Source of the DNA: Octopus vulgaris
Taxonomy: Eukaryota
DNA length: 64,000 nt
Assembly (NCBI GenBank): GCA_951406725.2
Contig: OX597818.1
Location: forward strand, 55,180,001-55,244,000
Direction: 5' to 3'
In this document: positions 1 to 64,000 of the stretch, in pieces
Layout of the letters: each line of letters begins with the position of its first letter
Numbering within the stretch: the stretch's first letter is position 1
Made by a program: the position numbers and the translations under genes
The notes under the pieces: generated by a model
Database searches by the model: none
Told to the model about the DNA's origin: nothing
What the model saw: the letters and a program-made list of their open reading frames with translations, nothing else

Positions 1-320
1 AAGGTGCATGACTTAGTGGTTAAGGCATTCGGCTCATGATCATAAAGTCGTGAGTTCAATTCCCAGCAATGTGTTGTATCCTTGGGCAAAACACTTTATT
101 TCACGTTGCCCCAGTCCACTCAGCTGGCAAAAATGAGTTGTACTTGTATTTCAAAGGGGTCAGCCTTGTCACACTCCGTGTCACTCTGAATCTCCCTGGG
201 AACTACATTAAGGGTACATGTGTCTGTGGAGTATTCAACCACTTGCATGTTAATTTCACAAGCAAGCTGTTTCATTGACCAGATCAACTAGAGCCCTCGT
301 TGTAACTGACGGAGTGCTCC
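1..320 (+). mobile_element. tRNA-derived SINE (family C)
   Basis: A-box tgacttagtggtt and B-box gagttcaattcc. Body (cttgggcaaaacactttatttcacgttgccccagtccactcagctggcaaaaatgagt) is shared with copies at 7522, 26893 and 35836. Confidence 0.8.
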
Positions 321-385
321 TAGTGGTAGATATGGTCATGGTGGTGGTAGAAGCAGTGGTATTGGGAGGGGTCAATTATACAATA

Positions 386-546
386 GGCTCAGATTTGGCT
401 GTGTGGTAAGAAGCTTGCTTCCCAGCCCCATGGCTCCAGGTTCAGTCCCACTTCATGGCACCTTGCACAAGTGTCTTATACTATAGACGCAAGGTAACCA
501 AAGCTTTGTGGGTGGAATTGGTAAATGGAAACTGAAAGAAACTTGT

Positions 547-603
<57 letters not shown>

Positions 604-800
604 ATCTGTATCCCCCTCATCTCTGCTTGACAACCAGTGTTGATGTGTTTATGTCCCTGTAACTTAGCAGTTCAGCAAAAGTGACTGATAGAATAAGTAG
701 TAGAAGAAAAGTTCCCTGGGGTCAATTTGACAAAAGGAACCCTTCAAGGTGAAGCCCCAGCATGGCTGCAGTCAGATGACTGAAACAAGTAAAAGATAAA
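386..800 (+). mobile_element. tRNA-derived SINE family A (~400 bp, internal (TA)n/(TG)n), diverged copy
   Basis: Head tggctgtgtggtaagaagcttgc...ggttcagtcccac and tail cagcatggctgcagtcagatgactgaaacaagtaaaag. More than 25 related copies occur in the window. Confidence 0.8.
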
Positions 801-997
801 AGATTTCTGATATAGGTAGAAGGCCTGAAATTTTGTGGGAAAGGGGTAAGTTGATTGCATTGACCCCAGTGTGCTACTGGTACTATTTCATTAACCTCGA
901 AATGATTAAAGTTGACTTTGATGGAATTTGAACCCAGAATGTTAATATGAGCAAAATGCCGCCAAGCAATTTGTCCAGTGCTGTAGTGATTCTGGTA

Positions 998-1790
998 GCT
1001 CACCACATTGATGATAATATATTTTTTTTACTTACCAGGGCCTATCCCCCATAGAAGGGGGTAGCCACAACAAAACACACACCATTCATTTCCCAACTCA
1101 AAGAAGCAATCCTCACCCTATGCTTGGGTCAAGGCGTAGAACGCAACTCCTGGGTTGACTCTAAACTATATCTGGTAGTGGAAGAAAAAGGCGGTGAGCT
1201 GGCAGAATCGTTAGCATGCCAGGTGAAATGCGTAGCCGTATTTCGTCTGTCGTTACGTTCTGAGTTCAAATTCCGCCGAGGTCGACTTTGCCTTTCATCC
1301 TCTCGGGGTCGATAAATAAAGTACCAGTTTCGCACTGGGTCAATGTAATCGACTTAATCCCTTTGTCTGTCCTTGTTTGTCCCCTCTATGTTTAGCCCCT
1401 TGTGGGTAGTAAAGAAATATATATCTGGTAGTGGGACCCTTGTTCCTTGGATTTGCAGGACCTTGGTTTTCAGGGTTCTGCAAATCGTCACATTGATGAT
1501 ACTAATTTATTGTTTACCAAGGCCTATTCCCCATAGGTGGGGGTAGCCACAACAAGACACACACACCAGGCATGCCATTCATTTCCCAGCTCAAAGAGTT
1601 GAGCGACCCTTGGGCTGACTCTAAACCACATCCAATAGTGGGACCCTGAGGCCCTGGTTTCAGGGTTCAGCCAGCTCACCACATTAATAAAATTTTTTTT
1701 TTCACCAAGGCCTATTCCATTCTTTGCTCAGATCAAGGCATACATAGAAAGCAACCCCCAAGTTGACTCTAAACTGCAGCTGGTTGTGCC
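998..1790. repeat. Degenerate local triplication of a ~200-250 bp unit
   Basis: Blocks cacattgatgata...ttaccaaggcctatt, ccattcatttccca.ctcaaaga and ttgactctaaac recur, with units starting at about 1000, 1488 and 1675. Confidence 0.7.
1182..1419 (+). mobile_element. SINE family B, full copy with 15-bp TSD
   Basis: Head ggcggtgagctggcagaatcgttagc, B-box gagttcaaattcc, core gtcgactttgcctttcatcc...gtcgataaa..aagtaccag. TSD tatatctggtagtgg at 1167-1181 and 1420-1434. Confidence 0.9.
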
Positions 1791-2230
1791 CCAGCCTGGT
1801 CGCAGCCAAATTACTGAAACAAATGAAAAGAAAATAGACAGAAAACAAGGAGAGCAGCTATTTGTGTTGGATGGAGGAGACTGGCACAACAACCTAACCT
1901 AACGTTCAAGCACTTTATTTTATCGAGAAGAAAACCTTCCTAAGTTCGTATTCTGTCAAACTAACTGATCCCGACCAAAAAGAGGGATGAAATATGAAAA
2001 GCGAAAAGTCAACCTTGGCCCCTTAACAACCGGGAGAGGATTTCAACAGAGGAACATGTTTATAAGAAAGGACACACATAGTTAAACACTGCAAAAAAAC
2101 CCCCCAAAAAACTATCATTAAACTAGCAGAACTTCACCCTTAACCCCCCCTCCCCCGGCACCCCTATACCCACTCCCTCCGACACCCCACCACAGGCAGT
2201 CAGGGACTTAATGGCTTCTGGCACTCCACC

Positions 2231-2272
<42 letters not shown>

Positions 2273-2337
2273 CAGCAGCAGTAGTAGGAGTAATGATGAT
2301 GATAATAATAATGATGATAATAATAATAATAATAATG

Positions 2338-2371
<34 letters not shown>

Positions 2372-2385
2372 TAATAATAATAATA

Positions 2386-2424
<39 letters not shown>

Positions 2425-2425
2425 G

Positions 2426-2491
<66 letters not shown>

Positions 2492-2514
2492 TGATGATAA
2501 TAATAATAATGATG

Positions 2515-2560
<46 letters not shown>

Positions 2561-2571
2561 TGATAATAATA

Positions 2572-2626
<55 letters not shown>

Positions 2627-2628
2627 TG

Positions 2629-2667
<39 letters not shown>

Positions 2668-2668
2668 G
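2231..2668. repeat. Compound (TAG)n/(AAT)n trinucleotide microsatellite
   Basis: Directly visible; source of the poly-L/I/Y/N ORFs. Confidence 0.97.
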
Positions 2669-2914
2669 CAGTACCAACAATGATAATCAAGTGAACAGCA
2701 GTACAAGTCTGGAACAAGAAAACCTGCTGGGTACTGTCCTTTCTCTCTGTTTCTTTCTCTTTCCCTCTCTTTCCCCCTCTTTCTCTCCCCCAACCGTCCT
2801 CACACCCCTCCCCCTCACCTACACCCACCACCTCATAACAGATAAGTGTTGTCTTGCTGCCCCAGTTTTCAACTCACCTACTTTAAAAATGTCTCTTTTT
2901 TTTTCTACGATTTC

Positions 2915-2946
2915 ACTATCTATCTGTCTATCTATCTGTCTGTCTA

Positions 2947-2980
<34 letters not shown>

Positions 2981-2993
2981 CGTCTTTCTATCC

Positions 2994-3080
<87 letters not shown>

Positions 3081-3098
3081 CCTATCTATCTATCTATC

Positions 3099-3157
<59 letters not shown>

Positions 3158-3174
3158 CTGTCTATATCTATCTA

Positions 3175-3206
<32 letters not shown>

Positions 3207-3243
3207 TCTATCTATCATCCATCTATCTATCTCCATCCATCCA

Positions 3244-3288
<45 letters not shown>

Positions 3289-3293
3289 GTCTG

Positions 3294-3338
<45 letters not shown>

Positions 3339-3372
3339 GACTATCCATCTACATATCTGTCTGTCTGTCTGC
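2915..3372. repeat. (TATC)n/(TGTC)n tetranucleotide microsatellite
   Basis: Directly visible. Confidence 0.97.
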
Positions 3373-3979
3373 CTATCTCCTTCTTTCTCTTCCCTCCCTT
3401 TCTCTCTCTTGTTCTCTTCCTCTAAGTTGTCTGTTTTGTTTAATTTTCTTTTTTCATGATAGATTTTTCCTTTCTTTTCTTCTTTCTATATTTCCCTGTC
3501 TTTCATACATTTTTTGTCATTTCGTTGTTTGTGTTTGTCTTTTATAACTTTTTTTTTGTTATATACAAATGTGCATACATGTATGTATGCGTATGTACAT
3601 GTAGCACATGCATGACAGCGAATATGTATGCATATAAGTATACGTAACATTGTAGCACAGGCGTGTCTGTGTGGTAACAAGCTTGCCTTGCAACTACATG
3701 GTTCCGGGTTCAGTCCCACTGCATGGCACCTTGGGCAAGTGTCTTCTACGATGACCTAGAGGCGATCAAAGCTTTGTGAGTAGATTTGGTAGACGGAAAC
3801 TGAAAGAAGCCCGTCATATATATTCCCAACAGCTTTTGGATGACACTACGAAAATTAAAAAAAACTTTATCATTAAAGATGTGAAATTTTTGGACAGTAA
3901 GTGATGAGGAAAGAGCATGTTGATGTTTTCTGTGCAGTTTATGCTCCATGTTCCTTTTTCACTTTTCAAGTGAAAAAGT

Positions 3980-4015
3980 CTTTAACATTTCGAGCCTATA
4001 CTCTTCAACAGAAAG
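3980..4015 (-). ncRNA. Degenerate minimal hammerhead ribozyme in a Penelope-type repeat
   Basis: Minus strand reads cttt-CTGTTGA-a-gag-tatagg-ctc-GAAA-tg-TT-aaag. Core is mutated; same family as 50526 and 56074. Confidence 0.55.
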
Positions 4016-4033
4016 GAACATAGAAAGAAACAT

Positions 4034-4378
4034 TGAGAGACCCCCCCCCTTCAATCATGACTGACCATGGGATTGCACCTAGAAAGTTACCCTCCAAGGC
4101 ACAAGTCCGGGCAAGGTTGCTTATGGAAGACCAGCAGTCGCCCATGCATACCGGCTTCCCCTCTCCATGCCACCAGTGTTATCCAAGGGAAAGGCAAACG
4201 GGCCGATACAGCTTGGAACCTGGGACGTCGCAACTCATTTCTACAGCTGAGTGAACTGGAGCAACGTGGAATAAAGTGCTTTGCTCAAGAACACAACACG
4301 CAGCCCGGTCAGGGATTCGAATTCACAACCTCCCAATCGTAAGCTTGACGCTCTAACCACTGAGCCATGCGCCTTCAC
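4034..4378 (-). mobile_element. tRNA-derived SINE (family C variant) inserted into the hammerhead-bearing repeat
   Basis: Minus-strand head gtgaaggcgcatggctcagtggttagagcg...gaattcgaatccc; flanked by aagaaaca on both sides. Confidence 0.8.
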
Positions 4379-4787
4379 AAGAAACAAGGAGAGAAAATAA
4401 ACAGTGTGTAGTGGCTAACAATCTGTCATGGCGAATGCCGGACAGGAGAGGTAGGGAGAAGGGGAGATAATAAAGTAGTGGTGATCCCAAAACGAAGGTA
4501 CCTGTGCATGTATATAAGAGAGTTCCTATGTGCGTGTGGAAGAGAGTTGGCGATCTTCACATGTGCATGTGTGTAAGTGTAGGTGTGAAAATGTGGGTCT
4601 GGGAAGTGGTTAGTGCTCGTGTGTGTGTGGTGGCGTGTTGTGACGTTATGTGTTGTACGGTATGATAGTGTAAGGTGTAGTGGTGGTATATACACTTTTA
4701 CTTGCTTCAGTCATTTGACTGCGGCCATGCTGGAGCACCTATGTATATGGGCATATGTGTATTTGTCTATATCCATATGTATGTATA

Positions 4788-4988
4788 CTCTTTTACTTGT
4801 TTCAGTCATTTGACTGCGGCCGTGCTGGAGCACCGCCTTTAGTCGAGCAACTCGACCCCGGGACTTATTCTTTGTAAGCCTAGTACTTATTCTATCAGTC
4901 TCTTTTTGCCGAACCACTAAGTGACGGGAGATAAACACACCAGCATCGGTTGTCAAGCAATGCTAGGGGGACAAACACAGACACACAA

Positions 4989-5057
<69 letters not shown>

Positions 5058-5224
5058 TACGACAGGCTTCTTTCAGTTTCCGTCTACCAAATCCACTCAC
5101 AAGGCACTGGTCGGCCTGGGGCTATATCAGAAGACACTTACCCAAGATGCCACGCAGTGGGACTGAACCCGGAACCATGTGGTTGGTTAGCAAGCTACTT
5201 ACCACACGGCCACTCCTGCGCCTA
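4788..5224 (-). mobile_element. SINE family A, full length
   Basis: Complete head, internal TA microsatellite and tail matching the other copies. Confidence 0.9.
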
Positions 5225-5589
5225 TGTATATATAAGTTTGATAATACAAATAGGAGAATAGCATATAAAGCATGAGTGTGTGTGTGTGTGGTACAAAAAT
5301 AAAACAAAAACAAAGTAAAAAATAAACAGACAAACAAGTAAACAGGGTACATTAGATTGATGCTCAAGATGAAGTCTCTAATTTTTTGGGGTCTTTGCTC
5401 TTCTGTGATCTGCATTAAAGCAAAAAAATTTAATAAAGTTTACTGAATTTGGATATCAGGAGAAAATGTTTCTGAGATTTTAAGCGAAACGCTTCCTTTG
5501 GGAGAGGGAACAGTTTCTGTGGTGAAGGACTTTGAAACATCACAATTCTCTCCTCTAATGGTATACAAACCGCACTTTATATGATCAAA

Positions 5590-5630
5590 TGCATGTGCAT
5601 ATATATATTCACACACACATGTATATATAA

Positions 5631-5674
<44 letters not shown>

Positions 5675-6003
5675 ATATATATGTATGTATATATATATAT
5701 GTATATATATATATATGTATGTTTGTATATTATATATGTATGTATATTATATGTATGTATGTATATTATATGTATGTATGTATATTATATATGTATGTAT
5801 GTATATTATATATGTATGTATGTATATTATATATGTATGTATGTATATTATATGTATGTATGTTATATATGTATGTATATTATATATATATATATATATA
5901 TGTATGTATATTATATATATATATGTATGTATATTATATATATATATGTATGTATATTGTATATATATATGTATGTATATTGTATATATATATGTATGTA
6001 TAT

Positions 6004-6047
<44 letters not shown>

Positions 6048-6069
6048 ATATATATATATGTATGTATAT

Positions 6070-6100
<31 letters not shown>
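5590..6100. repeat. (TA)n/(TATG)n compound microsatellite
   Basis: Directly visible. Confidence 0.95.
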
Positions 6101-6432
6101 CACATACATATGTAGATGTGCTGTCTCATGGCATTACCTGAATGAAGTGTGAGGTAATTCTCAAGGGAGAGCAAGATGATAATGGAAGTGTATAGGACTT
6201 CAGGGAGAAGTTGATGGTTGCTGCGAACCCTGTGATGATAAGGGGAAAGTCTATCTTATGCTCTATTACGAATAACAAAGATGGCATTTTTTTTTTTCAC
6301 TTCTCTCTTACAATACGAAGCAGGGTTTACTATCTAAACCTCATGGGTACATTTTATTTTTAATGTTTGCCAGTGGCATCTAATGTCTCCTGCACCATCT
6401 GGCCACAGCTATATATATATATATATACCTTT

Positions 6433-6486
6433 TATTGGGTTGTCCGGAAAGTTTGTGCCGATTTATAGTAGCTTACCTTTCGACTT
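6433..6486 (+). mobile_element. Isolated mariner 5' end (TA + TIR)
   Basis: TA-ttgggttgtccggaaagtttgtgccgatttatagtagcttacctttcgactt, near-identical to 7063-7116. Confidence 0.75.
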
Positions 6487-6606
6487 CTGCTGTAGCCCCG
6501 GGCCGACCAAACCCTTGTGTGTGGGTCTGGTAGATGGAAATGGCTGGATGGACCAATAGGTAGATAGAAAAAACAGGCAGACAGATAGAGAGACAAGCAT
6601 ATAGAC

Positions 6607-6643
<37 letters not shown>

Positions 6644-7062
6644 TGGATAAATAGACAGTCAGATAGACAAGCAGATAGATAGTTAGATAGACAGACAGAG
6701 AGACAGACATACATAGACAAACAGATAGATAATAGACAAACAGACAGAGAGATAGATAGACAAATAGACAGATAGATAGTGTGTCTTTATGTCTGTGTTT
6801 GTCCCCTACCACCGTTTGACAACCGGTGTTGGTATAGTTACGTCCCCATAACGGCAATTCGGCGAAAGTGAACAATAGAATAACTACTGGGGTCGGGTCA
6901 TTCAATTAACAAAAAAATCCTTCCCGATGTTGCCCCAGCATGGCCGCAACCCAATTACTGAAATAGGTGGAAGATAAAAACCACAAAGGTAATTAAACAC
7001 GGCAAGACATTTTGGAAAGTCTTTGAACGGAAGTTTGTTTGACGCGCCGGTGTTGGGATAAA

Positions 7063-7378
7063 TATTGGGTTGTCCGGAAAGTTCGTGCCGATTTATAGTA
7101 GCTTACCTTTCGACTTATTTTAGAACATGGTTGAGTCCATAAAATAGGATTTCACTACACCTCCATTTAGAGCACAGTCTAAGCTATCTTTTCGCGGAAG
7201 AAGGTTTATGTTCCTATAACCTGTGTTAATTCTGTAACCCTTTAAAATGGAAGATAAGAAAGTTCATTTTCGACACTTGATGCTTTCGGAACCAGACAAA
7301 AATTGCTGCAGCTCGGCTGGGATGTATTACCCCACCCTCCATATTCACCAGATATTGCTCCTTCGGATATCCACTTAT
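7063..7378 (+). mobile_element. Internally deleted mariner (Tc1/mariner) transposon
   Basis: TA + TIR, then ATG at 7247 (MEDKKVHFRHLML) fused out of frame to TRQKLLQLGWDVLPHPPYSPDIAPSD (7291-7368), the mariner YSPDLAPSD catalytic-region motif. Confidence 0.9.
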
Positions 7379-7778
7379 TGCTCCAGTCCACTCAGCTGGC
7401 AAAAATGAGTAATGCTGCGATTGACTGGCGTCCCGTCCAGCTGGGGAGGACACATACGCCATAGAAACCGGGAAACCAGGCCCATGGGCTCGGCTAGGCT
7501 ATAAAAGGGTGCATTTATAACATGAAGACATGTGGCTTAGTGGTTAGGGTGTCAGCATCATGATGGTAAGATTGTGGTTTCGATTCCTGGACCGGGCGAC
7601 GCATTGTGTTCTTGAGCAAAACACTTAATTTCACGTTGCTCCAGTCCACTCAGCTGGCAAAAATGAGTAACGCTGTGATGGACTGGTGTCCCGTACAGCT
7701 GGGGGGAACACATACGCCATAGAAACCGGGAAACCGGGCCCATGAGCCTGGCTAGGCTTTAAAAGGGCACATTTATTT
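7378..7778 (+). mobile_element. Tandem family C SINEs (3' half plus a full copy from 7522)
   Basis: Duplicated ttgctccagtccactcagctggcaaaaatgagtaa...ggctaggct.taaaaggg; tRNA-like head at 7522-7590. Confidence 0.85.
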
Positions 7779-7806
7779 TTATTATTCTCTCATTTCTCTA
7801 TTTCAG

Positions 7807-7966
7807 ATGACGTATGGTGACAGCAGTGCTTCTCTGAAACCAAACTGTGCCCATGATCTGTCCTTGTTGAACCTGTCAGAAGCTTGTGATGATACACCCC
7901 TTCAACCTCATCTGGGTACTATTCAGAAAGTACCATCCATCTCGGACCTCTCTGAAGACAGTCAAG
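7807..7966 (+). CDS. ETS1: Coding exon of an ETS1/2 (pointed-P2-like) transcription factor, N-terminal region upstream of the PNT domain
   Basis: Strong acceptor (ttattctctcatttctctatttcag|ATG) and donor CAAG|gtacat. The 160-nt exon is non-repetitive and encodes MTYGDSSASLKPNCAHDLSLLNLSEACDDTPLQPHLGTIQKVPSISDLSEDSQ+G (phase 1 end). IQKVPSISDLSE matches the motif I recall just before the VPPLTPGT MAPK site in invertebrate ETS1/2/pointed proteins. Identity rests on motif recall, not a search. Confidence 0.72.
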
Positions 7967-8244
7967 GTACATGTCACACCCTTTATTTTCATTTTCTATG
8001 TTTCTAATCTTTCCGGCCTTGCTTGTGTTTCTTCCCCTCCATCACACCCGTGTCATGTTTTGCTCATTGTAGTTTAGTCATGGATAAGCCTGGTTGAGCA
8101 GAATCAGAATCATAGATATTCCAACCACGACCAGCTCCTCTTCTTTTTTCCATGTATACTGTTGCAGGGGTGGCTGTGTGGTTAAGAAGTACGTTCCTCA
8201 ACCATGTATGTTTTTTTTTTTTCAGGGTCTCATCATCATCTTCA

Positions 8245-8395
8245 TTATTTAATAACTGCTTTCCATGCTGGCATGGGTTGTATGGTTTGATTGGAGTCTG
8301 ACAAGCCAGGAGGCCACACCAGGCTCCAATCTGATCTGGCAATGTTTCTGCAGCTGGATGCCCATCCTAATGCCAACCACTCCGAGAGTGTAGTG
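8245..8395 (-). mobile_element. SINE/RTE-tail-type repeat fragment
   Basis: gctggatgcccatcctaatgccaacc motif recalled from invertebrate RTE-associated SINEs; single copy here. Confidence 0.45.
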
Positions 8396-10951
8396 GTTCG
8401 GCAAAAAAGACCGATAGAATAAGTACAAGGCTTACAAAGAATAAATCCTAGGGTCAATTTGTTTGGTGCTCCAGCATGGCCACAGTCATTTGACTGAAAC
8501 AAATAAAAGAATAGAAAAGAATCTAGGATCGCGTTTATATTGGCAGAGAGAAAATATAAAGATAGAAATGGAATGGATGAGTGGTGGAGTGAGTTGGAAG
8601 TGAGATGGTGTTAAGTGAGATGAAGAGAAATGTACAGGGATAGGTAGCTAGATGATAGATATGTAGATAGATTGAGAGAGACTGAGAAATTACTAGACAG
8701 GTAGATAGGCTAATAGATGGATTCATGGAGAGATAGATACAGATAGATAGATAGATTGATAGATAGATAGACAGATAGATAGACAGATATATAATTGGTG
8801 CCATAACCTCTAGAGAGAGCGAGAGAGATAGACAAATGACAGATAGATAGATAGATAAGATATAGATGGATAGGTAGACAGATTGATAGATAGATAGACA
8901 GACAGCTCTCTTTATTGGCCACACAGGGCTGAACACAGAAGGGACAAAATTACAAAGTAGAGCTTTTCTTTTGGGGGAGAAGAGAAGGAAAAAAAGGGTC
9001 GAGTTCCGATCAAAAGGGATCGTGAAAAGAAAAAAAGTGGGGCCGATCAATAGGGGTCGTGTATCACAGAAATGTCAATGTAAAAAGGGAAAACAGATTA
9101 GGTTTATCCGTGGATAGAAAAGCCCAGGGAAAAGACCACGGGAACCTTGGGCAATAGTGTCATACAAAAAGAAAACACATTACAGTAAGTGGCTTTCTTT
9201 TTTCCTTTCGTTTTTTTGTAGATAGACAGACAGACAGACAGATAGATAGATAGATAGGTATGTATGTATGTAAGTAGATATGATATGTAGGTTAATATCT
9301 GAAATTCAAAGAAGCATAAGATATATATAGACAGTTAGAGACATAGCTAGATATATAGACAGATATATATATATAGCCATGTATAAAGGCAACAGATATA
9401 TATAGATAGATACATAGATTAACAAAAAAAACACACATACAAACGAAAAGAGGGAACTAAAAGGTGAAAATAAGAACAACAAGCACTTAAGGTGGAGTAG
9501 ACAAGAAAAAAAGATTAAAGGGAAAAAGGACAGCAACAATAATCAAAGGCAAAAACCACAGTGACACTTGGAAGAGAGAGTAGAGGATGGGTGAGTTGGC
9601 TTGTGGAGTTAATTAACTGTGGTGCACGTATGTGGTTGATCTCCTTACAACTTGAAGTGGTCAAGTACTGTGCTTGCCCCTTAAAGAACACAGTAATCTA
9701 GAGTCCATTGTCCACCACTGTCCACCTGGAGACAAAAGACGGCGGGGTGGTGGGGCGGGGGTGAAGTTTATTTATAGTCTTTAAACACCATTTACAGGGC
9801 AACATGTCATCTTTTATATAAATAAGTTTCACATCTTTACCACAAACCACCACCACCACCACCACCAGCCACTATTGCCACTACTACTGCGGCTGCTGCT
9901 GCTACCACGACCATCATCATCTTGACCTGTACAGCTATGAAGATGGACGTGATTAGAAAGTTGGAGGTGGTGGTGTAAATCTCTACTCCTCCCTCTACCC
10001 TTGTTGCCAGATAGAGACAAAGAGGTGGGGGAGAGGAGGTGAGAATAGGGATGGGAAAGCAGGGGAGGGGGTGAAATATAAAAAAAGAGAGGGGGAGAGA
10101 GAGGAAGGGACATGATCTTTTCGTTCTCACCACCACCACCGTCGCCATCAACACCACGTATTCTGTAGTGGTGGTGGTGGTGGTCGTCGTGGAAGGAGAG
10201 ACAGTGTATCTCAGTGTCTCTTCTGCTTCCTATCACCGTCACCACCAGCATCATTACGATGTCCATATTTTATAGATCGGTGGCGGAGATGATGACCAGA
10301 GAATGTGTGTGTGAGAGAGAGAGAGATGGAGCGGGGACTATCTTCTTCTTCTTATATGCGTCACCACCTTTGTTTCTACGCCATTAAAACCTGTTGTCTC
10401 CCAAACAAAAACAAAAAAGGGACAAGCATCTTAAAGACAAAAAAGAAAGGAATTGTTTTTAATTTTAGTGGCGAAAGACAAAGAGATAGTGGCGGTGGGA
10501 GGAGTCGTAATGATGGTGGTGGTGGTGGTGGCGGTGGTGGTGGTGGAGGCGGTGGTGGTGGTGGTAGTGGTGGTGGTGGTGATCGCACTGGTGAACGTGA
10601 TGGTGGTGGTGGTGGTGGTGGTGATGCGGGGGGGGGCATTTCCTCCCCAGACAGATTAATTCTAGTTAGTACTACTTACCTCCCTTCCACCTTCATTTGC
10701 ATAGCTTCCACCAAGTCAAATTTAGTCCAGAGATCATCGCGCGTTTTGACCTCTCGTCCCCGCCCTCGCTCGCTCTCTCTCTCCCCCTCTCTCTCTCTCT
10801 CTCTCTCTCTTGTCCACGCTTTGTGTTTCTCCCTAAATAACAGCAGTGTTTCTGTCTAGGTATGGATAATGTATGTGTGACTGTTACGTGTGTGTGTTTA
10901 TGTCAGGTGAACAGCGCCATCTTGAGCAGCTTTGTAGGCCCATCAGGCGGC

Positions 10952-11207
10952 GAAATTTTTTTTCCCACGAGAGTTCCGGACCCTAGGAACGAATTCATTT
11001 GCATGCAGCTAGATCAGAGTACTTGTAGTGATAGTGAAATTTATTTTTCGATAGCGACAAAAAGGTTGCTGTCTGCCAAGGAAAGAATAAGGAATGCACG
11101 GTACTGACTAGAAAGGAAGAAAGGATAAAGGTGGCTCTGCTCTGATTGGCTGTATGGAAATGAGCTTATTATTACTGGGGTCCGGAACTCTCGTGGGAAA
11201 AAATTTC
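10952..11207. repeat. Inverted repeat with mirrored Su(H)/CSL and ETS-like motifs
   Basis: 26-bp perfect core ttttttcccacgagagttccggaccc (10958-10983) versus gggtccggaactctcgtgggaaaaaa (11178-11203). Imperfect pairing extends inward (tcatttgcatgcagctagatcagag / ctctgattggctgtatggaaatga). Confidence 0.85.
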
Positions 11208-11847
11208 TCCCTCCCCGGGCAAATCAAATGCATAGGGCCCTATAGTGTTTATTTATTGACAGCGGACCACAGCATAATATTATAGATAAGAATGTGATAG
11301 GGCGTGACATAGTGGTTAGGGTATTCAACTCGATATCATAACGTCTTGAGTTCAATTCCTGGCGGCGCGTTGACACTTTATTTCACGTTGCACCATTCCA
11401 CTCAGCTGACTACAATGAGCTGTACTTATATTAGTAGTTGTGGTGGCCACGGCGGTGGTGGTTGTAGTAGTAGTAGTGCTGGTGGTGGTGGTGGTTGTAG
11501 TTGTAGCAGTAGTAGTAGTAGTAGTGCTGGTGGTGGTGGCGTCTACTAGTAGAAGCTGTGGTGATAGTTGTAATAGTAATAAGTATTTATTGGTGGTGAT
11601 GGTGTTCTAGCCTGCACTCTCCCACCTCGACTCAGCCACTTCTCCCTCTCCATCACCTTCTCCCCCACCACCCGCTTCTCTTCACCCCTACATCCCACCC
11701 CCACCCATCCACCCACTCTAGCGGCAAAGTTTTGTTAGCATAAAAGGAAGTTTGTCTTAACTTTGATCTCTGTTTATTTACTTGTGTCTGTTGTGTGTGC
11801 GTGTGTGTGTGCTTGTGTGCGTGAGTGTGTGTGTGCGTGTGTGTGAG

Positions 11848-12062
11848 TGTATTGTCGAACGTGTATGTATGTATGTGTGTGTGTGAGCGTGTATTGTCAA
11901 ACGTGTGCGTGTGTGTATTGTCGAACGTGTATGTATGTGTGTGTGTGTGTGTGCATGTATTGTCGGATGTGTGTGTGTGTGTATTGTCGAAGGTGTGTAT
12001 TTGTGTGTGTATTGTCGAAGGTGTGTAATTGTGTATATGTGTGTGTGTATTGTCGAATGTGT
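11848..12062. repeat. Minisatellite: gtattgtcga core separated by variable (TG)n
   Basis: About 8 recurrences of a gtattgtc-based core (mostly gtattgtcga). Confidence 0.85.
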
Positions 12063-12333
12063 GTATTTTCAGTGTATGTGTGTGTGTGTGTATGCACGTA
12101 GGTATAAGTGCATCTGTGTGTGAGTACCGCTGTACATGTATTTGTGTATATATATATATATATATATATATAGTTGCGCGTTTATATACATGTGTGTGTC
12201 TAGCTAGGTCTGTGTACAGTTATGTGTGTGTGTGTGTGTATATATATTCATGTATCAGTGCGTGCATGTCTTCTGTGTGTATGTGTGTGTACATATGTAT
12301 GTATGTATGAATGTATGTGTGTATGCCTTAGTC

Positions 12334-12423
12334 CAGCGTATTTCAAACGTTTTTATCGCGACCCATTTTATTCCATCTCGCGACCCACTGAAGGGTCGGG
12401 CCCCCACAGTCTGGAAAACGCTG
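12334..12423. mobile_element. 90-bp hAT-type MITE
   Basis: Ends cagcgtatttcaaac / gtctggaaaacgctg; 8-bp TSD ccttagtc / cctcagtc. Confidence 0.75.
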
Positions 12424-12429
12424 CCTCAG

Positions 12430-12486
<57 letters not shown>

Positions 12487-13046
12487 TTGTTTTAGCATTT
12501 TCTGCATGTGTTTGTTATTAATCCTTTGTACGTTTCGGTGTGTTTGTCCTTTGTCTTTCCGCATGTGTATGCATTTTTTTTCTCTTGCTTGTCTTCAATA
12601 GTTTGTTCGCTTCTTCGTGTGTGTGTGTGCGTGTCTGTTACTGCAAATCACAGCTTGTTCTCAAACGTGTGTGCCTGTGTTTACATTTCATACCAACAGA
12701 CCCCCTTCTTTGATTTTTGGACACTCGCGCGCCCCATACACACACACCAACACGTGCTTACAGTTACACACATATATATACTCGCAAACATGTGTTTATA
12801 AACTTGCACACACAATTATGTATGTGTTTCTCTTGTTGGTCAAGAAGGATCCATCTGACAATGTTGTGCTTCCTTGATGCATTTAGGAAGGTCATAATTG
12901 GAGAGTCTTTGATTATAAGTTTACTTAATCAGTGTTGAGCTCTCAGGTCAAACAACCAGATTTGCATATCCCATACTAGTCTCCTTCAGAGACAGAATAT
13001 TCTTATTTATGATAATCACAGGTGTGGCTGTGTGATAGGGATGCAT

Positions 13047-13360
13047 AGGCGTGGCCATGTGGCAGACAGCTTGCTTCCCAATCACATGGTTCTGGGTTCA
13101 GTCCCACTGCGTAGCACCTTGGGCAAATGTCTTCTACTATAGCCTCGGGCCGACCAAAGCCTTGTGAGTGGTTTGTAGGTGGAAACTGAAAGAAGCCCTT
13201 GTATATATGTGTGTATGTGTGTGTGTGTGCCTACCTGTGCCTTTGTGTCTCTGTTTATCCCCATCACCGCTTGACAACCGGTGTTTGCGTACCCATAACT
13301 TAGCGGTTCGACAATAGTGAGCTATAAAATAAGTACCAGGTTTAAAGGGAAAAAGTACTG
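13047..13360 (+). mobile_element. SINE family A
   Basis: Head and body match the family consensus seen in the window. Confidence 0.8.
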
Positions 13361-13827
13361 GCGTGATATACACACATATGCGTGGATATACATTTCTGTG
13401 TTTCTTATTGGTAATTAGGAAACATCGGATAGGATACTCCTTTCAGGATGGCCATCATTAGAGTGTCTTAAGGCGAGCAGGTCAACATTCCACCTTGATC
13501 GTCTGGAGTAACGTGAGATGAAGTGTTTTGCTCAAGAACACAACGCGCCGCCCACTCAGGGAATCGAACCCGCGATCCAGCGATCGTGAATGCAACGGCC
13601 TTACCACCAGGCCACGCGCCTTCACAATAAATATAAATTGTGAAATAAAAGGTTCCTTCGATGCGCCTTAACATGTTTTTTATGTACTTGAAATTTACCC
13701 CTGCAATTAGTTAAGGGAACTTGTTACAGAAGATCCCTTCTAGTCTGTGGCCGCCCTCAGCTCCCTTCTAGTCTGTGGCTGCCATCAGTTGCTGTTTTCT
13801 CTCAAGTCGGTGTAAGCGTATTTGAGA

Positions 13828-14013
13828 CAGTGGTCCTTAACCTTTTTAATATCTGGGACAGATGCAATAGAGGGCCGCACAAAAAAAAAAATTCAGCTAA
13901 AGAAAATTTTATTATGTTCATAAAGGGAAGGCCGTCGTGGGCCGCTTCGAGGAACGCTTGAAGGACGCTTCAAGGCTGCATGTGGCCCTTGGAGCCGCGG
14001 TTGAGAACTGCTG
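13828..14013. mobile_element. hAT-type MITE
   Basis: Ends cagtggtccttaacc / ggttgagaactgctg, subterminal gggccgc motifs, degenerate TSD atttgaga / atttagga. A related right end lies at about 17990-18049. Confidence 0.7.
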
Positions 14014-14344
14014 ATTTAGGACCACATTAACTTATGCCTTTTTTGAGTCAAAATAATGAGATTTGGCTGCTATTTCTAGTAGGTCGATCAACCGTGTAGA
14101 GGGCCCCTGTCTTCGTTGGTGGCTTAAGAGGTTTTATCTTCTTGTGTGTCATGATGTCTCTTGCTGGCTGCCACTGGTTAGTTTATTTTAAGTCTTGTTG
14201 TTGTGATCCGTAGGTCAGAGGTTAGTAAGTTTAAGATAATAGGTCACAAGAGAGATAGAGTGAGGGAGGGAGGGAGGCAGACGCAGTGATTGGTTTGAGT
14301 CGGTAACAGAAACAACCAGGTTAAAACAATAGCGAACATATACT

Positions 14345-14695
14345 TATTTCTTTACTGCCCACAAGGGACTATACATAGAGGGGACAAACAAGGACAGACA
14401 AAGAGATTAAGTCGATTACATCGGCCCCGAGTGCGTAACTGGTACTTATTTAATCGACCCCGAAAGGATGAAAGGCAAAGTCGACCTTGGCGGAATTTGA
14501 ACTCAGAACGTAACGGTTGCCGAAATACCTATTTCTTTACTACCCACAAGGAGCTAAACACAGAGAGGACAAACAAGGACAGACAAACGGATTAAGTCGA
14601 TTATATCGACCCCAGTGCGCAACTGGTACTTATTTAATCGACCCCGAAAGGATGAAAGGCAAAGTCGACCTCGGCGGAATTTGAACTCGGAATGT
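14345..14695 (-). mobile_element. Head-to-tail tandem of two family B SINE bodies
   Basis: ~180-bp unit tttctttact.cccacaag...ggaatttgaactc repeated at about 14348 and 14532. Confidence 0.85.
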
Positions 14696-14806
14696 GAAGG
14701 GCACCCCGGACTACATTATCAATGTAGCTGATCCCTCGTTGACTCGAAATCGCTAAACGCGGTGGCCCAGAAACAAGAGTGTTTACAGCCTTACCACGAA
14801 CATATA

Positions 14807-15220
14807 GGCGCAGGCGTGGCTGTGTGGTAAGAAGCTTGCTTCTCAACCACGTTGTTCTGGGTTCAGTCCCACTGCGTGGTATTTTGGGCAAGTGTTTTCT
14901 ACTACAGCCTCAGACGGACAAAAGCTTTGTGAGCAGATTTGGTAGACGGAAACTGAAAGAAGCCCATCATATATATGTATGTACGTGTGTGTGTGTGTCT
15001 TTGTGTCCGTGTTTTCCCCCTACCACCGCTTGACAACCGGTGATGATGTGTTTACGTTCCCGTAACGTATCGGTTCGGCAAAGAGAAACCCATAGAATAA
15101 GTACCAGGCTCTTGAAAACAAAAAAATCCTGGAGTTGGTTTGTTCCGCTAAGACCCTTCAAGGCGTTGCTCCAACAAGGCCGCAGTCAAATGACTGAAAC
15201 CAGTAAAAGAAAAGAATAAA
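14807..15220 (+). mobile_element. SINE family A, full length
   Basis: From head aggcgcaggcgtggctgtgtggtaag to tail gactgaaaccagtaaaag. Confidence 0.88.
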
Positions 15221-15734
15221 AGATTACCGGCCAACACTTGTTGTTTTTTTTGTAGCCCCTGGTCAGTTTTGATTTTGAGTTTATTTAAGGCCGTGGTCAT
15301 TTCAGGCTGGGAGGTCAGTTTAATTAAGACATTGGTCATTTCCCTCACCACAGGTCAGTTCAGTGTATATTTAACGATTGTTATCTTTGTGGCCGTACAC
15401 GTTAGTTTACGAAGCCCCCTTGTTTGTTTATATGTATCTCTGTCCACCGCTGTTTTGTGTACATTTGATGTAGTTAACTTTGACCAGTGGTCATCCATGC
15501 CAAAATAGCCATTGCTCTATTTACAAAGCTAATAAATATGCAGTCAAGAAAATCCTACCAACGTCTTTAATTGTATTTCGTTTTATATAAAAATCCTTTT
15601 GGCTTTTATTTATTCTCGGCACTTTTTACATTTCTGTTATCTTTCTCTGTTTATTTGTCTCTACTGCAAGTCTTTCTGTCTGCTTGCCTGTCTGTCTGTC
15701 TGTCTATTCTTTTCTTTTTTAAACCTAATTTCAA

Positions 15735-16405
15735 ACTTGTTTCAGTTATTTGAGCGCGGCCATGCTGGAGCACCGCATTGAGTAAAAGAAATCGACACCA
15801 GGACTTATTCTTTGTAAGCCTGGTACTTATTCTATCGGATTTCTGTAGTTACGGGGGACATAAACACACCAACATCGGTTGTGAAGCGATGGTGGGAAGA
15901 CAATCACACACACACACACACATATAGGCGTAGGAGTGGTTGTGTGGTAAGTAGCTTGCTTACGAACTGCATGGTTCCGGGTTCAGTCCCACTGCGTAGC
16001 ACCTTAGACAAGTGTCTTCTGCTATAGCCTCGGGCCGACCAAAGCCTTATGAGTGGATTTGGTAGACGGAAACTGAAAGAAGCCCGTCGTATATATGTAT
16101 ATATATATATATATGTATAAAAATTATATATAAAAATGGGACAAGAACGTAAAAAACACAAATAGACGACACAAAAACGGACGGGTCATTCGAAGCCTCT
16201 AATCTTCAGTCAGGAACCGGATCGTCCTAGCAAATTTCGGTTAATTAATCCTGAGATTCGCTCAGATCCGGCCAGCCCCAAGGACAAACTAAGCTAAGAG
16301 CATTAGATTTCTTGAAAAGAGGATCGAATGTATACGAAACAGGGACAGAAAAACGGACGATGCCACACAAATATACATACAAAAAACAAAATTAAATTTT
16401 AAATA

Positions 16406-16441
<36 letters not shown>

Positions 16442-16815
16442 TGTATGTATGTATGAATGTGTGTGTGTGTATATGTTTGTGTGTCTGTGTTTGTCCACCC
16501 AACATCGCTTGATAACCGATGCTGGTGTGTTTACGTTCCCGTAACTTAGCGGTTCGGCAAAAGAGACCAATAGAATAAATCCTGGGCTCGATTTGCTCTA
16601 CTAAAGGTGGTGCTCGAGCATGGCCACAGTCACATGACTGAAACAAGAAAAAGAGTAAAAGAGAATACGACAGGCTTCTTTTAGTTTCCGTCTCCCAAAT
16701 CCACTCCCAAGGCTATAGTAGAAGACACTTGCTGAAGGTGCCACGCAGTGGGACTGAACCCGGAACCATGTAGTTGGGAAGTAAGCTTCTTACCACACAA
16801 CCACTCCTGCGCCTA
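15735..16815. mobile_element. Nested cluster of family A SINEs (a + copy inside a - copy) plus an unrelated repeat fragment
   Basis: Minus 3' half at 15735-15900, plus 5' half at 15926-16095, plus 3' half at 16470-16665, minus 5' half at 16667-16815. Confidence 0.75.
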
Positions 16816-17404
16816 TCTCTATCTTTCTTTTGTTTTGTTTTTTTCTTGCTTTGTTTTTTGTTTTGTTTTTCTCTTACAAAAGTAAGATTGTATTATTGTT
16901 CCTCGTGTTGCTGGTGTCATTTAGTATTGTTTTTACTAGTGGCGGCGGCGGCGGTAAGTGCTGCAGCATGGTGTTGCTAGTTGCAGTCGGTGTTTAATTT
17001 TGTTGCCTTGCAGATAGTCGCTTTTGTTTTTGCAATTGATGATGGTGGTGGTGATCATGACTTTTAGGCGGGGGCGGTGGTGGGTGATGGTGTTTGTCAT
17101 TTAACAAAGTGTTTGCAAAGCACAATTATGACAGTGAAATGCATGTCTGGAATGTTCTGTGACATTTCAAGGGAAAATTGTACGGCATAAGCGATACCAG
17201 CGATATCATGGTCCGTATACGAGAGAGGGCTCTGGGGCCAGGACGTCGTACGATACACAACCCTGAGCAACCGCTGACCCTATGGTAGATATCCGGCCTA
17301 CACCAGTGGACGGTTAAGACGCCTGGAATAGAGGAACAATCGTATCACACAAATACGGATAAACACACACACATACACACGTGTGTGTGTAGATATGAAT
17401 GTAC

Positions 17405-17745
17405 GAAGCAGAGTTGAATAAAAAAGAATTCTCCCGTGACTATCTCCGCTGCGAAAGGTCTTATCGTGTCCGAATACAGTCGAACGTGTTGAATATCACA
17501 CACACACGCACATTCGTGTGTATGTGTGAAGCAGTGTTAAATAAAATTAAAAAATTCTCCTGGGACTATCTCTGCAGTAAAAGGTCTTATCATGTCCGAA
17601 TACAGTCGAACTTATCGAATATGACACACACACTCGTGTGTGTGAAGCAGTGTTAAATATAAAAAAAATATCCTGGGACTATCTCCGCTGCGAAATGTCT
17701 GATGTCCGAATACCGTCGAACATGTCGAATATGACACACACACTC
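17405..17745. repeat. Three diverged ~115-120 bp tandem units
   Basis: gaagcag.gtt.aata...gactatctc.gc...gtccgaatac.gtcgaac...gaatat.acacacacac at about 17405, 17528 and 17644. Confidence 0.85.
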
Positions 17746-18599
17746 TCTGTGTTTAGCCCCTTGTGGGTAGTAAAGAAATAGGCATTTCGTCTGCCGATAC
17801 GTTCTGAGTTCAAATTCCGCCAAGGTCGACTTTGCCTTTCATCCTTTCGGGGTCGATAAAATAAGTACCAGTTATGCACTGGGGTTAAATAAACCTGGAT
17901 TTTTTGAAGGGGGTCACACCAGAAAGAGTATAACAAGTCATTTTAAGAAAATATCATTACATTTATAGAGGAAAGACCGTTGGGACCATCGGAAGGATGC
18001 TTCAGGGCCGCATGTGAACGACCCTGAGAACTGCGGTTGAGAACCGCTGGTCGAAAAACCTTGAGGGAGATGCCCCAGCATGGCCGCAGTCCAGTGACTG
18101 GAACAAGTAAAAGATATTCTACGGTACCCGAATGTCTTACCATGGGCTTACACCAGTAATGCATGTCCTCCACGCTACCTCCTTACTACATCCACCCGCT
18201 TCACACCCCACGATGCTGTTAAACGGGGTGCGGGACTGATGACGATAGTGTGGGTGAAGGAAAGCAAGGGGTTGAGTCGATCGACCAAGAACCAAATGAA
18301 TAAAAACAAATAAGAGACCTTCATACCCGAAACTAAATCTCCATGTTCGAATACTGATACGGGTATGTGGGTGGGGGTTAAATGGGTTTTTTCCCCTTTT
18401 TTATTATCCCCACCCCCTGCTCTGACCACTCATGCATGCAGCAAGATATACTGATAACCTTTATACGCATGACATGTCGGTGGTGTTGGTAGTGGTTGTG
18501 CGGTGGTGGTTGTAGTGGTGGTGGTTGAGGTGAAGGTATTTGCGTGTAGGCAAAGATGAGGAGACCCATATCGTTACGTGCACACACTCACATCATAAA

Positions 18600-19245
18600 C
18601 TTAAACTCTCTCTCACACACACACACTCATACATCACATTTACACACTTCACACGACACACACACATCAAACAACACACACGCACTCATACATCGCGCGC
18701 ACACACACGCATTACACATCACACAATGCACAATACACACACATACTCATACATCGCACAACACACTCACACAAACACATCACACAACACACACACACGC
18801 ATACATTATACAAAACACACACACACATTCATATACCACACAACACGCACTCACACATCAGATGTCACACACATTCAGACACACTCAAACATCACACACA
18901 CATCACAGCACGCACACATCACACATACATCACACAGCACACACACATCACACATACATCTCATATACACACACATCCTCATATACACACACATCCATAA
19001 ACCACACAACATACACTCACACACACACATTCAGACACACTCAAACATCACACACACATCACAGCACGCACACATCACACATACATCACACAGCACACAC
19101 ACATCACACATATACACACACTCATACATCTCATATACACACACATCCATACACCACACAACATACACTCACACATCAGATGTCACACATATTCGCACAC
19201 ACTCACACATCACACATTACCATGCACACACACACACACACAAAC
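18600..19245. repeat. Cryptic CA-rich simple repeat with internal longer duplications
   Basis: For example cacacacattcagacacactcaaacatcacacacacatcacagcacgcacacatc occurs twice. Confidence 0.9.
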
Positions 19246-19454
19246 TTTACACGTAGACATGCATATCTACTGAGAGACGAAGTGATGTTGCTGATGGTAA
19301 TTTTCTTGTTTTGCCCTAGCTCGGGCTGTGATTGAGCAGACCAATGGTCAAACGACATTCCAGCCGTGCCTATCCCTCTCCTCACCTTTTCATATGTGCA
19401 GGAACACGTCAAAGAACCTCCTTTTTTCGCGTTTATGCTCTATAAGACGACACC

Positions 19455-19817
19455 AAGTGGTTGTGTGGTAAGTAGCTTACTTACCAACCACATGGTTCCG
19501 GGTTCAGTCCCACTGTGTAGCACCTTGGGCAGGTATATTCTGCTATAGCCTCGGGCCGAGCAAAGCCTTGTGAGTGGATTTGGTAGACGGAAACTGAAAG
19601 ACCCGATATATATATGTGTGTGTGTGTGTCTGTGTTTGTTCCCCCCTCCCCATCGCTTGACAACCTATGCTGGTGTGTTTACGTCCCCTTAATCTAGCGG
19701 TTCGGCAAAAGAGACCAATAGAATAAGTACTAGTCTTACAAGGAATAAGTCCTGGGGTCGATTCGTTCGGCTAAAGGCGGTGCTCCAGCATGGCCGCCGT
19801 CAAATGACTGAAACAAA
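19455..19817 (+). mobile_element. SINE family A
   Basis: Full body and tail. Confidence 0.88.
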
Positions 19818-20474
19818 TGCCATATGATTTGAGAAAGATTTACTTGCTATTTCTAGCGGATCGATCAGCCATGTAGCGGCACCTTGTTTGGCTCATGGCC
19901 ATAGAAGTAAAAACGAACTCTGTGTGTGTGTGTGTGTGTGTGTATCAGAAGGCAGATTGATACATAAGTATATTTTGTAAGAAATGGTGGTGGTGGAGGA
20001 GGAGAAATTGGGGCTGGTGCTGGCAACGGTCATTTTATCAGCTGCGGAAAAGGTTCCCCACTTAACAAGGAGCTGACACTAATCCGAGGAGTTTAACACG
20101 TTTACAGAGAGAATCAGTTTCTTCCCAATCACCTGAACACTCACCCTACATCTCTTACTCCTCCTCATCCTGCCTCCTCCTCCTCCCTTTTTCTCTTGCC
20201 TTCTGCCCCCTCCTCCTCCTCCTCCTCCTCTTGTATATAACTTCTATTGCCGTGTGTAACTGTTGCAGGTGGCGAAGTTTGTAGAGTGCCGGACTACACA
20301 ATCTATGAATCACTGGTTCGTATCCTTGCAAGGAGAGCGAATACTGTGGTCGTTTTTGCTGCTGTTTAGCCCTAGGTCGTATCTTCACGGGCAAAACTGT
20401 GATCTAGGGCCATTGAAGCCACGGTCCAGTTTTTTTTATAATAATTCCTAATAATATTTAACTATATATTTAAC

Positions 20475-20631
20475 AGGCGTGGCTGTGTGTTAAGAAGATT
20501 GCTTCCCAACCACATAGTTCTGGGTTCAGTCCCATTGCGTGGCACCTTGGGCAAGTGTCTTCTACTATAGCTTCAAGCCGACTAAAGCCTTTTGAGTGGA
20601 TTTGGTAGACGGAAACTCAAAGAAGCCCATC

Positions 20632-20666
<35 letters not shown>

Positions 20667-20880
20667 TGTATGTTTATGTGTCTGTTTTTCCCTCCACCAT
20701 CGCTTGACAACCAATGTTGGTGTGTTTACGTTCCCGTAACTTAGCGGTTCGGCAAAAGACACTGTAGAATAAGTACGAGGCCTACAAAGAATAAGTCTTG
20801 GGGTCGATTTGTTCTTCTAAAGGTGGTGCTCCAGCTTGGCCGTAGTCAAATGACTGAAACAAATAAAAGAATTAAAGAAT
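20475..20880 (+). mobile_element. SINE family A
   Basis: Full body and tail. Confidence 0.88.
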
Positions 20881-22707
20881 ATACAAATACAGAAGGATTT
20901 TATAAACATCGAATGGAGGTGGGGTTCCCAGTAGAGTATAATTGGGATCCAAAGGCTTTATTGGTAAAAAGAAGAAACATGGTTGAGAGCCACTCTGCCA
21001 GATGGTCATTTGGTGCGGCCAGCTTAACGGGCGCAAGGCGTGATAGTGTTAGTGAGATTTCTCCGCGGTGGCGTGGGTCCACAAGGCTGCCACCACTACA
21101 GTGCACGGCTCACTGGGCAAGACTCGTCTGCCATTGCTTCGCATCGACCCAAGATTTCTGGAAGAAATTTATTGGACGGAAATTGGAAATTGTAGGGAAG
21201 CCCACCCGGGTGTGTTCTAACTGGTCTAGGATAATCGACTTAATCCTTTGCTGAGTTTAACATCATCATCTGGTCCTTGTGTTCCTTCAGCGGAATCTCC
21301 TCTGTTGCAAGAACAGGGACCGGGCCTCCATCCCCTGAGTAACCCTACGAGTTGTGGTTTCTTTTTCTTTTCCCGCCACTAACTTTGAAAGCCCTGCAAA
21401 AACACCATGGGCCCTAACTAAAACATTTAAAAATGTGATATGTTGTCATTTGGCGTACTTACCCGGTACTCTATGGTACCGGTGGATGGCGGCAGTCTTG
21501 ATAGTTGTGGTTGTGGAATCAGTGTTGGAGTTGAGATAAGTTTGGCTGTTGGTAATTGGTGTACACACACACACACGCGCGCATATGACGGGCTTCTTTC
21601 AGTTTCCGTCGACTAAATCCACTCACAAGTCTCTGGTCGGCCTAAAGCTATTGTAAAAGATGCTTGCTCTTGGTCCCACGCTCTGGAATTGAACCGGCAA
21701 CAATGTGGTCAGAAAGCAAACTTCTTAACCACACAGCCACACCTGCGCCTAAAAATATCTCTCCCAAAGGAGAGAGAGAGAGGGGGTGACGAGGAGGGGA
21801 AGAGACAGACAGACAGACAGACACATCTACAAGCACGTGTTTGCATGTGACTGTCTCGTATGGTTAATTGAAGAGGTAAAGTTATCTTTGAATTTTGATA
21901 ATGAATATGATACGGTGTGTGTGCGTCTCCGTGTTGCTTTAATGCGTCTATACGTTTATATATATATATATATATATTACTTACACACACACACACACAC
22001 ACAATACACACACACACACATACACACAGGTATAACGTGTATTCGATAGAAACAGGTGTGTTAAGTAGACGTAGAGAAGATTGTTGTTAGCACGCCTTGT
22101 AGATTGACAATGCGTGGAGTTGTAATAAGTAGGTGTGTGTGTGTGTGTGAATGCGTCGGTGTGTGTGTGTGTGTGTGTAACCAATGTGACCAGGTGTGAC
22201 AATAATACCAACGATAAAATAATAATAATAATAATAATAATGATAACGAGTGGAGTTGTGTGAATGTTAATGAGTAGGTAGTGGCAGGGGGTAGGGTTGG
22301 AGGGAGGTGTGTGAGTGTGTTGTGGAAAGTGGGGGTTTGAGAGGGGGGTGTGTATATAATGAGTTTCTTGTTCTCATCTGAGAAACTCTGCGGAAAATGG
22401 TGTACGTGTGAATGTATATATATATATGTGTGTATGTGTGTGTATATATATATATATATATATCATCAAACATATACATATATAAAATGCATGTGTTGAC
22501 ATTTATGTTGCTATGGTATATATATATATATGTGTGTGTGTGCGCGCATGCATACTCGTGTGTATGTATGTATATATATATGTGTGTGTGTATGTGTATA
22601 TGTGTTTGTGTGTATGTATGTGTATATGTGTGCATATATGTTCATGTATATGTGTGTGCGCATGTCTATATATGTGTCTATATGCGTATGTGTGTGCATA
22701 TATACTC

Positions 22708-22765
<58 letters not shown>

Positions 22766-23623
22766 ACACGTGTGTTTACATACACACACACACACAGTGA
22801 AATGTGATGTTCTTTCAAAAGTGTATTGATGTATGTGTGTCTAAATTAACATTTGAGTGTATGTGAAGATATGGTGTGGGGTGTGAATATACCATTCCGT
22901 GTGTGTAAAAGTATGTGTGTGTATGTATGTGTGTGTGTGTGTGTGTGTGAGAAAAGGTGAGGAAAACAAGCGTCTTACATTTGTGTTAAAGTCCCTCGTT
23001 CTTCTTCACCTCCTCCTCTTCGCTCAATTCTTTCATTCATACTACAGCGGTGTGTGGTCGTGGTGAGGTGCGACCAAGGAGCCGGCGATAGTGATGGTGG
23101 CGGCGGCGGCGGCAGAGAGTGAGGTGGGGGGGGTGAGAATCCCACCTCCACTCTTGTATCACCTGATGCTTTAATTGACCAGGTGTGTTATCGAAATGAA
23201 CATCAGCACCTACACAACCAAGAACAACAGTTGTGTTGTCGTCGTTGTTACCTACCCCGGGTATATAAGGGGGTATGTAGGATGTATATTGGTTGTAGCT
23301 CTTGTAGTTGTGTATAGTTGTGGTAAAGGTTGTAGTGGTGTTGTGTAAATAATGTGATGGTGGTAGTGTAGTTTCATATGACTGTCAGGGTACTGTTAGT
23401 ATGGAAGTAGTAGTGGTGCGCAGGTGGAGGTAGCTGTGTTGGTGGTAGTTTAGTAGTTATAAGGCTTAGATGGGTGGCCGTGTTGTTAGAGGTATTGTAG
23501 GCAGTTTAGAAGTGGTGGCATCGCGAAGGTGGCTGTGTTGATAGTGTGGTGGGTCTCTACAGATTTTCTACAGAATTCAGAGCCAACACTTAGAGTGATC
23601 GAAGATAGAAAAAATAGGTAATT

Positions 23624-23941
23624 GGTGTATATTCATTTTTCGAGAGTTATTGCTCTTTCATCAGCGCCACTTCCAACCCTTCAACTATCGACGAACGCAT
23701 TGCTTAAATATACCGATTAAGTTTAGCGGTGTAACACTATTAGGTAGATCAATTTACATATTAATCACATTCCTGGCAACTGGTACGTGAATAACAATTG
23801 CTAGGAAGGACGGCGTTTCGTTTTGCTCCGCTTAGTTTCACTAAACTTAGTGGGTGTATGAGCAATACATTTGTGGATTCTTGATGGGTAGGATGTAATG
23901 CTGATGAGAGAGCAATAACTCTTGAAATGTGTATATACACC
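23624..23941. mobile_element. Inverted pair of Penelope-type pLTR fragments, each with a minimal hammerhead motif
   Basis: Plus strand 23895-23940: gtaatg-CTGATGA-gagag-caataa-ctctt-GAAA-tgtg-TA-tatac. Minus strand 23624-23665: CTGATGA-aagagcaataactctc-GAAA-aatgaatatacacc. Arm similarity extends about 105 bp. Confidence 0.7.
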
Positions 23942-24086
23942 CATCACCGTAGTGTGTGTGTATGTGTCTATATATATATACACGATGGGCTTCTTTCAGT
24001 TTCCGTGTACCAAATGTACTCACAAGCCCTTAGGTGGCCCGAGGGCACTTGCCCAAGGTGCGACACAGTGGGGCTGAATTGAGAAC

Positions 24087-24569
24087 GGCAAGACGTCCGC
24101 CCTCCCAAAAAGCCCCACCCTTTCTAAAACATTTTTTCGATCCCCCCCCCCCCCTTCGGCTACTAGGAATACGAATTTGCAAAAAAATTGGCAAAAATCG
24201 ACATTTCCGGATTACCCTCATCCCCATTTCCTTCATTTTAAACTTTTTTCACAATTTTTTTTTCAAAATATGCGGAAAAATACGGAGATTATGATTCTGA
24301 GAAAAATTTCCAAAAATCTTTGTAAAATTTTTTTTTAGTATGCGAAAAAATACGGACATCATGATTCGGACAAGAATTTCAAAACATTTCTGTACTTACG
24401 GTTATGGTTTTAGGGTTAATGTTGGGGGGAAAAAAGTTAAAATTGAAGAAGTTGGGGAAGAAGGGAGGGAAATTTCACAATGCCGATTTTCGGCAATTTT
24501 CCTGAACCTCTGTATTCAAAAACGGGGTGGGGGGAAATTGGGGAGAAAATGGGAGGCGTAATTCTTTCC
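24087..24569. mobile_element. Long-TIR non-autonomous DNA transposon (Mutator/Merlin-like) inserted in a family A SINE
   Basis: GG-starting imperfect TIRs with further internal inverted similarity (24167-24206 versus 24479-24517). 8-bp TSD ttgagaac / ctgagaac. The host SINE resumes on both sides. Confidence 0.7.
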
Positions 24570-24839
24570 CTGAGAACCATGTCGTTGGGAAACACACTTC
24601 TTGCCACGCATCCACACCTGCGCCTATGTTGCCCCCTTTTTGTATTACTGTCACTGACAGGTACATTGTAAACTCCCATACAGTTTCCATCCATTCGATT
24701 CCCTTCACCAGGCTCGGAGATGATCCGTTACTGTATACTCAAGATATGCCGCGTGTCGAAATCGAACCTAAGATCTCATCATTACGATGCGAACTTCATA
24801 CTCACTCGATCGTGTGTGTGTGTGCGCCTGTGTGTGTGT

Positions 24840-24880
<41 letters not shown>

Positions 24881-25007
24881 GGCGTCTTGTTGCTTGATTC
24901 GTTCAGCGGTGGGTCTCTCCTTGTTTTATGGTCATTACATACGCTGCCCCAAAATATGATGACAGCTGGATATTCCTCTTTCTACCTAATCCCCACCTTC
25001 CCCTTGG

Positions 25008-25054
<47 letters not shown>

Positions 25055-25354
25055 AAAACAGACAGACAGACAGACAGAAAGAGAGAGAGAGAGAATATGA
25101 TGGACAGAGTAGATCGGCATCTCCTACTCACCCTGCTGCCAGCTTTGTAAACCGAACCCACGCCTCTTACGTCGCCAAGAGGTTCGTGTTACTTATTTCG
25201 CCCCCCCCTCCTCCTCGATTCGTCTTACCTGACTAATTACGACAAAGAACATAAAATATTCAATATTATCATTGACATTATGTCATAAACTGATGACTGA
25301 ACCAATGCCTGGGGAATTTACTGGTTGACCGGAAGAGGATGGAGTGAGGTCTCT

Positions 25355-25428
25355 TCATCTGTCTATCTGTCTATCTATCTATCTATCTATCTATCTATTC
25401 ATCTTCCTACCTATCCATCTATACCTTA

Positions 25429-25459
<31 letters not shown>

Positions 25460-25460
25460 G

Positions 25461-25510
<50 letters not shown>

Positions 25511-25541
25511 CCTATCTATCTATCTATCTATCTATCTATCA

Positions 25542-25583
<42 letters not shown>

Positions 25584-25626
25584 TTATCTATCTATTTTAT
25601 CTATCCATCCATCCATCCATCCATCC

Positions 25627-25662
<36 letters not shown>

Positions 25663-25687
25663 GTCTGTCTGTCTGTCTGTCTGTCTT

Positions 25688-25747
<60 letters not shown>

Positions 25748-25778
25748 ATCTACCTATCTATCTACCTGTCTGTCTATC
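25355..25778. repeat. (TATC)n microsatellite
   Basis: Directly visible. Confidence 0.96.
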
Positions 25779-26051
25779 GTTCTTTGATTCTGGCTCTCCG
25801 TCGGTTACGACGACGAGTGTACCAGTTGATCCTATATCAACAGAACAACAGCCAGCCTGTGAAATTAACGTGCTTCAGTAGAGGTGATGCTGTTCAATGA
25901 TGGTATTGATGATGATGATGATGATGATGGTTATTATAGCGGCCTTCTTTCATGTCAGTACATAAAGAAGAGTTTGATATGAGAGAAAGTAATCGGCCTG
26001 TTGCGATTATCATCACTTTAACACTCTCTCTCTCCTTCTCTCTCCCTCCCC

Positions 26052-26082
<31 letters not shown>

Positions 26083-26618
26083 CTATTCTACACACAACAC
26101 TCAACCGTTTATTCTCTGCATAAATCATTTCCTTCAGTTTTATTCCCCCATAGGAATTAATCGAAATCTACCTTTCTGCCTTCCTACATTTATTTATCCT
26201 TTTTTTTCTTTTTTTTTGGTTCATCTTTCGCCATTACGCCACACAACAGCCTCCACCTCCTCCTCCTCCTCCTCCTCTCTTCCATCATGGCTCCAACCCC
26301 CTACCAGCCTCTTCTTCTTCTCCTTTCTCCTCGCCCTCATCTTCCATCTCCTTTTCTCTCATCGGACGTAAATATCAACGCAATACACTCACACGATCCG
26401 TACTGCCCGCCAATCATCGGACTAATTAAGGTGGCTAATCAATCGATCTCCCATCGATTTCTCGATCACTTTACACCTCGTAATCGGATCCAATCATTGC
26501 TGTTGTTGACGTGTACACCTGTTTGATTGTTTTCCAGCGACAGGTGATTTTTTTTCTGTTCTTTTTTTTTTTTTTTTTTTGATAAGCTAATATTTCAGAC
26601 TGGATACCATCCATCCCA

Positions 26619-26633
26619 ACGCCCCCTGGCGGC
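26619..26633 (-). promoter_or_regulatory. CTCF-like motif
   Basis: acgccccctggcggc closely matches the reverse complement of the CTCF core CCASYAGRKGGCRS, in unique sequence. Confidence 0.4.
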
Positions 26634-26892
26634 ATCTTCTCGCTTCCAACTGAAACCTATCGTCACGTCACGCACCACGTAGATGTCGCTGTTGATAAGA
26701 GTACGTGACAACCGACCGACCAACCAGCCAACAAACCGACCGATTTATCCGGCCGAAGGACCGGCAATTGACCAAACGACCGGCCATCTGACCACCGATT
26801 TTCTGATCAACCAATTGACCATTCAAGCAGCCAGTCGAAGAACCAACTGATAGATCATCCGAACAAACTGCTGACCAATTGGACCAAAAGCT

Positions 26893-27217
26893 GGCCCTCC
26901 GTCGGTTACGACGATACGGTCTCCAGTTTACCTGATCAACAGAACAGCCTGTACGTGAAATTAACGTGCAAGTGGTTGAGTATTCCACAAATACGTGTAC
27001 CCCTTAATGCAGTTACCAGGGTGATTCAGCGTGTTAGAGAAGGTGACAAGACTAACCATTTGAAATACAGGTACAACTCATTTTTACCAGACGAGTGGAC
27101 TGGAGCAACGGTGAAATAAAGTGTCTTGCTCAAGAACACAAATCACTGCCGGGTATCGAACTCACAACTTGACGATCGCGATCCGGATATCCTAACCACG
27201 AAGCTACACGCTTTCAC
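26893..27217 (-). mobile_element. SINE family C
   Basis: Reverse-complement similarity to 1-320; partial copy at 25791-25873. Confidence 0.75.
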
Positions 27218-27236
27218 CAGATCTATCTACCTCCCC

Positions 27237-27348
<112 letters not shown>

Positions 27349-27896
27349 GTCTCCCTGTTTTTCTATCTGCCTATCTGTCCATCCATCCATCCATCCGACG
27401 GGCTTCTTTCAGTTTCCGTCTACCAGACCCACTCACTAGGGTTTGGCCGGCCTGAGGCTACAGCAGAAGTCGCTTGCCCAAGGTGCCACGTAGTGTGATT
27501 GAACCTGGAGCAATGGTGGCTGGGAAGCAAGCTTCTTACCACACAGCCACGCATGCGCCTTCCTTCACGGTTTGTGTTTAAAATCCACCGCCATTTTCTA
27601 GATTCGTTAAAATAAACTAAATACCAATCAATTCACCTGGTCATCGATGTAATCGATTGTACCACCTTTACTGATAATTTATGTGTTTGTGTGTCAAACT
27701 GGACACCAATATGGCCGAAATATAATCAAATTTAGCTCAGGTGTCATTCGAACTTGGATCGTTTCGAATGAATGTTGTCCAGTGTTCTGACAGTCTTGTA
27801 ACCCTGGGTTGTATGTAGATGGGTGGGCACGTGTGGATTGGTCATCTCAGTCATCGTCATCATCATCATCATCATCACTACGACCATCACGATCGT

Positions 27897-28200
27897 GGAG
27901 GCACATAGCCTAGTGGTTAGAGCAGCAGACTCGCGGTCGAGGGATCGCGGGTTCGAATCTCAGACCAGGCGATGTGTGTGTTTATGAGCGAAACACCTAA
28001 GCTCCACGCGGCTCCGGCAGAAGGTTATGGCGAATTTCTGCTGACTCTTTCGCCACAACTCTCTCTCTCACTCTTTCCTCCTGCATCTTGCAGCTCACCT
28101 GCGATGGACCGGCGTCCCGTCCGGGTGGGGAACCTATAGGCCAAGGAAACCGGGAAACCGGCCCTTATGAGCCAGGCGTAGCTCGAGAAGGAACAACCAG
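27897..28200 (+). mobile_element. tRNA-derived SINE (family C relative)
   Basis: Head ggaggcacatagcctagtggttagagcagcagactcgcgg...gggttcgaatctc; body ctgcgatggaccggcgtcccgtcc shared with the 7522 copy. Confidence 0.82.
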
Positions 28201-28890
28201 CCATCACGATCACTGTTCTCATCATCACCATCGCCACCATTACCATCATCAACGCTTTCTTCATCACCATATCATCATCATCATCATCATCATCTTCATC
28301 ACTATCGTTATTACTACCACCACAACCACTACCATAATCACCACCACCACAACCACCACTATCGCCACCCCCATCATCATCATCATCATCATTATCATCA
28401 TTGTTGCATGACAAGGTGTACAACAGGTCCCTTTGTATACCAGACGGTTAAGTAGAACGGGTGGGCACAGAGTCTTCACCTGATGGTAAACATTTATATA
28501 AGGGTTCGCTCAGATACATGCGTAGAATGAACACACACACACACACACACGCACGCACACACACACACACACACACACGTGTGCATCATAGACGCGCGCG
28601 CATGTATGTATATGCCTCAGATAGGTGTGTATAAGTGTCTATATTCATATATACATTTACAGCTGGCAATTAGATAAACGTGTGTATATGTGCGTTTACA
28701 CACACACACATATATATACACATATTTACATAAGCTATTAGATAAATGCGGGTGTATTTATATTTGTATATACCCTTATACACACATTTACATAAGGTTA
28801 TCAAATACAAGTAATTGCCTGTGTATACGCATATATTATTATTTGTTGTTATTACTACCACTACTACTACTATTATAAGTGATATTAATC

Positions 28891-28934
<44 letters not shown>

Positions 28935-29979
28935 TAATAGCTGGTGTATGGATACACATGTACAAACACACACACGTACGCAATCGTATCAAATATTAGG
29001 TTTCCAATTAGCCATCCCGTCCGCATACAATCAGCTGTCTCCTCCTTTCGCATCACCCACCCCACCCCCATTTTCCACACACACACACACACACACACAC
29101 ATGCATGCACTCACACCCATTCACCCGGTACCTAAGCCATCTTCGTCTACCCTCCACCACCCCACCCGCTCCTCCATCCTCTTCGATCGTGGCCCCCATC
29201 CATCATCTGGTGTGTGAAACGGATCCAAGATTTTGGCTATTAGCAAGCACCCCTGCTGTTGTTGTAACGCCTCTTCTACCCCCGTCGGAGTGGTGTGAGA
29301 TCTGGCGGTGGGGGTGTGGTGTGGATAAATATTGGCTGTTTTGTTTAGAACAGCAACAACAACAACAACAACAGCTAATAGTATCGATCCCCCACCTGGA
29401 CTACAAAGGTAGACACAAAATGCTTAACCGTATTTCTTCTGACCCTTTACGTCCTGGGCTCAAATCTCGCCTAGGTCGGCTTTGCTTCTCAATCTTTCGG
29501 GGTCGAAAAAAGTGCTAGTGGATACTGGGCTCCATGTAACCGACTTGCCCCACCCCTCAAAATTTCTGGCCTTGGACCAAAGGTTAAGAGAATTACGGTT
29601 TATAATATATAGCTTTCAATATTCGGTCTGGCAAAATGCCGGGTAAAATTGATTAGCGGCATTTCGTCCATATGTAAGATCTGGGCTCAAATTCCGCTGA
29701 GGTTGACTTTGCTTTTCGTCCTTTCGGGGTCGATCAAATAAGTACCAGTTGAATACTGAGGTTGATGTAATTGACCTTCCCACCTCACGAAAATTGTGAC
29801 CTTGTGCCAAAGTCTGAAACCAATAGTTTGTCTGAGTTCAATCCAAGGTCAGCCTCAACGTTCATCTCCCTGGGGGTCGTCGATAAGATAATGAGATAAT
29901 CTTTTCATCGACTAACCGTCTACCTTCAGATTTCTGGTTTCTGTCCTATTTATATAACAAACAATTATTAGAATTGGTA

Positions 29980-30372
29980 AAGCGGTGAGCTGGCAGAATC
30001 AGCACGCCGGGTGAAATGCTTAGCGGTATTTCGTCTGCCGCTACGTTCTGAGTTCAAATTCCACCGAGGTCGACTTTGCCTTTCATCTTTTCGGGGTCGA
30101 TTAGATAAGTACCAGTTACGCACTGGGGTCTATGTAATCGACTTAATCCGTTTGTCTGTCCTTGTTTGTCCTCTCTGTGTTTAGCCCCTTGTGGGTAGTA
30201 AAAGAAATAGGTATTTCGTTTCAGTTTCCGTCCACCAAATCCACTCACAAGGCTTTAGTCGGCCCGAGGCTATAGTAGAAGACACTTGCCCAAGGTGCCA
30301 CGTAGTGGGAGTGAACCCGGAACCATGTGGTTGGTAAGCAAGCTACTTACCACACAGCCACTCCTGCGCCTG
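29980..30372. mobile_element. Family B SINE (+, 29980-30215) abutting a family A 5' half (-, 30219-30372)
   Basis: Matches to the other copies in the window. Confidence 0.85.
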
Positions 30373-30723
30373 TAGTTTTATTGCATACTTTTTCTGCAAT
30401 ACTGAGCATGGTTTTGCGGGTCTCTTGGTCACGTGCAGTGTTTTGTTTCGGTTTTGTTATTTTTATTGTATTAAAAGTAGTAATGGTTCTCCGTTGTTTT
30501 CGACGATAACTATATATCTGTGTGTGTGTAGAGAGAGAGAGGGGGGGAGAGATGTGTGTATATGTATGTGTGATTATATATACGATATATTTATATATAT
30601 ATACACACCGTATATGTGTGTATGTATGTATATATGTATATATATATATATAAAATAATTTTTTACGTAATGAGATAAAAAAAACCAAGGCTGTATAGAT
30701 ATTAGAGCATTTATAGATAGAAG

Positions 30724-30775
30724 GTCTTACAGCTGTTTCTAGAATATTAATTAATAATATCCCTTCATCGGAGAC
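30724..30775 (-). ncRNA. Minimal type I hammerhead-like motif (U4C core variant)
   Basis: Minus strand reads gtct-CCGATGA-a-gggatatt-attaatt-aatattct-a-GAAA-cagctg-TA-agac. Stem I gtct/agac, palindromic stem III, GUA triplet. Confidence 0.65.
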
Positions 30776-30804
30776 GGTGTGAGAGGAAAAATTATATATA
30801 TATA

Positions 30805-31549
30805 TCCGCTCAGTCGAAGTCGACTCTCGGTTACTCGATGGATCAGTGTCCTCCAGTCAGTTCTATCCTGGGCCGCTTCTTTCAGATTGGCTATGTCCAT
30901 TCCGGTATCACTCTTGATGGTGTCAAGCCAGTGGGTTCTTGGTCGGCCTCTTCCTCTCTTGCCACTGACCATTCCGAGCATGATGTCCTTCTTCAAGGAT
31001 TTTCTCCGCATAGTATGACCAAAATATGCCAATCTATGCTTGGTGATCCTAGCTTCCAGCGACAGTTTTGGCTCGATCCGGTTAAGAACTTCTCCATTGG
31101 TGAGCCTCGCTGTCCATGGAATCCGTAAAAGTATTCTCCAACACCAAAGCTCGAATGCATTAATTCTCTTCTGGTCAGCTTTCTTTAGTGTCCAGGTCTC
31201 GCATCCATATGTTGCTATTGGGAAGACAATTGCATTCACCAATCTGCATTTGGTAGCGAGGGTGATGTCTCTACTCTTCCAGACCCTGCTCATGCTGACC
31301 ATTGCCTCTCTGCCTAGCACTATCCGCCGTCTTATTTCTGGAGTGCAGTCACCATCTCGATTTATTTTGGAGCCAAGGAAGATGAAGTCATCAACCACTT
31401 CGATCTCTTCATTATTGATGTTGATGTTGATGTTTGTTGTGGCTGCTGTTGACATGATCTTCGTTTTCTTAACATTTCTCACTCTCTTTCTTGACCAGCA
31501 GCACAAGATCCTCCAGATCCTTACCACTCTCCGCCAGCAGGGTTGTATC
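30805..31549 (-). mobile_element. 5'-truncated RTE-clade (BovB-like) LINE, C-terminal reverse transcriptase region
   Basis: ORF contains NVKKTKIM, FIFLGSKI, EIRRRI, YGCETWTLKK, FELWCWR, YFGH and GKRGRGRPR. The upstream frame gives DTTLLAES..VKKESEK, i.e. it starts at the last D of YADD. Flanked by (TA)n on both sides. Confidence 0.95.
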
Positions 31550-32468
31550 TATATATATATGATAGCGTACATATGCAAGTGATTGAGTATGTGTATGTAC
31601 TAGATATGCAAGTGAATCTGTGTGTCACATATGCAAGTGACTCTGAGAGAGTGAGTGTGTGTGTTTGTGTGTGTGTTCTTTCTTGCCCCCTTACATCTAA
31701 GGTGGCACATATTGTGATTGACATTTGTCAGATGTTTTCCATCCCAGCACCATCCCCCCCCCCCCCCCGAACAACCGCCCTCCCTCCCCACCCCCGCTGG
31801 ACACCGGCTCCTTCGCCAGGATCTAATTAATAAAGCTATTAAAATCTGCATTTACCTTCAGCTCTACCTTTGCACCACAACGACGACGACCACCACCACC
31901 GCAAACAATGAAACTCCCTTCGCAACACACTACCATCAACCCCCAGAAAAGCCCAGTATAAACTTACCCCCAATACTTACCCCCTCTAACAGCAACCTGT
32001 TATCAAACCTGTCTCCACCATCACCGCCACCATCATCGTCATCAATCCACCACTACTTGCTCTACACCCGTATATAGCCACTGCTCCCCTGAACAGCACC
32101 CTATTATCATCCCCACTACGACTAGAAGTTCCCCCCCCCCCCCACTTACAAAACCCTGTCATCAAGCCTACCTTTATCCCCCACCGCTACCCTCTACAGT
32201 TGGTACCCTATTATCAAGCCGTTCTCCTCCATCTCCTCTCCGCTCTATCTTCAAATACCCTGATCACCAGCACCTCCCTCCCTCCCTCCCTCCCTTACAG
32301 CATGTACTTTGTCATCAAACCTACCCCTATCTCATCACCACCAGCACACCCACCCGAAGCACTCAGCTGGAAAATAAGTCAGTCTCTTGTGTTTTTTTTT
32401 TATTGCATCAATAAAATTTTACTCACATACGTACGCATCCTCTCTCTCTCTCTCTCTCTTTGTCCCAC

Positions 32469-32538
<70 letters not shown>

Positions 32539-32611
32539 ATACATACAATCACACATATACATACGTGTGTATATATATAAATATATTGTATATATAATCA
32601 CACATACATAT

Positions 32612-32647
<36 letters not shown>

Positions 32648-33479
32648 ATACACACATATTTGTAGACATCCCGCCCATAAACTGTGTGGTTTGGCTTCCT
32701 CTTGTATGTGTGTATGTAAGCTTTTATATATATATATATATATATGTATGTATACACACACACACCAGTAGAAAGACCGCCCTCTGGGAGGTTTTCTGCA
32801 AGCCCCTTGATAATGTTTCCACATTTGATTCCCAATTCTAATAATTTTTAAGCTTTACATCTAATTATATCTTTGTATAATAGTGCTTCACTAAGCTTAG
32901 TAAATACTGCTTTAGTTATTTTATCAGTTATAATCTCTTTTTTAAACAGTCAATCTCTTATATGTCTATTTATCATAAATATCTATCTATTTGCATAGAT
33001 AGATAGACGGACGGTCGGTCGGTCCTGGTGTGTTTACATCCCCCATAACGTAGCAGTTTGGCAGAAAGGGATCGATAAAATAAGTACCAGGCTTAAATAT
33101 ACAAATACTGAGGTTGATTTATTCGACTAAAATTCTTCAAGGTGGTGCCCCAGCATGGGCGAAATCTAATGAGTGAAACAAATGCAAGATATATTGAATT
33201 GATGATTTCTGGAAATAATGTTCTCCTCAGAGCCTTTAAAATGAAGTGTATGTTTTATTTCGGAGATGATTTAAATACACGGGGAAAGGTTACCCCGAAA
33301 CTGTAAATATACATGAATGAAGGTGTATACAGTTTTGAGGGAGGGAGGCCACTTTCAGAACTGCAGTAATTCCTCAACCATCGAGGCTGTTACGCTCCAA
33401 CAGTTACCCCCGCGATAGGTGAAAATCTGGGAAGTAGAAACAGCACTGTACTCTTTCTCTCTCTCTCTCTCTCCTCTTT

Positions 33480-33870
33480 TTTACTTGTTTCAGTCATTTG
33501 ACTGCGGCCATGCTGGAGCACCGCCTTTAGTCGACCCCAGGTCTTATTCTTTGTAAGCCTAGTACTTATTCTATCGGTGTCTTTTGCAGAACCGCTCAGT
33601 TACGGGGACGTAAACTCACCACCATCGGTTGTAAAGCGATGTTGGGAGCACAAACAGACACAGAAACATATATATATATATACACACATACATACACATA
33701 TATATATATACATATATACGACGGGCTTCTTTCAGTTTCCGTCTACCAAATCCTCTTACAAAGCTTTGGACGTCCTGAGGCTATAGTAGAAGACACTTGC
33801 CCAAGGTGCCACGCAGTGGGAATGAACCCGGAACCATGTGGTTCGTAAGCAAGCTACTTACCACACAGCC
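33480..33870 (-). mobile_element. SINE family A
   Basis: Near full length. Confidence 0.88.
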
Positions 33871-34023
33871 ATTTTTTATATTTTTATAATTTGTATATAT
33901 TTATTTTATTATATATGCGAAACAACACCACGGAGGAATCGATGTAAGCTTAAATAATAAACCGCGATATGGCGAGGGATTACTGTATACGGATTTAGAT
34001 AATCCTAATGTAATTCGCACAGG

Positions 34024-34245
34024 AAGGCGCCGAGCTGGCAGAATCCTTAGCACGGCGGGCATAATGCTGAGCGGAATTTCGTCCGTCTTTACATTCCGAG
34101 TTCAAATTCCACCGAGGTCGACTTTGCCTTTCATCCTTTCGGCGTCGATAAAATAAGTACCAGTTGCGTACTGGGGGCCGATGTAATATAATCGACTTAT
34201 ACCTTCTCCCGAAATTGCTGGCCTTGTGCCAAAATTTGAAACCCA
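34024..34245 (+). mobile_element. SINE family B variant with aaattgctggccttgtgcc tail
   Basis: Head aaggcgccgagctggcagaatcc and the shared core. Confidence 0.85.
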
Positions 34246-34296
34246 CACTTATGAATTCAGGTGCATAATATACTTTTAACATATGCATCACTCTTT

Positions 34297-34688
34297 TACT
34301 CTTTTACATGTTTCAGTCATTTGACTGCGGCCATGCTGGAACACCGCCTTTAGTCGAGCAAATCGACCCCGGGACTTATTCTTTGTAAGCCCAGTACTTA
34401 TTCTATCGGTCTCTTTTGCCGAACCGCTAAGTGACGGGGACGTAAACACACCAGCATCGGTTGTCAAGCAATGCTAGGGGGACAAACACAGACACACAAA
34501 CACATACACATACATACATATATACGACAGGCTTTTTTCAGTTTCCTTCTACCAAATCCACTCACAAGGCATTGGTCGGCCCGGGGCTATAGCAGAAGAC
34601 ACTTGCCCAAGGTGCCACGCAGTGGGACTGAACCCGGAACCATGTGGTTGGTTAGCAAGCTACTTACCACACAGCCATTCCTGCGCTT
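34297..34688 (-). mobile_element. SINE family A, full length
   Basis: Highly similar to 4788-5224. Confidence 0.9.
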
Positions 34689-34950
34689 ATAACTGTTCGT
34701 TCACATAGTGTAACTGATATTGCAAGTCGTGTAATTAAATATTTTAGTTTATTTGTAAATTAATTAACAAGTTTATAATTGTTTCAGTTATGTTGGTCTT
34801 GTTCAGAGCTAATTACTTATGAAGAGAACAACAGAAATGACACAGAAAACTCTAGTAAACTGATTGGTAAATAAATGAATATTAATGTTCTTGTTATTAA
34901 TTGGAAAAAAAAATAATACAAATATTTACTGCTGAGAAAACTCAATACTG

Positions 34951-34990
<40 letters not shown>

Positions 34991-35039
34991 TAACCATACA
35001 GCGACGCCTGCGTTTATACACACACACACACACACACCT

Positions 35040-35822
<783 letters not shown>

Positions 35823-36294
35823 TATATATAATAATGGACTCTCCCGTCGTTAGATGACGTATGAGGGTTCGATAATTTCTTACCGAACAACCACACGCAT
35901 GATTTGTTTATAGTGATAAGATGTTTGTGTAGACATAATCTCACTCCCTTCGTCAGATCGACAAATTACCTGTGCAGGTGCAACGGGGTGCCACTTGTCA
36001 GAGGAAGAAATGATCGCTGAACAACGTGAAACGAAGTGCTTTGCTCAAGAGCACAACGCAACGCCCGGTGTGGGAATCGAACCTACGATCTCGCAATCGT
36101 GAGTGCAACACCATAACCACTAAACTATGCACCTTCACAGGCGTTATATGCACACACACGTAGGCGTAGTCAGGGGTATGTGGTTAAGAAGCTCGCCTCT
36201 TAACTACGTGGTTTTGAGTTCAGTTTCACTGCACAGAATCTTAAGTGAATGTCTTTTACTATAGCCCCGGGCCGAGCATATAAGTATATATATG

Positions 36295-36444
36295 GCGTAG
36301 GAGTGGCTGTGTGGTAAGTAGCTTGCTTACCAGCCATATGGTTCCGGGTTCAGTCCAACTGCATGGTACCTTGGGCAAGTGTCTTCTACTATAGCCTCGA
36401 GCTTGTGAGTGGATTTGGTAGACGGAAACTGAAAGAAGTCCGTC

Positions 36445-36499
<55 letters not shown>

Positions 36500-36685
36500 T
36501 GTGTGTCTGTGTTTGTCTGCCCCCATCGCTTTACAACCGATGTTGATGTGTTTACGTCCCCGTAACTTAGAGGTTCGCCAAAAGATGCCGATAGAATAAG
36601 TATAGGTGCTAATTTGTTCAACTAAACACTTGAAGGTAAGTGCTCCAGCATGACCGCGGTCCTGTAAATGAAACAAGTAAAAGAT
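36295..36685 (+). mobile_element. SINE family A
   Basis: Full body. Confidence 0.85.
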
Positions 36686-36958
36686 AGATAAATGAATAAA
36701 ATAGACAGACTGATAGCTAGACGGAGGAAGAAGTGGGTTCCTTCCGCGTTCCCTTCCTCATGCCATTCCTGCCCACCACCCCTTACTCTATTTACATTAC
36801 AAACAAACTCTGCTCAACCAAATAATCTGCTATTTCTTTAACCTTTCACCACCACCCCCTCTATCGCCTCCTCCTCCTCCTCCTCTTTCCCGCTGCCTAC
36901 CTTTCTAAAATAGCCGCCATGTTTAATACACACAAATACACGATACAACTACTATATA

Positions 36959-36992
<34 letters not shown>

Positions 36993-38785
36993 ATGCTCAA
37001 TATCTGTTGAATATTTCCAACAGTCAACACCGCCGCCGCTATCACCATTATCATTAACGCAACCGCCATCACCACCACCATCAAACAACTACGCTTTATT
37101 TGCTGCAATGCATCACTTCCCCTTTTTCAACTCATCTCTTCTCACTCTCCATTTCTTCCTCCCTCCCACCCACCCCATCCTACCTACTTTTCCGTATTCT
37201 ACTTTACTTCCTATATCTTCGTAAACATCCCAACCTCCTTTCTACGGTAAATACGTTGTTGTTGTTTATTGTTTAATCTTCTAATAAAATAATATCTCAA
37301 AGAGAAGGGCGTGGCTATCTCTCACACATACATACACAGCGAAATCTCGAAAACGAAAGTGAAACTACTTTCTCTAAATCAGCAGGTGTTTTATTTATTT
37401 GCGGCGAAGACGCGATCAGCAACCATCCTTCCGCTCATCATTGAGTATCGGACAACAAAAGCTAACTGTCCCTCTCTCAATCCCCCAGCACGATGGCCAT
37501 CTAGCTTGTGTGCTTGATCCCAGACCACGCCCATATCTGCCTGCCTCATCTCAACCAGATCTTGGCAGGTCTGTCTCATTGGTTACTTTCACTCACTGGT
37601 TTCCCCCACGTGAGAATAGAAAGGAGCCTACTTCTTCTTCTTCTTCTTCCACCTGTCTCGCTCTCCGTCTGTCTATTTACATTGTCTTTTCACTTGTTTC
37701 ATTCATCGGACTGCGGCCATGTTGGAGCACCACTTTGATGGGTTTAGTTGAACGAATTACTTAACTTTTTTAAAATCTGATATTTATTCTATTATTTTTT
37801 TTTGTTTTTTTTGCTGCACCGATACGTTACCGAGTTATAAAGGAACCAACACCAGTTGAGAAACGGCGAGGGAAAAACCAAGACACACACACACACAGAC
37901 ATTATATGACAGGCTTCCACATCGTTTCCATCACTCTCTAGTCTTTTCGTGAGCATGCGTAGTACGTGGATGAACATTTTCACTGTCGCACTGTGATGCG
38001 AAACCGTAACTTACTCAGCCCAGCCTTTTCTATCACATCACGTGATCACAACCAGTTATTTTCATTATGGTCCCAAGACAGCATTTGTGGAAGAGATCTT
38101 ATAATCTATTTCGTTTTTATATGTATACCTAGGAACATGTTACCTGATGTGACCTTAATCAGGTCCGAGAGCAGCATCTTTTATCCGTTACTTGGTTCCA
38201 GTCATAAGACTGCGGCCATGCTGGTGCAGTGCCTTGAAGAATTTTAGTCGAACGAGTCGACGCCAGTATTAATTTTTTTTTTTTTTAACCTGATACTTAC
38301 TCTATCGGTTTCTTTTGCTGGCTCGCTAAGTTTCGGTGACGTAAATATACCAATACCGGTTTGCAAGCGTTGACAGGACGGACGGACGGACGGACGGACG
38401 GACGGACGGACGGACGGACGGACGGACACACTCACATATACACATTCATATATGCAAGGGGCTTCTTTCAGTTTCTGTCTATCAAATCCACTCTCTAGAC
38501 TTTGGTCGGCACGAGGATATAGAACAACACATTTGCCCAAGGTGCCATGCAGTGGGACTGAACCCGGAACCATATGTTTGGGAAGCAAACTTCATACCAC
38601 ACAGCCAAGCGTGCTCCTGCCTATCTGTGAAAGATTTGTTATGAGTTTCATTTTTTAGCTCTGTCTAGAAGTACATTCATTATCTAACGCATCCCTCTCT
38701 GTAATTCAAAAACAAAAAATTAAATTGTGAGGTTTAAGCAAGATTTTCGGCTGCTAACTTCAGGAGATCGAGAAACCAGATAGAG

Positions 38786-39293
38786 CAGGGGTTACCAAAC
38801 TACAGCCCGTGAGGTCAGTTCATCCCGCTTGCCGCTGCACTGTACCTTTTGTGTAAGTACCTGCATTTGCCTCTAGTATGGCATCAATGTTTGGAACAAC
38901 TTATGTCTGTGAGCAAACATTTTCAATAATGAAGAATGTGAAGTCAGCACATCGAACGAGGTTGATTGATGAACATTTGAAAGCAATTCTTTTGGTTGGA
39001 TGCAGTAATTCCAAAACAAATATTGATGATGTCTTAAAAGCTAAACACCAGTTTCACAAATCTCACTAACCTTTTTTGCTGCTTAGTTTGTGAGATTCGG
39101 ATTATGTGCGCTCTGGGTTGTGATATAACTATCTCATTGCTAAACGTCGCCTTCTTTGATAACTTTTCTGGTAAATAAATATGTTGGTTGTCTTTATTGT
39201 GTATTCACTGTATTGAACAAAATGGTTATGCGGCCCGCGCTCGCCATTCTCTCAGTTATCTGGCCCGCCGTGAACAAAGTTTGATGTCCCCTG
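38786..39293 (+). mobile_element. Internally deleted hAT (Charlie/SPIN-like) transposon retaining the transposase C-terminus
   Basis: TIRs caggggttaccaaact / agtttgatgtcccctg and a perfect 8-bp TSD agatagag (38778-38785, 39294-39301). ORF 38878-39069 SMFGTTYVCEQTFSIMK...RTRLIDEHL is the hAT dimerization domain. Confidence 0.95.
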
Positions 39294-40049
39294 AGATAGA
39301 GGATCGCGAGGGACGTTGTTGTCGTAGTAGAAGAGACAAAAGAAATTGTTTGTCTGTTATCTAGGTGGAAGCTGTGACTGTCGTTTAACAGTCAACCAGC
39401 CATTGTTAAACAGACTTAACGCAGACTTACTAACAAATTTATTCCGTATGTGGCCATTTCGGTTATTTTGCTCAACACAGTTACACCCAAGACCGCTTTA
39501 TCCAATCTTTTTCGATCTTTTCCAAGACGATAGATTGAATTTCGAGCGAGATTTGTCTACCATTTCTTAACGGTTCACAAGCCAGCCACTAATATACCGT
39601 TACGTTTTTCTTCTCATTGTTTCTTTGTGAGTGAAGGTGTCGTCTGCTCGTCTTTGTTTGGATGCAGTCTACAATGTTCCGTGTGCAGCAGATGTTTTCC
39701 CACTGTCTGGTCGGTGAACAGAAACTTAATGTGCTGCACACTTGTGCTTTTGTGTTGACAACACGAGCAGCTGTGCAGAGCTTGAGCAAGTTCCGGTCCT
39801 CGTTCATCCGCGCGCGCGTCTATGTATGTATGTAATGTCTGTAACATGTATGTGTGTATATTTTCTTTTCTCAATTTTTGAGTAAATTTTGACTGGCCAC
39901 CGACTTGGTAGCATGGCTTCGAGGGAAAGTATCATGCTTTAACCGTCCTCATTCAAATCTTAAGGAGGTCTTGCAGATTTTTATAGTTCCGCATATCGTG
40001 ATCATTTTTTAGTTTAAGAATTAAGGATTTCCATTCCTTCCGCATGATA

Positions 40050-40735
40050 CCCATTTCTTTACTACCCACAAGGGGCTAAACACAAAGTGGACAAACAAGA
40101 ACAGACAAACGGATTAAGTCGATTATATCGACCCCAGTGCGTAACTGGTACTGATTTAATCGACCTCCGAAAGGATGAACGGCACAGTCGACCTCGGCGG
40201 AATTTGAACTCCGAACGTAGCGGCAGACGAAATACCTATTTCTTTACGAAATACCTATTTCTTTCCCCGTAACCTAGCGGTTCGGCAAAAGAGCCCGATA
40301 GAATAAGAAGTAGGCTTACAAAGAAGAAGTCTTGGGGGTCGATTGAGTAATCCTTCTGCTTAATCCTTATAGTTTTATCTTTTACTTGTTTCAATCATTG
40401 GTTTGCGGCCATGCTGGAGCGTCACACTGAAAGTCGAACAAATCGACTCTGAACTTATTTTTTTTAAGTCTTGGTATTCTATCGATTTCTTTGCCGAACC
40501 GCTAGGTTACGAGAATATAAACAAACCAATAACACTAGGATTGTGATACAAAGACATATATAGACATACGATGAGCTTCCACACAGTTTCCGTTTACCAA
40601 ATTCACTCACAAAGCTTTGGTCTGCCCAGGGTTAAAATTAAAGACACCTGTCCCAAGGTGTCACAGAGTGGAGCTGAACCCAACCCCACACCTTTGCAAA
40701 GCGACCTTCTTAACTACACAGCTATACCTGCACCT
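40050..40735. mobile_element. Cluster of family B (-) and family A SINE fragments
   Basis: Matches to the other copies. Confidence 0.75.
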
Positions 40736-40764
40736 ATGCATATTTCATCATTTACTTGTTTCAG

Positions 40765-40970
40765 TCATTGGACTGCGGCCATGCTGGGGCTCACCTTTTA
40801 AATACAATCCGACCATGTGCTAAATGATTTTTTTACTCATTTCGTAATTTTTCTGTGTTTTCAATGTTACCATTCCCAATGCGTATTTCATCGTTTCTTT
40901 CCATTTTTGTTTAATTTACAGGTAAGTGTGTCCGCTTTATTAATTCGCTCCAGCGTCTTTCAAGGTAAGC
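40765..40970 (+). other. Candidate recursive splice site (ratchet point) with 43-nt cryptic RS-exon (40922-40964)
   Basis: No AG dinucleotide from 40765 to 40919, pyrimidine-rich, then tttacag|GTAAGT (40919-40927). A second consensus donor caag|GTAAGC follows at 40965. Same strand as the ETS exon, ~33 kb downstream. Confidence 0.65.
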
Positions 40971-40989
40971 GTTATTACTTTACATACTT

Positions 40990-41300
40990 TCTCTTATTTG
41001 TTTCAGTCATTTGACTGCGGCCATGCTGGGGCACCGACATTTTAGTCGAACAAATCGACCTTTGTAAGCCTCGTACTTATTCTATCGGTCTCTTTTACCG
41101 AACCGCTAAGCTACGGGGACGTAAACGCACCAACATCGGCTGTCAAGCGGTGGCTGGGGGACAAACACACACACACACACACATATATATATACTGTATA
41201 TATACGACGGGTTTCTTTCGGTTTTCGTCTACCAAATCCACTCACAAGGTTTTGGTTGGCCCGAGGCTATAGTAGAAGACACTTGCCCAAGGTGCCGCAC
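40990..41300 (-). mobile_element. SINE family A (5'-truncated)
   Basis: Tail and body. Confidence 0.85.
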
Positions 41301-41699
41301 ACTGGAACATTAAAAGACAAAAAGAGCTTTGCTAAGACATCTACTATATCATAGAGACAATATGAAAGCACAGACTGAGATTTACTGGTCACTACTGGCG
41401 TGACAATGAGAAGTTGATGTCTGAAATTCTTCTATGACAACCTTCGTATTGTAAACGGAGCAGAGATAGATCAGCTAAAATCTACAGCAACCAATTGCAA
41501 TAAAGCAGTGGATGCACTAAAAAGAAATGTCGTGGATGACAGAGGAATGGAAGACGTGTTTTAGGAATGCCAGGGAATTCTTGATCCACTAAATATGTTG
41601 CTCTGAGCTACCATTTTACGCTACATGTGTGGTTGACTTTTATCAGAGTTGCGCCTCATTTAGACTAAGATTAAGACGTGTGTTTGTACAGTGTGTAAC

Positions 41700-41775
41700 G
41701 ACCGAAGTTGCGTATTGTCCTTGCCTTCGTAACGCGGAGTAGATGAAACAGTGACAACTGAAGAAGGGGAATATT
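41700..41775 (+). ncRNA. Permuted hammerhead-like motif, degenerate
   Basis: cc-GAAG-ttgcg-TA-ttgtc...gacaa-CTGAAGA-agggg. A truncated sibling at 48460-48512 has gggacaa-CTGATGA-agggg. Confidence 0.4.
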
Positions 41776-41896
41776 ATTTGTTACAGGTCTCGTTTCTCTG
41801 GGGTTTTTGTTTGTTAAAAAAAAAAGTTCGTTTCTGTGTTTTCGTTTTTATGTTTTCGTTTCTCATTGTGTTCAATATGTTTTTAATGTCCTGTAT

Positions 41897-41939
<43 letters not shown>

Positions 41940-43797
41940 TTGCTTATATATGAAGGGAACTTGACGTTGTACATAAATGTTTAATTTTAGAACAGCAGCG
42001 TTTAACAAGTTCACGTGCCAAAACAACGTATTGAAAATGAATTTATACATCATCAATTTTAAAATTGTTTTTCTAATTTTCAATGAAGAAAGACGATGGG
42101 GGACGTTTTAAGTTAAACTTCAGTGTACTTCCAGAATAAACCATTGGAGTAAACCATTAAAAAAAGAAAACGTAGAGATCTTGCACAATAAGGCGCTTTG
42201 GTTAGAGATTGTAGTCATAGTGGTTGTTGTAGGATTTGAACTCTTGTCTTTGCAGTCTATAGTCCATCCCCGCTTACATCCCATCCACTGTAATAAAAAA
42301 TATACGTGTAATCAAAATATCCCAATCTCTTGAAATGAGGATGTGTACTACTATATTGTAAAGACCCGTATTTCTAGTTCAGAGCCTCTAAGTACACTAT
42401 TGATGTCCTAAACACACCACAACATTGCTATGCACAATAAGGATAAAGGGCCGCGCCCGAAAGTTGAAAGCAAGGCCACTGTATGGACGATTATTTGAAC
42501 TTCTAAAATGAAAGCTCTCGTCTGCTAAAATGAAAGCTCTCGTCTGCTAAATTGAAAGCTCTATGTCTGAAAGTGTCTTTTACATATCTCCGTAGCTTTG
42601 AGTTTGAAATAAGAAACAAACGAGTTTCTTCCATGTTGTACAAGATCAGACATTGGATATTTGATTCTTTCATAAATATGTTCTTAAGATATTTGTTGAT
42701 AGCTCTCAAGTACACCTTGTGTTAAAGCCGTTTGTTTATAGCAAGTTCACAATGTACTACACACACTCGACGACTGCATTAGGTATATTATATGAATGAA
42801 TGCTCTGCGTAAGAGTTCACTTAATATTTGTATAGGTACAACAAAATGGCGAGCTATCTTGTGTTAGTCGGTTTTTGTGCTCGTTGATATGTAAATCTTT
42901 ATAAAAATATTTATCTTTGTAATAATGACGATTGTTAAATAAAATGTCTGTCTGTCTGTCTGGGGCATAACTTCCGGTTTGGTTCACAACTCGCTCTGTA
43001 CACAATTCTCCGTACTCAGACATTTGTATTTCAACATGGTCGTTAACGATATTAAAGCGACCACTTTTTAAAATTAGAAATTTCTTTTATCAAAAGAAAT
43101 AAAAAAAAAAAAATTCAAGATTAAAAGAAAAAAATATGAATTTCCATTCTGTCTGTCTTCCCCTCTCTTCCCTCCCCTTCTATCTCCCTCTCTCTCTCTC
43201 TCTCTCCCTTTTCTTTGCCTCTCCATCTCTCTTAATATCTTTTACCTTTTACTTGTTTCAGTCATTTGACTGCGGCCATGCTGGAGCACCGCCTTGAATT
43301 TTTAGTCGAATGAATCGATCCCAGTACTTATTTTCAAGCCTGGTACCTATTCAATCGCTCTTACTTTCGCCGAACCGCCAAGTTACGGGGATGCAAACAC
43401 ACCACCACCGGTTATCAAGCGGTGGTTGGAGACATACACAGACATAGATATACATACATACATATATGACGGGCTTCTTTCAGTTTCCATTTACCATATC
43501 CACTCACAAGGCTTATACATTTCTTTCTCTTTTTTTTTACATTTGAATTAGGAGATAAGACATTGCCAATGGCCCTTTGAAGGGCCTCAGAAACTTGTGA
43601 AAGGGACAAAGGGGCGGAAGGGATCTTCAAACCAGAGACCAGTGTAAATTCAATATCACAACGGTTTTAAAATGAATGCTTTTAAAATGTATATTTTCTG
43701 TTGCTTTTACATCAGAATATTTAACAGAAAACAATAATTCTTTTCGTTTTTGGATTTGGTTTGCAAGATTCTTTATGTGAGTTCGTGTGTTGAAGCA

Positions 43798-43984
43798 TAT
43801 TCTGTTGTGTCTGGGGAGAGTCATTCTCTTTTGGTGCCTTTTAATTTAACGACTATTGAAAAGGTTGCAAGACGCAACGAAAATTTTAGGAAAATAAAAA
43901 AGAAATAAGTGGAAATTTTACCGGTGAGTGTGTTAAATTATAAGGCACAAAAAGAAAATAACTCTCCCCAGACACAACAGAATA
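43798..43984. repeat. Inverted repeat, ~53-bp arms, 81-bp spacer
   Basis: tattctgttgtgtctggggagagtcattctcttttggtgccttttaatttaac versus gttaaattataaggcacaaaaagaaaataactctccccagacacaacagaata. Confidence 0.85.
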
Positions 43985-44514
43985 ATTCATTTAAGAAATT
44001 GGAGATGATTTCTATTGGAAATATATAAATATGCGTTTAATTAATTTTTTTCTAGAACATTAAACGTTTAATCAGATTTTAAAAAAAAAAAAACTGAAGT
44101 GCACTTTGTGACCAGATAGGACATAAAGCGAATGAGCGTGGGTTCGAGCTTAACCTATTCACTTTGATAGTTGGCAATCCCTTGGGATCAAGGAGCATTG
44201 GTGGATTAGTAAGCAGGGTTCGCAGCCCTTTTTAACGTACTCCATTGAGGGAGATTTTATTTAGTAATTGCATAGGGAATCTCAATATATTGGAGTTTTT
44301 ATACTAATTATCGCAATGTACGATATTCTATTTTCTGGACCCCTAAAACGAACCCAGAACTGAAAGGGAGACGTGATTAAGTATTGCAGTTCTTTAGGGA
44401 TCCCAACCAGTACAGCGCCCTCTGTGTTTCTGCTTACTCTCTTGCTTGTTTCAGTCATTGGATAAATGCTACTTTAGATCCTAAATTTACTATTTTGCTT
44501 GCGTGGAGGACCCC

Positions 44515-45079
44515 GGATCTTTTCGGTTTGAACGGCAGTTTTTTCTAGCGGTATCATATGAAATTGTCACCCATAATTATGACCCTAGTATCGATCTATT
44601 GCATTTCAATCTGTTTGGCTATTGTTTCTCACAAGTCGAACCGCTATATAGACCAAAGGTGAGTATTGGATCTTTTCGGTTTGAACGGCAGGTTTTTCTA
44701 GCGGTGTCATATGAAATTGTCACCCATAATTATGACCCTAGTATCGATCTATTGCATTTCAATCTATTTTAGGGTTAGAGGTGGGGGGAAGGGTATTTTT
44801 TTCTTCACAAATGTAAATAAACCCAATCTGTTTCTTAAACGAGGGGCATTTTCATACGGCACAGAATGTTTTTTTTTACCTCAATAGACGTCATTCATTG
44901 GTTGTTGCAGAAATTGAAGAAAAAACAACAACAGATATCTTACAAAGTATAGAATTTTCTCAATAAAGCCAAGAGAAAAAGATGTTTTATAAATACATTC
45001 TACCAGTATACGATGTTTAAAAGTGTTTAGTTACGTGGAAATTATTTTTAAAAAACTGCCGTTCAAACCGAAAAGATCC
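44515..45079. mobile_element. Non-autonomous TIR transposon (GG-start, 8-bp TSD; Merlin/Mutator-like) with a duplicated left end
   Basis: 29-bp perfect TIR ggatcttttcggtttgaacggcagttttt / aaaaactgccgttcaaaccgaaaagatcc; TSD aggacccc / aggacctc; second copy of the ~100-bp left end at 44668. Confidence 0.88.
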
Positions 45080-46123
45080 AGGACCTCTGCTCCCCAGGGA
45101 TCATAATGGATCCCGATTGCGAACCACTGATCTTAAAACAAGCAAAGGGTTAAGAGAGGGGTAGGGTACTATTTTGCTTGCGTGGAGGACTCCTGCACCC
45201 CAGGGGTCATAATGGATCCCGATTGCGAACCACTGATCTTAAAACAAGCTAAGGGGTAAGAGAGGGGTAGGGTACTATTTTGCTTGCGTGGAGGACTCCT
45301 GCACCCCAGGGGTCATAATGGATCCCGATTGCGAACCACTGATCTTAAAACAAGCTAAGGGGTAAGAGAGGGGTAGGGTACTATTTTGCTTGCGTGGAGG
45401 ACTCCTGCACCCCAGGGGTCATAATGGATCCCGATTGCGAACCACTGATCTTAAAACAAGCTAAGGGGTAAGAGAGGGGTATGGTACTATTTTGCTTGCG
45501 TGGAGGACTCCTGCACCCCAGGGGTCATAATGGATCCCGATTGCGAACCACTGATCTTAAAACAAGCAAAGGGGTAAGAGAGGGGTAGGGTACTATTTTG
45601 CTTGCGTGGAGGACTCCTGCACCCCAGGGGTCATAATGGATCCCGATTGCGAACCACTGATCTTAAAACAAGCTAAGGGGTAAGAGAGGGGTAGGGTACT
45701 ATTTTGCTTGCGTGGAGGACTCCTGCACCCCAGGGGTCATAATGGATCCCGATTGCGAACCACTGATCTTAAAACAAGCTAAGGGGTAAGAGAGGGGTAG
45801 GGTACTATTTTGCTTGCGTGGAGGACTCCTGCACCCCAGGGGTCATAATGGATCCCGATTGCGAACCACTGATCTTAAAACAAGCAAAGGGGTAAGAGAG
45901 GGGTAGGGTACTATTTTGCTTGCGTGGAGGACTCCTGCACCCCAGGGGTCATAATGGATCCCGATTGCGAACCACTGATCTTAAAACAAGCTAAGGGGTA
46001 AGAGAGGGGTAGGGTACTATTTTGCTTGCGTGGAGGACTCCTGCACCCCAGGGGTCATAATGGATCCCGATTGCGAACCACTGATCTTAAAACAAGCAAA
46101 GGGGTAAGAGAGGGGGTAGGGTA
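45080..46123. repeat. 106-bp tandem array, 9 near-identical full units plus a first unit split by the transposon
   Basis: tactattttgcttgcgtggagg recurs every 106 bp from 45167 to 46015; the first unit begins at 44489. Confidence 0.97.
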
Positions 46124-46229
46124 TGAAATCTGGTGAAACATGTAGTACGGCGCTCTGTCACGTCTGCCGTTCCATGTTTTTAATCTATAAGATAATAACA
46201 GGTGTGTTTTTTTAAAGTCCCAACCATCA

Positions 46230-46345
46230 CTTTTTTTTTTTTTTTGCGGGGACGCCGTTGCGCGCGCATGCGCGTGTGCGTTATAATTGCCAAATGTTGT
46301 CGTTTGTAGCGGGATGGATGGCGAAAAGGGGGTCGCGAGAAAAAA
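46230..46345. promoter_or_regulatory. CpG-rich patch with an NRF1-type palindrome
   Basis: GCGCATGCGC at 46264-46273, tcgcgaga and tggcgaaaa nearby; CpG density well above background. Confidence 0.35.
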
Positions 46346-46441
46346 CCCCAACAAAAACAAAACAAGCAAAAAGAAACCAAACAGGTTCTTTTAACGATCT
46401 TAATTCATTACCACCCACCACCATCACTGCTACTACTGCTG

Positions 46442-46486
<45 letters not shown>

Positions 46487-47726
46487 TGGTCGCGGTCCTG
46501 CCGTAGCGAACTTCCTTTCTAACCGCATGTCCTATGGATCGATTCGCGTTGCGAGCACCGGCACCTTGAGCAAGTGTCTTTTTTTTTTTATCCGTGTGTC
46601 TCGGGTCACGTGAAGTTTGCTGCTGTACAATCTTCACATGAACTGTATATATTAATTTTTTCCGGGCCTGCCAAATCATTCAAGGATACACTGGAAGATC
46701 ATCAAACTGCAACGAATTCAATCAGAGACCAACTTCCAGCCAAAAAGCGACAACAGACGGGCTTCTTTCAGTTTCCGACTACCAAATCCACTCACAAGGC
46801 TTTGGTTAACCCGAGGCTATATAGGAGTAAGTAAGCACTTGCCTAAGGTGCCACACAGTGAGACTGAACCCGGAACCATGTGGTTGGGAAGCAAGCTTCT
46901 TTACCACACAGCCACGTCTGTTTTTATACGAAGAACCAGGAAAGAAAAATGGTGGCCATGTATTGGAAATACAAGTGCTACATACACTGTATCTGAAAGA
47001 CGAGATTCTCACGGATGGATTGTCTTGGATCATACATAGGACTGTCCAGTCAAAGTCGAACTGGTTGAAGGGAGGGGTTAAGCAACAAGCCAGTCTTTCT
47101 TTAATCTATTCCACCACCACCATCACCGCCAAGCTCTTATCCCTCCACCACCGCCAAGCTCCCCTCCCTCCATCACCGCCAAGCGCCTAACCCGTTTCAC
47201 CGCCATCCTCATCATGTTTAACTCCATTATAAAAGGAGCCTCTACTCAGCTGTATCATTTCTTTTTACCTGTTAAGAGAAGTTTTAAGGATCCTCCGCTC
47301 TTCCACCCCTTCTCCCCTCCCCACCACCACCACAACCTGTCTTTTTTTACTACCCCTCTCTCGTCTTCTTTCATTTCTCTCCCCCCCCTTCTCTCTATGT
47401 CTATACGTGTGTTATTTTTTGTGTCGTCTGCCCTCTTCCTTTACCCTCTGACCTTTTGCTCTCATAAAACCGTTTCTCCTTCGTTAACACACACACACAC
47501 ACACACACGCACGCACGCAGACGATACATTCTCACAATACATACACCTACGCATCACACATATACACGCCTTTACAAACAGACATATACGCACAAAACAC
47601 ATACAATATATATACACAAAAACACAATGTATAATACTCTTACTAGAAACACACAGTCTCATAATATACACCTACGCAAAACTATATACATACATACTGC
47701 CTTTTGTAAACCGACATGTGTATACA

Positions 47727-47771
<45 letters not shown>

Positions 47772-48213
47772 TATATATACACCCAATATTTAGTAGAGAT
47801 ACTTTACATACAAAACACATACACACACAGATGTCCCAGACAGACAATTTCGCTCCGGGAGACTTTGTAAAGTGGTATAAACACCTGTATCACTTCATCT
47901 TAAGATGGCAGCTTCTTCACTTTGAAGATGTGTCGACGACAACAAAAAGAACGAGAACGGCGGAATGGAAAGCAACAGACGACAGGCCAGGATAATGGCG
48001 AACAACAGCCACAATAACGTGAACAGCATTATGATGAATATGTCATCAATAACAACTTCATCAACAGCAAAAATAATAATAATAACAAAAAAATAACTCA
48101 AGAAAGGGACCTTATTATAGGTCCAACTCCTTGCTAGAAATAACAGTCAAATCTCCCTCAAGTCCATAACCCTTTTACATTATATATATGTGTGTGTGTG
48201 TGTGTGTAAAATG

Positions 48214-48354
48214 ATAATTTAGGGTATCTAACCGCGCTGGAAATGGCAGTCAAAACCAGACTCTAAAGCCACATTAAATGTTCATTAACATTTTAGAGTC
48301 AGGTTTTGACTGCTATTTCCAGCGTGAGGGTATCTCGTAGATACCTTAAATTAT
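48214..48354. repeat. Fold-back hairpin element (~140 bp)
   Basis: ataatttagggtatcta..cgctggaaatggcagtcaaaaccagactctaaa pairs with tttagagtcaggttttgactgctatttccagcg..tagataccttaaattat. Confidence 0.85.
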
Positions 48355-49947
48355 AATTTTAAATAATTATTACCTTTGAAAGGTTTTTATTCCCATCCTG
48401 GCCACCTGATAAGATCGGTATTTAAATATCGATCTTATCCTTATTTATATATATATAGCTTCGCAACGCGGAGTAGATGAAACAGGGACAACTGATGAAG
48501 GGGAATATTCTTTATTATAGAGAAGACATGAAATACAGAGCGAAGTGGAGGAATGAAAACAGAAGCGAAATACGTAAGGATGTTGTATCCGCAGTTCTAT
48601 TATATGAGCAGAATGGTGTATATATAAGTTTCATGTACCTCGTGTGTGGGTTCCAGTATTGCTTCTAATTGGTCATTCTAAGCATAGAGTCTTGTAGAAG
48701 GTGTTATTCGATATATATATAGACATGGCCTGGGCCTATAGTGGCCGAAACCTATCAAAGTTATGTGTATAAGTATAGTCGCAGGCGTGGCTGTATGGTA
48801 AGTAGCTTGCTTACCAACTAAATGTTTTCGGGTTCAATTCAACTGCATGGCAAGTGTCTTCTATTATATCAGCGGGCTGGCCAAAACCTTGTGACTGGAT
48901 TTGGTAGATGGAAACTGAAAGAAGCCCGTTGTGTGTGTGTGTGTCTATGTTTAAGGTCCCCGTCACTTAGCGTTATTATCCAATACTCTAACGATTTTGT
49001 TCATCCATGTTATTCATTCATTTCATTATTTTGAATTACAAGATTCTTGATGTGAAACCTTCTTTTGAAACAGATTCTCTCGTATATTGGGAGGGGCATT
49101 GTGCCAATAACAAACACACGCACTGGACCATACGGCATAAGAACTTGTCCGTCCATTGATCTTTGCCGCGACTCTTAACCCTCGTATATTAAAACCGTTG
49201 CCGACAACTTGTTACTAAAACAACATCGAATACAGCAAGCAATCTCTTTGCTATCAGGACGTTCACACTTTATATGGGCGAGTGTAGTGCCTTAAAAATA
49301 AATCATTGACCCCGTTTTATTCCCCCCGTTCCCTGTCACCAGAAGTTATTACTAGAGCAACACAACTAAAAGACCCCTAACTTTTTATTTTGTGGTTTCG
49401 GCTGTCTTTCCTTTGGACCGAAACTTCAGAGAACATTGGATTGTCGTTGGAGACCACAGCTCTCTGTTCACCGAGTGTATGTCACTATATACATATTCTG
49501 AGTGTATATACGATGTGCGTATGTGTGTATATGGGGGGGGGGGGGCGTGGAGATTTATGGCTGTGCGCTTTTGTTCTCAAATTGGCCATCAACATCTTAT
49601 TGTGGTCCTTTCTTTTCACCCCCTCATCCTCCCCCTCCTTCCACTCTCGTCTTCGTCACCTGTTTCCCCTTTAAATATCATACAGCCATCTTTTCAGCTT
49701 CTCTCTCTCTTTCTCGATGTGTTGTGCGGTCAAGGATATGTATAAGGGTTCAATTAAAGGATTTCATGCGTGTATAATGAGCGTGCGCACGCACACACTA
49801 ATGTTTTTATGTTCAGATAGAATAAAAACAAGTTTGCGTTAATCTGAAGGATTACTCCACAGTTTTGTAGAATACAAATTTATTATTCTTTAACAAGAGG
49901 ATAGCTTAGCTGGCTGAAACTTCGAAGTCACTATTCTTCTTGAAGAA

Positions 49948-50008
<61 letters not shown>

Positions 50009-50038
50009 GTAAAAATTAAGAGTCAAAAGGAAGAGTAA

Positions 50039-50084
<46 letters not shown>

Positions 50085-50368
50085 TGGAGGAATAAAGGTA
50101 AACTGAGGTATTTTTGCCTCTTGGCTGAAACAGCTGTAAGATATTATCCCAATTTATATTCCTGTATGTTATATTTTAATAATTACTGGTATCTTTATAT
50201 ATTAATATATTTTATATGTAAAGCATAATATGTTATACATGTATGTATATTCTTGTAATAGTCATTTTGGTAAATAAATAAATAAGTTGACAATATAATA
50301 TGTTGTCTAAAAGTTGATGAACCACCTGTTGATCTCCTCCATTTTCTTATTGCTCTCTCTCTGTCTCT

Positions 50369-50431
<63 letters not shown>

Positions 50432-50525
50432 GGGGAGAATTCACAAGAATAAAACCAAAAGACGAAGACCGGTGGTGTAGACAACAAATAGATGTATTAG
50501 TATAACGCTCGGGAAGTGAAAACGT

Positions 50526-50561
50526 CTTTAACGTTTCGAGCCTACGCTCTTCCACAGAAGG
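50526..50561 (-). ncRNA. Minimal hammerhead motif, core variant CUGUGGA
   Basis: Minus strand reads cctt-CTGTGGA-a-gag-cgtagg-ctc-GAAA-cg-TT-aaag, inside the repeat family also seen at 3980 and 56074. Confidence 0.55.
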
Positions 50562-50605
50562 GAACACAGAAAGAAACAAGGAGAGAAAATAAAGGATGTC
50601 TAGTG

Positions 50606-50688
<83 letters not shown>

Positions 50689-50691
50689 ATC

Positions 50692-50746
<55 letters not shown>

Positions 50747-50980
50747 GTTTTTCCCCCGCCGTCGGCTCAGGTAACCGATGAGAGAGATTTAGGATGAAAT
50801 TAAGCTATAGATCTGTATTAATATCAATATCGGATGATTGAAACAACTCTCAAAGCCGATGCTCCTACGTGGTCGAAATTTTCTTACAGAACAACCATAG
50901 AAATAAAGAACACATAAGTATACATCGTATGCATATATGTACGTATATGTATGCCATATAATATATGTGTGTGTGCACGC

Positions 50981-51019
<39 letters not shown>

Positions 51020-51052
51020 TTAAATATTAAACTCTCACGTTGTTTCCACACT

Positions 51053-51079
51053 CACTTCCGATTCCCATTTCACTTCCGG
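51053..51079 (-). promoter_or_regulatory. Tandem ETS-binding motifs
   Basis: cacttccg at 51053-51060 and cacttccgg at 51071-51079 (reverse complement of the CCGGAAGTG consensus). Confidence 0.4.
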
Positions 51080-51359
51080 CGAACAAACCTCACTCTCATA
51101 AAGTTCACATTGAATTGACTCTAAATCCCCTTTAATTAAGGCCTTTTAATTAAAGCCCCATATCCTTTCACATTGGGTTCAAGCTATAATGCCTATTATA
51201 ATTAACTTCAGCAGCGCCCTCTACCACAACCGCCATTACTTTCACCTCCCACCACTTTATTGTACGTTCGCTCTCACACAAGGTTATATATTAAAACTTC
51301 TTAGAATACAGTCCAGCTCTCTCTACCCCTCTCTGCGTGGGTATGTATATACACACGGC

Positions 51360-51420
<61 letters not shown>

Positions 51421-51473
51421 GGAGTAAACACATAAATGTGAAACAAGGTGGAAAAAAGAGTACTCAAATACTA

Positions 51474-51551
51474 TGCCGTTCATCAGACAGTTTTTGCTAG
51501 ATTCTAGCAAAAACTGTCTGATGAACGGCAACGAGAAACTCAGAGTAACAG
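51474..51551 (+). ncRNA. Minimal type I hammerhead (51514-51551) overlapped by a perfect 57-bp palindrome (51474-51530)
   Basis: ctgt-CTGATGA-acggcaacga-GAAA-ctcagag-TA-acag. Palindrome arms tgccgttcatcagacagtttttgctaga / tctagcaaaaactgtctgatgaacggca (28 bp each). Confidence 0.75.
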
Positions 51552-52387
51552 ATTTTGTTGAATTTTCTGCTGCTTAAAATAAAGTATATATATATATATA
51601 TATATACACACGCGCTGTATTTGTCAGTTTCCGGTGTAACCGTGTCATGGTGCGTTATGCTTGAACTGGTTTGGGTCATATTTCGTTTGTTTTATTCCGG
51701 TTTCGAAATCTGGCCCAGATCTTTGACCATTATTGTAACCAATCACTGTCCACTCTGGATGTGTGTGTGTGTGTGTGAACGTGGGATTGTTGAAGTTCAT
51801 TTTGTTTAATTTTATTTCCCTCGCCCGAGATCGAAATCTGTCCCTTTATCTATCTATCTTGTAAGTGGATAACTAAATACATAGATTGCTAGATCGGTCG
51901 ATCGATATATATATATATATATAGATAGATCGGAAATCAGATAGCCAGGAAAACATACAAACATACAAACAAATCACAGGTGTACTTTGCATGAAAAATC
52001 TTAGGAAAGGATTTTCGTAGTTAAACGTTTAGAAAATATATATTCTTCTTCTTGTTGCAGCCAGAGTGCCAGTGTAGGACTGAGGTCGTCATGGTCGACT
52101 AGCTCCCTCCTGCCAAATTTCAGGTCTTGCTCCTATACGTAGAAAGGATTCTTCTTCTTCTTCACCTTCTCCTCCTCCTTCTTCTCCTCTTTCTCTTCCT
52201 CTTCCCCCTACTTCTCCTCCTCCTTCTTCTTCTTCTTCTTCTTCTTCTTCTTCTTCTTCTTCTTCTTCTTCTTCTTCTTCGAATCTTTAACACGTACCAG
52301 TTGTGTACTGGGGGTAAATCTAATCGACTGGCCGCCTCTCCAAAAATTTCGGGCCTTGTGCCTAGAGCAGAAAAGATTATTATTGTT

Positions 52388-52905
52388 GAGTGAAAGAGCA
52401 GTGCATGCCATCAAAGAGACACTGGGGTAAAATACACGAAGCCCAGTATACCCACTATGACTACTCGTCTGATAAGGGGACACCAGGCACATGCATCATA
52501 ACCATATGTACAGGACATGGCGATCTCATATCAAGATAAACAGCACATGACCTTGCAGGTGGGGCCCAGTTAGAATTTTCTTCTGGTTGAGTAACCCATC
52601 CCGCTCAAAAGGTCCCTGAATAAGGGTTGTTTAAGGATGTTGAACGAAATACTTATGTTTCCAGAGGTGAATTATTCAAACCCCAAAGAATCCCTCTCAA
52701 CACATGGCTATGATGCTCCCCCACTACTTCTGGACATGGTCAACTGGTTAAGGTCAAACACCTGACAAGCAAATCTGTGGTATTGAACAGAATATTGACT
52801 GTAGCCCATCTTTTATACCAAGACAAAACAATGTACATGATAACACTTCCAATCAGTTAAGATCAGAAGCCACGAGAGCCACTGTCTGGTACTGCATCAG
52901 GGCAT
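52388..52905 (-). mobile_element. Probable retroposon fragment inserted in an (ATT)n tract
   Basis: ~520-bp complex sequence bounded by ATT repeats on both sides; recalled as a common octopus repeat, but single copy here. Confidence 0.4.
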
Positions 52906-53509
52906 TATTATTATTATTATTATTATTATTGTTATTATTGCTGCCGGTTTCCAACCCTGACCACAACATCAAAGTCCACCTGTCACACTTCTCGGTCCAT
53001 CACAACTGCCTCTAGGAGTCCTTGGATAAGTTCCAGGCCAGTGACTGCCATCAAGTTGTCGGCCTGTGACGATGTGGTTCTCTTCTTACATCACCACAAA
53101 GTGGGTTCCATTAGACCAATTTCGGATGCTTCCACTTGGGGTTACGCACGCATTGACCAGATAAATTGCTGCTGTCTTTGCCTCATCTTCTCGCTAACTT
53201 TCGGCAGGCCTCTCTAAAAGCATTCGTTTGACATCTGTTGCTGCCATTCCTGGATTTAAGACGAGTTAGCCGTTCTGAAAGGGCAAAACGACTGTTTTTA
53301 CTCGTCTTTGAATCCAGAAGGATAGTTTTCTTCGATAGACTGAAACGTAGAGGAGTGGTGACTTTAAAGCTTTCCATCGTAGCTCTTTCTTCACAGGATC
53401 GAGGCTGACCTGGGGCTAAACGGCTGGGGCAGCAGATAAAAGATAAAAAGGTTTCAAATATGAAAATACGACTTCAAAGGCATTTACGGTGGCGTGCTTA
53501 TTTGTGTCT

Positions 53510-53760
53510 GTCTGTGTGTGTATGAATATGTGTGTGAGTATGTATATATATATGTGTGTGTATATATATGTATATAATATATATGTATACATATATGTAT
53601 ATATATATATGTATATATATGTATATATATAATATGCATATAATATATATGTATATATATATGTATATATATAATATGCATATAATATATATGTATATAT
53701 ATATATGTATATATATATAATATGCATATAATATATATGTATATATATATATGTACACAC

Positions 53761-53801
<41 letters not shown>

Positions 53802-53858
53802 TATATGTGTGTGTGTATATGTATATATATGTATGTATGTGTGTGTGTGTGTATATAC

Positions 53859-53899
<41 letters not shown>

Positions 53900-54000
53900 T
53901 ATTTATTTATGTATATATAATATATATATGTAGATATATATGTATGTACGTCTGTATTTTTTTTCTGTTAGTGTCTAGATCTATCTGTGTTTATATATGT
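53510..54000. repeat. (TA)n/(TG)n compound microsatellite
   Basis: Directly visible. Confidence 0.95.
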
Positions 54001-54153
54001 AAGTATATATGTATACATGCGTCCACCTGTGTATGTGTGTGTGTGTAAAATGTCAGTGTTTACAAGTGTCTGTGTGTGTGTGTGAGTTTTTCTGTGTCTG
54101 GAATTATATGCTTGTGTTTGTGTTTGCGCGCACATGTGTTCTACGTTAGCATT

Positions 54154-54199
<46 letters not shown>

Positions 54200-54777
54200 T
54201 CTCTTTGTGTCTGGGGTTTATGCGGGCGTTTCTTTGAATGACTGTGTGTATGTCTTCTTCTGTGTGTGTATGTGTGTTTGTGTTTATTTGTCTACGTGTG
54301 TGTATGTATGTGTGTGTTAGTTATTCCCCACCGCAACCACCAAAGCTAGCTTACTATTGCGTGGGTGTTACAAGGTTCTTTTAAAGTTGGCCCCTCTTCC
54401 CTTTTTTCTCTTTTCTTTTTTTGAAATATTTTACTGTATTTATTCAGAAACAACTACCTTCCAATCAACATACACTCCCACATACATATTTATACATACA
54501 GGTAAACACACCGTACATACATACATACATTAATTCATTCATACACACACGCGATTCCACACATTTCGAGATGTGTGTTAGTGTGTATACATTATACATA
54601 CATTTAGACCCCACCACACCACGCTCTCGCCTTCCTCTTCCTCCACACACATTCACACAAATATATATATATATATTATATATATATAATATATATATAT
54701 ATAAATATATATATATATACACACACATATGTGTGTGTGTATACATATATATGTGCGTGTATATATGTGTGTATACA

Positions 54778-54823
<46 letters not shown>

Positions 54824-54867
54824 TATATATGCGTGTGTGTATACATATATGTATATATGTATGTATG

Positions 54868-54909
<42 letters not shown>

Positions 54910-55041
54910 AACACACATATCTCTATATAGATACACATACACACACACAAGTCTTATACACACAATATTCAGATAAATGTATGAATATATTTTACTTACA
55001 ACTGTCTTTTCATACAAATACACATATGTGTGCAGTTGCTT

Positions 55042-55100
<59 letters not shown>

Positions 55101-56073
55101 GTATGTCTGTGTGTCACCAACAGGCAATATTTAACACACACATCACACACAGTATTAAAACCAAGCAAGGAGTGGTCCTACTAAAAAACCTTTAAATCCA
55201 GTTTTTTTCTCTCTCTCTCTCTCTCTCTCTTACCGCCGGTCACATTTGATCAGACGAGTTTACAAAAAGGGGTGGGGGATGGGAATAGGGGCTGGAGGAC
55301 CTGGGGGGGTAAGTATATAGTAGCGGGTAGGGGGGACTGCAAGTAGGTTTCTGCTTGAACATTTCAAAACCCTTAACACTTTTTACAAACTATCCTTAAA
55401 CAAACTGGTCCCCTTTTTTTTCTAACATTTACATATCACCCACGCCCCCCCCTCCACTGAACACATATTTACATTTCATTGCATGTGTTGCTATTTAGCC
55501 CTATATTTCCCTCACGTTCAAAAGCGTTCCACTTGTGACCATTCCATCTTTTATTATTACTATTATTATTTTTATTATTATTATTATTATTATATCTTAG
55601 AATACATTATTTAATGTCACCAAATTTTGTAGGAATCTTAAAAGCATTGTCTTGCTTATTTCCAATCCGATGGAGCCCATCCCTCTCGAAGTCTGATCAC
55701 AGCCGCTCTGTGTGGTTTAAGAAGTTCGCTTCTCAACCCCATGGTCACCGCGTCACCGCTTGGGCAAGTGTCCTTTTACTTTAGCGTCATGTCGATAGGA
55801 AACTGAAAGAAGCCCATCACAGAGTAAAAAGCTTGCTTCCCTGACACATGGTTCTGGGTTCGGTCCCTCTACGTTACGCCTTGACCAAGTGTCTTCTACT
55901 ATAGCCTCGGGTCGATCAAAGCTTTGTGAGTGAATCTGGAAGACGGAAACTGAAAGAAGCCTGTCTTATATATATAGTTGAAATTTACAAAACAAAACAA
56001 AACAAAAAAACGAAGACATGCATATAAGCAACAAGCAGGTGTATTAGTTTGACGCTTGGGAAGATGAGAAAGT

Positions 56074-56109
56074 CTTTTACGTTTCGAGCATACGCTCTTC
56101 ATCAGGAAG
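56074..56109 (-). ncRNA. Minimal hammerhead ribozyme with intact core
   Basis: Minus strand reads cttc-CTGATGA-a-gagc-gtat-gctc-GAAA-cg-TA-aaag. Perfect 4-bp stem II, palindromic ACGT stem III, GUA triplet. Confidence 0.75.
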
Positions 56110-56264
56110 GAACACGAAGAAATAAACAGAGAGAATAAAAAAAACTTTTGGAGTTAACGGTCAATCATATATATATATATATATATGTATATAATGACGA
56201 AAACAGGTGTATGAACAGAAAGGAGTAAGAGAAAATAAACACACAGAGAATGAAAAACACTTAC

Positions 56265-56643
56265 TCTCTTTACTCGTTTCAGTCATTTGACTGCAGCCAT
56301 GCTGGAGCACCGCCTTTAGTAGAGCAAATCGACCCTAGGACTTATCCTTTGGGTGCCTGGTACTTGTTATATTGGTCTCTTTTGTCGAACCGCTAAGTTA
56401 CAGGGACGTAAACACACCACCATCGGTTGTCAAGCGATGTTGGGGTGACAAACACAGACACACAAACATATCCATATATACGACGGGCTTCTTTCAGTTT
56501 CTGTCTACCAAATCCACTCTCAAGGCTTTGGTCGGCCCGAGGCTGTAGTAGAAGACACTTGCCCAAGGTGCCACGCAGTGGGACTGAACCCGGAACCATG
56601 TGGTTGGTAAGCAAGCTACTTACCACACAGCCACACCTGCGCC

Positions 56644-56645
<2 letters not shown>
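56265..56645 (-). mobile_element. SINE family A, full length
   Basis: Complete match to the family. Confidence 0.9.
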
Positions 56646-56703
<58 letters not shown>

Positions 56704-56871
56704 AATAAACAATTGCAGCACACGATCTCAGATCACGTCACTTGCTATGCAAGTACATCTCCATTATATATATATATATATAGTGTGTGTGCATATTAAG
56801 TATAAATCTTTATACATACATTGCTTTTCAAAATGTGTGCAACGTTATAAAAAGCCGATCTTAAACGAATG

Positions 56872-56932
<61 letters not shown>

Positions 56933-57989
56933 ATGCGTTTACGCGTCCGTATGTGTGTGTGTATATAAATGCGTTTCCTGTGAAAACTCAAGGGAATCAT
57001 TACCTAACCAGCACCGCCGCCGTCGCCGCCACTAAGCTGCACACGCCGTCACTCTGCTGTTTATTGAGGGAGTTAAGAAGGGTAAGGGGTTACGGCAGGG
57101 TAGTAAGGGGTTAGTGAAAAAGTGTGGGCGGTTGTATGGATTATTGTTGCTGTCGCGGTTACTGCTTTAAAAAAAAGGGGGGTTAATGTGTGCGTATATA
57201 TATATACACACACACATAATTGTGTGTGTAGAAGCATAGGTATATATATATATAATTCTTTTAATTGTTTGTCATTTGACTGCGGCCATGCTGGAGCACC
57301 GCCTTTAGTCGAGCAAATAAGCCTAGTGTTTATTCTATCGCTCTGTTTTGCTGAATCGCTAAGTTACGGGGACATAAATACACCAGTATCGGTTGCCAAG
57401 CGATGTTAGGGGGACAAGCAGCCCCACCCCCACACACATATATATATATATATAATCTTTTACTTGTTTCAATCATTAGACTGCGGTCATGCTGGGGCAC
57501 CGCCTTGAATGAGTCCAGTTCTCATTTTTTAAGCTTGGTACTTATTTTGTCAATCACTTTTGCGGAACCACTAAGCTATGGGGATGTAAACACGTCAACA
57601 CCGGTGTAGTGGGACAAACAGATACACACACACACTCGCATATGTATATGCGACGGGCTTCTTTCAGTTTCCTTCTACCAAATTCATTCACAAGGTTTTG
57701 GTTGGCCCGTGGTTATAATTGAAGACACTTGCTCAAGGTGTCACGAATTGGGACCGAACCCGGAACCATGTGGTTGGGAAGCAAGCTTCATACCTCACAG
57801 CCACACCTGCCCCTACATACGTATACTTAATAAACACACACACACAATTTAATGGATACATGAATCCTCCCTTCGTAGAATTTACACACATAAATGTACT
57901 GCTACCTTTTACATACGCACACATACACAGAATCATACACACACACACAGATATACACATAAATAGAATCACAAACACATACACAGAAT

Positions 57990-58590
57990 CACACACGCAT
58001 AGACACTCACACACACACACATACAGACGCATAGACACTCACACACACACACACATACAGACGCATAGACACTCACACACACACACATACACACGCATAG
58101 ACACTCACACACACACACACATACACACGCATAGACACTCACGCACACACACATACACACGCATAGACACTCACGCACACACACATACACACGCATAGAC
58201 ACACACACACACACACACATACACACGCATAGACACTCACACACACACACACATACACACTCACGCACACACACATACACACGCATAGACACTCACACAC
58301 ACACACACATACACACGCATAGACACTCACACACACACACATACACACGCATAGACACTCACACACACACATACATAGACACTCACACACACACATACAC
58401 ACGCATAGACACTCACACACACACATACACACGCATAGACACTCACACACACACACATACACACGCATAGACACTCACACACACACACATACACACGCAT
58501 AGACACTCACACACACACATACACACGCATAGACACTCACACACACACATACACACGCATAGACATACACACACACACACGCATAGACAC
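57990..58590. repeat. Minisatellite acacgcatagacactc(ac)n-at
   Basis: About 18 recurrences of gcatagacac with variable CA spacers. Confidence 0.95.
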
Positions 58591-58884
58591 TACATAGTCA
58601 CACGTATATATATATATATATATATATAATCTCACGCACATACACACACATACACAGAGGTATACACATTGTCACAGAGACACACAGGCGCACATAGAGA
58701 GACACACACAGACACACACACACATATGATAGAGAGAGAGATGTATACGCACACACGCACACACACACACACACACAACTCGGGCATTCTTCGTTTGTCT
58801 ACGACGAAGCCGACACATAATTATGAATAAACACTCTCACACATACACTTCCCGTCGTAGACTTCACACTCACTCACACACACA

Positions 58885-58903
58885 CTCTGCTCCCAGCTCT
58901 TCT

Positions 58904-58942
<39 letters not shown>

Positions 58943-58955
58943 TCCCAGCTCTTCT

Positions 58956-58993
<38 letters not shown>

Positions 58994-59030
58994 CTCCCAG
59001 CTCTTCTCCACACACACACACACACACTGA
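58885..59030. repeat. Three copies of ctgctcccagctcttctcc separated by (CA)n
   Basis: Directly visible. Confidence 0.9.
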
Positions 59031-60400
59031 GTTTCCCCAGTTGTTCCGTCTCGTAACAACAACAACCTCTAAAGATGTTACTCTTTTTCCCGTCTTTTTC
59101 CCTTCACCGTCGTCCATTCATAAAATTCTGAACAGAATTAGGACAAACTACAGCACTCTGCCACAAGTGGGCGTCGTCGCACGCTGCTCATGCTCCTGCT
59201 CTCTCACCCCCTCTCTCTGTCTCTATGTCTTTCTCTGTCTCTCTCTGTCTCTCTCTCTCTCTCTCTCTGTCCCTCTCTGTATATCTTAATCTTTCTCTCT
59301 TTCCCTTCTGCCTGGAGCACTACGTGTGTATACTGTGATGAAAATTTGTAGTTTCATTTATACATACATGCATACAAATGTGTGTGTGTGTGAGAGTATA
59401 TATATATATGTGTGTGTGTATATATATGTATATGTGTGTGAGTTTATAGATTTATATATATGTGTGTGTATGAGTATATCATATGTATATGTGTGTGTGT
59501 GTGAGTATATATATGTATACATATATATGTACATATATATGTATACATATATATGTACATATATGCATATATGTACATATAAATGTACATATATGCATAT
59601 ATATGTAGATATATGTACGTACATAATAATAAATATGTATATATATACGCATACCGAAAAAATAGAAATAGCAGTCAAGAATGCTTATTTCTATCAAAGT
59701 TGGACTCCGGGCATGACAGACCCTGTAATTCACATATGCAAAACAGAAGGAATAGATAACGAATACGAAGTCTGGCGGTTATCTGTGAACATCATGTTTC
59801 TGGATTATAAACATATTGAATATATTGAATATATTGAATATATTTTTTCGTATGCGGTCACAACCTGTTTTACCTGTCCTTTTTCTTATATACAATATAT
59901 ATACTGAACTTTACAGAAGTTCCTGCCGGTAATCGGCTATATTTACATACCGAATTCTACCAGTAAATAATTGGGGTTTTTTTAAAACCTTTATAGAAAT
60001 TATTACTCTTATCTATATATATATATATATATATATACATATATTCGTACATATATACATATATATAGACATATATAGACGCATATATATACATGTATGT
60101 TTGTATGCATGTATGTATGTATGTATACAAACACATACTTGCCTGTCATAAAGAAGAATGGATAATTACACTCCTTCAAATTTATTCATTACAGTAATAC
60201 CAATAATACTCTGATAAAATAAATTTTGAATATGTGCAGTTCTCCATTCTTCTTTATGGTCCCGTGGTTATACACCCTGTATGCTGCATGGCGTCTAATG
60301 AAGCAAACCCGGGTTTTACCTGTTGAATAGACTTACACTTTGTTCGGCTTAAAGGATTTCCAATGTTCCCTATCATTCGATGTTTCCCTATTCCATACGT

Positions 60401-60449
<49 letters not shown>

Positions 60450-60622
60450 TAGATAGATAGATAGATAGGTAGATAGGTAGGTAGGTAGGTAGGTAGGTAG
60501 GTAGGTAGGTAGGTAGATAGGTAGATAGATAGTAAATGCAAAAAAAACACACAAAAAACAACAACGCGAGGGCGTGGTACATGTAAAGCGTTAGCAGACG
60601 CTCAGGGAAGGAAAGAAAGGTG

Positions 60623-60657
60623 GTTTAACGTTTCGAGGAAAGTTCTTCTTCAGAAAC
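60623..60657 (-). ncRNA. Minimal hammerhead motif, stem II degraded
   Basis: Minus strand reads gttt-CTGAAGA-agaactttcctc-GAAA-cg-TT-aaac; stem I gttt/aaac is perfect. Confidence 0.6.
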
Positions 60658-61034
60658 AGGAGACAGAGGAAAGTCCAAGAGAAAAAGGAAGACGGAGAGG
60701 AAAAAAATAGCCAACGATTCCTGTCTAAAACAAGTAAACGAACAGACAGACAGACAGACAGATAGATAGAGATAGATATAAAAATAAATATTTTCTATCT
60801 ATCTATCTATCTATCTAGTTTCGCCTAATGGCTTATTCAACCAGTTATTTTGTGGATAAATAATTCCCAGTCAAAACGGACCATACCTTAAATTTGATTC
60901 TGTTTTGCAGTATTGCATCTCTTCTAGCAGATGTTATCGTAAAACTTTCTTTAAATAACCTTGGGCATATCCGCGCGCACACACACAAACACACACACAT
61001 ATATGTAACACGGATGTTCAATGCCTTTCACCGT

Positions 61035-61393
61035 AAATTGTACACTTGCTCTGTGTGTTTGAGGTGTGTGTGCGTCTGTCTGTCTCTTTGCATGTCCACT
61101 TCACTCTTTCTTTCTTCCTCTCCTCACTGTTAAACTGTCTTTCTTTCTCGCACTGTTGTAGTGATGGTGGGATGGCGGTGATGATTGTAGGTGTACCAGG
61201 CAATTAGTTTTTGTTTTTTAATGAAGAAAAATTAGGAAGTGTTAAGTCTTGATGTGTGGGTGTTCGGAAAACACACACACACACATTGAACAGGTGTGTG
61301 GCGATATAAGAAAAATTAAATCTAAACAAAAATATAATGAAATCATGTCTTAACGTATGGATGTCGACAGAGATATATTGACCGATATATATA

Positions 61394-61450
<57 letters not shown>

Positions 61451-61547
61451 CTAGCAATGTAGGTGTCGATATTCTTAGGCGCATTTAGGGACGATTGGAT
61501 TTGCCCTTTACGGTATCACACTGCGCCTAGCTGCTTGTATTATATCA

Positions 61548-61607
<60 letters not shown>

Positions 61608-61946
61608 CACACACATTTATATTTATAAAACAGTCCATGATTGGAGAGTTCAATACTAGGGATATCTTTACGGTTTCTTTGTTTCTTTTACCTGTTGCTT
61701 GTCAAAGGGTGGTTCGACTGTCTGGTCACGTAATTCTACATACTTGACGTTTCAGATCTTAGTCTTTCATCAGAAGAGTAGCATAAATGGAGTAAGAGAG
61801 ATAAATAGTCAGTGAGAGATTGGAGATGAGTTGTTAACCAGTGGGAATGCTTTCCTTTGGGAAGACTTTAGAAGGACGGAAGGGTTATACAAGTATCAAG
61901 AGCATATCCATGTTTGGAAGTGAGCGGTGTGTAGAGATGTATAACG

Positions 61947-61982
<36 letters not shown>

Positions 61983-62247
61983 ATATATATATATATATAT
62001 GTTTTATGTTTAGTTATATATAACAGCAATTTAACATTAAACTGAACAAATACTCAATATTCATTAGAATTCATGTTTATGAAACTTATACAATAATATA
62101 TAATAGGCAGTGACTTCGAGGTTTCAGCCTGCTATGGAAATTGTACACTTGCTCTGTGTGTTTGAGGTGTGTGCGCGTCTGTCTATTCTTTGCATGTCCA
62201 CTTCACTCTTTCTTTCTTCCTCTCCTCACTGTTAAACTGTCTTTCTT
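61035..62247 (+). repeat. ~110-bp direct duplication (61035-61146 and 62138-62247)
   Basis: aaattgtacacttgctctgtgtgtttgaggtgtgtg...cactgttaaactgtctttcttt occurs twice. Confidence 0.9.
61743..61776 (-). ncRNA. Minimal hammerhead ribozyme with intact core and GUC triplet
   Basis: Minus strand reads ctt-CTGATGA-a-aga-ctaaga-tct-GAAA-cg-TC-aag. Confidence 0.75.
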
Positions 62248-62869
62248 TTCTCTAAAATGATAACTGGAAACCCGTTGTAGCAACCTGCAGAATGAACCGC
62301 CATCGAAATAGTGATTGCATGTACATATGTTGGTCTGATTGTACGCTTGTAAGTATGTATGTTATATATGCATGTATGTAAGTGTGTGGGTGGAAATATA
62401 GGAAAATATGCCACTTGATGCATGTGTGAACATCATACAACAACATAAGATGATATCATGTTTCACCAGACTCCACATTTCTCATAAAGCGAGAGCCTAA
62501 ATTTATCATTGTCTAACAACATGAATCGAAAATGAAGAAGACTTTCAAAATGGCGAATTTTGTCGTCGTCGTAAATAGACATGCATTTATAGAAAAGGAT
62601 AGTGTCAGGCACTTCGAAAGATATTCAACTGCCTCATATTATATATATATATATTATATTATATACACGGGTGGGTAAATAAACGAAGGGAAGAGGCATT
62701 CAAGCCATTTAGTAAGAGTTACATGTATCATTGTTATTTGTAACAGTTTGATTCGACCCCCATGCAACTTAGTTTTGTAGACGTCGTACAGAAACGTAGC
62801 TTGTCGGCTGCTTTAAGCCCGACTTGAGGCCGGATCAAACCGCTTTAAATAATAATAACAATAATAATA

Positions 62870-62900
<31 letters not shown>

Positions 62901-63115
62901 TCGCTGTGAAAACAACATCCATTCATGAATAAATTTATTCATTAATTTTTTTAAATACATAATTTACCTGTGAATTTGCGTGTGTAATCTGGGAATGCAT
63001 ACAATGAGCTTCTCTGCCCTAGGTGTATGGAAAACACTCGGCGAGAAACGGAAGAAAATTTGAAGAAAGAAGGAAAAGTAATAATAATCTATCTATCTTT
63101 CTATCTATCTATCTA

Positions 63116-63146
<31 letters not shown>

Positions 63147-63231
63147 ATCACACACACGTACACACATATGCATAGAGTGTTTGAAGTGGTCTACATATAT
63201 TGTATATTGAGAAAATGGAGGCAGTTTAAAC

Positions 63232-63470
63232 CAGTCATTCTCAACGGGGGTGCTGGTGACCCTTGGAGGTTGATATAAGATTTTTTTGTTAGAATTTATA
63301 TGCAATAAATTTATTATACTCCTACAACACACACAAAATATTTTAGCAATTTTTTATATTTAATATTTAATATTGATTTTTCAATCATCGAATGGCTATG
63401 AGAGTCCATCCAAGTAAAATAGGAACCAAAAGGAGTTCATAGGTAAAAAGGAAATGGTTGAGAAGTTCTG
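63232..63470. mobile_element. hAT-type MITE
   Basis: Ends cagtcattctcaac / gttgagaagttctg; perfect TSD gtttaaac (63224-63231, 63471-63478). Confidence 0.85.
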
Positions 63471-63478
63471 GTTTAAAC

Positions 63479-63777
63479 CAGGCCTGGCCAACTTGAATTA
63501 CATTGCGTATAGTTTTTTGAGGGCCACTTGTCTACTAACAGAAATGAAAGCAATTTGCTTTCTCAGGCTTATCATTTATTACAATAATGAATGATCGTTG
63601 ATTCAACTTGAAATATTATCGTTACAAAAACAGTAGTATCTTTTTTTTTTTACTTTTCATTACAATCTTTAAATTTTGATGATATTTTTCAAATGTTTAT
63701 TTGAATAAACCCATTTCAAGAAAGTATTAAGTGGGCCGCAAGATAAAAGTCTGCGGGCCTCAGGTTGGCCAGCACTG
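63479..63777. mobile_element. Second hAT-type MITE directly abutting the first
   Basis: Ends caggcctggccaac / gttggccagcactg; subterminal gggccgc; flanks gtttaaac / ttttaaag. Confidence 0.75.
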
Positions 63778-63834
63778 TTTTAAAGGGACGAAAAAAAGCT
63801 GTAATAAAGAATTATCCAAAATTCTGACTGCTTC

Positions 63835-63914
<80 letters not shown>

Positions 63915-63917
63915 TGA

Positions 63918-64000
63918 GTAGGAGTGGCTGTGTGGTAAGTAGCTTGTTTACCAACGACATGGTTCCGGGTTCACTCCCACTGCGTGGCATCTTGGGCAAG
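63918..64000 (+). mobile_element. SINE family A 5' end (runs off the window)
   Basis: gtaggagtggctgtgtggtaagtagc...ggttcactcccac. Confidence 0.85.

Follow-up and report, generated by a model that had tools for sequence, protein, structure and literature searches.

The window, i.e. the whole stretch of 64,000 nucleotides of Octopus vulgaris DNA that was analysed (OX597818.1, called C5 below, positions 55180001-55244000), holds a coding exon of Ets1/pointed, Eb. This exon matches at 100% a protein named Octopus vulgaris and corresponds to the N-terminal region of Ets1/pointed; the exon of the ETS domain lies on the same strand, 156 kb past the end of the window (Table 1 gives the coordinates of the features discussed). 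The order of the exons was taken from six cephalopod isoforms mapped on 264 kb of the Ets1 locus. All four models that span the region—three from Octopus bimaculoides and one from Argonauta (P0126, P0132, P0133, P0140)—join Eb directly to the ENPYQ exon (C5:55363016), so that the intron between them measures 175 kb. The same two motifs are found within one protein in the Ets1 of chiton and abalone. The gene models of O. vulgaris split Ets1 around the ratchet-like site described below, the two that contain Eb ending at 34874, 5' of this site.

Exons Ex and Ey give in O. vulgaris a short Ets1 model, limited to the N-terminal part and followed by a run of A, which is possibly an intronic polyadenylation isoform or else an annotation artefact. 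Further on, the intron contains two internal first coding exons. The first of them has a poor pyrimidine tract and a TAG|GTAAGC end, 33.1 kb past the ratchet-like site, a spacing equal to the 33.0 kb that separate Eb from this site. At 45080-46123 of the window a 106-nt unit is repeated in tandem (9.8 copies, 98% matched).

Table 1. Features of the Ets1 locus and of the C23 intron; coordinates without prefix are positions in the window.
Feature	Position	Strand	Remarks
Ets1/pointed coding exon (Eb)	7807..7966	+	160 nt, phase 0 to 1; weak donor AAG|gtacat
Frame-preserving exon (Ex)	26599..26700	+	102 nt; two short Octopus vulgaris models only; weak donor AGA|gtacgt, score 0.2
Terminal exon (Ey)	34807..34874	+	stop codon, AATAAA; same two short Octopus vulgaris models as Ex
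SINE-like repeat fragment 5' of the island	40740..40797		many matches in the window
AG-free zone	40765..40919	+	155 nt, 65% pyrimidine, T-rich tract at end; begins inside repeat fragment
Candidate ratchet point (CAG acceptor joined to GTAAGT donor)	40919..40927	+	junction 40921/40922 (tttaCAG|GTAAGT)
Candidate cryptic RS-exon	40922..40964	+	43 nt, indivisible by 3; two frames open
RS-exon donor AAG|GTAAGC	40962..40970	+	donor at 40965, score 7.0
SINE-like repeat copy 3' of the island	40985..41308		window repeat matches
Internal first coding exon, Ets1 intron	C5:55253839-55253998		window-equivalent end 73998; ends in phase 1
Second internal first coding exon, Ets1 intron	C5:55326636-55326660		window-equivalent end 146660; ends in phase 1
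Phase-0 intron, putative couch potato/RBPMS/mec-8 orthologue	C23:663221-971251	-	308 kb; segments 75, 40, 49, 40, 51 and 54 kb

On the strand of Eb and 32,955 nt downstream of it, an acceptor CAG is fused directly to a GTAAGT donor. The initial annotation of the window had described at this place a 155-nt AG-free tract running into the fused motif, a second consensus donor 43 nt later, an island of unique DNA between SINE fragments, and a position on the strand of the ETS exon (which ends CAAG|gtacat) about 33 kb past its donor; each of these features is borne out. The 20 nt before position -4 hold 14 T and 16 pyrimidines, TT stands at -5/-6, and the branch-point candidate before 40919 is a weak TTCAT only (40887-40891). 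The island, 40801-40978, has no repeat match in the 64-kb window and lies between repeat copies which we take to be SINEs; the 191-nt island sequence finds a single matching place in the 2.8-Gb genome. These two observations rule out a repeat origin of the fused motif. The site had also been placed inside the ETS transcription unit, and the four spanning models do locate it in the sense-strand 175-kb intron of Ets1; the 43-nt segment is missing from all four.

The long AG-free tract, which does exist, had been given weight as evidence for the site. Its length is no evidence by itself, because runs that long are common in the intron (63 sense and 41 antisense runs of at least 155 nt, many of them of low complexity), and we rejected this argument.

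The rarity of the site rests on other features. A fixed scan, requiring a donor-like YAG|GT, at least 11 T in the preceding 20 nt and an AG-free stretch of at least 18 nt, was applied to both strands of the 264 kb and returned the 40921/40922 site as its sole match. With a looser scan, the Ets1 intron has nine YAG|GT sites on the sense strand and six on the antisense strand, among which 40921/40922 alone has either a perfect donor or one scoring above 4.2 downstream; the 142-kb segment 3' of 40922 shows no further ratchet-like site in the scan of the intron. On one 175-kb strand, TTTNCAG|GTAAGT with comparable T content and AG-free zone is expected 4e-4 to 8e-4 times, and 5e-6 to 4e-5 times when the downstream donor is added. 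Among the 315 TTTNCAG sites of the opposite strand, 11 match in T content and AG-free zone, and none of these 11 has a strong downstream donor.

A genome-wide count of fused sites had been proposed as well, and it reveals a class. The strict motif Y10-N-CAG|GTAAGT occurs at 117 sites in the whole genome against 21 for the reversed control (5.6x). The ratio is 1.9x (208 against 110 reversed) when +5 is broken (GTAAHT, three hexamers), and 1.1x (176 against 162 reversed) when the GT itself is broken (HTAAGT, three hexamers). For the analysis of the class we took 100 of the 117 sites, of which 16 were dropped as duplicates or repeats (n=84); 30 of the 208 and 30 of the 176 control sites were taken likewise, 9 and 10 being dropped for the same reasons (n=41). 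Class sites have more T (p = 2e-7) and longer AG-free zones (p = 0.002) than the controls, and TT at -5/-6 is present in 69 of 84 cases against 16 of 41. At +25 to +85, 32 of the 84 class sites have a second donor scoring at least 3; elsewhere in these loci 45 of 840 bins do (p = 3e-16), and among the controls 4 of 41 sites (p = 6e-4). Lowering the threshold to 1 brings these sites to 42 of 84, the lengths so delimited having a median of 46 nt and being multiples of 3 in 9 cases of 42; the other 42 sites have no donor scoring at least 1 in this interval. When the double donor is part of the pattern, the genome yields 17 matches, 9 in tandem repeats and 8 unique, the latter including the Ets1 candidate: seven unique sites besides it compare with 1.2 to 2.3 expected. 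Acceptor-like tracts are found at all eight. A related pattern with another spacing, to which the Ets1 candidate does not belong, matched 25 sites against 4 for its control and served as a supplementary list.

The class sites also tend to be grouped. Among those listed, 14 adjacent pairs lie within 500 kb of each other against 2.7 expected, 13 of them having both members on one strand; once a duplicated trio of C18 is set aside, this holds for 11 of 12 such pairs (p = 0.003). This bias is to be read beside that of the HTAAGT control, which is also same-strand biased (6:1 at 500 kb, 10:1 at 1 Mb) with pairs not clearly in excess. When the flanks are oriented by the motif, they display a T-over-A skew of +0.033, positive in 63 of 100 (p = 0.0015), as compared with +0.037 for the sense strand of the Ets1 intron and +0.009 and -0.016 for the controls. 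The positions of RRM exons (115 matches), read by eye, gave no clear host for the listed sites.

Fused sites are sometimes found in tandem or in duplicated DNA. At C5:65397978-65398586, on the minus strand, a minisatellite is made of units of about 41 nt in which two related halves (about 20 nt) can be told apart, and every unit has TTTTGCAG|GTAAGT, i.e. tandem fused splice sites; similar units of 52 nt and 57 nt occur at C3:100611594 and C4:128575623 respectively. Ratchet-like sites are duplicated at C18:15812668-15938490 and at C12:13545629/13692110, where the copies are 75-84% identical over 400-900 bp with the fused site kept; the similarity stops 90-130 nt past the junction in the C12 pair and in two of the three C18 pairs. 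Other same-strand groups lie at C13:4468667-4805403 (+), C8:21448342-22311563 (+), C9:104955604-105622524 (+) and C28:26928023-27104507 (-).

Prompted by three same-strand class sites on C23, we ran the fixed scan on 400 kb of it. Five perfect CAG|GTAAGT sites, two of them new from this blind scan, lie all on the minus strand (896086, 856438, 807794, 767842 and 717003), spaced by 40, 49, 40 and 51 kb; for each of them a second donor follows at +38 to +49. The intron that contains them is bordered by two exons, one with its end at 971252 and the other with its start at 663220; 26 residues of the latter match the RRM structures of Mec-8 and RBPMS (E 1e-10 and 9e-10). We infer that the host gene is the couch potato (cpo)/RBPMS orthologue and that the five sites are on its sense strand. 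The fixed scan finds no perfect fused site on the opposite strand of this intron, and the list of candidate exons, read by eye, offers no convincing host exon among the five sites. A sixth CAG|GTAAGT, whose second donor is weak, lies in a later intron at C23:604919.

A blind prediction for the gaps of C8 and C12, stated beforehand, came out partly true. In the C8 gap (141 kb) there is no new perfect site and there are two weaker same-strand sites; the C12 gap holds one new perfect site (donor at +60) and one weak site, but the two sites that flank it are copies of a 400-bp duplication. No sites appear on the opposite strands of the two gaps, and the even spacing of 40-50 kb is not seen in them. 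The Ets1 intron is not evenly divided, since its single site leaves a second segment of 142 kb, and this 33/142-kb division contrasts with the even spacing in the cpo intron.

Donors were scored with a consensus matrix, not with MaxEntScan. On this scale the AAG|GTAAGT that would be regenerated after Eb reaches 8.0, above the RS-exon donor (7.0) and the native donor of Eb (1.8), which agrees with the ranking first proposed, while the donor regenerated after Ex reaches 2.7 as against 7.0 for the RS-exon donor. Inclusion of the 43 nt after Eb shifts the Ets1 frame, as had been predicted, and the reading then stops at codon 147, which falls two exons later; in place of Eb, the same 43 nt keep the frame (both phase 0 to 1). 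The contigs of four sequencing runs, none of them on record as RNA, were aligned to 36600-45050 at 88% likeness: among the matches listed, in tables swamped by SINE cross-mapping, there is no joint or loose end at 40921/40922/40964, and two of the four runs have no contig cover in several unique bins of this interval.

The 43 nt might be an expressed alternative exon that merely begins with GTAAGT, either a poison cassette after Eb or an in-frame substitute for Eb giving a shorter N-terminus of Ets1. The acceptor and the donor are both strong enough to suit such an exon, but an ordinary exon needs no perfect GTAAGT as its first six bases, and the regenerated donor would still compete after either upstream exon. 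Ets1 has many alternative exons, and the chain formed by the upstream exon, the 43 nt and the ENPYQ exon runs without a stop; the segment is nevertheless in none of the four models that span the intron. Finally expressed RS-exons are known in flies and common in mammals (PMC8605326, PMC6224609), whereas the lengths in the octopus class show no enrichment in multiples of 3. On balance we hold an expressed exon to be improbable.

We give even less credit to the idea that both GT sites serve as ordinary alternative donors at the end of a non-coding or alternative first exon, or belong to an unannotated transcript of its own, lying between two gene models. CAG|GTAAGT is the best ordinary donor too, but here an acceptor-type T tract and a long AG-free zone precede the CAG. 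The two internal first exons already present in the intron would make a further one plausible, and the ENPYQ exon would accept a frame that ends at 40964 in phase 1; however the same layout recurs five times, evenly spaced, in the cpo intron, where the eye finds no convincing host exon. As for the O. vulgaris models that split Ets1 around the site, the models of its relatives and the Ets1 of chiton and abalone make one gene across it. A chance motif, unused, lying in unique intronic DNA and selected because many windows were read, is hardly credible: TTTNCAGGTAAGT does occur 772 times in the genome against 354 for its reversed control, and long AG-free tracts are common in the intron, but the expectation with a second donor is at most 4e-5 per 175-kb strand, the 11 comparable sites of the opposite strand lack a strong downstream donor, and the unique double-donor sites all have acceptor-like tracts.

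The 40921/40922 site is, in our opinion, quite probably a ratchet point of the Drosophila type with a normally skipped cryptic RS-exon, as its sequence and the analyses above suggest. The layout of Drosophila ratchet points, to which the initial annotation had likened it, is found here down to the TT at -5/-6 and the downstream donor delimiting a short exon; of that first reading, the layout, the intron, the strand and the donor ranking hold, and the AG-free tract is lost as evidence. By analogy with the work on flies and vertebrates, the 43 nt would pass for a short cryptic exon through exon definition, and Eb would be spliced to 40922 with the removal of 33 kb. The regenerated AAG|GTAAGT would next win over the donor lying 43 nt downstream and the remainder of the intron would be removed, so that the 43 nt would normally be absent from the mRNA. 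Eb, which had been designated as the upstream partner, is likely to be so, but the annotated exons Ex and Ey, lying between, had been missed, and Ex may at times be the partner. To speculate further, after this minor exon the 43 nt would be kept, because the donor regenerated there is weak, and the frameshifted message would likely be decayed.

At the scale of the genome, the class of octopus sites likely lets giant introns leave piecewise, as in flies. We offer a wider scheme tentatively, and would rather doubt it as a whole. It supposes a fly-like system where some hundreds of cryptic ratchet points pace the removal of giant introns in the octopus; the couch potato/RBPMS intron before the first RRM exon would have been recursively spliced since the fly-mollusc ancestor, acquiring sites at even intervals as it lengthened (five in 308 kb), and the RS-exon of Ets1 would act as a switch, skipped after the main exon, kept and decayed after the 102-nt exon. 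Recursive splicing in the octopus would be a known mechanism in a new lineage: the initial annotation was aware of no description in molluscs, and full-text literature searches, whose cover leaves out most subscription journals, returned no report.

Vertebrate RS-exons were reportedly described by Sibley in 2015. Like the octopus candidate, they have at their start a partial donor that is completed by the preceding exon; donor competition decides, and inclusion can hinge on the preceding exon (PMC6224609). According to the same source, fully skipped intronic sites are scarce in mammals, and annotated RS-exons that are included, under the guard of the exon junction complex, are numerous. Judged from its motifs, the octopus class looks fly-like, i.e. 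cryptic and indifferent to the frame.

For other invertebrates, the portion of PMC2773006 considered here presents a computational enrichment of RP-sites in the large introns of sea urchin, bee, beetle and mosquito which, like ours, is a motif-only enrichment on the sense strand of introns above 50 kb. Its 13 species include no mollusc or other spiralian, and RS-exons are not analysed in that portion. Because motif enrichment is found there in other invertebrates, the octopus class is to be expected rather than startling. Recursive splicing is, in the sources considered here, proven in flies and vertebrates and suggested by motif counts in other insects and in sea urchin, spiralians lying outside their cover. 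If the fly-like octopus class is true, cryptic ratchet points would be a likely general solution to giant introns among invertebrates with large genomes.

The closest comparison remains Drosophila, where ratchet points with cryptic RS-exons are given for Ubx, kuz, luna, cpo and Bx (bioRxiv 10.1101/006163, PMC8605326 and PMC6110457). The absence of the fly pnt and cpo, by name or FlyBase id, from the 9 supplementary files of PMC6110457 is uninformative on their status. The fly sites were proven by junction reads, saw-tooth coverage, lariats and conservation, while those of the octopus are candidates defined by their sequence. In both animals a fused YAG|GTAAGT stands in a very long intron after a strong T tract with TT at -5/-6; a downstream donor delimits a short cryptic exon of about 50 nt, out of frame in most cases, and the ratchet donor is the stronger one. 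Serial sites within one intron are also shared (five in luna, five in the octopus cpo), as are hosts that are developmental or neural regulators. The segments differ: 33 and 142 kb in Ets1 and 40-75 kb in cpo for the octopus, against a mean of 18 kb and a maximum of 64 kb in the fly. The site at 40922 of Ets1 and the five of cpo offer exact and cheap targets for testing recursive splicing. Besides, cpo is a recursively spliced gene in Drosophila (bioRxiv 10.1101/006163), and with a host common to fly and octopus the age of individual recursive introns can be tested directly.
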